From Perkinsela sp. CCAP 1560/9 (taxonomy: Eukaryota; Protista; Euglenozoa: Kinetoplastea): DNA of 64,000 nt. The stretch spans positions 806,001 through 870,000 of the forward strand of contig CBFFSA010000003.1 of assembly GCA_965644495.1 (NCBI GenBank), given 5' to 3'. This document shows, piece after piece, positions 1-64,000 of this stretch. Positions within the stretch are counted from its first letter, which is position 1; every line of letters begins with the position of its first letter. The notes under the pieces were generated by a model, which was given only the letters and a program-made list of their open reading frames with translations, ran no database searches and was not told where the DNA came from. A program made the position numbers and the translations under genes.

Positions 1-716
1 AAAGTTTCTTGGTAGCAATCGGAATACCACTTTCCGGATTCAATTATAATCTACGATATCTATTACTTTCTACTTTCTGGTTCTCCTCCTTCTACTTCTA
101 CTTCGTCCGTGCATGGTACATCCCGATCATGCAAGGAGTAATTACAATGAATGTAGCTCACATGGGAATTCGTCGATTGCCGTAGTGGCCGATGCACTTC
201 AAGAGGTTTATGAAATGCTCTTGCTTCTTTACGTTTCGCATTATTGTACCCATATTTCACGCATTGTAGCGCAACAGTCCATTGAGCACTTTCCATAATT
301 ATAGCGCCACTGTCTAGTCCGGTACTTTATGCGTTACTTGTATGGTGGGCAGCATCGGGCGTGGTTGCTATGAACTCCCCTTAGCGTACTTTTTACCATA
401 AAGATTTAGTTCCCGTTACCCCCCTCACTTTTCCGGAAGGGCATCTGCTTGACCGAGACTTCTTCGACTCGAGCATGAAGGCAATTAATTTGGGTCAAGG
501 CACGACTGTGTCGAGCTAGACAAGTCACAATCATTTTGTTGAGCTTGTCGGTTTCCTGATCGAGCATGAGAAGCTCGTGCTCCTCCACAGCAACAGAGGC
601 ACCCTCGTGGCGGAGTCGCTCAGCAAGGAAGACGGCTCCCATTTTGCAAAGTAAGGTCCATAACCACCTAGCCTTACCCCTTCAGACTCGATGCCCGGAA
701 GCGTAAACGGGGGTGC

Positions 717-846
717 GGATTATTATTGCATTTTGGATTATTATTTCATTTCGGTATATTATTGCACTTTCGGATTATTATTGCATTTTACACATTATTA
801 TTGCACTTTCGGATTATTATAGTATTTTGGATTATTATTGCACTTC
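717..846. repeat. Tandem minisatellite, 7 units of ~18-20 bp (GGATTATTATTGCACTTTC)
   Basis: Seven adjacent degenerate copies are readable directly, with no spacers. Confidence 0.9.
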
Positions 847-1301
847 ACCACGAACGAGACGTCGCGACAATTAAATTCACCCCTCTGGATGGCTGCAAGA
901 GCGCTTCTGGTGGTCTGCGTGCCACGCGCAGTATCCCCTTTTCCAGCGCAGGCTGCGGCGCGCTCCAGGATTGTATTCATGTCAGTCTGTTCCTTTACAA
1001 ACAAGACAGCGCTGGGTCAGACATGGAGAAGTCCTTCCCGGATGATAATTCTGGGTCTCTACATGGAGCACAGTTCCTTAAAAGCAATCGCAGGACTTAT
1101 TCGGACATTGTCAGTTGGGATCAATTGGGGGATCTCGTCTTGAGACATGTAGACAATACTAAACAAGTAATCTAACCAACCAACCAACCCAACCAACACT
1201 GAGAAAAATAGCTTAGCTGAGAATATCTCAGCTAAGGTGCTTACAACTCAACAAGTAATATAAACATGCAGTAAGAGTAGAACACTAATGAGCTGAAACC
1301 A

Positions 1302-1341
1302 CCTGAGTTTGCCTGGGTTTGCCTAGATTTGTCTGGGTTTG
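1302..1341. repeat. 10-bp tandem repeat (CCTGGGTTTG x4); two more units near 2968-2987
   Basis: cctgagtttg cctgggtttg cctagatttg tctgggtttg. Confidence 0.75.
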
Positions 1342-2072
1342 CGACAAGAAAACCCCCGAAACCCCTGGCATACCATGGAAAATAACGGATAAAGGGTGTA
1401 AAATGACCCCCTACGTAGATAATGTCTTTTTGTTGAAAAGAACAACATCAAGCTAAAAAGTCATAAAAAAGCGAATTTTCCTTTACTTTCACCCCAATTT
1501 TCTATGTTGTACAGTGGTTTCAAGATATCTTCCCCCTTGCGGAAATTTGATTTTTTTATCTGTTTTTTCTCATTTTTGCAGGATTGGATAGATCTCGTTC
1601 CTCTGGTCAAAAGTTTTGCCGCCTTGTTTATGTAGGGACCCCCTGGCTTCCCCTGGGTCCAAAATACTTGGTTTTTTGGGGGGTCATTTGTCTGAAACAC
1701 ATCATTTCTTCTCGCTTTTTTTGTCGTTTTATGCTTTGTCAAAATATTTTCTCTCGGACTTTAGCTTGTTTTTATTGTATTTGATAGATCTCGGTCCTAG
1801 CAAATACCTTTGTTCCTTTTTCTTATTTGATGGGGAAATCTTTGCCACAGCCGCCTCGACCACCACCCGGTTTTCAACCGGCAGGCTTTTCTTGATCGAG
1901 TGAGGTGGCCACCTTCCAGCGGCAAGATGAATGAGTGTTTCCACTCACGTACCTCAGGGGAGACACCCCATTACAGGGTACTCGCTCCCTACACACTCTC
2001 TGCACCCTCCTGCACCCTCCTGCACCCCCAACCTGGACCCGGCTTCGCCCCCCACTATACTCTCCATACGTA

Positions 2073-2865
2073 CAGTCCAGGTACTGGATCCCCCCCAGGC
2101 TCCAGAACACACCGTAAGAGCTTTTGATCTAATTCCTTCGGCATTGAACAGATCTCGAAAAACTAGAGCGTTTACCACCGTTTGTTTGCCTATCACCCCC
2201 CCCCCCTGGGTCAAAACTATTTAGAAAAAACACGAAAAAATGGCATGATTTTACTACAGAATCCCAATATTTCAAAAATTTGGGAGTTTTTTATTCGAAT
2301 ATGGTTTCTCATTCTATGAATTTGAGGGATACTCCCGTCAAATCTACTAAAGATCAGTACTAAAGGTCAGTACAACTCGCCGAAAAGCAATATACCCCCT
2401 ATTACCCATAAGGCGTCACGATGTGCACTCCCAGAGCGCCTTGACCGAATTGTGAAGGAAAATTTGAAACCAGAGACTGAAAAATAGCTCCGGAAGGCGA
2501 TAAAGCCTTTATGATGCTTAAGCGTCATCCTTATCGACTCCAATACTTAGTTTGTATAAATTCGGTTCCTAAACGCTTGCGAATTGTACGGAGCGTTCAA
2601 GGGGACCATTGTATATAGGAATCTACCACCTATAGGAATCTACCACCGTATACACATTTTTTTCAATTTTTACCCCCCCCCTCAAATTTTTTTTTTTGAA
2701 TTTTGCCAACTTTCACCACTCCCACCTAGGACCCAGGGTGGATTATAGGCAAAGCAACTGTGGGAAACGCTCTAGTTTTTCGAGATCTGTCGAATGCCGA
2801 AGGAATTAGGTCAAAAGCTCTTACGGTGTGTTCTGGAGCCTGGGGGGAAACCAATACCTGGACTG
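2073..2865. mobile_element. Non-autonomous TIR element (Tc1/mariner-type, TA target duplication), ~140-bp TIRs
   Basis: TA|CAGTCCAGGTA...TACCTGGACTG|TA. 2073-2211 is the inverted complement of ~2730-2865. A solo right end recurs at 39645-39679. Confidence 0.9.
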
Positions 2866-4397
2866 TATATCCCCTTGGAGCCCATTAGACCCACCCGGAT
2901 TCTCCAGCGAACTCCATAGCCGGAAAAACGCCAAGTACCTTCGCCATTGGTTTCTCTTGGGACCTGACTGGGTTTGCCTGGGTTTGCATTTTACTGGTTT
3001 CAGCCCTCTAATTCGTCGGATAACTCAGCGGTTTTATGGTTACATGTAGTAGCGTACGGCAACACAAAACGGAGTAACTGGGCTCACAGATTTATCTCTT
3101 AAAAGAATGGATCAGTAGACAAACAAAATCATTTTCCCCGAGTCCCGTCTGGGGGCGATCCATACATGTATGCTCAGCCGTCAATCAACCTGGGGTCCCG
3201 TCAGATAAGAAGAGCAGGCTATGCAAAGGCTTCGTGCAACCAACCAAAAAGGCATCGTGGATAACCAAAACAAGAAGTATACTACACATAAAATATATGG
3301 TTGGATAATTCGTAATTCAAATTACTAACGCAAAGCTTACATAAGGCCGAAGCAAATTCTTTGGCGAGCGCACCCTCCATCGCCATCTGGAACCATTCAC
3401 ATGCTGCCGTCGTTCGTCTTCGTACCGATGCCGCCAGGTGCTTCTCGTAGTCGTGAAAGGTCCGCCGAAGGGCGTCGGGGTCCTCTCGCCCTTCGCAAAA
3501 CTGTACTGCGGGTCGTATCTGACCGCTTACCCTCCGGCGTTGCTCGGCTGAAATTCTGTGCCGCAAAGCTTGTTGTAAACCTGGGGTCACCCCAATTTCA
3601 AAATCAAAGTTTGCTGGCAATTTTGATATTAAAGTGTCAACCCCAAAATGTTTGATAGTAAAGTGTCGGCGGGTTACTATCAAAATCACCTTTTTCCTAA
3701 GATTCATACTTAAAAAGGTTAAGTCAGGTTCCCCGTGTTGAAGAACTGTGTGAGAACTAGTTGGTCGGCGTGTTTACCATCAATGGAGTGGCAGTGCATT
3801 TTTCCAAATAAAACTCGAGAAAACAGAGCATAAACTTTTTGAGAAAATACATAAAAATTGAATAACGAAGGAGAATTTCGCCTGCGGCGCATTTTTGTTT
3901 TTTAGCAGAGATTTCTGTTCGATCAAATGTTTTCGAATTAATACAGATTTTAGTATTACTGTGCCCCCCGCCACTTATTGTATTGTGTTGTATAGTGCCG
4001 CGGGGTACCCCCCACTTATAGTGCCGTTTTGAAAAAAAATGTCCGAAAAAAATTTGACCGATTTTTTTAACCAAAAAGGTAGAGTAAATACATACCTATG
4101 TGGTAAACTAACCAATAAGCCAAATAAACCATTTCACTGAGCGGTAAACCATGTTGGTTCGTCGCCAACGATGTGTGATAATAACAATACAACATGGTTT
4201 GAATAGCTACGTTGGAAGGTATACTATAAAAGAATTTTATGAATCGCATCTGGAGCTGAGAATAACATGCACACATGCCATGAAAGAATATTGGGACTCG
4301 CATCAGAAGCCGAGAATAGCATACACGCAATAAATTTTTAGATCTAAATTCTAAGAAGTCTATGCCATACCTCCATCGGTTTGGTACAAAAGCGCTT

Positions 4398-4598
4398 CTA
4401 CATGAAGATATTTGTTATCTTAGCAACTTGATCAATATTGGCATGCAGGAACATTTGTAGTGCTACAGTTTGCGGGGAAATTGAAGCTCGCTGTGAATCA
4501 AACTTGTGACTCATTATCGAAAGTATCGAATCGCAATAAGTAACAACAGGGGGTATCCAAAAATAACAGCGCGCAAGTCTGTACACCTCTGGGAACAT
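4398..4598 (-). pseudogene. hAT transposase C-terminal dimerisation-domain fragment
   Basis: FPEVYRLARCYFWIPPVVTYCDSILS...RASISPQTVALQMFLHAN fits the hAT motif FPxLxxLARxxLxIP...R..L.P......FL..N. Confidence 0.65.
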
Positions 4599-5497
4599 AA
4601 ATCGTCCTGTGTTCTCCCACCACTCGCGTTCCTTGCAAGTCTCACCTTCCCATTTAAAATTCGTGCAATTTACGTATTCTTCTCATGTATTCTCAGAGCA
4701 CGAACACATAGCTTTACCGTTCTCCAGTAGATCATTCATCTTTAACACGGAAGGAACTGTTAGTCTTTTGTTGCGCGCGGTCGACGCGGAAGCTCCACTT
4801 GGAAAAATCCGGCTTTTAGGTCTCTTTTTACCGCTTGTTCGTGAGTAGTTTGATAAACGAATGTAACTGGTTGGCTGATAGGAACATTAGCTTTGTAGAA
4901 CATTTCCAAATTCTGTTTTTGCTGGTTTGACGTACGTTGTAAAGAGTATGAGTTCCTCGGGTTGGCCGGCTTTTTAACTTTTCTGGAGGCTAAGGGAATT
5001 CGATGTGTGAGTTCAAACGTGTTCAAAACAAATTCGCCGCTGTCGGTCCCGGACTCAGTACAGAGCTGGAAAAGGGTGATGCCCTTGATAGGCTTCTTCT
5101 TTTTCCGTTTGATAGAGTAAAATACTATAGAGTGCTTCACAGTAAGTACTGTAGAGTGTTAAGAAATGACCTTCGTGGACTGCAAGCATAGTACTACACT
5201 CAGCTCGTAGTAAATACAATCATTTTAATAACTAGAAAAGTTGCACAATGGAAGAATTTACATTGTCCTGCGAGCATATGGATGTGCTACAATGGAACTC
5301 CCACTCGAAAAATGTTTACTAGTGAATTAACTGTATATTAGCAGTATACAAGATCGAGCAGCATGTGTTTTATGACAGGACTAGACACCATTGGCAATCT
5401 AGTTGATTGCACCACATTGAGTGGTCAATTTATGAACGTAAATCTTCTTTTTCCTTCCAAGCTCCCCGATTTTTCCTACACTTTTACTCCCTCCTCC

Positions 5498-5944
5498 ATG
5501 TCCAGCGGTAACTGTTACAACTGCGGAGAGTCCGGCCACTTAGCGCGTGAGTGCCCCACCAACAGCGGCAACTCTGGCTCCTCTGGCGGTGCCTGCTACA
5601 ACTGCGGGAAGACGGGACACCTGGCGCGTAACTGCCCCGAGGGCGGAAACAACAACTCCAGCCGAGGAGGCGGTAACCTCCGCTGCTACAACTGCGGCGA
5701 GTACGGACACATTAGCCGCGAGTGTCCCCAGGCCCAGCAGGGCGACGGCCAGCGCGGTGGGGGCTACGGAAACCGCTCCTGCTACAACTGTGGCCAGCAG
5801 GGACACATCAGCCGCGAGTGTCCCCAGGGCAGCGGCGGGTCCCGCGGGGGATACGGAGGAGGCCGCGGCCGTGGCGGTGGCGGTGGCAACTGCTTCAAGT
5901 GTGGCGAGTCGGGTCACTTCGCTCGGGAGTGCCCCCAGGCGTAA
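5498..5944 (+). CDS. Five-CCHC zinc-knuckle nucleic-acid-binding protein (UMSBP/CNBP/HEXBP family)
   Basis: Five CxxCxxxxHxxxxC knuckles with Gly/RGG linkers. ATG 5498 follows a pyrimidine tract; the ORF track start at 5363 is probably too long. Confidence 0.92.
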
Positions 5945-6493
5945 GAGGAAAGAAAAGGGGGTGTCTCGTGCGGCGTGTGGTGAAGTGAAAAGCTGAGTTA
6001 CTTTGTTTTTGTTCAATGGGCCAAGAGCCTTGTTTTGTATTTTGATGCGGAATACGGTAAATTCGATTGTTGAAAGGGTATGTGCGTTTAAGAGTCTTTG
6101 GTTGAGGAGTTCTTAGGTAGTTGTTTGTTATGGGCGGCTGTAAAGCGGATTTGAATCTTAGAAAAGCGCTGATCTGTTCACTGTACTGTATGTAGCACGC
6201 TTTGCAATACAAAATACGGTATGGTGTTACAATGTATGTCTGCATGCTTTTCATTGCGCCCGTGCACTAAGTTATTTTTTTCTCGTGTTTGTTTTGGTCT
6301 TATTGTAATTTAGCCAATCTTTTTTCGTTAGTATCAATACTTTTATATTTCAAACTGTAAATTTTTAGAGATAGCAGAACAACGATTTCGCTGCTCTACC
6401 GTAAAACTCACTTAGCTTTGGCCAAACTGAGGATTGTTGTTTTAATTAGCATAGATTTTTTTTAGCTTTTCAGTTCCGTCATCAAGCTTTGCC

Positions 6494-6946
6494 ATGTCCA
6501 GAAAAGTCACAAAGGAAAAGAAGGAAGAGACCCGGCGCTATGGGCCCAATGTCGAGCCTGACACCAACGTGTTCGGGATGCTCCACATCTACGCCAGCTC
6601 CAACGACACGTTTGTTCACGTGACCGATCTCACCGGCCGGGAGACGATTTGCAAAGTCACAGGGGGGATGAAAGTAAAAGCAGACCGCGATGAGAACAGC
6701 CCCTATGCTGCTATGCAGGCCGCTCAAGATGTTGCTGCCCGCTGCAAGGAGTGTGGCATCACGGCCGTACACATTAAGATGCGTGCTAGAGGTGGTGTGG
6801 GGTCGAAGACCTTTGGCCCCGGAGCTCAAAGTGCGCTGCGTGCCATTGCGCGCAGTGGAATTAAAATTGGTCGTATCGAGGATACCACTCCAGTGCCCAC
6901 GGATAGTACTCGACGCAAGGGAGGGCGCCGTGGTCGTCGCTTGTAA
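6494..6946 (+). CDS. RPS14: 40S ribosomal protein S14 (uS11)
   Basis: [34 protein letters not shown]-terminal [10 protein letters not shown]. Confidence 0.99.
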
Positions 6947-7278
6947 GTCTTTATACATGCAGTGTTCGTTTTGCTGGAGGTGAAGAAAGTGAGTTAAGTA
7001 CGAAGCAGGTGAATTCCGTGACAGCGGAAGAAAATAATGTATTGACGTGCCATCGACGGTATTCATAAAAAATATAGTTCTTTCTTTAGTTTCTACATGT
7101 GTTCAACCGTTCATTCAACGCATTTTACTAATCAAGAGATAAAGAATCAGATCAATTTATTGTACTTACATATTTTACAACTACAATTTCGCATACATAC
7201 GTCATATTTCAATTAGAAGGATAAAAATGTTTTCTATTTAAAGAACGTATATTTAAGAACGTATATTTGTATATTTAT

Positions 7279-7980
7279 ATGCCCTACCAACCGCTAAGAC
7301 TCTTAGTACAAAAGCAAGTAAAACTGTACGACCGAAAAAATCGAAGTGACCACGCTTCATATCGGAAGGCTGGAGTAGAACTTATGCGTATAGCGACTGA
7401 TTCGAAAAGGATGGAGAAGTTTGTTCATCACAACTATCGACAAATTTTGGGTACTTACCAAGTCAACCCTGTCGGCATATTTCGCAACGATCAGATGCCC
7501 TTTTTGAATGCGTCCAATCCAAACGAAGTTACCCCACAACAGAAACGATTCGAGGATAATCAGTCGCGCCAACTCAAATGGACTGAAATATATAATGCTC
7601 TCCCACCGGATATTAAAGATGAGTACAAGGCTCGGTCTGAAATGATGCGTACATTTTCTAACAAAGTTTATCAAATTATTCAAGACCGTAAGTCACGAAG
7701 TTTCTACGAATTCCGTCGCGCTGTTTGGGATAAGCTGCCTACGTTGCCTATGACTTCAAAATTAAGCGATCTGTCTTACAAAAAGATGCTCGCCTCGCAG
7801 AAATGGAAGAATCTAGACGAAGCCAGCAAAAAAAAATTCAAAGAATTTGCCGAAGGCAAAAAACTTCGATATCGATACTTTTACGAGACCATCGCGGAGA
7901 TGGCGCGCGAAAGGATCCTACGTGAGTGCGACGATGTAAAAGTTCAGAAAAGGTTTAAATCCAAAACTCGTGGAAAATGA
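7279..7980 (+). CDS. Basic HMG-box-like protein, possible kinetoplast-DNA-associated protein (KAP-like)
   Basis: Two HMG helix-like segments (WTEIYNALPPDIKDEYKARSE; SQKWKNLDEASKKKFKEFA); Lys/Arg rich. Confidence 0.55.
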   Translation: MPYQPLRLLVQKQVKLYDRKNRSDHASYRKAGVELMRIATDSKRMEKFVHHNYRQILGTYQVNPVGIFRNDQMPFLNASNPNEVTPQQKRFEDNQSRQLKWTEIYNALPPDIKDEYKARSEMMRTFSNKVYQIIQDRKSRSFYEFRRAVWDKLPTLPMTSKLSDLSYKKMLASQKWKNLDEASKKKFKEFAEGKKLRYRYFYETIAEMARERILRECDDVKVQKRFKSKTRGK

Positions 7981-8254
7981 ACTGAATCCAGAAGATAGTG
8001 GGATTATTAAGCCCAATACGTCGCATGCCAACCGGTATACCAACTACGTAACCTTAACTCTGTTTAACATTTTTTATTCGCATGCCAAAACGAAAAATCT
8101 CTTCGCTTCTTAAGGATATGCTAATCGGAAAATATTCCCATTTCATATATACATTCTTAAATTTACATTCTTTATAATTTATATTCTTTTATAACAAAGA
8201 AGTGTTTTGTACTGTTTTGCACTCTTCTAATAGACACCGTTTACATTACGTCCA

Positions 8255-9091
8255 ATGCCGCGTCGAACTCGGCGTATGACAAAACACGCCGAAACAGGAG
8301 GGTCACATCCAGATGACCGGGCCTCCTCCCCCGAGTCGGAATCTCCTCCAAAGAAGACCGTCGTGCACCCTGGTAAGCGTCATCCAAAGGCATGGAACGA
8401 ACCCTACTCGATGACTTACGTCGCGCCCAAGTCTCTTAAAAGTCTACACAAAGTTGTACTCCCCGCATCTCAGACTATAGCCTCGCCCCAGGTCCATCCT
8501 GTAGTGCTCCATGGCCTCAGTCATGAGTCCTGCGACACGGAGATTTGGTCCGACCTCCAGCAGCGACTAGGCAACACACTTCTGGCACGAATGTATGAAA
8601 TGGCGATCGTTCGCTCCTGGAGTGATAAATTTCTCTACCTCCACTGCTACACGGCGGAGGATGTTGAGCGTCTGAAACAGCAGTGGAAAGAAAAGCTTAA
8701 CCAAAATATGAATGAGGGTACGGAGAAGGAGGGAAAAGAAACAGGAACAGGCTCCATTCTGGCTCACTTCGAGGAGGATTGGGAAAATGCGACAGATGTT
8801 GAAATGATAATGTTTGAGATGCAGACTCGTGTGCCCTTTGGTGTGCGTTTTGAAATGTTTCGTTGCCGTGTTCTCTCTCACGCTGGGTTTCGAAAATGGA
8901 TTTCGGAAACAGAATCGAGCCCAATTCGGCGACTCCCCATGAATGAGTTCATGAAAATCTTGAAGTGGGTTGAGAGTGATGAGCAGAAGTATGGTCCTTT
9001 GGAAGAGTTTATCTTATTTCACGGTGCCGCGAGTCTTACCTTGGAATACGATTACGAAACAGAGAGCTGTCACGTAGTTGTTCGCACATAG
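8255..9091 (+). CDS. Hypothetical protein
   Basis: 278-aa ORF on the coding strand between AT-rich spacers; no motif recognised. Confidence 0.75.
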   Translation: MPRRTRRMTKHAETGGSHPDDRASSPESESPPKKTVVHPGKRHPKAWNEPYSMTYVAPKSLKSLHKVVLPASQTIASPQVHPVVLHGLSHESCDTEIWSDLQQRLGNTLLARMYEMAIVRSWSDKFLYLHCYTAEDVERLKQQWKEKLNQNMNEGTEKEGKETGTGSILAHFEEDWENATDVEMIMFEMQTRVPFGVRFEMFRCRVLSHAGFRKWISETESSPIRRLPMNEFMKILKWVESDEQKYGPLEEFILFHGAASLTLEYDYETESCHVVVRT

Positions 9092-9350
9092 CCCGTATGA
9101 GATGGTGTGGATCGCGACGAAAGTATTGGAGTAGGGCGAGTACATGTCTGGGCACACACCACACAACCTAATCCCAGTAGTACATTGTATATTCATAGAT
9201 AACATTTTTGTACAAAATCATTAAAACAGCTAGACACTGCATCCAAAACTGTGTGACTGAATTACTAACTATAATGTAATTAAGAGTCGTCCACCTGTTT
9301 TTATTTGGCATTCAAATCGATCTCACTGATTTACTACAAACCATTTCACT

Positions 9351-10970
9351 ATGGAGGAACCCATAGAAGACCCCAACCCTTCCTCGTCCGACCCCCATGC
9401 ACTGGACATCAGTTCTACAGTGCCCGCGGAATCTCACATCCCCGGAACTCACCGACTTTACCTTCACCAAATTCCCTCTGACATGAGCCCGCAGGACCTG
9501 CTTGCAACCCTCGAGCAACGCTTCGGCTCCGGCAAAGTCGCCGACACGCAAATTCTCACGTTAGGAGATCCCGGGGAGCTGGCACTGGGTTACGTCGAGT
9601 ATTACACGGAGGAGAGTTACACGCACGCGCTGGAACAACCTCAAATACCTGTACAGGATAATCCCGCTCCCGATACCCGCCACAAACCCGACTCCTCAAC
9701 CCCGCCAACCATTCTTATCAGCACCAGTTTGGTTTTACCCGACCCTGAGCCCACATTTCCAGATCTCCCCACCCCCTCCCCGGACGACCCCCACCGCTCC
9801 AACACGCCCCTCCCCGCGACCTCCCCTCCTCACGACCCCCTCCCCCCCCCTGCCTCCCCCCCGGATGAAAAAAACGACGACCTCACCTACCTGGGCCCGA
9901 TGCGACTCGTCGAGTCGCTCTACCGCTCCACCTCCGAGATGTCCCTCTCCTTCCGCGCCCTCGAGTCCTCCTTTGCCTCCTACCTCGTGTGCCGGGTCCC
10001 GGAGCTCTCCACGGTCTTATACTCCGCTGAGCTCGGGCTCTGGCCCTTGTTGAACCCCACCACCGCAGAGAAGGTACAGAAACTGTACGCACGCAGCACC
10101 GAGGACCAGCCTCGGCCTGTGGTCCTCATCGTCGGCTGTGAGGGGATCCAAAAATTTGTGGGGTACCTCTATGTCTGCGGGGAGGTGACGACCCGTGAGA
10201 CCTTTATGAAATCCCAAAGGGAAACCAACAAAGGGAAGGGGAGCAAAGGAACACGCCTGGGTCTCCCGGAGACCTGGACACGGGTGTGTCCCGTGGCCTG
10301 GGTCCGGGTCGGGGGGGTTGCGTTCCAGGGGCTGGCGACCCACCCGGGGTTGCTCCCGGAGGAGCTGGAGAATGCCTCCGTGGAGGATACCCCGGATGGG
10401 GAGGAGATCCCGGCGGCGCACGGGAAGGCGCTGTGTAGTGTACTGGACACCACAACGTGTCTGCGTACCATGTCCCGACGGGACCGGGAGAGTACGGACC
10501 CGGGTCGGGCGTTTGTGGCCATAAGTACCGGGGTGGCGGGGGCGAGGGAGGGGGGTAGGGAGGGGGAGGCCTCTTCGAGAGCGGGAGGCGACGCCCGGTC
10601 GCGAGGACAGGGAGGGGATAATGCCCCGAATGGGGTATCCGGGGGTGTGCCGGGAGGATACGCGGCGGAAAGGCCCCATGGGGGGTCGGGTCCGCACATG
10701 GTGGGATCGACACGGAGTATCCTCCCTCATGGTGGTGTTCCGTACGGTAGCGGGTATAGTGGGTCGAATCATCCGGCCGGGGGTGGTAGATCCATGGGAA
10801 AAGGAGGTTCGGCGACTCCTCCTGAGGCAATGGGGACCTCACCTGCTGCGATTATGGAACAGCAGCGTCAGCAAATTGAGATGCTGCAAAGGCAGCTGAA
10901 AATGGCGCAGGGGGGTACTCCCCCGCAGAATGTGGCGATGTACCCTTCGGTGTATCCGGCACCACAGTAG
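9351..10970 (+). CDS. RRM + YTH-domain RNA-binding protein
   Basis: N-terminal RNP2 LYLHQI and RNP1 ALGYVEY. The central YLVCR..S..LGLWP..VVLIVG...KFVGY..W.RVCPVAW..DGEEI...GKAL follows the YTH consensus order. Confidence 0.7.
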   Translation: MEEPIEDPNPSSSDPHALDISSTVPAESHIPGTHRLYLHQIPSDMSPQDLLATLEQRFGSGKVADTQILTLGDPGELALGYVEYYTEESYTHALEQPQIPVQDNPAPDTRHKPDSSTPPTILISTSLVLPDPEPTFPDLPTPSPDDPHRSNTPLPATSPPHDPLPPPASPPDEKNDDLTYLGPMRLVESLYRSTSEMSLSFRALESSFASYLVCRVPELSTVLYSAELGLWPLLNPTTAEKVQKLYARSTEDQPRPVVLIVGCEGIQKFVGYLYVCGEVTTRETFMKSQRETNKGKGSKGTRLGLPETWTRVCPVAWVRVGGVAFQGLATHPGLLPEELENASVEDTPDGEEIPAAHGKALCSVLDTTTCLRTMSRRDRESTDPGRAFVAISTGVAGAREGGREGEASSRAGGDARSRGQGGDNAPNGVSGGVPGGYAAERPHGGSGPHMVGSTRSILPHGGVPYGSGYSGSNHPAGGGRSMGKGGSATPPEAMGTSPAAIMEQQRQQIEMLQRQLKMAQGGTPPQNVAMYPSVYPAPQ

Positions 10971-11318
10971 GGCTCGACCGGGGATAGGTAGGGTATTGGG
11001 GTGACAATCGTGTGTTCTTATATTATTCCTCCTGGCTCTGGTTGTTTTTTGATGGTGTGTAGTATACTTAAAACGCACGCTCTTCAGGACAAACCGGATC
11101 ACTATATTTGTATTCACATTCTGAAAAGTCGTTTCCTTAAAGCAAACGTGCTTTTTTTAGTTGATAGGATTCTTGAGTCATGACATATGAAATAACGTAT
11201 TGTGTAATACTCGTTTCAAAAATATGATATTTTTACTTTCGTAAGATGAATTTTTTGTACCGCGAAAACACATTATTGCGTTCTCCTTATATCGCACTGG
11301 CGTCAGTGATTCAGCATA

Positions 11319-13076
11319 ATGATGTCCGAAGTCAATTCAATGCACAGCGTGAAAACTGATCTGGCTGTCAACATCCAAGATGTTTTCTACAGTTACCCGA
11401 ATTCAAAAACAGAAGCTCTCCAGGGTGTTTCTCTAGAAGTAATTCCCGGCTCTCGAGTTTTACTCTTAGGAAGCAATGGTAGCGGGAAATCAACTTTGCT
11501 TGATATCATACGAGGCTCTCGCTGCGCCCAGTCCGGAACTGCTCGAATCTTTAATCAGGACGCTTTTAAGGCTACGAACTTAGCGTCACGCATTGCGTTT
11601 ATCGGCCATAGTTGGAGTGAGTCCATGCACTGGCCAGGAACTGTGAAGGATCTTCTATTTCCTTCCAATAGTTTAGCAAGGCATCAAGATCTTACACGCG
11701 AGCTCTGCGCCTTACTACAAGTATCCTTGGCCTGGCGGATTGATCGCATCTCTTCAGGACAGCGACGCAAAATTCAAATTATTTTAAGTCTTTTACAGCC
11801 CACTAATCCGGATCTGATCCTTCTTGATGAATGCTCGAACGATATTGATGCAAATGACAGAAAAAACTTACTACGTTACCTTTTCCAGAAGACAGAAGCA
11901 AGTACTCAAGCCTCGCAAAGTACTGTAATTTTCGCGACTCATATTTTGGAAGATGCTGTGCGATGGGCTACGCACGCAGCTGGGCTTATACAAGGAAAAC
12001 TCGTTCATTTTTCTAAGCTACACGAAGCTAGTAACGTCCACAAGTTGTTGCGCGATCTCTGTCATAGGAGGATGCCTGACCGAACTGACTCTCTCGAGAT
12101 CTCTGAGCCACGTGGCCATCGGAGTTCTCTCTCTTTTTTCAACAAGATCGATTTGCCCAAGGAAGCGATAGATGCATACCGCAACAACCTGTGTTTCAAG
12201 CACGACTGCACGATAACAGCACATGCATTTTACTACGACTATTCAAGTTGTCACGCAGTGGGTAATAGCAGAATAAAAACAGAGCACGGTTCAAAGACAG
12301 GGACTGACCACTCGGAAAGCACAAACAAATTCTTTTTGTTACATAATGTGAACTTTAGTATCGTACCAGGTTCTCGCGTTCTTGTTGTAGGACCCAACGG
12401 CTCAGGTAAGAGTACACTGCTTCGAATGATCGCAAGTAAGACGTTTCTTAAAAAAGAAAGAAATGGTATCTTACGTATCGGTGATTTTATGTGTTTTAAC
12501 GACCTGGAGGCTTCACGCGCGGTAGCTCACGTAGGCACGTGGTGGAATGACTCGGAACCGGAGTGGAACTTTCGTGTTTCGGATCTCATTCAAAGTGAAT
12601 GTAAAATTACTTCAGGTGGTAATATCAGTGCTTTCTTGAAGGATCCCTATCTTTGTTTCCTTCTTCACCTGCTTGAAATTGATCTTCTTTGGCGTGTGCG
12701 TGAGGTGAGTTGTGGAGAGCGCAAACGAATTCAATTTTTGCTACACCTCATGCAGCCGAGGCCTGTAATCTTGCTCGATGAAGCCACAAGTGAGCTTGAC
12801 TTCGCGCAGAGAGAACGACTCCTGAGCTTTCTTTACGAGTTATCTACGAGAGTGAAAGTTACTATAGTGTATGCAACTCATATTTTTGAGGAGGCTCTTC
12901 CCTGGGCAGAATACGTGTTGGAAATTGGACGTATTGCCCCCCTACCTCAAGCGCGATCGGTACATTCGCGCAATGAAATTGTCTCGCCAGAAACACTGAC
13001 CAATGCCGTATTGTATCCTTCTACAGAATTCTGTTCGAGTGACCAAAAAAAGTTTTACTGTTGTAATGAGGAATAA
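11319..13076 (+). CDS. Soluble ABC ATPase with two nucleotide-binding domains (CAF16-like)
   Basis: Two Walker A (GSNGSGKST, GPNGSGKST), two signatures (SSGQRRK, SCGERKR), two LLDE and two ATH switch motifs; no transmembrane domain. Confidence 0.9.
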   Translation: MMSEVNSMHSVKTDLAVNIQDVFYSYPNSKTEALQGVSLEVIPGSRVLLLGSNGSGKSTLLDIIRGSRCAQSGTARIFNQDAFKATNLASRIAFIGHSWSESMHWPGTVKDLLFPSNSLARHQDLTRELCALLQVSLAWRIDRISSGQRRKIQIILSLLQPTNPDLILLDECSNDIDANDRKNLLRYLFQKTEASTQASQSTVIFATHILEDAVRWATHAAGLIQGKLVHFSKLHEASNVHKLLRDLCHRRMPDRTDSLEISEPRGHRSSLSFFNKIDLPKEAIDAYRNNLCFKHDCTITAHAFYYDYSSCHAVGNSRIKTEHGSKTGTDHSESTNKFFLLHNVNFSIVPGSRVLVVGPNGSGKSTLLRMIASKTFLKKERNGILRIGDFMCFNDLEASRAVAHVGTWWNDSEPEWNFRVSDLIQSECKITSGGNISAFLKDPYLCFLLHLLEIDLLWRVREVSCGERKRIQFLLHLMQPRPVILLDEATSELDFAQRERLLSFLYELSTRVKVTIVYATHIFEEALPWAEYVLEIGRIAPLPQARSVHSRNEIVSPETLTNAVLYPSTEFCSSDQKKFYCCNEE

Positions 13077-13673
13077 GAGGAGAAATAAAGAAGGTGACGA
13101 TACCCTGCACAAGAGCGTGAACTCCTTATTTTGCTCGAAATTGATCCCACGTATGTCAGCAGGACTTTGCATGTAAACTACACACGCATGTGGAATATTA
13201 AACATTTATACATGTATTTGTGTAATTGTACTTGTGGCTTGATGTTCCCCTCTAGATGTCGGTGCGCTATGACGTGGAGAAACGAGATTATCTGACCTCT
13301 AAATCACTAGGATCATTTAAAGCATGTATCCGTTGGAGTGAGAGTAGGGGTTGCGTACATCCTTGCACTTGTATGCGGACTATGAAGACTACATGCACGA
13401 AAGACGACCCCAGAAAGGCAACGCCGAAATTGTACAGGCGGCCGTAATCAATTGATACCTTCACTGGGTGCGTTAACGTGGGGGGTGGGGTTAGGGTCTG
13501 CTATGAAACTATTTTTTCATGTGAAGTTTTATTCACCTTTTTCCACATTTCATGTACATTATTTTTCTTTTGCATCTACACCAAATACACGTGTGAATAT
13601 CGTTAAGTTACGTACCCCAGACTCCTCGATAGACACCAATAGCGATTCCCTGGTGAACTAGTGTGTCGAGTAT

Positions 13674-14924
13674 ATGGAAGAAACTGGAAACTCGTTTGAA
13701 AAGTTTCGCCAAAGTCTCCTGGAGCTTAGTTGGAGACTCGAAAACATAGATGAAGGAACCAAAAGGTTTGCCATTGATGCGGAACGCTTAAGGTTGTTAG
13801 AGCAGGGCGGAGGTGAAGAGGAGCGAACCAATTTGCATCACGCGTCGTATATTCAAGAAATAGAATTGCAGGAGATGTTACATCAACCCAACTGTAATTT
13901 TTTGGAAGTTTACAGTTGGATAACAGAACGCCAACGTACCGATTCGTTATGCGCATATCGGGTGCAAGAAATAGTGCAGAATTTTCTCGATCGAGAGTTA
14001 AGGCATTGGGGGGCCGTACCGGATGATTTATTGCGTGTAGTCGTCGGTCTTGGTATGTACGAAAACGCACGAAAAGCGTTATTCCTTTCAAAAACGCATT
14101 GCTTGAGCCAATTTGTGAACGCAGAACTATTCCACAGTTTATTAGCTTCGCCTACTGATCAGGCAGAAGCGTTAGCTGGTATTTTTACTGCTGGTTTCCT
14201 AAACATGAAAGAAGTGTATGAGCGCATTTTTGGAGTGGAGAGCTTTGCTTTCGTACAGGAAGGAAAATGTTGGCTAATGAACGAACTTGCGAAGGCGTTT
14301 GCTCGTTTGCTTCCTATACTTTTGGAGGCCACTTGCTTGCCGCAATATTCTACCTGCATGCAATCGTTAAAGATTATAGAAAGCGACTTCTTACCTGACG
14401 CATCACCGTTTATTCCGCACAGTCTTTTTGACTGCGAAAATAAAGCGCATTTCACGGAACTTTTAAGAAAACATACAGACGATTGGATATCCAATGTTCT
14501 TAAACCCTACATGCAATCTGGAAACGCGGAAAATGCCAAAGCGTTGCGATTTACAAAAAATGGTATTCTTAGTGATCGCACAAGAAGCCTTTATGTCTCG
14601 GAACACTTAATACAGCTTGATATATTCCTTGCCAAACTAGCAACATTAATCGGAAATCTGCCTGTCTGGATTCGAGCCAACCACTTGAGAAAACAAATTC
14701 TGCATGAATGTTCTTACCTCGCACGTCAGTATACAGCACAAGTTTTGCAAAGAAAAAACTCTAGTCTCGCGGAGAATGTGTGCTACGTCGTTGATGCCAA
14801 TTTACATCATTTTGGCGTCACTCTTTGGCCTCAGTTCCAAGCTCTTTTGCGTCAGTTACATGTACGTCCGAAGCAGATGCCCAAATTCGAACTTTGCGAA
14901 TTGTCCTTAGATTTTTTAGCTTAA
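13674..14924 (+). CDS. Hypothetical alpha-helical protein (weak resemblance to COG8-type tethering subunits)
   Basis: 416-aa ORF with an N-terminal coiled coil; the family guess is weak. Confidence 0.7.
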   Translation: MEETGNSFEKFRQSLLELSWRLENIDEGTKRFAIDAERLRLLEQGGGEEERTNLHHASYIQEIELQEMLHQPNCNFLEVYSWITERQRTDSLCAYRVQEIVQNFLDRELRHWGAVPDDLLRVVVGLGMYENARKALFLSKTHCLSQFVNAELFHSLLASPTDQAEALAGIFTAGFLNMKEVYERIFGVESFAFVQEGKCWLMNELAKAFARLLPILLEATCLPQYSTCMQSLKIIESDFLPDASPFIPHSLFDCENKAHFTELLRKHTDDWISNVLKPYMQSGNAENAKALRFTKNGILSDRTRSLYVSEHLIQLDIFLAKLATLIGNLPVWIRANHLRKQILHECSYLARQYTAQVLQRKNSSLAENVCYVVDANLHHFGVTLWPQFQALLRQLHVRPKQMPKFELCELSLDFLA

Positions 14925-14971
14925 GCATGACCATGCAATGTGGATGCTTTAATGGATACACCTATTCCAGG

Positions 14972-15010
14972 CTCTATGCTTAGCCACCCTATTCACAAAT
15001 TGCACCTCTT
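14972..15010. repeat. 39-bp direct repeat, copy 1 (copy 2 at 17434-17472)
   Basis: CTCTATGCTTAGCCACCCTATTCACAAATT(G/A)CACCTCTT at both sites, one mismatch. Confidence 0.9.
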
Positions 15011-15262
15011 CTCTCCAAGAGCTCTAATTTTTCGTCGTAGACACGTCGTGTTGAGTCACATATGGAATGTGAGGAAAGCGACTCGAGTGAAATATTTGCA
15101 GAAGTGGTAGGCATGTCAAAAGAATAGCTGAGGGACATTGTGACAGGTATAGGGAAATGAAAAGATGAAGAAAAAACGGCGTTGCCCGGACCTGAAGACG
15201 TTTATTACAGTACGTGTACAGTACGAAGTATTTTTTTCCCTTCTGCCTTGAATTTTTTACTT

Positions 15263-15896
15263 TCATTCCACGCTGAGTTCTGTCGCTCCCTCTATTATTT
15301 GGGTCTCCAGGGCGGGGAGTTCCGAAACTGAGATTTTGTCCTGCATCTCCAAAAAGCCTTTCATAACTGCTTGGATTGGGACGAGCTTCGTACTTGGACT
15401 TATTGATTTGTAGTGCGATCTTCTTGAGAGATGCCGATAGAAATGTGAGCGCCGCGTGTCCGTGGTCGGGGAGACCCAGTAAGGTGATGTCGTCGAGATA
15501 AGCTCGCATACTGATTTGGTTTTCGAAACGTGTGGCCACCTCCTGAAAGACATGCTGGATTCCAAGTGCGAACAAGAGAGGCCCCAGAGGGTCACCTTTT
15601 CGGACGCCACGGGCGCTGTGGATAACAACTTTATCCTGAACAAGGAGAGTTTCGGGCGTTGTATAACAGAAATAGAAGTACCCTAACAATTTTTCAAACT
15701 TTGTCCCGGGTTTTAGCGCTTCTCCTATAGAATTGCGATCAAGACAGTTGAAGGCATTTGTAACGTCGACGGTCATTAGAATTCGCTCAGGGTCAGATCG
15801 AAAATCTTCTCGACTTTGGAGAATTACGTGGTGACATCCGTTCGGAGTACCTACGCCATACTGAATGTTCTTCCTGAATGTCCATCCTGAGGACAC
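15263..15896 (-). mobile_element. Reverse-transcriptase fragment of a CRE/SLACS/CZAR-clade non-LTR retrotransposon (degenerate)
   Basis: QYGVG, VDVTNAFN, GVRKGDPLGPLLF and AYLDD motifs; frameshifted downstream. Confidence 0.85.
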
Positions 15897-16232
15897 AACT
15901 TACACTCTGCTATTTGATTCTCTCCTTCTGTGCTCTTCATTTCAACGAAAAAATCCTTGCAGAACTTTCCTCCGCTGAGTTGATCCATAGGAAAGGCAAG
16001 ATGAATGAGACAGTAAATAAGAGACTATGCTCAGTAAAATAATGTTCTCTAAAAAAATGAAGTTATTATAAAGTACTTTGGTCAAATCACCCTTTTTTCC
16101 CCAAAACTTTAGATGTTTTGAAGGGCACTCCAAATACTAAAATTTACTTGTATTTCATCAGCTCATCTTTTGAGGCTGAAATAAAGGCCATTCGTGCTTT
16201 CAATTTCTCATTTAGTTCGTTCATTTGTTGTC

Positions 16233-17045
16233 GGCCAAAGTAAAGGAATATTGCATAAGTCAAGAAATATTGCATAAGTCAAGAATCACTTCTGTCCTGT
16301 TCCCGGTAAGGTCCCGGAGCTGCGAGAGGCCTCCATACCCCACAACTACCACCGTCCCCCCTACACTCCCATGCCGAAATAGAAAAGGAAACCTCTCCGC
16401 CGCATGAGGAGAGCTTTTTATTTGATTTCTTTTCTATTTTACGTAGTTTACGACTGGGTTGCTTTGAAAAATACGGATTTGGCGATCTTTTTTGATTTGG
16501 GTTCGATAGTTTTTGGCGAGGTGTCGGACATGTGCTGTCATAGTGGCTGCGTCCGTCTTTTTCAGATACCGAACAAAGATCACAGGATTCATGGGATGCT
16601 TGCTTGCTATTCCTTGAGCCTATAGGATCTGTAAAGTATCTTTGATGCCCCGTTTGCTCTTCTGGCTAACAGGGGGTTCCAAAAGGGGCTAAAAAGGTGA
16701 TACTGTACCGATCCCGGCAACCTTTGGTCTCCAGGTCAGGGGAATACCAAAACTCTCCATCGCAGACGCAAGATAACTCCTTATTTCCATGGTACTTTTT
16801 TTCGTACACCAGACCAGTTGTGCCACAAGCCGATGATTCCGCAACCAACGAGCTAGGATTTCTTCACTCACGTCCCCAAAATTGGTGAAAGACAGATACT
16901 CAATCGTCGCAAGCCGCACAAAACCAGTGAAGACGGTGAGGCATGAAACAAAAGAAATAAGTTATTTCTTTTGTTTATTAAGTTATTTCTTTTGTGTTAT
17001 TTAAATAACACAATTTACGGCTTATGCAATATTCATTGACTTTCC
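16233..17045 (-). mobile_element. Degenerate Merlin/IS1595-like element
   Basis: Inverted ends AAAGT.AA.GAATATTGCATAAG, reiterated at the left end. The internal peptide ARWLRNHRLVAQLVWC...CRDRYS is homologous to the Merlin N-terminus at 30887-31159. Confidence 0.7.
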
Positions 17046-17433
17046 TTCGATCGATACGCTACCGAACTCCAAAAGTGTGCCACACGTTTGTCAGTCTGGT
17101 GTACCACAATTTGAGCCCTGGAACTTCTATAAATGTACTTACTTCTATAAATGTCCCCAAATGGCTTGGTGCAAATAGCTTATTTGCACCAAGCCCATTG
17201 ATTATTGTTATAACCCATTGACTTATTATAAGTCAATGTCTTCTCTTTCGTCAATACCGATCTAGAAGGATCGTAAAATCGCTGAACTCGAAAAAACATT
17301 GAAGTATTTTGGGTGAAAAAATGGCGATTCCGCCAAGCACATATAATTTAAACAGTATATAATTTAAACAATAATTTAAACTTTTAAAATATCCGCGATC
17401 CCTGCTTATTTTATTAGATCGACCCACTCCGGA

Positions 17434-17472
17434 CTCTATGCTTAGCCACCCTATTCACAAATTACACCTCTT
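17434..17472. repeat. 39-bp direct repeat, copy 2
   Basis: Matches 14972-15010. Confidence 0.9.
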
Positions 17473-17671
17473 TACTCTACGCCACTCTCATTTTCCTTTC
17501 TTACATTTCTATTCCACCTCCCGTCCTTAACCACATCCTCTTTTCCACCCTTCCTCTCTTCTCTTTTTTCCCTCTTTTCTACGCTAAACGTTTCCCCACC
17601 ACACTACCCACCCCAAAATGAACCACTAACCTTCCCTGAGACACACAAACACACACAAAAAAACGAAACAA

Positions 17672-18739
17672 ATGTCCCTTCCACCCCCCTCCACCCTCTC
17701 CCCACCCCCTTCCCCCGACCACCCCCCCTCCCCCTCTCCCTCCTACCCCACCCTCCCCGACCTCGACACCCTCCTCTCCAAACTCCTCGAGGTCCGTGGT
17801 CGACGCCCCGGCAAGCAAGTCAACCTTCTCGAATCCGAAATCCACGCCCTCGCCCTCACCGCGCGCGAGATCTTCCTGGCCCAGCCCGTCCTCCTCGAGC
17901 TCCACGCCCCGATAAAAATCTGCGGCGACATCCACGGCCAGTACCGCGACCTGCTCCGGTTGTTCGAGATCGGGGGCTACCCCGACACCACGAACTACCT
18001 CTTCCTCGGGGACTACGTCGACCGCGGCAAGCAGTCCCTCGAGACCCTGTGTCTCCTATTCGTGTACAAAATCAAATACCCGGAAAATATTTTCCTGCTA
18101 AGAGGGAATCACGAGAGCGCGAGTATCAACCGGATCTACGGGTTCTTCGAGGAGTGCAAGCGGCGGTACAGCGTGCGGCTGTGGAAGGTGTTCACGGACA
18201 CGTTCAACACGATGCCCGTGGTGGCGTGGGTGGAGGGGAGGGTGCTGTGTATGCACGGGGGGCTGAGCCCGGAGATGGTGGGGGCGGGCGGGGGGGACCC
18301 CACCAACACGACAAACATCCACACAGAGAAAATAAGAAACCGTAATCATGATTTAGCCACCCAGTTGAATTCGATACTCCGCCCGACGGATATCCCCGAT
18401 CGCGGGTTGTTGTGTGATTTGCTGTGGTCGGATCCGGAGGAGGGGACGAGCGGGTGGGGGGAGAATGACCGCGGGGTGAGTTACACCTTCGGGGAGGACG
18501 TGGTGGAGGGGTTTTGTAGGGAACATGAGCTGGATTTGATTTGTCGAGCCCACCAGGTGGTGCAGGATGGGTACCAGTTTTTTAGTGAGCGGCGGCTGGT
18601 GACGGTGTTTAGCGCCCCGAATTACTGTGGGGAGTTTGATAACGCCGCCGCGATGTTGTGTATGGATGAGGAGATGGTGTGTTCGTTTCAGGTGCTGCGG
18701 CCGGTGAGTGCACGGGAAGGGGGGAGGTCATGGTTGTGA
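17672..18739 (+). CDS. PP1: Serine/threonine protein phosphatase 1 catalytic subunit
   Basis: GDIHGQ, GDYVDRG, RGNHE, HGGLSP, RAHQVV and [11 protein letters not shown] motifs. Confidence 0.97.
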
Positions 18740-19135
18740 AGAAAGGGTGGAAAGCTGGGGTTTCTACAAATTTTTGTAGAAATAAGGGGAAAGAGCGAGA
18801 GTGGCTCATTGCTGTGACGGAAAGAGGTCCTGAAAGTGAGAATCCTCACTGGGATAGGTAGTAAATAGGTAACTCATATGAAGTAGGCCGCTAGATGTAT
18901 GTAAGATTGCTGGGCTATGTTACAGCATTATAGGCAGTAGATTAATAACTTAGATTCTAAAATTTGTAACCCCTTTAATACGATTTTATTTATCAAAATC
19001 CAACGTTGAGGGTAAGGAAGTTTATGTGGAGAACGCGCACAGACAGTGCAAACGCTAAATTAGAGTCATATTACACAGAACAAGTCTTTTCTGTTGTATT
19101 TTCATAGTCTACGGATCAGTTCGTCTTATAAAAAT

Positions 19136-19531
19136 ATGACTCGCACCCTTGTGGCCGAGCTGCCTCCCATGACCAAGGAGGATCTTCGAAATTTTGAGAC
19201 ACATGGCAATATCTGGGGACAGCAAAGAGCCATACGACGCAAACAGCTCAACGTCTCGGCCGTTACTTCCGTCGCACTGGGTTCTCTAAGTTCCTATTAT
19301 GCGTTGTATCCCCGACGCAACACTAGGTTGGTGGGACTTGCCATGTTTGTCGCGGGAAGCACAGCCGGAGCCGTCTTGGGAAATTATTTCGGCATGTGCG
19401 TATATCCTAGTGTAGCGCGTAATGATGAGACAACCATGATGCGACGACTGTGGTGGGCCAAACAATGTGCTGGAGATGCACAGGAGGTGCCAACTTTTTT
19501 GGAAGTGGAAGACACACAGGATTCTTCTTGA
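19136..19531 (+). CDS. Small protein with two hydrophobic helices (probable mitochondrial membrane protein)
   Basis: 131 aa from ATG 19136, with two Gly/Ala-rich hydrophobic segments. Confidence 0.7.
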   Translation: MTRTLVAELPPMTKEDLRNFETHGNIWGQQRAIRRKQLNVSAVTSVALGSLSSYYALYPRRNTRLVGLAMFVAGSTAGAVLGNYFGMCVYPSVARNDETTMMRRLWWAKQCAGDAQEVPTFLEVEDTQDSS

Positions 19532-19753
19532 AAAAAACGTATCTGCTCGTTTAATACTTTAGCACACACCTTGAGATATTGTGCTCAACCATTTGATACC
19601 GCATACATCGTATGATGAAAGGTTTTCTCAGTTGTACCACAAAAAAAGCGAATGGTTTATAGAAATTTAAGTATGAATGGATAAAGTAAATTCCGTAGAT
19701 GCCATGGTTTTATATTCTATTTTTTGAATACTTTCTGTCCCTTCACTTGTGTC

Positions 19754-20881
19754 ATGTGTTTATGGAATATCAAAAGGCGTGAGAAGAAAAAGGACGTGAG
19801 CCAAGACCCGAAAATAAAGCAAGGGAAAAAGAATTTTAAATCGAAAGTTGCACAATTTTCTTCGCAGTCAAAAGTTGCTAAAAAAGTCGTTGCTGCTACG
19901 AGACTGCCAAGGCAAGATTCTGGAAATTGCATACAATACCTGCAAGAGCACCTACAAGGAAGCCGATTTCGAAACCTCAACGAACTTCTCTACAATCAAT
20001 CTACTAAAAGTAGCTTTAAAATGTTTCGCAAAGACCCTTCTTTGTACAATGTTTATCACGAAGGATACGAACATCAACGGGGGCAATGGCCACAAGATCC
20101 ACTACTCCCTATCGTAAGCTTTGTAGAAATTTTATATCGGCAGTATCGCCATTTTTTAGAAGGTAAACACGGAACAGGCGCGAAAGTGAAGCCAAAGTCC
20201 GCTGATTTCGCCGTTGCAGATCTCGGTTGCGGTACTGGGCGATTGGCGGAACTTTTGCACATGAAAGTCAATAAAATGTCGCTCACTGACGAGTCCCGGA
20301 ATGCTGAGAACACTTCGCACGAAAGTTTCGGAGGTGAAGGAAAAATTGGACCACCACTACACATAGAGAATATGGTAGTTCACAGTTTTGATTACGTAGC
20401 TTTAAAACCCTTTATTGAAATTGCGGATTGTAGCAATCTTCCCTTGAAGGAGAATAGCATGCATGTTGTTGTATTTTGCCTTTCCCTGATGGGAGAAAAT
20501 TTCTTGGATAGTCTCATTGAAGCATATCGTGTTCTTAAGCCACGTAGTCCTAAGTCAAAAGCTGGACGTCTGTTAATATGTGAGGTTACAAGTCGAATTC
20601 AAAATCCCAATGAATTCATTGAATTGTTAGAAGCTGTTGGATTTGTTCAGGTAAAAAACCATGTTCGATTAAAAGGTGGGGAAGACATGACAGAAACAAA
20701 ATCACAGGGGAAGAGTTATTTTACTTATTTCGCGGCGCGAAAGGACTTTGGAATACTTAAGAAGACACAGTCAGATTCTTGTGCGAATCCTCGGGATTAT
20801 TTAATTCAACGTCGGAAGGACATCCTTGAAAAATTTACACCGTCTAGAATCCTTCTGCCTCTGAGTGCGAAGCCTCGATAA
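19754..20881 (+). CDS. RRP8: rRNA methyltransferase RRP8 (nucleomethylin)
   Basis: SRFRNLNELLY, YHEGY..Q...WP, ADLGCG and VFCLSLMG motifs; start codon uncertain. Confidence 0.93.
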   Translation: MCLWNIKRREKKKDVSQDPKIKQGKKNFKSKVAQFSSQSKVAKKVVAATRLPRQDSGNCIQYLQEHLQGSRFRNLNELLYNQSTKSSFKMFRKDPSLYNVYHEGYEHQRGQWPQDPLLPIVSFVEILYRQYRHFLEGKHGTGAKVKPKSADFAVADLGCGTGRLAELLHMKVNKMSLTDESRNAENTSHESFGGEGKIGPPLHIENMVVHSFDYVALKPFIEIADCSNLPLKENSMHVVVFCLSLMGENFLDSLIEAYRVLKPRSPKSKAGRLLICEVTSRIQNPNEFIELLEAVGFVQVKNHVRLKGGEDMTETKSQGKSYFTYFAARKDFGILKKTQSDSCANPRDYLIQRRKDILEKFTPSRILLPLSAKPR

Positions 20882-21142
20882 TTTTCTTATTTACTACGCA
20901 ATGAGCATTTTTAGTGATACAGAGTTCACACTGGAAGTCTATTTTTCATTATGTAGTTTCTTACTTAAGCGAGGCATTTTGTATACGTACTCTAAAATTA
21001 TTTCACGATCCTGTCGAAACATCCTATTCTTTAGCTAAGGAATCCCATCTGAAGCTGCAACTCGACTTCTATAATTAGGGTTTATCAATTCTTATCAAAG
21101 TATCCCATTTTTTCAATTTTTTCGTGTTAGTATGTCGTACCC

Positions 21143-21616
21143 ATGAACTTTTTAAAAACTTTATCAGACTGGAAATTGAAACAAAGACTACGATTCCGTT
21201 ACCATTATCTCACCACTACCGGTAACAGTAGCCACAAGCAATCGCCATCTCCCTCAACCAACTTCACAATAACGGAGAGCCCATTTCAAAAGACTCTCCA
21301 GTCCCTTTCCTCACAATTCCAGGAGAAAGAGTGGGAGTGTTGGTGTGGGCACAAGTTCCGCGCACCCGGAATATGGATTCCATGCGCCCCTACTATGTGC
21401 CAAGCCCCGCGGTGTCCCAATCCTCGATATTTTATTGACGGAGGGGGAAAGCAGAAGCTCGAAGAGAGAGCACGATTGGGGTGTTCACCGTCACCTCTCC
21501 CCAGTCGCAGCGTGGGGTCCGATGAGGTACAGAACAGAATCTCGAGTCAGGATCTCCCAAATGTCATATGTTTGAGCGACGGGTTGGAAAAACAATCCAA
21601 GACTCCTCCGCCTTAA
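21143..21616 (+). CDS. Hypothetical protein with a possible zinc ribbon
   Basis: WECWCGH...CQAPRCPNP; on the coding strand. Confidence 0.65.
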   Translation: MNFLKTLSDWKLKQRLRFRYHYLTTTGNSSHKQSPSPSTNFTITESPFQKTLQSLSSQFQEKEWECWCGHKFRAPGIWIPCAPTMCQAPRCPNPRYFIDGGGKQKLEERARLGCSPSPLPSRSVGSDEVQNRISSQDLPNVICLSDGLEKQSKTPPP

Positions 21617-22109
21617 GATTCAATTAATAAACTTTCAATTAACTATTTCAATTAATAAACTTTCTGGACGATGCACTGAGCGTGAAGAAAATTGTACACT
21701 ACGATTCGTAACTTACGTGTTCTTTTTGTTGTTTGGTTTCTACTTGGTTGCTATGAATTTGAAAATCAAGAGTGCCTTTAAAGTCCTACGACATGTATTT
21801 CACTGCCTACTTACATTTTCTGAATACAGCAAGTACGATACTCTGGACGCAATGTGGGCCAAAAGTGGACTCACTTGGTCCGCTTTGTTTAGGCGGCACA
21901 ATAATACCATTACAATATAGTGGTACATAGTACATGCTACGCGCATTCAGATTGTGTGCGGTATATTTGGTGATAGCAGTGAGGCAAACTATCAACACAC
22001 GGCAGAGTTCCCTTTCAATTTGTCTCAACAAATCCTCTTTAGGTTACAAATCCTCTTTAGGTATGCTATTTTCTCAGGGGTTCGAAAAACTTCAAAAACT
22101 ATAAATATA

Positions 22110-23524
22110 CTCTGTCTCTCATTGATTTATATAAATGGCAAGACAGAATTTTCGAAAAAAAAATTATAAAAATTGTGAAATTAATTAATTTAATTCTGTT
22201 CGCACAAGGCTTTCACGACATGCTTAAAAATATTGAGGGAGGCACTATTCCCTCGATACCGTAGGTTAATTCGTCGTGCCCGATTTGTGGCATGATTTCG
22301 TGTCAGGTGAGTTTTCGAAATGAAAACCTGAAAATTCGTGGGTGAAAATAAAAGAATCTCAAATTAACTCCTCGAGCGTATTTGGGGAGTTTGGGCCCTG
22401 ATGCGCTTTGGTTTCGTTAGATACTTCTTCAACCTGTTCTGGTAATGCACCTGCAAAGGCCAAATTTTAACTGGACGTGTGTGACGCTCAAGGCCTTAGA
22501 GAAATTGATTTTCAGTCCAGACAACTTCGTACCACAGCCATCACAGCCTTCCCAATAACCCTCACCCCGCTCACCCACTCTTACCCGTCCAGCCCCCGCC
22601 CGCTCAGCCCCGCGGGACCAGCCAGCCTCCCGAGTCAATCTCTCTTACCGGGGGTCGCTTACTGGCGGGTTTCCGGTATCTTTGGAAAGCATTCTCATCG
22701 ATTTTTATAATTATAAATATTAATTTTCTTTTTCGTTGTAATTTATACAGTGGTGTTCAGCGTCTTTTACCCCCGCTACAGGTGTTGTATTTTGCTCGAT
22801 TTTGGAAAAACAAAATGTGTGGGACTGTTTTTCGACCCAATCGTTCCGAATCCGAGGTCCTTTTCACTCGTGGACACCTGTATCATTCCTAAACTGAAAA
22901 AAAAAGCTGCAAAAAACTCCGATCTTTTTTTACGGAGTACATTTTTTTAAGATCTATACATTTTTTGGTGATTCATGAGGAAGGAGCACCGCTCCCTGTG
23001 TTTACCTTACTCTCTCGTGCGCCCCGAGATGCGCACGGCACTCGTGATCGAATACAACCGACTTAAGTCCTATAAGGCAGTCGCAAAACTCCATAAATTT
23101 AACTCCGGGTCCATCATTGAAACTTTTCGTTTTTTTCTAAAGATCAACCGGAAACGCTTGAGAATATCTTCCGGGAATGTAGTAAGCGTCTACTCTTGGT
23201 CAAGAAGGCCAAAGGGTATATGACTAAATACTAGGGGTTACTTTGCACTCCTTTTCCGCGTCTTCTGACTTACTTTACTACTGTTCTTCATCCGAAACAT
23301 TCGCAAAAGTGCACCCAAAAAAGTTGTAATTAGCTTTTTTGACCCCTACCTGGCTAGGGGGGTAGGGGATCGCTCGAGTAAAAAGGACCTCGGATTCGGA
23401 ACGATTGGGTCGAAAAACGGTGGTATACCAAATGTTTCCAAAATCGGACAAAATACAAGACCTGTAGGGGGGGGTAAAAGACGCTAATCACCACTGTATT
23501 TATGAAAATCAATGAGAGAAGGAG
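22110..23524. mobile_element. TA-flanked TIR element nested in the hAT left end
   Basis: 27-bp TIRs CTC..TCTCTCATTGATTT..ATAAAT with TA on both sides. Removing it restores the sequence seen intact at 25024-25230. Confidence 0.8.
22748..23496 (+). mobile_element. Internally deleted Tc1-like element (~120-bp TIRs, TA TSD)
   Basis: TA|CAGTGGTG...CACCACTG|TA. The residual ORF 22975-23223 (VRPEMRTALVIEYNRLKSYKAVA) resembles the N-terminus of the 28562-29674 transposase. Confidence 0.9.
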
Positions 23525-23977
23525 TAGTACTTTATAGCACTATATTTTTTTCGTGCTATATATTGAAAAATTATATTTTTCGCCTAGCGTTTTCGAGAAT
23601 TGAAGAGTGACAGATAATATTTTAAATATTTTTTTCTGTGTAGTAAAGTATTCCTTAGTGATTTATTGCCTCAAACATAAATGTTTTTGGCTACAGACGG
23701 GTTATATTGCACCCACTCCTAAAAAAATATAAAAAAACCTGATCATGCATTTTTCAGACATAATTTCATCTTTTAACACAAAACTTTGTTTTATACCGTA
23801 TTTTCGAGTACAAACCTCCTTGGGACTTGACTTCTGTCACAAATACTTATGAATTGTCACAAATAATTATGAAAATCATAAAAATTGACCACGTCTTCAC
23901 CATACATCCTAATTCACACTCCTTAACTTAACAACACTCCTTAAAACCCCACTCACTTCACATATTCCTTCACAGAT

Positions 23978-24858
23978 TCATGAAACTTTGGTTCTTTTGA
24001 ACCAAAGTGTATATAGGGCAATGCATTTCTCTGCTTCTCTCGGCTTCATAGACAACCTTCCTTGCCTTCGGACTGAGCGCTTCACCGACGAGAGAGCTGA
24101 TTCTGCATGATTCGTGTGCACCCCCTCCTCTGTGACAAACCGGTATTTTCCGCTTCTGGAATGGTTCACAGTTCGATGTCGCACTGTATCGCCCAGGCCT
24201 CTATAGCACGCCATCCATCGGTGCACACTACTGTTCTTTTACTCTGCACAGTGTGTTTTTTCACTAGATTTTGCAGTGTTACAGCGTCCCTTTTCGCCAC
24301 GCGGTACCATATTGTCGAAGTGCAACCACCTCCGCGCGCTATTCCAGTGATTGTGAGCATTCAAAAGGATTGACTTCGAGTCCAAAAGGATTGACTTCGC
24401 CCCGCATTATACTTCCGCTTAAAGCAAAATGTTTCATCCACCGCACATCGAGAAAAAAAGACAGTCTCATTCTGCACCTTTGAAGACTTCCACACCCAGC
24501 GCAACAGTTCACGCTTCCACTCTGTTATTGTGTTCCTATTGACGCAAAGTTGCGAAGCAGATGCTTGGGCATCAACTTTTTGGCAGATCTTAATCCAGAA
24601 CAAGAATTTTTCTTTGGCTCGTTTTTGCTTTGAAGAAAAATACGGTGAAAGACGAGGAAGGCGCTTCCGACACTTATTGTTGCCCTTGCTTTTCCAGCAT
24701 ATGTTTAGCATAGGGTTTGTCTTTCCTGGTGTTCCACTCGCTCTATGCTCAGAGCAAACTTCTTCGTGCACAACCTTGTGCGAAATGAGAAACTTCATAA
24801 AATTTGATGGAATATGCCCATCTGCTCGTCCACTACTTCTGGACCATTGACCGCACAT
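23978..24858 (-). pseudogene. Merlin/IS1595-family transposase pseudogene
   Basis: VDETF..KRKYNAGR, CTDGWRA and VNHS...FVTEEGVHTNHAES lie across three frames; 21-bp tandem duplication at 24362-24399. Confidence 0.9.
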
Positions 24859-26391
24859 TTTCTATAGACTATTGCCACTTATCCATTTTTTTTCTTTTGT
24901 ACTTCACGCGGACTTCTAGTCGACGATCAAAGCTCAAAACGGTTTTATTCGCTTGCCTTCGGGGGATTACTTTCAATGATTTTTGACATACCGGTAAGCG
25001 AAATAGTACTGGAGGGGTTCATCCAGGGGACCGAAAAACTTCAAAAACTATGAATATAGTACTTTATAGTACTATATTTTTTTTCATGCTATATACTGAA
25101 AAACTACATTTTTCACCTAGAGTTTTCGACAATTGAAGAGTGACAGATAACATTTTAAATATTTTCATCTGTGTAATAAAATATTCCTTAGTGATTTATT
25201 GCCTCAAACATAAATGTTTTTTTGTCTATAGAGTTTCATATAGGCGTTTAACGGCTCGACCGTTCAACAGAGGTTTGTTGACTGATCGAGGGTCGTGTAG
25301 CACGAACGTTTGGGCTTGGTTCGGAGGTAAGACGAGGTGGCATCTGGGCCCAGCACTCCACGTTCCGACTAAGACAGAGAGATAAGGTATTTCAGAAACC
25401 AAAGTCCCTGTAGTTATTGTCAAGTCGCGTACCTATGTATGTCACCAGTATTTTCTCGTGACGCTACATCTGCCTTCACTATTTCATTCCCTCAAGAATA
25501 CTTCGTTGTGTTAATTCGTTTATTATTATGCCAACGCCACAAGAAGAGTTAAAACCCTTGTCCAAACTACGGCTTACCACATTATTATCAGATGCAATAC
25601 TAACTAAAGTTGGCTTCAAATCCATCGAGTTGTTTACTTCCAGTTCTAGGGCCAACGCTTCGGCGACGTCCATTCTATGATTTTCCCATATTGCGTATTC
25701 TAACTTGTTCATAATATTGGGACGTGCAATGGATATTTGCCAAGCTGCAAACCGTTTTGGTGTGCATCCGCAGCAAAGAAGATAGGTTTTTGAAAAAACT
25801 GTCTGACATAACCCTCTTGACCTTTGATCATTCCCTGCCATAGACCACCTGACGAGCGAGGTACCAGTCCGAAGGCCGAAAATGGTTGCCTATTTATTTA
25901 TAGTTTTTGAAGTACTTTTCGGACCCCTGTATTTTCTGTACTTAAAGTATGAAAATAATTTGTTTGCACAACGTATTTTATGTTACATACATGCATGTTT
26001 TAATAGTCAGTACAGTACCTTTTTTAGCGTTATTCCTTTTCAATGAGTCAATCAGCCCGCCTACATCCACGGCGAAAAGCTGAGAGTAACCCGTACCTGG
26101 GAGATCCACAAAAGTTTGTTCGAACGTCCGCCAACTAAGGGAACCGACCAAAGAGAATACCCCAGTTCATTAATTCTTATAAATATAAATTTGATATAAT
26201 TTTTATTTTATATAACAAAGAGAACTGCAAGTGGAAATTCAAACAATTAAAAAGATGTTCGGCAAAGATGTGGAAGCACTGCAAACTTCTGTTCAGGAGC
26301 TCATCAGAGCGTCACTAAAAAGAAGCTCGTTGCCAGATAATCAAAGATTATCGAAGCGAGTATTCATCCTGGAAGCGCGAAAGATAGTTTA

Positions 26392-26925
26392 GTGTGCGTT
26401 TTCTACTCCTCGAAATTACGATGTGGTCTTTCCAGTCTTCTATTTTCTGTAGGAAAGCACTCGACAAAATATTGGACTTTCCAAGTGTTGTTAATGATGG
26501 ATGGTCGCCCTTTGGCGTGGGATGGCCCATTCGAAGGGCGGATGCACGACAGTGAATGCTTCGCCAACTCAGATGTGCATGTCTTTTCCCACAAGAAAGG
26601 TGAAATAATGGCCGACAAGGCGTACAGAAACGTGCGGCATTGTTTCTGTCAAGAAATGGGAGACACCGTGGATGATCAATTCGATATGGAATTGAACGGT
26701 TCGATATTGAAGAGAGTTCAACAGTTCTTTGCACACATTGACAAACACAAGCTGTTTCACTACAATCAGCACGAAGTGGACTTCGTCAAATCAGCATTTC
26801 GAATATTGTGGAATGCTGAGCGCATCGATTGGGAACTTCACAAATCTCAGCTGTGTTCTGATTCTGTAGAGGTTTTGTCCGCTATTGCCCCGATTGTGCT
26901 GGAATGGAAGTCGTCCGGATTGTGA
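26392..26925 (+). pseudogene. PIF/Harbinger (IS5-like, DDE_Tnp_4) transposase fragment
   Basis: GKH...FQV....GR.....GP..G..HD, ADKAY and RVQQFF motifs. Confidence 0.7.
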
Positions 26926-27356
26926 CTGCACATTCCAGAAAGGCGATGCAGCAGATCAGTTGGATATAGCGGACTATCGAGAAACGTGAAAGTCTGCTTT
27001 AAGACAAAAGGGCGTTAGCCGGATAGAAAAATGTTCTGCGCATGGATCAAAGTCACAGAGGACATACTTAAAATCAACGAAGGCTCAGCTAAAGCAAAAG
27101 AATCTGGCGGCAAAGGAAGCACGAAGAAGAGAGTTGCACTCTGTGGAAAGAGAATGAGTATGAGACAGTGAAATTCATTTTTCCCGAATTTTATTTTCAT
27201 AGTTTTTTATCGATTGCATCAATTTATTAACCCCATGTTGTTGCACGTCTTAGCTATTAGTTTCATTAAATTGCGATCTTCGAATCATCATCTCTATGTC
27301 TGAATATTCCCCAGAAAATCGTGGGCCGATGAGGCAAGTACATATAGGCATACATA

Positions 27357-28297
27357 CAGGGGTGCGGGTCTAAAGGTGGGGGGGGTCTAAAATTCGTAAA
27401 AGTTGTCCAATTTTGGAAAATAATAGCGCATTGGATAGCTCTCACAGAGTTGTATGTTTTAGGACAGGTAGCTTCCGGGGTTTGGGGGGTACCCCCCTTT
27501 CATGTAAGGGTCAAAAACACATATTGCAATACTTTAGTGGTGTCAATAATTTCTGTAATTTGGATTGCAAAAGACAATTAGTAACCACAGTGCCCCCCGT
27601 TCCGACTAATAACAATTTCACAACGCTTCCTGAAACTCTTCAACGTTTTCTTAACCGTTGCAGAGTGGGTCTGTTTCAATTTAAGGAAAGACCCCTCAAT
27701 AGCGGCTTCCAGTTGCTGTCGATTTCGGGGTCGAAGAAGATTTTTGTCTGTGTCCATCACAGACCAGAAGAGCGCTCCAGCTCTCTACGCCGTAAACAAG
27801 GTCATACCCCTCGTCGACAAGCTTAAGAGCCACATCCAGGAACGCAGGAGTAACCACCGTCGAAACACGCTCTCGGGATGCCGTTAACACGTCACCCGTA
27901 AGGGTAAAACGTTCAACCCAACGTTTTACAGTGTTCTCATGAACACCAAAGTGCTGTGCCGTAGCGGAGTACGATCCTGTGCGCTCGTATTCCGCCACCA
28001 AAAGCATGCGGTGGCTCTCTTTGACGGGGGCGGGGGAAGAATACGATCTATCGCTCAGTACTCCACGGGAAGTCCTCGAGCGAGCGCGCTTTTGGGGCAT
28101 TTTCTAGTAAAAAATGTAATTTCTGCAAGGGAAAAAAGCGAAATATGGTATCAAAAAATATGTACGTTAAAATCGCAGGATTTTAATTCGCCTAAAACAC
28201 ACAACTCTGTGAGAGCTATCCAATGCGCTATTATTTTCCAAAATTCGACAACTTTTACGAATTTTAGACCCCCCCCACCTTTAGACCCGCACCCCTG
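27357..28297 (-). mobile_element. Internally deleted Tc1-like element (~107-bp TIRs, TA TSD)
   Basis: TA|CAGGGGTGCGGG...CCCGCACCCCTG|TA. It keeps the transposase N-terminus (MPQKRARSRTS) and C-terminus (GGHCGY) but lacks the DDE core. Confidence 0.93.
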
Positions 28298-28342
28298 TAT
28301 AGGCAAGTACATCATGCCTATATGAATTCATATATGAACCTA

Positions 28343-29901
28343 CATGGGTGGGCACCTTCAGAGTGGGGGGGTCTAAAATTCGTAAAACTTGTTCAATTTT
28401 GGAAAGTAATAGCGCATTCGAGAGCTCTCAAACAGTCTGGTGTAATCGTAAAAAGCACTCTGCGAAAGTTTACGGGAATCAAAGAAAGCTAGAATGGTCC
28501 CAAACACGAATTGCAACTTTATTTTTTAAGCGAAAAAGTCCTTTTTTTCCAAAAAAAAATCTCAGTACCCACAATTTCCCCCTTTTTTCTCAATAACGAT
28601 TTGAAAGCGCTTGGAGACACTCTTTATGGTCTTCACGCAAGTACTTTTGAGATCGGTTTGAAGTGCCTCGTATGCACTCTCGATAGAAGAGAGGAGATCT
28701 GCGCGATTGCGTGGTCGCATGCGATCCTTGTGCTGATCCATGATATTCCACAAGTTTTCGATGGGGTTGAGATCCGGTGACTTTGCGGGCCAGGGGAGCG
28801 TTCGCACGTTTTGCTGCTGAAAAGTACGCCTTGCCAAGTTGTGCGCAGGGCAATTGTCCATAGCAACAACTGCACGGTGCCTGTGTAGGTAGTTCAAAAG
28901 ACCATTACGCTTGGTCATGGCAGCTTCGAAAACAGCCCCGTTCACAGTAACTCTATTTCCCTGCTCATCTCTATTAGGAAAAATGTGCAGATGAAATACA
29001 TGCTTTATGTTTACCCCCATCCACACCATTATACCATCGCCCCCTACCCACGCTTCCAGCTCACCTAGCTGCTCTTTTACAGGGTCGGACCGTCGGCAAA
29101 GGTAGGTGTTTTTGGTAGACTTCTTGCAGGTAAACTTTTTCTCATCACACCAAATAATATTATCAAGCTGGTGTTCGCTCCAGCCCAACATGTCCTTACA
29201 GAATCGGACTCTAACGTCTTTATGCTGTTGGGTTAGTCGTGGTTTACGCTGAACTACGCGGAGGATAATATCGGGCTTCAAAGCTCGAGCCAAAGTGTGT
29301 CTGGAACACTGAAACCCTCTGGATAGAAGTTCGCGATGTAGAGCGCACCATGATTCCACACCATAAGGAAGATCCCGTGTACCCTCATCTACTATGCGGA
29401 GTGCTTCTCCGATAAACAGTGATGTCCTAACTGTAAAATTCGGACGTCTGGGAATGCTTTCGACATCACCAGTTTCGCTGTAACGAATGACCCATCGCTT
29501 CACAGTGCTCTCCGCTACTTCAAAGTGGCGTGCTGTAGCATTGTAGGAGCCAGAACGAAAGTAATGGTCTACGAGAAGCATGCGATGCGACGGCCTTACC
29601 TTCCCAGGTGGTGAATAAGCATCTCTCTGGAAGGGAAACCGTGATGTTCGCGATCGTACACGTTTCTGAGGCATTAACGGCGCAAAAAAACTAAAAAAAG
29701 CCAAAAAAACTGAAAAATTGCATCTTCGGGGAAAAATAAATTCCTTGTTTTTCTGTCATTTATCTCGAATGTCTAAAAACGGGAAACGGATGTTGCCATT
29801 ACACCAGACTATTTGAGAGCTCTCGAATGCGCTATTACTTTCCAGAATTGGTCAAGTTTTACGAATTTTAGACCCCCCCACTCTGAAGGCGCCCACCCCT
29901 G
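28343..29901 (-). mobile_element. Full-length Tc1/IS630-type DNA transposon
   Basis: ~100-bp TIRs CA(T/G)GGGTGGGC.CCTTCAGAGT, TA on both flanks, uninterrupted transposase ORF. Confidence 0.95.
28562..29674 (-). CDS. Tc1-like transposase, 370 aa, DD32E
   Basis: N-terminal HTH, RKPRLT, WCDEKKF, MDNCPAH and WPAKSPDLNPIE; ATG at 29674. Confidence 0.95.
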   Translation of the reverse strand: MPQKRVRSRTSRFPFQRDAYSPPGKVRPSHRMLLVDHYFRSGSYNATARHFEVAESTVKRWVIRYSETGDVESIPRRPNFTVRTSLFIGEALRIVDEGTRDLPYGVESWCALHRELLSRGFQCSRHTLARALKPDIILRVVQRKPRLTQQHKDVRVRFCKDMLGWSEHQLDNIIWCDEKKFTCKKSTKNTYLCRRSDPVKEQLGELEAWVGGDGIMVWMGVNIKHVFHLHIFPNRDEQGNRVTVNGAVFEAAMTKRNGLLNYLHRHRAVVAMDNCPAHNLARRTFQQQNVRTLPWPAKSPDLNPIENLWNIMDQHKDRMRPRNRADLLSSIESAYEALQTDLKSTCVKTIKSVSKRFQIVIEKKGGNCGY

Positions 29902-30108
29902 TATGTCTACCACTTCCGCAGGAATGTGTATTTATTTTCCTATGATCCTACCGGTCGAGCAGAAAATAGGCTAGGCATTGTCGACGTGAGTAATCAACGT
30001 GAAGATGCACAGGATCTTGAAAGAAACACCCTGAATCTGTACAGAATTGAGAAGGTACAGTTACATGTTGTTACCTACGGACAATGAGTATACATGTATT
30101 ATTGTTTT

Positions 30109-31262
30109 CTATTCGGAATCCGAATCACTGCCTTCGTCGCTGCGGAAAAAGCTTACTCCCTTGCAGAAGGAACAAACATCTTCGAAGATACGACGTACAC
30201 GTGAACCACTGTTGATGGAAGGGGAACCGTTGGCGACTTCTGCAAAGAATATTATGCGATGAACTCGTGAGATTTCATCGTTGCCAAGGCGACAGCCTCG
30301 AGCTTTCTGCTCTTTTTTAAGGAGCCCATTGGCATGTTCAACGGTATTTGTATGGATACCTGAGACAGTTACCCACTCTTTGTGGTGATTCATGGCGCCG
30401 TGACGCCATTCACACTCAAGCATTTGTTTGCGCAGGCGCTGTCTGCGTAGATTTGGCAACGGGAGTTCTTTGCCAGGTGGCGTACGTGCGGCGTCATCGT
30501 TGCAGCATCTGTGCTCTCCAGGTACTTCACGAAGATTTCTTTCATTGGATAATGAATACGACCATCTTCATCGGGTATTTCGTCTCAGTGAACCAAAGCA
30601 TGATACCAGGATCCGTCGCGTCGGACTCCTTTGCCGCGCCCACACCCCATACGCTTAATTCGCGAAACACAGGTTTCGTCTTTCTGCATGAATAAGACGG
30701 TACCTTTCGCAGCATCAAAGCGCATGTCGTGTGCGATACTCACATCAAATTCGAAGAACTGGAATAGCTTGACAATGGTAATTCTGCTGAGTGTGGTCTC
30801 GTGCGACAGATGCTGCTAAGATAGACCTTCAATCAGTCCGTACAACACCATTAGGGTGTCTTTTAGACTTCATTTACTCTGTAGATTTAAGGCTCCATCG
30901 AGCTGTAGCGTGCGCGACATTCTAGTGAATCCATGTACGGGCAGTACCAATAGGTACCTTCATGAACGCACATGATTTCTTTATCGGCATGATGTTTCTC
31001 TTTTTGGCACCATACTTGCTGGGCCACAAGCTTGTGATTTTGGAGCCAGCGTGCTCGCACCTCTTCTGTGGTACTTCCAAAGCACGAAAATGACATTGCT
31101 TTTACGCACTCAAAGTCGTCACACCCCTCGCAAAACCAGTTGACGCTACCTTCTGGCATAAAAGCGTCGTACTTTCGTAGGATTTCAACTCAGGTTCTAT
31201 ATTCCTTCACTTATGCAATAGTCCCTTACTTATGTAATAGTGCTTAACTTATGTAAAAGTCC
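30109..31262 (-). pseudogene. Merlin/IS1595-family transposase pseudogene with a reiterated terminal motif
   Basis: Zn-ribbon N-terminus, then KDET, IYADS and NHHKEWV..GIHTNTVE. ACTTATG(C/T)AA repeats at 31204-31262, with another copy at ~32216-32241. Confidence 0.85.
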
Positions 31263-31424
31263 TTATTGCGGTGGTTGTAAAACTACCGCTCTACACTCGA
31301 TTATTGAAAAAAAAGTGAACAAAAACAGTGAAAATATAAAGAGGAACACAGTAATATAATAGAAGAAAAAAATATAAAAGGGGGCTCCGGTGGTCCAAAA
31401 CTGAAAAAAAATTTTGAAAAAAAT

Positions 31425-31484
31425 GGGGGGTCCATGGGGGGGTCCAGGGGGGGGGTCCAGGGGGGGGGGTCCAGGGGGGTGGGG
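31425..31484 (+). repeat. G-tract tandem repeat (G6-10 TCCA), G-quadruplex-capable
   Basis: Five to six G-runs separated by TCCA or T. Confidence 0.85.
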
Positions 31485-32070
31485 CATGGTCGATCAAATT
31501 TTTTCGAAAAAATTAGTTTTCGAAAAAAAACCGCAGAAAGGGTAGCCGGGGTCTTGGCGCGCATTTTCCACCCCCCTACCCGGGGGTGACCCCCCCGCGT
31601 ATCCGCAGGACGGGTCCGCCAAGTTCGGATTTTTTCGGAAAAACTTTTTTGAAAAAAATTTCAATTTGGCGAAAAAAATGACAAAAAAACTATTTTTCCA
31701 AAATCGTTTCCCCTATTGTATTTTGATAGTTTGGGACGTACACTAGCTTTCTAAGCAGTTGTTTTCGCAAGGTATCACTTCTTCGAACTGTGGTGCGCCC
31801 CCCAAAATGACCCACTTTTGACTAAAAAAGGTGAAAAAGTATTTTTCGGACCTAAAGGGGCATTTTTGTGTCGAAAGAATGGTATGGTTGGAGTCGCATT
31901 CTCTACCCAATACGTTCGGTAGGCTTTCATTCATGCCTGTGAGTGATTTCCCACGCGCAAATGTCGGATTTAGTGCTCTGAGAGCAAAAATATGCGAAAA
32001 TGACCCCATTTGTACCCGAAATTCGGCTATTTTTGGCTATAATCTTTCCGTTTTCCAGGCTAAATTTTAT

Positions 32071-32177
32071 TTTTTAGGCTCTTCGTTAAACGCGGCGGTA
32101 GTTTTCAACGCGAAGCGCTCAGCATGAGTGACTTCTAAGTTGAAAGCAACCACCGCGTTTAACGAAGAGCCTAAAAA
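32071..32177. mobile_element. ~107-bp hairpin MITE (39-bp arms)
   Basis: TTTTTAGGCTCTTCGTTAAACGCGG...CCGCGTTTAACGAAGAGCCTAAAAA. Confidence 0.75.
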
Positions 32178-32313
32178 ATTATCTATTCCCATAGTCATTC
32201 TAAAGGTAAAAAGAATAGTCCTTTACTTATGCAAAGGTCCTTGAATTATTTTAAAACTCCGACCAAGCTCTAATTTTGGAGTTCAATATCAAGTTCAATA
32301 CAACTTCTGCTTA

Positions 32314-33159
32314 ATGTTTAGTGTTTACAGCGCTGACGATGGCTCTGACATGAGACGTGGTAAGGTCTCTTCTTTATTGCTTCCACAGGAAGATATGATG
32401 GAACGGTTTGTGTCACCCATTCTCGAAAGACCGAAATCGTGGAAAACTACAAAAAAAGGATGGTTCGGCAAAGTAAAGAAAGTTTCCATATGTACCTGGT
32501 TAGGAATTGTGTGCGATTCTACACAAACAATTATCGGAATATCATGGTATCAAAATTATCGCACACTTCAATTACGTGGACACCTCTCTTGGGCTAATTT
32601 ACCCAAAAGTCTGCTTCATTTAGCCGTGGTAGGACACAGAAGCCTCGAGGGTGCCATAACTGAGATACAGTTCCCCGAACAGTTAAATCATTTTAGTGCC
32701 GAGAATAATTTTTTGTCTGGGGCACTAGATCTTACGACTCTGCCTCGAACGCTCACTCAACTGATGGTCCGGAGTAATCGACTTTCCGGTGACATAAACC
32801 TAACTGCCCTTCCACCGATGCTATGCCAGCTGCTTCTTGATCGCAATTTATTTACAGGGACTATAAAATTAGACAAACTTCCGGAGACTATGAAATATTT
32901 AGGCCTCCATCGCAACTGTCTTGAAGGGGTTGTGGATTTGAAACCTTTATTGGAATCAAAAAATACAGATGTGATCGTACATGTGGATTTGCGACGCAAC
33001 CGCTTTTCTTACTATGCTCCGGATGTGGAGTTGCCGTCGTATATAAAGTATTTACCACAAAAAGCGGCTAATTCAGGGGACTACAGTTCAAGTGAGACTT
33101 CGACTTCCTTATCAAGTTGGTATAGCGACTACTCGGATATCACCACAGATGAGTCGTAA
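32314..33159 (+). CDS. Leucine-rich repeat protein
   Basis: CTWLGIVC cap and repeats LPxxLxxLxLxxNxLSGxIxL, of the LRR type expanded in Perkinsela-like kinetoplastids. Confidence 0.9.
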   Translation: MFSVYSADDGSDMRRGKVSSLLLPQEDMMERFVSPILERPKSWKTTKKGWFGKVKKVSICTWLGIVCDSTQTIIGISWYQNYRTLQLRGHLSWANLPKSLLHLAVVGHRSLEGAITEIQFPEQLNHFSAENNFLSGALDLTTLPRTLTQLMVRSNRLSGDINLTALPPMLCQLLLDRNLFTGTIKLDKLPETMKYLGLHRNCLEGVVDLKPLLESKNTDVIVHVDLRRNRFSYYAPDVELPSYIKYLPQKAANSGDYSSSETSTSLSSWYSDYSDITTDES

Positions 33160-33221
33160 AATTTATATTTCTGGTCTGAAAATATTTATTATTTTAAAAT
33201 ATTTCTGCGTCTTTGAAAAAT

Positions 33222-33599
33222 AGAATTTTGACCCCCGCTCATATTTTTGTGCACCCCCCTGTATGTTTTATATACTGTACCCCCCTGCTTATAACAGCCT
33301 CGACCCCTCCCCCCTTTATAGGTTCTTTTTTTGGAAAATCGAGGAAGATTTTTTCAATTTTCTTGCACCTGTTAAATATTTTGATATTTTCAAATGGTTC
33401 TTCGAGGTATGGCGCGGGGTCGTGCTGGACATTTTGCATTGGCAGAGCTCCGGATCCCACTTAGAGATTGAATAATTCCTGGTTCCTCGCTCCCAATTGC
33501 AGGGCGATTTCTGTGCCAACCTTTAATCTTCCATCGCCCTCCCCCCTTTATAGGTTCATTTGGGAAAAAGCGGGACTATTATAAACGGGGGGTACAGTA
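33222..33599. repeat. Left arm of a ~375-bp inverted duplication (MITE 33275-33597 plus spacer plus Tc1 TIR tip)
   Basis: Near-identical reverse complement at 35895-36274; identical ORF translations on opposite strands. Confidence 0.95.
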
Positions 33600-33617
33600 T
33601 TTAAATGCGGATTAATA

Positions 33618-33951
33618 CTATACCCCCCCTGCTTATGAGTTCCCCAATTCTGGTACGCTTATGAGTTCCTTTTTCTAAGTCGAATGTTTTGTACCCACTT
33701 TTCGCGAAGCGATTTTTTTTTGCACTGAATAAAATTCATAAAAATCCCAACAGCCGTACGTCAGGCTGCTCTACAAGCTCGCTCATTGAGCGGATAATCT
33801 TTTTAACGCCAGTATCATTGTCAAGGAGAACTCGCGGCGCTTCGCGGCGCGGGCCCAAATTTTCGCGTTTTTATGGCTCGAATTCAGGTCTGGTACGCTT
33901 ATGAGTTCCTTTTTCTCAAAACCGAGGAGCTCATAAGCAGGGGAGGTATAG
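33618..33951. mobile_element. MITE, TA TSD, TIR CTATACC.CCCCTGCTTATGAG
   Basis: Inverted ends and an internal repeat CTGGTACGCTTATGAGTTCCTTTTTCT present twice. Confidence 0.85.
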
Positions 33952-34405
33952 TATTTAAATTCGCTTCAATATTTATATTGCAAGCTAATATTTAACTTTT
34001 TTTTAAATATTAACCTGTTTGCACATTAATATATAAACCGTTTTCTCTTGCAGCTTAATATTTAAATAGGAATTTTTTTATTAACCCGCACCCCGGGTTA
34101 TGACATGAGAAGACATGGGGAAGACAAATTCACCCCACACTTCAACTTTGATGTGCTATGTTGTTCCTCTTTTAAATATCTTCTCTCTTTTTAAAGTTCA
34201 GTCTTAACTTAATTGTTTCGTTTTTTTACACCTCCTTTACAATAATCGAGGATAGAGCGGCAGTTATTCACGGTGTGCAACCACCGCAATATTTAAAATG
34301 TTTTCAAACCAATCAGGCAACATAAGAAAGTGGAATAAAGCACAAGGAGAAATATGCGTAATTTATATCTTACACGATCATCTTTTCCCTGTCTTTCTAT
34401 CAATA

Positions 34406-34945
34406 ATGTTTTCTCGTGTGCTTCCAAGCCTCGCCGAGAACATAGTAAAGCTTCGTCGTAGAGTTACCAAGAAGCCGTGGGCTGGGAACTCAGCACCGAC
34501 ATGTGCGTTGCGCGTATTTATCTCAAAGATTTTCAAAGGTGGAACGCGTGGCCCAAAAAATATTACCGGAGCACATGACGCTTTTAAAGCTTTGCCTCCT
34601 GCTCAAGTTGAATCCCTCAGCAAGATTGCCGCCGAGAATATGAAACAGAAGAAGGCGCTCGTATCACAAGTCAAAAGCGCACGCTTCTCTCCTTATACTT
34701 TGTTCGTGCAGCGTACCATACCAGCGATATTAGAGGCAGAGAAGGAAAATCACAAGGACCGTATGGCTTGTTTCCGCGCGGCGGTAAAGCAAGTATCTTT
34801 CGAATATCAGAAGCTCTCAGCCGCTCAACGCAATGCACTTTCAAACGAGGCAGCACAGATGCGTAAAAAGGGTAAGGCACTCATTCAAAGGCTGGTAGAG
34901 AAGAAGAAGTTGGCGTTATATATTCGGAGGCGAAATAGTTTTTAA
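34406..34945 (+). CDS. Kinetoplast-associated protein (KAP3/KAP4-like, degenerate HMG boxes)
   Basis: Short presequence-like MFSRVLPSL; very basic; FKALPPAQ, SPYTLFVQ and YQKLSAAQR segments. Confidence 0.7.
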   Translation: MFSRVLPSLAENIVKLRRRVTKKPWAGNSAPTCALRVFISKIFKGGTRGPKNITGAHDAFKALPPAQVESLSKIAAENMKQKKALVSQVKSARFSPYTLFVQRTIPAILEAEKENHKDRMACFRAAVKQVSFEYQKLSAAQRNALSNEAAQMRKKGKALIQRLVEKKKLALYIRRRNSF

Positions 34946-35563
34946 CCTAGTCGATCCTTCTTTTCAACCTTCTTCTTTTCAACCTACAGTAGTTGATAAA
35001 ATGGAAAACGTATGCAAACTAGTACAATGCATATCATTGTAAAGAAAAAAAGTTAGTTGTTATGCAATAAAACAAAATATTAGTTATACGAAGAGAACAC
35101 ATAACATCATACGAAAAAAATGTGTTTATGATGATCTATGCTCATAATTATGCTCCACAAATAGAAGCTATGGAAAAGATAAGTTTAGACTCAATAATAA
35201 TTAAAATAGAAAGTGCAAAGTACATCTCTAAGAGTGATTCAATCATAGCAAGAGGTTCGTTGATCGAATTTGGTGAAATTAAAGCAAAATTCGCATACCC
35301 CCCCTACTTATGCGCAACCGTTTGACCCGGCCACGTAAGCGCAATTTTAACTCATCGTTCAGAACAGCGCCGCAAAGCGGCGCGGTATTTTTTGGCACGA
35401 ATTTTTGTACAGATTTTCGCCGCTGTTGAAATGGAAAGTCTACAGGTAGTCCCTTTGGGGAGCTCGAGAATTATCTTCATCGATCTCTAGAGACAAAATA
35501 GATACAAAGGGTACTACCCCATCGACAGAGAGCCCCCAATGCGATTTGCAATTCTTTAAAGTA

Positions 35564-35879
35564 CTAGCCCCCCTATTTAATAGGACTCCGATTTTGGTCA
35601 AAAGGCCCTATTAAAGGGGGGGGGGACATGGAAAATAATGCGAAAGAATAAAATAGGCGCCGCTTCGCGGAGCCTTTTTTTATCGTTGTGATACAAGGTC
35701 CTATTCCCTTTTGATGCACTTTTGATTGTTAAGGTAGATTGTATGGAAAAAAATCCACCGCTTCGCGGCGCATTGGACAATTTTTTGCCACCTTCCCTAA
35801 AATTCTCTTTTGATCTTCCAGACAAAATGGCCCTATTAAGAGGGGGGGTCACACGTAGCCCTATTAAATGGGGGGATAG
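35564..35879. mobile_element. MITE, TA TSD, TIR CTA.CCCCCC.ATTTAATAGG
   Basis: Inverted ends with internal CCCTATTAA repeats. Confidence 0.8.
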
Positions 35880-35894
35880 TACTAGAAAATATAC

Positions 35895-36274
35895 TACTGT
35901 ACCCCCCCTGTTTATAATAGCCTCGCTTTTTCCCAAATGAACCTATAAAGGGGGGAGGGCGATGGAAGATTAAAGGTTGGCACAGAAATCGCCCTGCAAT
36001 TGGGAGCGAGGAACCAGGAATTATTCAATCTCTAAGTGGGATCCGGAGCTCTGCCAATGCAAAATGTCCAGCACGACCCCGCGCCATACCTCGAAGAACC
36101 ATTTGAAAATATCAAAATATTTAACAGGTGCAAGAAAATTGAAAAAATCTTCCTCGATTTTCCAAAAAAAGAACCTATAAAGGGGGGAGGGGTCGAGGCT
36201 GTTATAAGCAGGGGGGTACAGTATATAAAACATACAGGGGGGTGCACAAAAATATGAGCGGGGGTCAAAATTCT
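35895..36274. repeat. Right arm of the inverted duplication (MITE 35897-36221)
   Basis: Reverse complement of 33222-33599. Confidence 0.95.
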
Positions 36275-36560
36275 TATAATTCGGCCAATTTTGCAAAATA
36301 ATAGCGCATTCGAGATCTCTCACAGAGTTACGTGTCATGTGATATTACGTTTTACGTAGTTTCCAGGTATATGCATTCTCCTGAATACAGTGAAAAGGGC
36401 AACTGCAAGTTTTTTTTCTGGTAAAAAAAAGTTAGTATCCACAATTTCCACCTTTTTTCTCCAACACAATTTTCACAAGCGTTGGAACACTCTTTAAAGT
36501 CCTCAAAAATACATCGTATTGCGCCCTTTTTAATTTTTCGACCCCAGAAGCGATCGGTCG
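36235..36560 (-). mobile_element. Relic of a further Tc1-like family (TIR plus transposase C-terminus); second TIR copy at ~37396-37550
   Basis: TA|CAGGGGGGTGCAC... shares the core CAATTTTG.AAA.TAATAGCGCATT.GA.A.CTCTCA with the 27357 and 28343 TIRs. The minus strand encodes EKKGGNCGY* at ~36432-36461. Confidence 0.8.
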
Positions 36561-38901
36561 TCTCAAATCTTCACGATTCGTTGGACAAAGCGAGTTTTTA
36601 TGCTCGTCCATATCGGAATCGAGATTTGTTTAACCAAGAGTATCCTGTGAGATGCTTTAAGTTGCCCACGAGGCGAATAACAAAATCTACTCCGTTTCTG
36701 CACCTTTTTATTATTCGAATATGACCTTTTCTGGGACATAGTACTGTATTAGGATGAAAAACGTCGATAAATTCACAAAAAAGAGGTATTTTTTTCAAAA
36801 AACTGCAGAATTTTGCACGTTGAAAAATCATGATTTTTTTAATTTTTTAAACAATTTAAAAATACGGTAAACTATCAAGACTACGAGGGTGTCTTCCAGA
36901 AAGAGTTTACTTATCAGAGCCAGAACTGTGCTCTAGGACTACGACGCGTAATATGGGAATGCACATTTTTCTTGAAAATGAAAAGTTTGGAGCTAGCTTT
37001 GAAAAAAACGCATAGTAGAAATCGCCTTTAAGTTCAATGGGATTGGGTCGGTTCGCCTCCGTTCGTCCAGATGACCTTCCTTAGAGAGTTTTTGACCTTC
37101 TTTAGGGGGATTTCTTAACATTTAGTTCTTTTTAAGTCGATTAAATACTTTGGTGAGAATAGCTCACCTGAATAGGGTAAATAGGTGTCTCGATTCAAAT
37201 GCGGGAGTCAAAGGCCTTTCTTTTGATGATTTTATCGAATTCTTCAGGGTTCGCGGAAACTTTAAAATTTTAAATAAAGTACTTTATAGTAACTTTATTT
37301 TTTTAAAAAAAACTTTATTTTACTTATTTTTCCTTTTTTGAGGGGACTGAAGGGTCTTTAACACATTTACATTTTGAACGTACACACCCTATGCATAGGG
37401 GGTGCACGAAAATATAGGGGGAGGGTCAAAATTCTTATAACTAGGCCAATTTTGGAAAATAATAGCGCATTCGAGAGCTCTCAAAGAGTTACGTGTCATG
37501 TGATATTACGTTGTACGGGGGTGCACGTAGTTTCCAGGTGTATGCATATTGATGGAGACACGGTGAGTATCTTCTTAACTCGCTTGCTAAGGTTAATTCG
37601 GCGAGCGTAAAATGGGCATAAAATGGGTGTGAAAACGAGTTTTTCAAATTTTTAAAAGAACAGGTCTTTTTCTTTACAGCATCTCAGTATTGGATCGAAA
37701 AAAAGAATTCAGTTTTTTCTCGTTTATTGATTTTTAAATGACACTCTATATCGTCGATGGATCCTGACTTACTCTGTGTGATATCTTGTTTTTTGCACTC
37801 ATCTAATTGAGTTACTTAGAACAAGTTCTTACATCTTACCACCCCCTTCCCACCAATCTTTGTCAGATCTTAGGACACTTCGCATCGTTACCTTTGTGTC
37901 CTAAGTTGTCCCTGCATCTGAAGCCATAGGTCCGAGCGCGACATTCTTTCGCAACGTGACCAAACCGTTGACAGTCGCAAATACTTATGTGGCTGACGAT
38001 CTACACTGTACGAACTACATGTACTGGAGCTTCATATCTTTCTGCTCCGAGAAGATTTACATCCCGACTTCTTGAGTTTACAGACCTTTGCCCTTTCCGC
38101 CGTTGAGCGCAGGCCATAGGCCGAGGATACTATCTTCGCCTTTTTTGTTACCGTTACCCCCCCCTTACTTATCCAGGTACGCTACTTGTCACAAAATCCT
38201 ACCACTTGAGGGGCTGCGGGTCGTGGCACACGAGACCGCGCGAGACAGCGGTTTGCTTTTGGCTTGGAGAGGCAAGGAAATGCTAGTTTTTGGATGGAGA
38301 GTAGAGCACAATTTGAATAAAAAAGAATTTTCACTTCGTATATACGATGTGTATGGAGTGTTCATATTGTAGACCTTGTTGTAGATAGAAGTAAGACTAT
38401 TTTTGAACATCTTTAGTTTGTTATTTCGCTTTCCGTATCTTTTTGTCTTGTCAATGACTGGAATTGAGAGTAATGCTGAACTAAAAGCTCGAATTGCGAA
38501 CCCCTCGGAGGTTGAAAGTGAAAAGGCGATTTATGAGGTTGTTTTAGCTCCAACCAAGAGGGTTTTCACGAAATGTGTTAACGTATTTACCCCTCCGAAG
38601 CTGATTATCACAAAAGAAGAGCTAGGAGCAAACGTCGAAGAAATTATGTAGATACATTACGTTTACAAAGGGGAAAAACAAGACGAACACAAGGAGATCA
38701 CGGAAAAAAACTCACGTAAACGTTTCGAAAAATTTATAGCCTTCAATATCAAAATTGTTAACGGACGAAAGTGTTTCAAACGAAATGAAAATACAACGTA
38801 TAGCACACAACGTTCACGGATATAAGCACTTTTCACTTTCTTGCTCTTCATCTGAATCGCCACTTTCCAGCAGATCAAAATCGCCTTCGGATAACTCGCA
38901 T

Positions 38902-39459
38902 TCAATATTCGGACTCTGCGTCATTCGCTTCATCTTGTCCAGGTTTCCTCGCAAAAAAAATTCGATGAGCAATAACGCGGGGAGGAAGTCTTGATTGGCG
39001 AGGGTTATACATGTATGCCAAGATGGAGAGCCATGAACCACATTTCGTTACAAGGGGCGGGGTCCAAACGTAGTGACTGGCGGCGAAAGCAACAGATGGA
39101 AAGAGTCTATCGCCAGCAGTGCACCAGTAATCGTACTCGTTGTGGTGTATGGGTGGATTCCATTCAAAGTCAGTGCCGGTGACGTATGTTGGCCACTCTA
39201 TATCGGTAATTGAAAATATTTTGTTTTGATCACTGAGAGATCCCAAACCTCGATCGAAAAGGTTGTTCGCCCTCTCGGCGCTAATACACTTCATATTGTA
39301 AGGACGACCAAATTCGGAAATAAAAATGGGGTCGAACCAAACGATATCTTTCCAGAATTCCATGTTGTGATTCTTGGAGAGCCGAGCCATGTGATGTTTG
39401 AGCGATTCTTTAAGTCCCTCAGGTCCTATTCCTTCTGAGTCCTCAAACAACTGTTCCAA
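38902..39459 (-). pseudogene. hAT transposase C-terminal fragment
   Basis: YW....DRLFPSVAFAASHYVWTPPLVT.C...LS......PRQSRLPP, similar to 4398-4598. Confidence 0.6.
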
Positions 39460-39681
39460 AGTTTCAGTAACATGCGTTGCCGTCGGTTTCCCATTTAAGT
39501 CAGAAAATTTGTTTAGTGCTACATACAGAATCTTACAGTCTTTAAGGAATGATGAGCAGGAATCACGGATACCTGAATGAGTATTCTCAATGGAAGAGTC
39601 AAAAAACTCACACGCCCTGTGTGAGCTATGGAGAATGCGAAAGCTCTGGAGCCTGGGGGGGAAACCAATGCCTAGACTGTA

Positions 39682-39896
39682 TTCCCGCGGGTATCCATAA
39701 AACGGCTTTTACAGTATAACCCAAGGGCATAAAACGTCGCTGTAGTAGTTGCTTCGTGAAAAAGCGGTGGTTTCACGCTTTTGGTGCACTGGATATGATA
39801 ATCCAGGAGTCCCGTTTACCAACAAACACCGCTTTTTCTACAGCGACGTTTTATGCCCTTGGGATATAAAAGACGTTTTAGGAATACCCGCGGGAA
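39682..39896. mobile_element. MITE (TA|TTCCCGCGGGTAT...ATACCCGCGGGAA|TA) enclosing a solo IS30-like end at 39781-39807
   Basis: Arms include CCCAAGGGCATAAAACGTCGCTGTAG and its complement. Confidence 0.8.
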
Positions 39897-39971
39897 TATA
39901 ACGTGAGTGTTTCGAGCTCTTGATTCGTTGTCTTTTGGGGTGGAAGGAGTACGAAGGCCTAATTCTAGATG

Positions 39972-40627
39972 CCTGGATTATCAGATCCCGTGCACCAACA
40001 TTTTCGAATATCCAGTGCACCAAAAACGTGAAAAATGAGGCCTTTTCAGTGTCAGATATTTTCATGATTTGAAGCCCAGCTTTTCATTTACTCTTTCGTG
40101 CTTCGAAAATTTCGTTCCATTGTGATAGTGAAAACTTTATACTTCTTAGTCCCTTGATAATTTGGTTCGCCACTTCTTCGGCATGTTTGGATTGTGCAAC
40201 ACGCAGAACGAGGAATCGGCTCTTCCGTTCATACAAGTTTTCTTTATGTGGCGCTCCACGGGTCCAGAGATCATCTGAGGGCGCACAGTCTTGTTTTCCA
40301 AGCGTCGTTTGGAGTCTATGAGCGCCACTGGCCTCGTACCGCCGATCCCGTTTTTTATTGCAGGCCAGCTCATGGCTAACCGTGCTATGGGATTTCCCGA
40401 TAGCCGTGCCGATCTCACATCTCGTGGCTCCCGCCTCGAACATTTATTGGATAATACGCCCATCTCCTTCATCGACATGTCTACATTTTGTCATGGAGTA
40501 AAAAATCGAGTACAAAAAATAGGAGTCAAATTCCAAAATTTGACTTTTGGTGCATTGTATATGAAAATCCCAAACCTTTTGGTGTCCTGGGTATGATAAT
40601 TTGGTGCTTTGGATATGATAATACACC
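39972..40627 (-). mobile_element. IS30-like element, internally deleted copy B
   Basis: Same TIR motif as 49717-50870; peptides EIGTAIGKSHSTVSHEL and ERKSRFLVLRV..SKHAEEVANQIIKGL. Confidence 0.88.
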
Positions 40628-40767
40628 ACTTCGCAAATTGTTTCTCACTAACGAATCGTTGAACAACACAGCGTATGGTTCAGGCCCGCTCACGCGGGCC
40701 CTCACCATACCCCCGCCCCTTCGGCTTCGCAAATAGCTTCCCACTAACGTCGCGTAAGGCTGAAAAT

Positions 40768-40839
40768 GTAACCGCCGGGAGTCGAACCTGCGACCACCAG
40801 ATCATGAACGGCTGGTATTACCAACTGGACCACCTGAGC
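40768..40839 (-). pseudogene. tRNA-derived sequence (Met-CAT layout), pseudogene or SINE-like head
   Basis: A box TGGTCCAGTTGG, B box GGTTCGACTCC and CAT at the anticodon position with tRNA spacing; acceptor and anticodon stems do not pair. Confidence 0.6.
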
Positions 40840-41580
40840 TCCAGTCCCGAGACCTACGTTTTTTTTGGAGTGATTTGTGCCCAAAGTCACATCAGAATGT
40901 TCTACAAACTGGGAGATACCGTTCCAGTTTTGTGGTGGTTTTCCAAGGGTGCCTTTAGTATCTCCCTCGTCCACTTTAGCCTGGGTTAAACGGGGGCCCG
41001 GGATAACGTACCTGTAACACGATAACACGGGGGATGTTATCGTGAACAGGGGTGGATAACATACCCCCCCTCTGGATTTTCGAGTTTAGGGGTCAATTTT
41101 TTTTAATTAAGATTTTTTTACGTGTGTAGTACTGATCATTATTTTATCAACATGAGCACTCAAGAACTGAGTGCCATAAAAGTTAACATACCTGTAACAA
41201 GAGAACGTACCGGTGGGTCTGTTATCCTGTAACAACGTTTTAAATGTATCTTCACCGTTCTTTTATTTCTTTGCCAGGACTCGAGGATAAACTCAACTGG
41301 CCAAAAATATTAAAAATCTGTTGGGCGATGAAAACTAATGTATGCAAGCAAATAATCCTTTTAGAGATAGAGATACTGTTTCTGTAACGCTTTCGACCAT
41401 CTTGAAGGTTAACTTTTGAAGAGCCGCGTTAAGTGGATCGCTGTGTTCGCTATTTTGTTCACTGAACCAGCGAACACACCAGCGAACCAAAAGGTATATC
41501 TTTCCTTCCCTCCTTCCTCTTTTTCTCATTCTTCATAGATTTTCCTATTCTCACTCACCCTCAAATTCTCCCCCACCCCC

Positions 41581-42114
41581 ATGTCTCCCTTCCCCTTCTC
41601 CCTCCTTCCCCTTCTCCTTCTGCTCCTCTCCCCCTACCCCCACCACAACCTCCTCCACGCCACCCACCCCCCTAATCCCCCTAACCCTAATCCCCATAGC
41701 CCCCATCTCCCCCTCGGCGAGACCCACGCCTCCGGGCAAACCGACTACCTCTTCTCCCCCGAGGAGCGCTGGGCGGCCCGCGAGGCCGCCTGCCGCAAGC
41801 TCTGCGGCGCCGGGGGCTGTGTCAACCACACCGTCACCGGGCTGGACCGCAACCGGTGCATGTGTACCGGTTGCGGCAAGTTCCACAACGAGGACGCGCG
41901 GTACTGCGCGGTCGCGCGCAACGCCCCCTGCGAGGAGGGGGCGAACCCGGAGATGCCCGCGGAGCTGGCACTGCCCCGGGAGGAGCGGTTCAGCCACGCG
42001 GGGTGTGAGCTCCGGATTACGGGGATTGCCCAGGCGGCGGTGCGGCCGCTGTGTATTACCTCACGGTACGTGTTCTTTCAAAGAGACACGGAGTGTGGGG
42101 TGTGTGAGGGGTGA
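41581..42114 (+). CDS. Secreted-type cysteine-rich protein, paralog 1
   Basis: Hydrophobic N-terminus; ERW.AR...CR..CGA.GCVN.TVTGLDR.RC.C..CG core shared with 42491-42946. Confidence 0.85.
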   Translation: MSPFPFSLLPLLLLLLSPYPHHNLLHATHPPNPPNPNPHSPHLPLGETHASGQTDYLFSPEERWAAREAACRKLCGAGGCVNHTVTGLDRNRCMCTGCGKFHNEDARYCAVARNAPCEEGANPEMPAELALPREERFSHAGCELRITGIAQAAVRPLCITSRYVFFQRDTECGVCEG

Positions 42115-42490
42115 GAGGGAGGGGGGTACGGGTAAGCTCTTCTTTTTAGGGGGGAAGCGGAGAAGTGATATGGACTGGGGAAGGGTGGAGGTGTGTTTTG
42201 AAAGGAAAGCGGAGAACTTAGGTAGGGTGAGTGGTCGTCGTTTATTTTTAGTACTATCATGTTTTATCGTATAGGATAGCGTACTATTTCAGAAAGGGGT
42301 AGTAGTCTGGAAAAGAGTAGCTTGGAGGGTTGTAACTAGGTTTTCTAAGTGCTAGTAATTGAAGACAACAATTTTCTTTTTTTGCTAATTGCTACCTACC
42401 TACAACTGCTTACTAAAATATAGTACGTACGGTGAAAAATAGGCGAATTAAACACAATTAAAAAATAGGATTACACTCGCACTCTTTATC

Positions 42491-42946
42491 ATGTTCTCAA
42501 TTCACAAGCTCTCTACGTCGCAGTTTCTTACTGTCGCCATTTGCTACCTTGCAGATCTTGCGTTACTACAAGCTCAGGTCACGGACGGCGATATTCACTT
42601 CCCCCCGGTAGAGAGATGGAAGGCTCGAAATACCGTGTGTCGGCACATGTGTGGGGCCGCTGGTTGTGTGAACTGGACTGTCACGGGTCTCGACAGAGAT
42701 CGATGCCTGTGTCACGCCTGCGGTCCGTTCTACAACCACAGCGCAAAGTACTGTGTAGAAAATACCGCTACCCCATGTACAGGTGCCTCTCCGAACGTGA
42801 CAGAGGAAATGGAAAAGCCCGAAGCGCTACGCTTTACGCACTCGGGATGTGAGCTTCGGGTTTCGGGAACGACGAACATTCACGTGTATCCCACTTGCTA
42901 CGCTGAGAACCGTACGGTAGAATGTAACGTGATGGCAGTTTACTAG
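42491..42946 (+). CDS. Secreted-type cysteine-rich protein, paralog 2
   Basis: Signal-peptide-like N-terminus and the same Cys pattern as paralog 1. Confidence 0.85.
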   Translation: MFSIHKLSTSQFLTVAICYLADLALLQAQVTDGDIHFPPVERWKARNTVCRHMCGAAGCVNWTVTGLDRDRCLCHACGPFYNHSAKYCVENTATPCTGASPNVTEEMEKPEALRFTHSGCELRVSGTTNIHVYPTCYAENRTVECNVMAVY

Positions 42947-43330
42947 GGAATGGATTTAGGTGATATTTTTTCTATTAAGAAACTATAAAGCGTAGTTAGG
43001 GAGGTCGTGTATATTAAGAGTATGTAGGACTCAATCAGTATGTGGGGTTCACACACATTCGTTAGCATTCATTTCGCCACACCTTTGTAGTGATGTTGTT
43101 ATGTTCCATAAAAGAAAATTTTCACTGTGATCTTACAAAAAAAATACTGAAATGTAGGCTCAATTATTTTTTTGGGTTCACAGTTTTTAGGAATGTGTGG
43201 GTTCATTGTTTTGCTTAATGGGCCATAAGGAAGAACTCTTGACGTATTCACCCTCTTAGACTGTAGTGCTTTTTTTCAATCATTTTTCACCAACCGGGAA
43301 TGTAGGAAAGGGCATTACGCGGGATCAGAA

Positions 43331-45112
43331 ATGGGAATAAAATCTCTCCTCCGCAGCGTCCGTGATGTTGAGGAACCTGTCCACATTTCTCAGTTAAAAG
43401 ACTGTCGTGTGGGTATCGATGCCTACTGTTGGATCCACCGCGCCATATGTTCCTGTTCCATTGAACTTGCCACCGGGGCGAAAACCTCTAAACACATTCA
43501 ATACATTCTGAATCGAACTCAAGGACTGCTACGAGAGGGCTGCAAACCGATCTTTGTGTTTGATGGGGCGGACCTTCCATCGAAAAAAGAAACGAACGAA
43601 AGTCGTTCTCGCGCTCGTGCGAGTAACTTACATACTGGACTGAATCACTACGCTGCGGGAGATTACGGTACGGCCTACACATACTTTATCAAAGGTCTCG
43701 ATGTGACCAGTGAAATGGCATATGAGGTAATACAGGCTCTGCGCAGCCTTGCAGTAGAGTGTATTGTTGCCCCCTATGAGGCAGACGCCCAATTAGCCTA
43801 CATGGCGAACAATGGATACGTCGATGTGGTCATCACAGAGGACAGCGACCTGTTGGTGTATGGCACCCCGCGCGTGTGGTTTAAAATGGACCGTGAGGGG
43901 AATGCGGTGCAGCTGCGACACAGTGTAGTGCGGAAGAGGTTGGCAAACGAGGTAAATTGTGATGATTTTGCCCTGGTGCAGTTTCAGAGCATGTGTATCC
44001 TGAGCGGGTGTGATTATTTGCCTTCGCTCCCGGGTGTGGGGTTAAAGAAGGCGCTCAAGATGGTGAGTAGTTTTGGAAACATTGAGGAAATTACCGGGTC
44101 GCTCTTGAATGAAAAGAAGCCCAAGGTTACCCAAGAAGGGGCAGAGAAATACGCCGTTGAGTTCGAGCGAGCATTATACTGTTTCACTCATCATATTGTT
44201 TTTGATCCTGTGAAAAGGATGCTGCTTAACTTTGCAGACTTAATTGATAAACCGTTTGATTCCTCTATTATCGGTGAGCTGCACGGGCCTGAGATAGCTT
44301 TACAGGTGTGTTTTCATATTTCTATTGATCCTAGGACACTTCTTCCTTACAAAATGGGGGGTAAGCCAGTGAAGCAAAGCCAAATTACAGAATTCGTTTC
44401 GGTGCGTACCCATAATACGCGTGATGTCGGGACTTTTCAAGACGCTTCTGATGCGAACAGCACAGAACCCTTACCCGACATATCTTCCCACAACGCATCT
44501 CCCCAGAGCAGTGATTCATTCGGAGTAGAAACTCTGAAAAAGCAACCACAAGAGCCTCCAGTACGAATAGTGTCTCGCTTTTTCGCGAATCGTGTTCAGA
44601 TTACAACGAATCACACATCCGATCGGACACCTGATTCAAAACGTGCCCGAGTGCAGGACAACATTTCGGAAATAACAGTCTCTGACAGATCTGTAATAAT
44701 TGTAGACGAGTCTGAATCCTCACCGCAAAAAATGTCCGACATGACCGAGCTTCGAAGTTCTCCGCGATCTTCGATGAAGTCGCTTTTAAATGATCCCGAG
44801 CTGACGGAACTTCCTAGAGCTATCCACACAAGAGATGATGTGCAGCACGATGAGGATTCTCCTGTCTGGAGAGATGTAAGAAATCCAACAGGCATGTCTA
44901 CCAGACAAGGAAGGCGTCGAGGGCAAGTTAAGGCAAGGTCTTACAGGGGACGTTCACTTGGTACTCGACTCGCCACTAGGGATGTCCAAGAAACTTTCGA
45001 TCGAATTCAGCCCTATCGTTCGCAACCGGATGGTTTTCGTACACCACTCGTACTTGACTCCAGCACTATCGAAATTTTTTTACAAGAAGGAAAGTATTTA
45101 GAGTCCTCCTAG
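43331..45112 (+). CDS. EXO1: Exonuclease 1 (XPG/RAD2 family)
   Basis: MGIKSLL, IDAYCWIHR, VFDGADLPSK, APYEADAQLAY, TEDSDLL and ILSGCDYL motifs. Confidence 0.95.
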   Translation: MGIKSLLRSVRDVEEPVHISQLKDCRVGIDAYCWIHRAICSCSIELATGAKTSKHIQYILNRTQGLLREGCKPIFVFDGADLPSKKETNESRSRARASNLHTGLNHYAAGDYGTAYTYFIKGLDVTSEMAYEVIQALRSLAVECIVAPYEADAQLAYMANNGYVDVVITEDSDLLVYGTPRVWFKMDREGNAVQLRHSVVRKRLANEVNCDDFALVQFQSMCILSGCDYLPSLPGVGLKKALKMVSSFGNIEEITGSLLNEKKPKVTQEGAEKYAVEFERALYCFTHHIVFDPVKRMLLNFADLIDKPFDSSIIGELHGPEIALQVCFHISIDPRTLLPYKMGGKPVKQSQITEFVSVRTHNTRDVGTFQDASDANSTEPLPDISSHNASPQSSDSFGVETLKKQPQEPPVRIVSRFFANRVQITTNHTSDRTPDSKRARVQDNISEITVSDRSVIIVDESESSPQKMSDMTELRSSPRSSMKSLLNDPELTELPRAIHTRDDVQHDEDSPVWRDVRNPTGMSTRQGRRRGQVKARSYRGRSLGTRLATRDVQETFDRIQPYRSQPDGFRTPLVLDSSTIEIFLQEGKYLESS

Positions 45113-45706
45113 ATCCAATTTCATAACAAACAGTTTTTCTAAGAAGACGAATAGAACCAAAAACACACTGCAGAATCACTCACCAGGCTTGGTAGATGCA
45201 CGCAGTATTAGTACAATACATGTACCTCTAAGTATATCGAAATCAAGTGTCTCAATTTATTCTATGCTAGATTTTCATAGGTTTTTATCATTTTTAAAAA
45301 TTCTAATAGAATTCGTGATGCTGATAGCGATGTCATCTGCGCGCTGAAGTCCGGTGGAAGATCTTGTGGAATTACGGCCGTTTGTCCATCTTGAAGTGCT
45401 CCCAGGAAATTTTGTGTTACGCATAAACCGATACGCCCATGCAAAATAATACGTTGAGTAGCATTAAAGGAATCAATAGCAGAGTACAGAAACTGTATCT
45501 TTATGGTTGCAGGAATGATGCTCTCCAGAACTCCTTCGATGAGTGCGTCTCTGCTTCTTGAGCAAACAAAGCGTAAACCTCGTGCAAGTCCGTATTTCGG
45601 TCGGATACGGATGAATGATGAGGGTGGTGTTTCATTTGTTTTGTTTCATCCTTTCCTTGTTCTATTTTCGAGAATGTGTCCTCTAGATAGAGGACCTCTT
45701 AAACTA

Positions 45707-45813
45707 CCGCACTCCCCCCAGTAAGAGAGATTTTTCCCTTTTTGAGCTGACCTCCAGGCAGAGAGATTAGGCCTTTTTGACGAAAACCCATTCTCTTACT
45801 GGGGCGCCTACGG
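45707..45813. mobile_element. ~107-bp MITE, TA TSD
   Basis: TA|CCG...CCCCAGTAAGAGA / TCTCTTACTGGGG...CGG|TA. Confidence 0.65.
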
Positions 45814-46102
45814 TATTTAAACTTCATGTTTAATTCCATCATTTCTACAATTATTTCTGTCGTGCGAATTTATATTACTACATGTTCAATAATACCAAAA
45901 GGTTCTTTTAGTATTAAAAACTGTTTCATATTATCGACACAAATGCATGAAATATAAATATTTTTACATTTATTATGACATTTCATTTTTCTGATATGTG
46001 GACTCCTTGACTACGGCGAAAAATACTGTGCTGAAATCCTGTTGCTTATAGGTTTCAAATCGCAACAATTTTGCCTGCGAGAAAGATTTCGAGGTTTCCA
46101 TA

Positions 46103-48580
46103 ATGGTTATTCAATTCGTGCGCTTGGCGGGCCATTCCACCGAATCAATGGCGTTCCGTCTCTTGGTTAATGCGGATCCAGCACTTCCTATTTCTCACGT
46201 GAGGCATCTGGCTCGTTCTTACTCAACATGCTCAGCCAGATGCGGGGCATCGATAATCGATAACCTTTCAAGAAGTATAGGTATTCTTAATACACCATTC
46301 GAGGATGTGTGCGAACTTGTGGCCAACAGTAGTTCTGTACAGATTCCTTTCGAGAAGAGAATTTCCTGCATTACGACATTAGGAGAAGCCAATACATGGC
46401 ACGGGAAAACAGTTCGAGAACGACTAATGTTGGTTGCACTAACCGCCTTACTAGTAAGCACCAACACGTGTAAAATAACGAAAAGACTTTGTGAGAAGAA
46501 TAGTGTTTCAGCTGCCAATAAGCTTGTTATGGAAGTCTTGATACCACAAATTGAGAGCATCAGTCAGGAAGTAGCAGGTGTCGAACTTGTCCGCCTGTAC
46601 GGCATCGTTCTTCACTTGAATATTATATGCTTACTTCCTCGTTTTGTGCGTCATATTGAACTACAAATAGCGAATTTGGTATCCGGCGACGTTGTAACTA
46701 TGCTTTGGGATACACTGGAACTCTCTAAGGCTCCTGCTTCAACCACGGCTCTAACAATTTTGAACCCTTCGGTCCCTTCTCAGGCCAACTTACTGACTTC
46801 AGTGCAATATGCGCATCTGATTCAAACATTCTTTCACACCGCAGCGGAAAATTGTGGGGAATTGTCTCCGTCACTGCTAACACGATTGCTTTGGTGTTGT
46901 GTCCGGTTGCAGCACGAGACGAATATTAAATATGATCCAAGAGTGATCGGGCTTCGAGACACTGCAGAAAGAATTCTGCGAGTTACCTTTACTCGTTTCA
47001 GCGGTTTTATTCAACGTCATGCTCTCTCGCTCGAGGATCTGTGTGGGTTACTCAACGTGCTTTCTCGGTTTCCTGGTAAGAGCCTTGCTGAAGTGGGGGA
47101 ATCCGCTCTAGGATTGGTTAAGGCATATTGCTCATCGATTTCTAAAGATAATGTAGCCCATGATACTAAACTTCATGGGATATTTCTCTCCGACCTTGCA
47201 GCATTATGCTCCTCCATCGCAAAGGCTTTTGTGTCCTTACATCGAATGGACGTGAGCGCGGAAGAAGCCGGTACAGTATTTACCACTTTTTCGCGCATAT
47301 TTATGAAGTGTATCAACTCAGAATCGAAATGCATCTCAACAGTACTATCTCAAAAGCAAGTTATCTCTGTCATAACTTGTGCACCGAGCCAGTCAAAATA
47401 TTGGTGTGACGACTTTAAGTCAGGACTCGTCAAAGCTCTACAAATTCAGATTGATGGGGAGCTCCCCGCACGCGATGTTGTGCAATCGCTTTACGCGGTT
47501 TCTAAGTTGCCTCGTGGAAGTATTTTATGTTCTAACGATCTCGTAGATGGCTTGCTGGCTCGGGCTTTTATCGTTTCCAAGGCACTAGAGCCACTCAGTC
47601 TTGCAATACTGTTCAAGGCATTAACAGGTCTTTCGCAAGAATTTTATATGATACCGCTTCTGCAACAGTTGCGAAGAGTTATGGAAAGCAAATCATTGCA
47701 CGTCTTTCGACCTAGAGAACTTGTAATGATATTTGATGCGCTATGTACTTTACATGGTGTCTTCCATAAAATTCAGAACGGTAACGCATCAGGAACGGGG
47801 CCCAGCCTGTCTCGAGAGGCTAACTTAGCAGTTTCTAAACCAGCTGGTCAACCTTTAACACCACAAAGAAATATGTTGCGTTACATTTCATCGCACATAT
47901 CCTCCTATGAGGTTGGCCATGTCGCTATTGTAATGCTTGCTGCCGGCAAACTTTTCGGGCCCGTCGATCATGATGTTCACCAGTTCTATACTATAGTTGG
48001 AGACTACCTTTCTAAAATGTGGCTGCAAAAGGCGAGTAGTCCCAGAAGACTTCCCCCAGCTCCGACAGACAAAGAAGTTGCTGTAATTCTAACTTCTTTC
48101 GCAAGAGCGAAAATTTTTCACCTTCCAGCTCTCCAGGTCCTCTCGGATTTCGTTGCTCATTCAAGGCATATGGAAGAATTCGAGGCCGCAACAATCGTAT
48201 ATTCGCTTGGAAGATTGAATTACAAAAATATTCCTCTGATTCAGTGTGTGACGCAGACTTTTGAACGCCTCAGCGTTACAGGTCTCCACACGGCACATGT
48301 ACGTGCGGCTCTGTATGGCTATGCTGCACTTGAGATTCAGCCGCCTGAATGCCTTCTCCGTTTTATTCAAGAAAATGCGGACTCGTTGGATAAGATTTCT
48401 AAGTCACAAATAAGGCGATCCCTTGGAATGCTTGGAATTGAAAATGTGATAGAATGTTTCTCGGAAAATAGGATCCGAAATCGAACGTGTTCTAGGAATT
48501 CAAGCTTAAAGGTAGGCGCTTCTCCCCTTGACCTTGCTGATATTTTAGGTGATGCAAGACCCGTATCAACCACACCGTAA
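46103..48580 (+). CDS. Large alpha-helical-repeat protein, possibly mitochondrial RNA-binding
   Basis: 825-aa ORF with repeated ~37-aa helical units (LSPSLLTRLLW, LPARDVVQSLYA, FRPRELVMIFDA). Confidence 0.75.
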   Translation: MVIQFVRLAGHSTESMAFRLLVNADPALPISHVRHLARSYSTCSARCGASIIDNLSRSIGILNTPFEDVCELVANSSSVQIPFEKRISCITTLGEANTWHGKTVRERLMLVALTALLVSTNTCKITKRLCEKNSVSAANKLVMEVLIPQIESISQEVAGVELVRLYGIVLHLNIICLLPRFVRHIELQIANLVSGDVVTMLWDTLELSKAPASTTALTILNPSVPSQANLLTSVQYAHLIQTFFHTAAENCGELSPSLLTRLLWCCVRLQHETNIKYDPRVIGLRDTAERILRVTFTRFSGFIQRHALSLEDLCGLLNVLSRFPGKSLAEVGESALGLVKAYCSSISKDNVAHDTKLHGIFLSDLAALCSSIAKAFVSLHRMDVSAEEAGTVFTTFSRIFMKCINSESKCISTVLSQKQVISVITCAPSQSKYWCDDFKSGLVKALQIQIDGELPARDVVQSLYAVSKLPRGSILCSNDLVDGLLARAFIVSKALEPLSLAILFKALTGLSQEFYMIPLLQQLRRVMESKSLHVFRPRELVMIFDALCTLHGVFHKIQNGNASGTGPSLSREANLAVSKPAGQPLTPQRNMLRYISSHISSYEVGHVAIVMLAAGKLFGPVDHDVHQFYTIVGDYLSKMWLQKASSPRRLPPAPTDKEVAVILTSFARAKIFHLPALQVLSDFVAHSRHMEEFEAATIVYSLGRLNYKNIPLIQCVTQTFERLSVTGLHTAHVRAALYGYAALEIQPPECLLRFIQENADSLDKISKSQIRRSLGMLGIENVIECFSENRIRNRTCSRNSSLKVGASPLDLADILGDARPVSTTP

Positions 48581-48887
48581 TACACGCTGTTTGCTTTCGG
48601 TATCTCTCCAGACGGCAATTCGGGAAAGGGCATAGTCTTGTAACCGCATTTCTACAGTATACCGAGGTGTTTTACCCATGTCGAGGTAATTTATCAATGT
48701 CTGATGACGTTGTTGTATTAAACTACACTGTATTTGTGTACAGTAATATTCCAGTAGGTTTCGAAGGTTTAAAAAGCGCTCGCTGTAAAGACAAAAAAAC
48801 ATGAAGGAAGTAAATGGCAAAAAATCTCTCATGTCTAGAAGACAATTTTGTTTTTCCATCGGCCTTTTTTTGTAACGCAACATACAC

Positions 48888-49568
48888 ATGCCTATCGCCT
48901 ACGATGCTCGCCGGATCTACGTTGGGAATCTTCCGGAGCATGTATCCGAGAGCGAATTGATCGAGTGTTTTTCTTCACATGACATCCCAATTCATGACAT
49001 TGAAATCGCACAGAATGGGTATGGAGATGGAACCAGTCGTGGCTTCGCACATGTCTCTTGTTCCACAGAGATGGAAGCTAATTCATCCGTAAACAAACTC
49101 ACTGGGCTTCGATGGTCGTGGAAAAATTCGCACAGACAATCCCAGTACACACGCGGTCGCATGAATCAAGGGCTTAACGTGCAGATTGCTCAAACACATT
49201 GGTCGATTCGCCGACAACAGGCTCGGGAAGAAGAGACAGAGACTTTGGTATCTACAAAAAATGAACTACCTATCTTTAGCGGAGAATTGCCTCAACCTGG
49301 ATTGACAGAATACCTACCCCATATGGCGGATGACGGAGAATACCTAGATGCGAATTCTGTTGCAGAAAACTCGACTGCGCGATTCGATGAGGATACTGTA
49401 AGGGAGGCTGTGTCACCTCTACCGCTCTCATCCGATGCTACTTCATCGAAAATTAAGAAGTCGAAGTTTTCCGCGAAAACTGGTAATCTAAAACCATCGG
49501 GTCTGAGTCCTGGCTTAGAAAAGTTGCTTCAGTTAAAGGAGCAGCTAGCTCGCCTAAAATCAAAATAG
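48888..49568 (+). CDS. RRM protein (NOL8-like N-terminal RRM)
   Basis: RIYVGNL (RNP2) and RGFAHV (RNP1). Confidence 0.85.
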   Translation: MPIAYDARRIYVGNLPEHVSESELIECFSSHDIPIHDIEIAQNGYGDGTSRGFAHVSCSTEMEANSSVNKLTGLRWSWKNSHRQSQYTRGRMNQGLNVQIAQTHWSIRRQQAREEETETLVSTKNELPIFSGELPQPGLTEYLPHMADDGEYLDANSVAENSTARFDEDTVREAVSPLPLSSDATSSKIKKSKFSAKTGNLKPSGLSPGLEKLLQLKEQLARLKSK

Positions 49569-49716
49569 CATTCCCTGATGTACCTAGTAAATGCTCCTCT
49601 TTCCATTTCTCTTTGACCTAGCGAACCTTCAGTGCCTAGTCTCCCTTGCGCCATTATTTTCCAAAGCAATTCGTACTTCTTAAATTTTTAAAATTTATTT
49701 GATTGCATACGGATAA

Positions 49717-50870
49717 CCTGGATTACCATATCCAGTGCACCAGCATTTTCGCATATCCAGTGCACCAAAAACGCGAAAATTACATCCCGTTCCAGGTGTC
49801 AAACATTTTCTCATATCCAGTGCACCAAGAATATTAAAAAAAATGAACCTAGTACGATGATTGGTATATTTTTCAATGGTTTGCCCGTTGGGCCGTTTGT
49901 TCAACTTCTTCATTGTCTTGTTCACCTCTTTGAGGCTCAGTGTCTCAAACGACTCACTCGCCTTGTGATATTGGCGAATGTTGGTAAGACCATTTGAATT
50001 TTCCACCGCCCCCTTTTACCACGAGTGATACGGGGCACAGAAAAAGGATTTACAGCCCAGCTTTTCATTCACTCTTTGATGCTTTGTAAATTCCGTTGCA
50101 TTGTCATAAGTGATAGTAAAAGTTTTGTACTTTATTAATCCCTTGATGATTTGATTCGCCACTTCTTCGGCATGCTTCGATCGCAGAACACGCAGAACGA
50201 GGAATCGGCTCTTCCGCTCACACAAGGTCAAAATGTAACGTGAGTGATTATGCCCTTCCACTATGCCTGCTTCCCAATCCCCATACCGACGCCTCTTGTT
50301 GACTATCTGAGGGCGAAGTCGGACGGAGACTCTGTTGGGGATCGTTGATCGGCCGCGGTTGGGTCGACGCCATCACGTGCCACGTGGCGATAAATAGTAG
50401 CCACAGACGGCGAAGCTTGCGTCCCAACAACTAAAGTGTTGGGAACCTGTTCTGGACTGAAGCTGCCCTAAGCGCTCCTTGATGTGGCGCTCCACGGGCC
50501 CAGAGATCATGCGAGGGCGCACGGGCTTGCTTTCCAAGCGTCTCTTGGATTCTCTCTGAGCACGGCTGGCCTCGTACCGCCGACCCCGTTTTTTGTTTCG
50601 GGCCAGCTCACGGCTAACGGTGCTATGTGATTTTCCGATAGCCGTGCCGATCTCACGTCGCGTGGCCCCCGCCTCGAACATCTCTTGTATTGTGCGTCTC
50701 TCTCCTTCGCTGAGCCGCTTATACTTTGTCATAACGAAGGTAGGAAAAAAATTGAGTAATAGAAATGCCTAAATTGAATAAGTAAGTTGAATATGTAAAT
50801 TGAAATTGTAAAAATGTACTTTTGGTGCACTGGATATGATAACTTGGTGCACTGAATATGATAATCCATC
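49717..50870 (-). mobile_element. IS30-family transposon, copy A (1154 bp, frameshifted transposase ~49850-50732, TAA TSD)
   Basis: HTH YKRLSEGER...EIGTAIGKSHSTVSRELARN; core GDWE, LTLCERKSR, ITYDNATEF, CAPYHSW.KG..ENSNGL, LNKRP. TIRs TGGATTA.CATAT.CAGTGCACCA; TAA at 49714-16 and 50871-73. Confidence 0.92.
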
Positions 50871-50938
50871 TAACCCTGATATACGAACCGCATCTCATGT
50901 TTCCTCACTTTTACTAGAACCATCCCCATTTCCACCCC

Positions 50939-51649
50939 ATGGCCTCCCCTCCCACCGACCTCGACACCCACAGCCTCATCACGGAGTCGATTCATCCCCC
51001 GAGTAGCCGGGATGAGATCACCTCACTCTTCGTGCGTACCCTCACCTACCCCCTCTACGTGTTACTCGTGCTGTACTTTTTCGCAGCGCTACTCCAGCGC
51101 TCGTACTACCCGAATCTTGCGTTAGCGCTGAGTCAAATCGCCGCGGCTAACCCCTACGTGTGGGGAGCCACAGGCGCAGGTCTCGCGGTGGGGTTTTCCA
51201 TCTTCGGGGCCGCGTGGGGTATTTTTACCGCGGGCTCCTCCATCGCGGGGGCCTCGATTCGTGCGCCTCACATTCGATCGAAAAATTTAATTTCGGTTAT
51301 TTTTTGTGAGGCCGTAGCGATCTACGGGGTGATTGTCGCGATTGTGCACACCAGTAAAATGGAACTCCGGGAGAATAGCCTCACGGATGCGATGAGCAGT
51401 TCATCCGCGATGTCCCCGCAGACTACGGCAAGCGGGTACATGTTGTTCTGCTCCGGACTCACGGTGGGGTTGGGGAATCTCGCGTGTGGTATTGCGGTGG
51501 GGATATTGGGCTCGGCATGTGCGATAGCGGATGCGGCGAATCCGGCTCTCTTCGTTCACGTGCTCGTGATGGAGATCTTTGCAAGTGCTTTTGGTATTTT
51601 TGCTCTTATTATTGGTATTTTACAAGCACAACATGCAAAATTTAAGTGA
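50939..51649 (+). CDS. VMA16: V-type ATPase proteolipid subunit c'' (21 kDa)
   Basis: GAAWGIF..GSSI.G..IRAP.IRSKNLISVIFCEAVAIYG and EIFASAFG motifs. Confidence 0.96.
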   Translation: MASPPTDLDTHSLITESIHPPSSRDEITSLFVRTLTYPLYVLLVLYFFAALLQRSYYPNLALALSQIAAANPYVWGATGAGLAVGFSIFGAAWGIFTAGSSIAGASIRAPHIRSKNLISVIFCEAVAIYGVIVAIVHTSKMELRENSLTDAMSSSSAMSPQTTASGYMLFCSGLTVGLGNLACGIAVGILGSACAIADAANPALFVHVLVMEIFASAFGIFALIIGILQAQHAKFK

Positions 51650-51876
51650 TCTACACAAATATGTTCTAGCGTGTTCTGCTTGCTTGCTTGCTATACGTTT
51701 GTGCTGTATGGTAAGTTTTAGAACGCAAAGAGGCACTCCACAACACAAGTAAGATTTAAGCGTCGAATACTTCTATTGGGTGTGAAAGGTTCGTATTGTG
51801 TCTTTTTGTATCTTAGCTTCATCCTACCTTAGTCTTCGTTTAGTATTATACTTGCTACATTTCTTATACTATTTTT

Positions 51877-52215
51877 ATGGGTCTAACGGATTCTGCTTTC
51901 GTGCGTAAAACTCTTACGGCTGGCTTTTGGCTTTACGAGCGCATTGAAGAGCAACTGTGGCCTTTATACTCTTCCGGCGTGGTTGTTGGTGCATTATGCC
52001 TTCTGTCTTCCATGACCGAGAAAACCGTCGTCGCTGACCATTTGTGTACGCGAGGTCGCATGGATCTGCAAGATCAAGCAGAAAGCGAAATTAAGAAAGC
52101 TTCACAGCTTATGGAAGCGGAATCCTTGAAATCCGTTAAGAATTACGTCTGGTCCCTTCCTTCTGATGAGTTCCAAAAATTGCAAGCAGGCCGCAAAACC
52201 CTGCATTGGCAGTAG
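51877..52215 (+). CDS. Small single-pass membrane protein (tentatively Tom22/ATOM14-like)
   Basis: One hydrophobic helix (LWPLYSSGVVVGALCLL) followed by an acidic tail; the family guess is weak. Confidence 0.6.
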   Translation: MGLTDSAFVRKTLTAGFWLYERIEEQLWPLYSSGVVVGALCLLSSMTEKTVVADHLCTRGRMDLQDQAESEIKKASQLMEAESLKSVKNYVWSLPSDEFQKLQAGRKTLHWQ

Positions 52216-52475
52216 TTTTCTCCCAGAAAAAGGTGCTTGTATGATACTAATTTACACGTGTGCTGAATTTCTTTTGCAAGCTACAGCTCTAATCGTTGAT
52301 CAACATTGGACAATTCTTTATACCCCTTGAAATTTTTAAAAATTATGAATTTTTCAATGCCTGTGAAAACAAAAAATGCAAGTCAGCGTTTACCAGCTTT
52401 GCCACTGTTTCTAATTCTTGTTTCGCAAAATATACGTTTTCTTTTTCCTTAAGACGACTTTCGCATTAATTATTT

Positions 52476-52835
52476 ATGCCCGCTGATCGCTTTGCATCCG
52501 TTCACCACATAGAAAGAGGACACGGGCAAGAGCGGGGCTCTGGAAACCACACGGTAATTCTCGTGCAGCTTACAGAGAATTCCTCCACTCGCAGCTACGT
52601 CCAGGAAGCCTCCGTCAATCAAGCTTTTAATTCCTTGGCCGACATTTTTGAAAAAGACTTATACAGCCGTAGTAAGGACTTTCGTGGTCGACCTGCGCTC
52701 TCTGCTTTCGTACACTGGATTGAAAACGTCTATGACATCGTCGCCTTGGTGTATGGTGCAGAAACAACTGCCTACAGTGCGTTTCCTCGTGAATGGGTCT
52801 CAAAAAAAGCGAAAACTATCTTTTCTGCCTACTGA
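52476..52835 (+). CDS. ERH: Enhancer of rudimentary homolog
   Basis: HTVILVQ...RSY...SVN...IFE..L...DIVALVY..ET..Y...REWV aligns by eye with ERH HTILLVQ...RTY...SVN...DLSCLVY...DWI. Confidence 0.85.
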   Translation: MPADRFASVHHIERGHGQERGSGNHTVILVQLTENSSTRSYVQEASVNQAFNSLADIFEKDLYSRSKDFRGRPALSAFVHWIENVYDIVALVYGAETTAYSAFPREWVSKKAKTIFSAY

Positions 52836-53077
52836 ACACGAAATCCTACTTAAATTGTTTCTCTTTCCGCTTCTTACTGAACTTTTGGAAGTTGCTCATA
52901 CATACACAGCTCATGTATTACATAATGGGCGGGTGTTTTGTAAATTGAACACAAAATCATGTATATTCATGATTGATAACCATAATAAAGTTATTCGCGT
53001 TTCACGCAATACTTTTCATCAACCATACTCTTTGTTAAAGGCATTACTGAAGACTTGTACACCGATTTTATTAAAAT

Positions 53078-54856
53078 ATGCACTCCTCCGCAAGGCTCTG
53101 TCAACAACTCGCCTATACCCATTTTCGTCGAACCCACGCCTCCTTACGAAACCCTCTTATCCACACCGTCACAGTCCTTTATTCCCCTCAAACCCAACCT
53201 TTCTCAACCGAACCAGCCACGCAACCTCAAACCACCACCCAACCCCCCACAAACGATCCTCATGAAAACCCCCGTTCTGCCACAACCGACACCCTCACCT
53301 CTCTCTCCACGGACAAGTCCATACCCCATAACGAAAAAAACAACAGCAACAACAACGGCAACGAATTCTTACCAACGAACAAAAACGAATCCTTATCAAC
53401 CCACAGCCATAACAGCGAATCCGTACCCAACAATAACGAATCCGTAGAAATGAACAACGAATCTTTACAAATGAACCACGAATCCGTACCCAACAATAAC
53501 GAATCCGTAGAAATGAACAACAAACCTTTACCCCTGAACATGCAATCCGTACCCCTCCCTCACGAATCCCCACAAAACCACAACGACCCCTTCCCCCTCC
53601 CTAACGCCTCCCCCCCGAACCGCCCTGACCCCCCACCCCCCGACCCCACCCCCCTCGAGCCCGACGAGCTCCCCCTCCACGCCCTCACCCCCGACGAGCG
53701 CCGCTTCTACTACGCCCGCACCTGGCCCGCCGCCACCTGCGCCCTCTGCGCCGAGCCCGTCCACGACTGGCTCTCCCACATGCAGCTCCCCACCCACCGC
53801 GCGCGCCAGATGGTCTGCGCCCATCTCGTCTCCGCGGACCGCTACGCCCTCATGCTCGCCAACCTGTGGCACTTCCTCCACTTCGACGCCGCCCTGATCC
53901 GGGAGTTTGACGTCAAGAAGGACAGCCGGCGGAGGCGGAGGCTCCACGACACCCTGGGGTTCCTGGTGCAGCACAACGTGTTGCTGTATGCGGTGTACCG
54001 CTGGTGTGGGCGCAAAGGGGTGTGGGTGCGACCGGTGGATTTCGGTAAGTGCCTGCTGGCGGGGGAGGCGGTGGTGCGGGGGGCGGTGGTGGATCGCGTC
54101 GCGCGGCTGTTTCCCGGGGCCACGGCGGGGGAGATGGCGGCGCTGTGTGAGGTGATTATGGATATCCCCGCAATGGCGGCGTTGTATGATGTGCTGCAGC
54201 TGAATGCGTTTTTGCCCGCCCCGCAGCGACGGCAGCATAAGTTGACGGGGCAGATGAAACGGGCGAGTGTGCTGGCGATGTGTGGGGAGATGAATTGGTT
54301 TGTGGCGAAGTCAAGGGCTACGGATAGGGCGTTTAACAACACATTGTTTCCCCCGAGTGATACGTTGGTGGTGCATGTGTTGTGTCACCATGCGGTGGAG
54401 ACGATGCTGATGGAGGTGGTGCATTTTTATGTCCACAAGATACTCCGGGAGACGCTCCCGGTGTGGAATCACTACAAGGGAAAGCTGCCGTATGTGGCGG
54501 GGAAGATAGCGTGGTACGTGCGGCCTCGCAAGGTGTACCCGCAGGTGTTGAAGAACACCGATTTAACCACAAAGGAGGCGAATGAGATTGTGATTAAACC
54601 GAGGCCTGTGGTCACGGAGCAAATCAACCGTTTGGCTCCAATACTGAAAGTGCTTCCCCGTGCCATACCGTCCTGGAAGGTTTTTGCAAAAGAAGATGTA
54701 CAGGCGTATAGGAGACGACCCGTTGTCTCGAACAGGCTTCAAATGATCAGAACCAAGTCGAGGTCTGGAATTCAGATCGAGCCGCCCTCTGCAGTTCGGT
54801 TACCGCCGCTTCGACTACCAACAATCTCCGAAGAACCTGAAATAGGAAGTCAATAA
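53078..54856 (+). CDS. KREPB-like RNA-editing complex protein (U1-type zinc finger plus degenerate RNase III)
   Basis: CALC......W.SH.....H finger and LAGEAVV...V.RLFP RNase III-like segment; long low-complexity N-terminal insert. Confidence 0.7.
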   Translation: MHSSARLCQQLAYTHFRRTHASLRNPLIHTVTVLYSPQTQPFSTEPATQPQTTTQPPTNDPHENPRSATTDTLTSLSTDKSIPHNEKNNSNNNGNEFLPTNKNESLSTHSHNSESVPNNNESVEMNNESLQMNHESVPNNNESVEMNNKPLPLNMQSVPLPHESPQNHNDPFPLPNASPPNRPDPPPPDPTPLEPDELPLHALTPDERRFYYARTWPAATCALCAEPVHDWLSHMQLPTHRARQMVCAHLVSADRYALMLANLWHFLHFDAALIREFDVKKDSRRRRRLHDTLGFLVQHNVLLYAVYRWCGRKGVWVRPVDFGKCLLAGEAVVRGAVVDRVARLFPGATAGEMAALCEVIMDIPAMAALYDVLQLNAFLPAPQRRQHKLTGQMKRASVLAMCGEMNWFVAKSRATDRAFNNTLFPPSDTLVVHVLCHHAVETMLMEVVHFYVHKILRETLPVWNHYKGKLPYVAGKIAWYVRPRKVYPQVLKNTDLTTKEANEIVIKPRPVVTEQINRLAPILKVLPRAIPSWKVFAKEDVQAYRRRPVVSNRLQMIRTKSRSGIQIEPPSAVRLPPLRLPTISEEPEIGSQ

Positions 54857-55152
54857 AATGGTGATCCATTTCTGTAAGGAATGATTTTCTATTTTTCTGG
54901 GGATAGTAGCATTTATGGTTATAAAATTGCGGGTCAGAATCGCTGGAAGTGATCTTCCAAGTTTTACGATGCGTAACCGCATCGCTTAATATGCCATAAT
55001 TTCTTATACTACGGTGACCACATCGGCATAGGAATCTTTCTGAGTGCTAGTTAGACAGCGTTACATTGTACAAGATAATTTTGGACATTTTTTCTCCGTT
55101 TCAAATAGCTACGGTATTTTTCATATTCGTCTTCCTCTATTTTAAATGAAGG

Positions 55153-55854
55153 ATGTCAGAGGATTCCCTGTCGGCTCAACAAATGGACGCATTAACAGAA
55201 TTATCACGAGGAGTAGCCGATGTATCTCATCGCATAGAAGAAAATCTTCGGAGGCAGCCCACCATAGAACCTTGTGAGCTCAAGGTTCATGAGGGTAAAA
55301 AGACAAGTTTAGCAGAGAGGACCGGCAACGTTCAATGCGAAGATACACTGACCTTTCTTGAAAGTGTGCTTAATCACATTATCGAGACGAATGACCTTTT
55401 AATATCTCTCTGCTTTCAGGCCTCCGGTGCTGGGGAATTTCTCGCGAAATCTTGCACGCCCAGTGAAAAACGTAGCGAAATGAATGTCAAAGATGTACAT
55501 GTATGCGATAAGGCTTGCTCTCCTATCGTTATATCCCCAAAGGAATGTTCGAATAGGAAAGAAACAGAATCTCACCACAAAACATCGCACGAGTCTTGTA
55601 TATTCAATGGAAATACGGCTTCGAGCTCTTCATGTGCCACTCAACGAGAAAGTATGATTGAGAACACAGGAATTTATGAAAACGTGGGGAATCAATCAGA
55701 CGCTCAAACTCTTGAAACGCAAGATCCGTCTCAACGACATCTTATACAGGAGGCGTTTCAAAATCATTCGTTGCAGAAAAACAAGACTAGGTCACAGGTA
55801 CGCTTTGATAACTGTTGTTTCAATGCCACAATGAAACAGAAGCGTTCAGGGTAA
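55153..55854 (+). CDS. Hypothetical protein
   Basis: 233-aa ORF on the coding strand. Confidence 0.65.
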   Translation: MSEDSLSAQQMDALTELSRGVADVSHRIEENLRRQPTIEPCELKVHEGKKTSLAERTGNVQCEDTLTFLESVLNHIIETNDLLISLCFQASGAGEFLAKSCTPSEKRSEMNVKDVHVCDKACSPIVISPKECSNRKETESHHKTSHESCIFNGNTASSSSCATQRESMIENTGIYENVGNQSDAQTLETQDPSQRHLIQEAFQNHSLQKNKTRSQVRFDNCCFNATMKQKRSG

Positions 55855-56211
55855 TTTTTACTACAGAAGATATTTGCTCTGTTGTTTCCCCGGTGATTCA
55901 GTGATTTTTCTACAAACCTCTTCCCTTGTTTTATTTTTTCCTGATTTTCCTTTATCTCAGAGAGGGGGATACTCCAGATAATCTGGAGTGAGGTGTGAGT
56001 TGAAATCGGGCCCATCTTGCTAATTCTTGCTTCACTTTTTACCTACGTAGAAGTTTTCTTGCCTGTCTTTTAAGGTGCCCTTTCGTAGTTTAAGGTGTAC
56101 TCTTGTAGTGTGATAAGTAACTTTTTAAGATTATTCTACAATATCTAGAGGGTTCGGTGTTTCTATCATTCATCATCATTTGTGGTGCACCTTAATTTTC
56201 TATTATTTTCA

Positions 56212-57807
56212 ATGGACGACATCGAAGAATTTGAGGATATCTCCCCCTTTCCGAGTGTGTCGCCTCAAGAGTCGTATGAACCATCCCCCAAACTCGCTTT
56301 AGGGGGCAACTCCCACGCTATCATTCACAAGTTATCCTGTCGACATCAACCTCCGAAAAGCTACACATCATTAACTAAGGAGCATAAGACGACCGATTGG
56401 TATTCCATCCTCAGCGTGGATCGAAATGTCTCACAGAAGGAACTGAAAGCCGCCTATCATCGCAAATGTCTTGAAACTCATCCAGATAAAGACACAACAC
56501 GAGAAGACGAGGCCTTTAAAAAAATAAAGAAGGCGTATGATTTTATCAGTCAACCCAACTCACGCCGTGCGTTTGATTCGATTATGGAGTTCGACGATTC
56601 ATTTCCAACGGCTAAATGCTACGAGACTTCCGAACAGTTTTTCGATGATTTTGGGCCTGTGTTTCAGAGAAATGCGTATTGGTGTGTCAAATCTCCTCCT
56701 CTCCTTGGGGGTGCAACGACATCGGACGACGAGGTCGATGACTTTTACGATTTTTGGTTTTCGTTTCGATCGTGGCGTGATTTTTCTCATGTGGTTGATC
56801 CCGTCGAATTCGAGGGAGACGAGGAAGATAGAGAAACGAGACGACGAGTGCAACGTGAGAACGATCGCCAACATGAGAAGTTACGGAGACAAGAACTTAA
56901 ACGTGTCTCGTCTATTGTGGAAAAGGCTTTTAAATTGGATCCTCGTGTACGCTCAAGAGCGCAGCGCCACAAGGAAAAGCGTGAAATGGAGGCAAAAGAA
57001 CGTAGCGAATTGAGAAAACTTGAGCAGGAAAAACTGCGAGAAGCGATGGAAAATGCGGAAATTGAACGAAAAACTGTCCAAGAAAAGCGCGCAGCCCAAG
57101 AGAAGGCTGATAGGGAGAACCGAACCAGAATGGTTGCTCATATCCTTGAAATAACCAAAGGAATGAATCTAATAAGTGAATCTACGATTGCTAGTCCGCG
57201 AACGATACCGCGCAAGAATTTCGATTTACTTTCAAAAAGTACACTAAATCTCGAAAAACTTTTGTCTCAGGTGCAAGGTATCCAAAACGACCCAAAGCAT
57301 GGTGATGCCAGAAGTCAGATACGAGACGTTTTACAAGAAACGTTTTCACAATTATCAAGCCATAAAAATGGAGACCGTGACCTGAATGGCCAAGTTTCGA
57401 CACCCTGGTCAGAGTCGGAACTCTTAACACTTCAGAAAGCAGTTGCAAAATACCCGAGGGGGACCATTGACAGGTGGGAACAAATGGCAGCATATGTTGG
57501 AAAGAATCGAACGTCGAAGGAAGTCCGAGAGAAAGTAACAGAAATTGAACATAGTTGGGGCTCCTTTAAGGCTGCAGTGGAGACGGCTCAAAGTACGGAT
57601 CTGCGCTCGACATCAAAGCCAGACGTAGTGTCGGAATCTGCCGACACTTGGACTTCATTGCATCAAAAGCAATTTGAGGATGCGCTACGCAGTCTCAAGG
57701 ATTATACTGGAAAGGATAAATGGGATCTTATTGCCTCAAAAGTTAACGGAAAATCGCGTGCTTCTTGTATTGCGCGTTACAAGCAACTTGCAAGGATGCG
57801 TGCGTAA
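56212..57807 (+). CDS. DNAJC2: DNAJC2/zuotin (MPP11) ribosome-associated J protein with two SANT domains
   Basis: HPDK J domain, FYDFWFSFRSWRDFS zuotin motif, WSESE..LQKAV.KYP.GT.DRW and WT...QKQFE.AL SANT repeats. Confidence 0.95.
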   Translation: MDDIEEFEDISPFPSVSPQESYEPSPKLALGGNSHAIIHKLSCRHQPPKSYTSLTKEHKTTDWYSILSVDRNVSQKELKAAYHRKCLETHPDKDTTREDEAFKKIKKAYDFISQPNSRRAFDSIMEFDDSFPTAKCYETSEQFFDDFGPVFQRNAYWCVKSPPLLGGATTSDDEVDDFYDFWFSFRSWRDFSHVVDPVEFEGDEEDRETRRRVQRENDRQHEKLRRQELKRVSSIVEKAFKLDPRVRSRAQRHKEKREMEAKERSELRKLEQEKLREAMENAEIERKTVQEKRAAQEKADRENRTRMVAHILEITKGMNLISESTIASPRTIPRKNFDLLSKSTLNLEKLLSQVQGIQNDPKHGDARSQIRDVLQETFSQLSSHKNGDRDLNGQVSTPWSESELLTLQKAVAKYPRGTIDRWEQMAAYVGKNRTSKEVREKVTEIEHSWGSFKAAVETAQSTDLRSTSKPDVVSESADTWTSLHQKQFEDALRSLKDYTGKDKWDLIASKVNGKSRASCIARYKQLARMRA

Positions 57808-58008
57808 ACTTTCTAGAAACATCCTATAGAAAATGGGCGCTCGAATCGGAGATTTCATTGAACCATCTGTCCCACATCTACTATTGGTCACTCTTCTGTT
57901 ACATTCTGTTTCAGTAATTAATATCAGTGTGTATATTTCAGTATATTACAACATCTTACGAAATGGTGTCAACGAAACTCAATATGCAACTTAGAAGAAT
58001 TCTTTTAT

Positions 58009-61000
58009 ATGACGCAGAATAGTAAAAACTATTCTCACGCAAGCGTATTAAGCGACCACGTTCAGCGGACGAATGACGATGCGGTACTTTCAAAGCGCTC
58101 TGCTAACAAGATGGGATATTTTTCGGACGATTATTTGCGCTTTTTCTCCAAAAAACTCATTCGACGTGCTCCTTTGATAAACCGCGGATATTATTTACGT
58201 GTGCTGGCAATCCGTAAAATTATCCAATGGTTTTTAGATATTTTTCCGGATAGTCATCTTCAAGTGGTTAGTCTTGGTTGTGCGTATGACACAACACCAT
58301 ACAATGTGTCTCGCTCTGCAGGTCAACAGATTACCTTTTATGATTTAGACTTTCCAGAGCTGCTTTCGAGAAAGGAAAATCTTCTGAGAAATGCTGGAAA
58401 TGATTTTTCAGGAAGAATCCCGATAAACGAAACCGTCCCGCAAGACAACGACTTTGTTCGAAGAATACAAGAAACCAACAGAATAAGCGTGGGATGCGAT
58501 TTGAGAAATACGCAAGAAACTATTTTAAAACTTACACAGTCGGGTTTCAATCCTTGTCACCGAACCTTATACGTGGCTGAGTGTGTCCTACAGTATCTAG
58601 ATAGCAACTCCAGCGAACGACTTTTGGGAGAGCTGTTCAACGTGTGGAGGGGAGCAGTCAATGTGTCAGAAAACACAGACATAAATTCTCACTTTTCGGT
58701 TATTTTTGATCAAATAGAGCCCTACGACATATTCGGTCTGAGAATGAGGAAAACTCTTAAAGATCGCGCTTCACCATTGCTTGGTATTCAAACATGGGGA
58801 ACAATTGATAATCAAGAGAAGAGAATGTATGATGCAGGTTGGAGCTGGACAAAATCTGTTTCTTTCAGTGACATTGCAGACGATCTGCTTAATTTAGTAC
58901 CGGAAGAGTTTCAGCGTATCTCTTCATTAGAACCCTTCGATGAGATAGAAGACTGGGTGGAAACTTGTCGCCATTATTGTTTTACGTTTTCTGGAACATC
59001 TCATCCTATACGTGTGCCTTTCTTTTTTGAGGCAAAGGACAACTCACTACGTATTCCTGAGTATCCAAGCTCTTCGAGAAATTTGACACTTAGCAAGATT
59101 TCTTGTCTAACGAGGTGCGACGGATATGGTCAAGCTGCATTAGCTCATCCACTAGAAGCCACCAAGGTTATTCTATTTGGTGGGTACTCCAAAGGGCGCC
59201 GCTGCAACAATCTGGTTATTATTGACGTTGCAAAGGGTAGCGAAATGTGCAAAGAATTTCACGAAACACAAGCACCCGAACCCCGTATGTATCACGCAAT
59301 GGCAAGCATTAAATGCCTCGCTGTTGATGAACTAAGTTTGACGGACACAGAAACCTACGATCCAGAAATACTTCTATTTGGTGGAAGGAAGTCACCACAA
59401 GACCCATTAGGCGATACACTACTGTTGAACGCTCGTACCTATTCATGGACAAAACTTATTAACTCCTTGGACTCCCCTTGTGCCCGCTATCGCCATCGCA
59501 TGTGTTCTATTCCTACCTGCTTCTGTCCATGGCACAACGATTCTGATGTATGGCATGACAGCGTTTTGCTGTTTGGTGGTATCGGCCACAATCAGCAACT
59601 GCTGAACGATACATGGTTGTTCTGCAGTAGAAAGCGACAGTGGCTTCCCGTTGCGTGCAATTCTCAAAGTCCTTCTCCTCGTCATAGCTTTGGGATGTGT
59701 TTCTCTCCCGAAAGCAATCGAGTTGTGATCAGCGGAGGGATAACAGAAAACCATATAATCAGTGACGAAATTTTTGCTCTTGATCTTTTCCATTGGGTGT
59801 GGTCGAAGCTTGAGACAACCCCGAGACCACCTCCACTATTTTCGCATACTTTGACAAGTGTTTCGTATATGATTACTTTTATCGGTGGTTCAACGGCTTC
59901 TCGCACGTATACTAATCGCAACAGTAATGTTCTGTTTCTTGACGAAAAATCTCTTTGCCTTACTCAAGGTGACGAGCAACGCTCTGTTGATTTTGCCTGT
60001 GGACATCAAACAGTTTGGATACCCACACTGTCCAGTTTGTGTATTATTGGAGGTGGTTTGCAGTGCTTTAGTTTTGGGTCAGTCTATTCAACACTTAGAT
60101 TGTTGAAGTTCGTGAATGGAATATCTGGACTACGGTACAATACAAAGCTAATCTCTCCGCGTAGTTTGAGAGAAGTCAGAAATCCTGTTTCAGATGAATT
60201 TTGGATAAACAATTTGTACGCGACTCGTTTTCCAGTAGTTTTTCGCAATCAAAACATGGGTGACTGTATTCACAAGTGGTGCGATCCCACATATTTATCC
60301 ACCCGCGAGCAAGATACGCACGTTTCGGTTCATGTAATGCGCCCCGTCTATGAAGATGCAAAATTGAATTTTGTTGATCGCAACTTTGATTATAAGACGG
60401 TGCCCTTTCCAATGCTGGTCAACGAATGCTTTTCTGCGACAGAAAAAATATACTTCCGCTCGTTAGCACGACGACGTTCAACGACAGATTTTTGGTTAAA
60501 TTTTCCTGAACTTGCAGAAGATTTTTCTGTACCACACGGTTTTCGCTCCACTGTTCTAGGGGAACGATACTCGCAGAGTTGCTTACGCATGAGCACCTCG
60601 GGTGTTCAGCTTTGGACGCATTACGACATTATGGACAACATTCTGTGTCAAATTGTAGGGACAAAACGTGTAGTTCTTTATCCTCCGGATCAGTACACCA
60701 ATCTGTACATGAAGGATAGTGTCTCTACAGTATTAGATATTGACAATCCTGATCTTCAACGTTTCCCACGCTTCGCGGATTCCTCTTCGAGGGGATACGA
60801 AGTTATTCTTGAACCTGGGGATATATTGTTCATTCCATCGCTCTGGTTTCACAATGTTCTTGCGCTGACACCATGTGTTGGTATCAATATTTTTTGGAGG
60901 CATTTAGAAAAACAATATTACGATCCACTGGATACATTCGGTAACCGGGATCTGCCCTGCATGGTAAATGCACGGAAGCACATCTCTGCCGAAATACAAA

Positions 61001-61086
61001 ACGCACTTGACTCTGTTCCTGCCGATTATCGGCAATTTTTAATGCATCAAATTTATCACGATATGGAAAGACAAATTCTATCCTAA
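58009..61086 (+). CDS. TYW4: tRNA wybutosine enzyme: LCMT2/TYW4 methyltransferase + Kelch + TYW5-type JmjC fusion
   Basis: RRAPLINRGYY, SLGCAYDT, AECVLQY, LFGG Kelch repeats, LWTHYD and PGDILFIPSLWFHNV. Confidence 0.92.
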   Translation: MTQNSKNYSHASVLSDHVQRTNDDAVLSKRSANKMGYFSDDYLRFFSKKLIRRAPLINRGYYLRVLAIRKIIQWFLDIFPDSHLQVVSLGCAYDTTPYNVSRSAGQQITFYDLDFPELLSRKENLLRNAGNDFSGRIPINETVPQDNDFVRRIQETNRISVGCDLRNTQETILKLTQSGFNPCHRTLYVAECVLQYLDSNSSERLLGELFNVWRGAVNVSENTDINSHFSVIFDQIEPYDIFGLRMRKTLKDRASPLLGIQTWGTIDNQEKRMYDAGWSWTKSVSFSDIADDLLNLVPEEFQRISSLEPFDEIEDWVETCRHYCFTFSGTSHPIRVPFFFEAKDNSLRIPEYPSSSRNLTLSKISCLTRCDGYGQAALAHPLEATKVILFGGYSKGRRCNNLVIIDVAKGSEMCKEFHETQAPEPRMYHAMASIKCLAVDELSLTDTETYDPEILLFGGRKSPQDPLGDTLLLNARTYSWTKLINSLDSPCARYRHRMCSIPTCFCPWHNDSDVWHDSVLLFGGIGHNQQLLNDTWLFCSRKRQWLPVACNSQSPSPRHSFGMCFSPESNRVVISGGITENHIISDEIFALDLFHWVWSKLETTPRPPPLFSHTLTSVSYMITFIGGSTASRTYTNRNSNVLFLDEKSLCLTQGDEQRSVDFACGHQTVWIPTLSSLCIIGGGLQCFSFGSVYSTLRLLKFVNGISGLRYNTKLISPRSLREVRNPVSDEFWINNLYATRFPVVFRNQNMGDCIHKWCDPTYLSTREQDTHVSVHVMRPVYEDAKLNFVDRNFDYKTVPFPMLVNECFSATEKIYFRSLARRRSTTDFWLNFPELAEDFSVPHGFRSTVLGERYSQSCLRMSTSGVQLWTHYDIMDNILCQIVGTKRVVLYPPDQYTNLYMKDSVSTVLDIDNPDLQRFPRFADSSSRGYEVILEPGDILFIPSLWFHNVLALTPCVGINIFWRHLEKQYYDPLDTFGNRDLPCMVNARKHISAEIQNALDSVPADYRQFLMHQIYHDMERQILS

Positions 61087-61356
61087 TTTACCGAACAAAG
61101 AACACACTACTGTACACAATGTATTAGCAATAATGCAGTACGATTTTAGAACGTCATCTTTATAGTGCTTCCCTTCAGGCAATTAACGGACTGTTTTTAT
61201 CATGAAGCTTTTATGTACACATCAGGTGTATAACCAAAATATCATTAAAGCGAACAGTACAATCCTAGTGTAATATACTAAGCTATATTATTATGGCCTA
61301 AATTTCTTGTTTATCAATTCTCATATCTGACTTTTGCACTTTGACATTTTTAATTT

Positions 61357-62643
61357 ATGGAAGTCTCCAGTATTGTCCCATCACCTTCGACCCGCGAGAC
61401 AGAAGAAGCATGCTTTCAACAAATGGCAACTCCTGTCGAAGCAGAAGGCGATCCAAGGAGAATTCGTATCGTTGAAAATGCGATCTATCAATTGGGAGAA
61501 TTATATGCAGAGAAAAAACTTGTTTCAAATATGCAAATGCTGTTTCATGCCACTCAAAGTGTGTTTTCGCGTGTACCAAAATCTAAAGCTGGAAAGATTC
61601 TGCGCAAACTTTTTGACTATGCATCGTTGTCTGGCATGAGTCTTTCCGAACAACAAGAGATATGCAAGAAACTTATAAGCTGGTCGCGAGAGCAGAAACT
61701 ATCCTTTCTTCGGTATCAGCTTCAAATACGACTAGCTTCGCTTTATTTCGAAAATGCAGAATACCGTTTATCTCTTAGTGTTCTTCTTGTACTACTCCGT
61801 GAAATACGAAAACTCGATGACAAACCTGTACTTGTGGAAGTATACCTCCTGATGTCAAGGGTATACTACTTTATACAAAATTTCTCAAAATCCAAAGGGA
61901 CTCTAGTAACTGCCCGTACTCACGCAAATAGTATTTACTGCCCCCCGTTGCTTCAGGCAGAACTAGACTTGCAGTCAGGAGTTTTGCATATGCAAGAGAA
62001 GGACCCCAACTCGGCGTACTCCTATCTATACGAAGCGTTTGAAGGGTTTCACACCGGTGGCGCAGAGCACCGTCTAAAAGCACTCCGTGCTCTAACCTAC
62101 ATGCTCCTTTGCAAAGGATTCACGGATGAAGGGCGTGAATTAGTATCTGTTCTACAATCAAAAAATGTACAGAAATATGACACTCAGATTATTCAAGCGG
62201 TAAAGGAGTTGTCAGAGACTTATAAAGCCCACGACACGCTAGGGTTCAAGCTTTGCTTGGAGCGATATAGTGAAATATTGAAGATCGATCCTATCGTAAA
62301 CAGTTTTGTCAAAGACCAGTACGATAGTCTGCTAGAGCTGCACTTGACTAAAATAGCGAAACCCTACTCTGTCGTTCAGCTTTCATACATGGCCTCACTC
62401 GTACAGCTTCCCGTTTCAGAAGTGGAGGCAAAACTTTCTCAAATGATATTGGATCGCAGACTTAGCGCTATATTGGACCAGCAGCAACAAAGCCTTATAA
62501 TGGATGAGCCTAGCACGGATTGCGAACAAGCGGAGCAGGCACTGGCCGTTGTTGAAAATCTAGCCAAGGTGTTGGATGCACTGGAACAAGACGTGTGTAG
62601 AACGGAAGAAGTGAAAGGTGTTCCATCGAATGACAAGCCTTAA
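61357..62643 (+). CDS. RPN6: 26S proteasome lid subunit RPN6 (PSMD11)
   Basis: KSKAGKILRKL, KLDDK..LVEV, ART.ANSIYCPP, SYLYEAFEGF and KLSQMILD motifs. Confidence 0.97.
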   Translation: MEVSSIVPSPSTRETEEACFQQMATPVEAEGDPRRIRIVENAIYQLGELYAEKKLVSNMQMLFHATQSVFSRVPKSKAGKILRKLFDYASLSGMSLSEQQEICKKLISWSREQKLSFLRYQLQIRLASLYFENAEYRLSLSVLLVLLREIRKLDDKPVLVEVYLLMSRVYYFIQNFSKSKGTLVTARTHANSIYCPPLLQAELDLQSGVLHMQEKDPNSAYSYLYEAFEGFHTGGAEHRLKALRALTYMLLCKGFTDEGRELVSVLQSKNVQKYDTQIIQAVKELSETYKAHDTLGFKLCLERYSEILKIDPIVNSFVKDQYDSLLELHLTKIAKPYSVVQLSYMASLVQLPVSEVEAKLSQMILDRRLSAILDQQQQSLIMDEPSTDCEQAEQALAVVENLAKVLDALEQDVCRTEEVKGVPSNDKP

Positions 62644-62935
62644 TCGTATCCCAAGATTGATTACACGTGCTATCTTATAACGGAGCCAAGACGTAACGCA
62701 TAGCTTTTTTTGTGTATCCCGGAAATATGCAATGACGTACATTAATAATTTGTTTTTTTGCTTTGGGCAGATTATTTAAAAAACTAATATATCCGTAATT
62801 TTGAGAAAATATACCTCTACAAGTGTCGGAAACGCAGCTTTTCTCGCATCATTAATTAATTGTGTTCATATACTAGTGCCATTAATATCTTGTGTCAAAA
62901 ACATTGTTTCATTTCTAAATTTCATTCTATATTTG

Positions 62936-63235
62936 ATGGGTCGAGCGCTTGGCCGAGGTTCTAAAGCAGTGGCAGTTCAGACACGCCAAGGAGCTAAAAA
63001 ACGAAAAAATAAGCCTCCCAAAGGATTGCGTGGATTCAAGCGCAATAAATTAGAACGCCGAGCTCAGCGTTCGGAAAAAACGCCGGCATCATCGTTAAAA
63101 AAAACTGGAACAAAAGCAGAAGTGGAAGAGGAACTACGACTTCATGAAATGCCCTATAAGATTAATTCCAAAACCAAGCGGATGCGACACATTGTCAGGG
63201 ACATTAAAAGACTTCGAAAAAAGCGTAAGCAATGA
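62936..63235 (+). CDS. Small highly basic protein
   Basis: 99-aa Lys/Arg-rich ORF from ATG 62936. Confidence 0.65.
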   Translation: MGRALGRGSKAVAVQTRQGAKKRKNKPPKGLRGFKRNKLERRAQRSEKTPASSLKKTGTKAEVEEELRLHEMPYKINSKTKRMRHIVRDIKRLRKKRKQ

Positions 63236-63406
63236 TTTTTATTCAAAAATAATGATACCGGATCATCTGAAAATCATGTGTTTTTCAAAAATAAAAAAAT
63301 AAAGATCGTCCTCAACTCATCTAATCTCTAGTTTATCTATGAATCATTTTGACACTGTCATACTACTCTACTTTTGGTTCGACAAAAAATAATTTTACTC
63401 CTCGAC

Positions 63407-64000
63407 ATGATACAAATTTGCGCTATGAGTCCGGCTGGAGCACAGCCCATTCGTAGTTGTGCAGCATCTACCCGTTACACTTCAAGCCTTCACCTTGGTT
63501 TGTACACCTATTCATTTAGGAAATACTCTAGAAACGATCGAGTTAGAACACTAAATTCAATGCGAGTGAAGTCCTGCGATTCCAAACCCCGGATTGAACA
63601 TTCGCCTGTGTCTGCAAAAGTGCATTGTGAAAGAGATGCATCATCGAAAGAGGTTGTTTTTTCAGATAAAGAACTGGTCCAACTTCGGCATGACGTAAGC
63701 GGATTACAGAAGAATATTGAAGATTTGAAGTCGCAGTGGGGTACTGATGTGAATCGCGATTCACGAAGCGACACGATTCGCACGCTTCAATCGATTATCC
63801 GACAAACCCAACAGGAAATGCAATCATTCGCAGTCGAGCAAAAAAGAGTGATTGAAAAATTTCATACTATTCAAAAACACTTTCAACATCGCTTTCACGC
63901 GCTAAACTCCTTGGCATCTCACAATGCGGAGCCTCGGGCTGGATTTCCGGATGCCGAAAATGAAGCAACCAAATGCTGGACTGGTACATCGCACAGCAAG
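63407..64000 (+). CDS. Hypothetical coiled-coil protein, truncated by the window end
   Basis: The frame from ATG 63407 stays open to base 64000; it is absent from the ORF track, probably because it has no stop. Confidence 0.65.
   Translation, partial: MIQICAMSPAGAQPIRSCAASTRYTSSLHLGLYTYSFRKYSRNDRVRTLNSMRVKSCDSKPRIEHSPVSAKVHCERDASSKEVVFSDKELVQLRHDVSGLQKNIEDLKSQWGTDVNRDSRSDTIRTLQSIIRQTQQEMQSFAVEQKRVIEKFHTIQKHFQHRFHALNSLASHNAEPRAGFPDAENEATKCWTGTSHSK

Follow-up and report, generated by a model that had tools for sequence, protein, structure and literature searches.

The window analyzed here, a stretch of 64,000 nucleotides (C3:806001-870000) within a 1.33-Mb contig of a 21-Mb assembly that comprises 110 contigs, contains, on the minus strand at positions 49717-50870, a 1154-bp element that we identify, with a probability of roughly 0.9, as a decayed, non-autonomous copy of an IS30-family DNA transposon lineage resident in the nuclear genome of a kinetoplastid-type protist. 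Copies of this lineage are present in all states of decay, and one of its subfamilies, denoted B, recently inserted at seven or more sites, each time with a 3-bp duplication of the target. The lineage inserts with a 3-bp stagger, has precise ends and a conserved catalytic core, and has multiplied in place. The window element itself is an ordinary dead copy, and the interest rests in the lineage.

The element is bounded by terminal inverted repeats that were detected by an inverted-repeat search at 49717-49742 on the transposase 3' side (CC + TGGATTACCATATCCAGTGCACCA) and at 50845-50870 on the transposase 5' side (...TGGTGCACTGAATATGATAATCCA + TC). The repeats proper (49719-49742 and 50845-50868) are 24 nt long and 92% complementary, or 26 nt when the outer dinucleotide is included. 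The window element belongs to family A. Other copies start at the same CCTGGATTA, and the terminal pattern has 37 matches genome-wide versus 0 for the reversed control. Immediately outside the ends lie two copies of TAA (49714-49716 and 50871-50873). Because the 3-bp duplications of subfamily B occur at exactly the same register in 7 of 7 copies, with bacterial sister elements giving the same register in 4 of 4, TAA/TAA is a genuine target-site duplication. A 16-nt subterminal motif, CATATCCAGTGCACCA, identified by sequence comparison, is reiterated at both ends, with three direct copies on the plus strand (49727-49742, 49752-49767 and 49812-49827) and two copies on the minus strand at the opposite end (50823-50838 and 50845-50860). 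An Rfam scan of the window yielded no matches.

The outermost two bases of the protist elements are direct rather than inverted repeats, CC...CC in family A and GG...GG in subfamily B (L036-L043), unlike the bacterial sister elements, in which the outer dinucleotide is truly inverted (GG...CC). In the window copy, 49717-49718 read CC and 50869-50870 read TC; CC stands on this 5' side in those other family-A copies in which the corresponding end was examined. The CC...CC flanks of family A could be taken for a 2-bp 'CC' duplication, a reading ruled out by the variable 3-bp duplications that lie outside the invariant GG...GG of subfamily B; given this register, the dinucleotide is part of the element.

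Between the ends lies an IS30 transposase pseudogene (49889-50732, minus strand) that joins an HTH_38 domain to a DDE/rve core, as delineated by domain and NF033563 profile matches, with its remains spread over three frames of that strand. The segment 50373-50732 matches HTH_38 (E 3.8e-15), 50016-50261 matches rve (E 6.4e-7) as well as positions 142-224 of NF033563, the IS30 model of NCBIfam (74.3 bits), and 49695-50006 matches the last 36 positions of the same model, that is, the C-terminus. Taken separately, the pieces score 74.3, 18.8 and 17.3 bits, and 49890-50369, when read through the breaks, scores 151 bits over model positions 102-265, the cut-off of this IS30 equivalog model being 80 bits. 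The motifs GDWE, TLCERKSR, TYDNATEF, PYHSW, ENSNGL and LNKRP are all found. Membership in IS481 or IS481EU was considered as well and finds no support: the fragment that scores 74.3 bits against the IS30 model reaches 23.6 bits against the IS481 model NF033577, far under its cut-off of 224.

Lesions were called against C1:2978592-2980055, the closest full-length relative, which is 92.8% identical where the bases align and itself carries a 2-bp deletion near the start codon. The window copy has a 2-bp deletion (50459/50460), a 58-bp deletion (50371/50372), the change of WEAD to WEAG that replaces the invariant Asp of WExD with Gly, a TAA stop (50016-50018), a 6-bp insertion (49980-49985) and a 209-bp deletion (49888/49889) that removed the last ~17 codons along with the 3' non-coding segment. 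The deletions explain why this copy is only 1154 bp long, compared with ~1464 bp in full-length family-A elements. With its coding capacity lost, the copy is dead. The original prediction, made from the nucleotide sequence, had described a frameshifted IS30-family element at 49717-50870, with ~26-bp ends and TAA on both sides, between RRM and V-ATPase c'' genes; model score, domains, motifs, inverted repeats and 3-bp duplications, together with RRM_1 and ATP-synt_C matches in the neighboring genes, reproduce this description, including the outer dinucleotide.

The assignment to IS30 is supported by comparison of the window element and its intact genomic relatives with the known family, and it rests on the model score, domain order, spacing of the catalytic residues, inverted repeats and 3-bp duplications. 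The N-terminal HTH_38 domain is followed by the DDE/rve core, as in IS30. In an alignment of intact proteins (seven sequences), D174 (WExD) and D228 (YDNG) are invariant and Glu262 (VExxNG) is found in six; 33 residues separate D228 from E262, a spacing that we take to be the DD(33)E signature of the IS30 family. The inverted repeats, 24-26 nt long and conserved across copies, are within the IS30 range of roughly 20-30 bp, and the 3-bp duplications fit the IS30 range of 2-3 bp. There is one ORF, and the intact protist elements span 1424-1464 bp versus the usual ~1.0-1.25 kb of IS30.

The family is widespread in this genome. The element DNA has 76 matching places, and NF033563 has 96 matches on many contigs across the 21 Mb, of which at least 15, spread over at least 12 contigs, span the entire model in stop-free open frames of 315-388 aa. 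In several subfamilies, intact transposases of 315-362 aa retain the N-terminal HTH and the DD(33)E core. The intact genomic relatives score 239-253 bits against this model (positions 1-266/267). In pairwise comparison, the proteins fall into two clades, with ~40-44% identity between them, and each clade consists of several subfamilies at 52-74% identity. For L031 and L044, dN/dS = 0.08, and dS is saturated for deeper pairs; where measurable, this ratio implies that the transposase was kept functional through the diversification.

Subfamily B provides the most direct evidence of transposition. It consists of seven 1424-bp copies (1420 bp plus GG at each end) on six contigs (L036, L037, L038, L039, L041, L042 and L043), which are 97-98% identical to the query copy, and four of them code for identical proteins. 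All seven have perfect 3-bp duplications, each different from the others (CTT, GGA, TAC, CCT, GAT, TTT and GAC); the chance of seven such triplet matches is approximately (1/64)^7. The similarity among these young copies ends exactly at the terminal repeats, and their flanks are unrelated. Judging from the sequences, the family is probably still active in this genome. The claim of the original prediction that the element was amplified by transposition is thereby borne out, with the 96 model matches, the differing flanks and the all-different duplications as the evidence; the checks that it named gave 76 DNA matches, at least 15 uninterrupted frames and 7/7 duplications.

Family A is older. Its duplications are kept in the window copy (TAA/TAA) and at C3:1105057-1109614 (ATC/ATC), and the flanking triplets are unmatched in three of the five two-ended copies (one keeps 2 of 3 bases and two are unrelated), which may fit either age or inter-copy recombination. 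The copy at C3:1105057-1109614 spans 4.56 kb because ~3.4 kb of other DNA are nested between the transposase remnant and one end. The copy at C1:2978592-2980055 is flanked by AAG and CTT, which are reverse complements and form no direct repeat, an arrangement that may stem from inversion or from recombination between two copies. Two further family members in the window that had been noticed earlier are confirmed by sequence match: an older copy with internal deletions but both ends kept (39972-40627, plus strand; blocks with 83, 82 and 76% identity), which is now flanked by two different triplets, ATG and ACT, and a solo terminal repeat (39781-39807, minus strand) that matches exactly over 24 nt and also has the outer CC. 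The solo end and the deleted copy (39781-40627) are 165 bp apart. Bacterial IS30 targets its own inverted repeats, and, by analogy, such self-targeting could contribute to this clustering.

The closest known system is bacterial IS30 (ISfinder; NF033563), specifically a clade from Verrucomicrobiota (Akkermansiaceae, Verrucomicrobiae and Opitutales). The protist elements resemble it in having a single transposase with an N-terminal HTH_38 domain, a DD(33)E core and a full-length equivalog match, as well as ~25-bp inverted repeats that start with GGYGGATT, 3-bp duplications and compact size. They differ in the host, here a eukaryotic nucleus, in protein sequence (42-49% identity), in length (1424-1464 bp versus ~1210 bp in the bacterial sisters) and in the 2-3 reiterated 16-20-nt subterminal motifs at each end, which the bacterial sisters examined lack.

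No bacterial relative exceeds 49% identity, with a Verrucomicrobiota-rich clade at 42-49% and the best named relatives, encoded in Verrucomicrobiota genomes, at 42-44%. In trees built with FastTree (164 sequences) and IQ-TREE (LG+C20, 60 sequences), the protist sequences form two exclusive clades with support of 99-100 and long stems (0.46-0.55). Both adjoin the Verrucomicrobiota-rich clade in a larger group (support 98 / 94 in FastTree / IQ-TREE) that takes in IS30 transposases of Verrucomicrobiota and other bacteria; the union of the two protist clades is weakly supported (SH-aLRT 76). Four copies of a bacterial sister element (L090-L093), each ~1210 bp long, come from the uncultured Verrucomicrobiae genome CAWCAA010000002.1. 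They carry 3-bp duplications in 4 of 4 cases (CTG, ATA, GTT and TCC) and have a single repeat per end, without reiterated subterminal motifs, and their ends start with GGTGGATT, the terminal octamer of the protist elements (GGCGGATT, CC/GG-TGGATT). The common octamer and the 3-bp duplications provide independent support for the relationship between the protist and bacterial elements. A search of IMG/VR for viral relatives found none, and it gave no evidence for a giant-virus vector. We infer that bacteria akin to the present-day Verrucomicrobiota carriers of IS30 were the source of these elements, which then diversified in the protist lineage; a single acquisition is possible, and so are two. 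The claim in the original prediction that a bacterial IS30 was acquired is likewise an inference: the trees place the protist clades beside the Verrucomicrobiota-rich clade, at only 42-49% identity.

An alternative to acquisition from such bacteria is that the protist elements represent an old, wider eukaryotic superfamily, vertically inherited in Euglenozoa or beyond, overlooked and, perhaps, already catalogued. The deep diversification, with saturated dS, the long stems, and the reiterated subterminal motifs that are absent from the bacterial sisters examined are all compatible with such antiquity. Nevertheless, the protist clades nest inside the bacterial IS30 diversity, beside one particular clade with which they have the terminal GGYGGATT and the 3-bp duplication in common, and there are no other close relatives in protein databases, including NCBI and UniRef. 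Moreover, a survey that queried 430 eukaryote genomes with every IS family recovered only IS607 (Gilbert and Cordaux 2013, PMC3673617), and the Merlin element of Bodo saltans and Perkinsela was reported in 2021 as the first kinetoplastid DNA transposon (Lopes et al. 2021, PMC8101967). On the evidence of the trees, these protein databases and the two published reports, we consider a long vertical history in eukaryotes rather unlikely.

The concept of a eukaryotic branch within a prokaryotic IS family is already embodied in IS481EU, IS3EU and Ginger. IS481EU and IS3EU come from IS481 and IS3, whereas the protist proteins score 253 bits against the IS30 model. The description of IS481EU as the eukaryotic branch of IS481 does not mention IS30 (Kojima and Bao 2023, PMC10045372), and in the Ginger paper IS30 figures only as one of the integrase-like bacterial transposase families. 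IS607-like sequences integrated in protist and fungal genomes have been attributed to horizontal transfer (Gilbert and Cordaux 2013, PMC3673617). IS607, however, employs a serine recombinase and lacks terminal repeats and duplications, so that its transposition in eukaryotes could not be demonstrated; the protist IS30 elements have both, and these show transposition directly. Merlin, like the elements described here, is kin to a prokaryotic IS family (IS1595) and inhabits non-trypanosomatid kinetoplastids, but it belongs to a different superfamily and its copies are few and degenerate, in contrast to the approximately one hundred IS30 copies here, some of which are intact or near-identical.

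In agreement with the original prediction, which knew of no eukaryotic IS30 group, none is described in the full-text literature searched, the coverage of which is incomplete, with Repbase and Dfam outside its scope; the papers retrieved for IS30 in combination with eukaryote, kinetoplastid, Repbase or IS607 all dealt with bacteria or with unrelated subjects. On balance, we lean towards the view that an IS30 group in eukaryotes is truly undescribed. With similar reserve, we propose that these elements constitute a new eukaryotic DNA-transposon group, 'IS30EU', the first IS30 lineage found to propagate in a nuclear genome, derived from Verrucomicrobiota-like bacteria, with ends reshaped by subterminal motifs, and probably still active in a free-living protist of kinetoplastid type.

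Propagation within the protist has to be weighed against repeated independent imports, whereby each subfamily would be a separate recent transfer, with little or no multiplication in the new host. The two protist clades are indeed only ~40-44% identical to each other, about as far apart as each is from the bacterial relatives, and given the weak support for their union (76), two acquisitions are possible. Within each clade, however, the subfamilies group exclusively, at the support and with the stems given above, and the near-identical copies with duplications indicate multiplication in place. Furthermore, in a collection of 5.8 billion proteins, the only proteins with >50% identity come from the ENA assembly ERZ24900291, and an exhaustive profile-free search agreed with this. 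That assembly represents the same organism: it includes a contig with 100% identity to C2:177866-184649, and other contigs in it carry kinesin, PIG-P, HSP90 and reverse-transcriptase genes. Serial import of the subfamilies is, accordingly, quite improbable.

Segmental duplication of one ancient insertion, as opposed to transposition, is still harder to maintain as the source of the copies. Flanks are common to C2:1198823 and C13:99907, and to C13:95879 and C2:1194821, so some duplication of TE-bearing segments does occur; but the flanks of the seven young copies and of most family-A copies are unrelated, similarity stops precisely at the terminal repeats, and the 3-bp duplication is a different one for every young copy. 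The original prediction had set copies with shared flanks against transposition: two such pairs exist, and the seven young copies are not among them.

The chromosomal setting of the window element is eukaryotic. It adjoins the RRM gene and the V-ATPase c'' proteolipid gene, making up 84% of the 1370-bp spacer between them, and is antisense to the gene cluster; the window also codes for YTH, PP1, XPG/FEN, zuotin, a TYW4-like protein and RPN6, all in uninterrupted plus-strand ORFs, and other IS30 copies adjoin kinesin, PIG-P and HSP90 genes. The reality of the junctions was checked with contigs assembled independently from public runs (three samples, one study) and aligned to 48900-51700. The left junction is crossed by 40 nt in a 5.4-kb X1 contig and a 6.6-kb X2 contig, and the right junction by 46 nt in 909-nt X1 and X2 contigs and a 189-nt X4 contig. 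In these bridging contigs, 0.6-0.9% of the flanking sites differ from the window, which points to another strain or haplotype with the same insertion, in keeping with a copy that is old and fixed. The flanks of the paralogous copies at C1:456.5 kb and C1:2978.6 kb are matched by loose ends in these runs. Residence in a eukaryotic chromosome, as originally predicted, is corroborated by the 1.33-Mb contig with its eukaryotic genes, by the contigs crossing both junctions and by a spliced-leader-like join at the V-ATPase gene, described below. The notion that an IS30 of a co-cultured bacterium was misjoined into a protist contig, which might be entertained because bacterivorous protists are sequenced along with their prey and the contig names in ERZ24900291 are typical of a mixed or meta-assembly, is effectively refuted by the independently assembled contigs bridging both junctions (left X1 and X2; right X1, X2 and X4), the position among eukaryotic genes, the spread of about a hundred copies in every decay state across large contigs, the duplications consisting of host DNA, and the ≤49% identity of all bacterial proteins.

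The spliced-leader-like join was observed in a contig of run X3, in which 23 non-genomic letters (AGATACAGTTTCTGTACCTTGTT, containing ACAGTTTCTGTAC) are joined at 50917 (window 50893-50938), at a point that immediately follows a pyrimidine tract and AG and precedes the V-ATPase c'' ATG by 22 nt. We take ACAGTTTCTGTAC to be the 3' portion of the spliced leader that is conserved in kinetoplastids; run X3 thus appears to be RNA, and the host appears to trans-splice in a kinetoplastid-like manner. The end of the IS30 element is 47 nt upstream of this trans-splice acceptor.

Bacterial IS30 transposes through HTH-mediated binding of the ends, DDE-catalyzed strand transfer and an intermediate with abutted ends. 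By analogy, the HTH domains of the protist transposase would bind the terminal repeats, and the DDE site would cut and join DNA, probably via an intermediate with abutted ends, with integration at a 3-bp stagger. The reiterated 16-nt subterminal motifs are putative additional transposase-binding sites that may be bound as well, and a family-wide Arg-rich linker could act as a nuclear localization signal. Expression in the host would probably occur via polycistronic read-through and trans-splicing rather than from a promoter of the element. The window copy inserted into the spacer between the RRM and V-ATPase c'' genes, duplicating TAA, and lost its coding capacity later. Among the young subfamily-B copies with interpretable flanks, a small sample in which the ORFs are unverified, four of five are co-oriented with neighboring long ORFs: L036, L037, L042 and L043 have such ORFs on both flanks, and L039 is in the opposite orientation. 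Copy orientation may bear on read-through expression, the sample being too small for a test.

Known links between prokaryotic and eukaryotic transposons include IS630-Tc1/mariner, IS1595-Merlin, IS5-Harbinger, IS256-Mutator, IS3-IS3EU and IS481-IS481EU. IS30 would join these links with unusually direct evidence, namely, perfect duplications in near-identical copies. It also implies that a bacterial transposase of the copy-out/paste-in type is able to work on nuclear chromatin, which bears on the limits to prokaryote-to-eukaryote transfer of mobile DNA. Kinetoplastids have long been thought to lack active DNA transposons. Given their polycistronic transcription and trans-splicing, an element would need no promoter of its own, and such promoter-free expression is a testable reason why a bacterial IS could become established in kinetoplastids. 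An intact, compact (1.4 kb) and apparently active element is, in addition, a candidate genetic tool with which kinetoplastid-type protists could be mutagenized by insertion.

In clade II, an automated search for inverted-repeat ends found none for L031, L044 and L049; clear ends were detected only for L032, as arrays of the GCACCCTTATCTGTCATA motif. In this element, inverted GCACCCTTATCTGTCATA arrays are present at both ends (540-800 and 2400-2450), with 860 inverted 20-mer pairs, far more motif reiteration than in family A. The clade II transposases of L031, L032, L044 and L047 share RPxLLxDSSQE, a conserved C-terminal tail that, in this comparison of protist proteins, clade I lacks and that could be a host-interaction or regulatory motif. 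Compared with L032, L033 (reverse strand) has a ~558-bp insertion in the transposase 3' region, at ~2307-2865, which starts with ATAAAGATACAGTTTCTGTACCTTG, the same spliced-leader-like sequence as on the V-ATPase transcript; this insertion may have arisen by retroposition of an SL-bearing sequence or may be an element associated with the SL.
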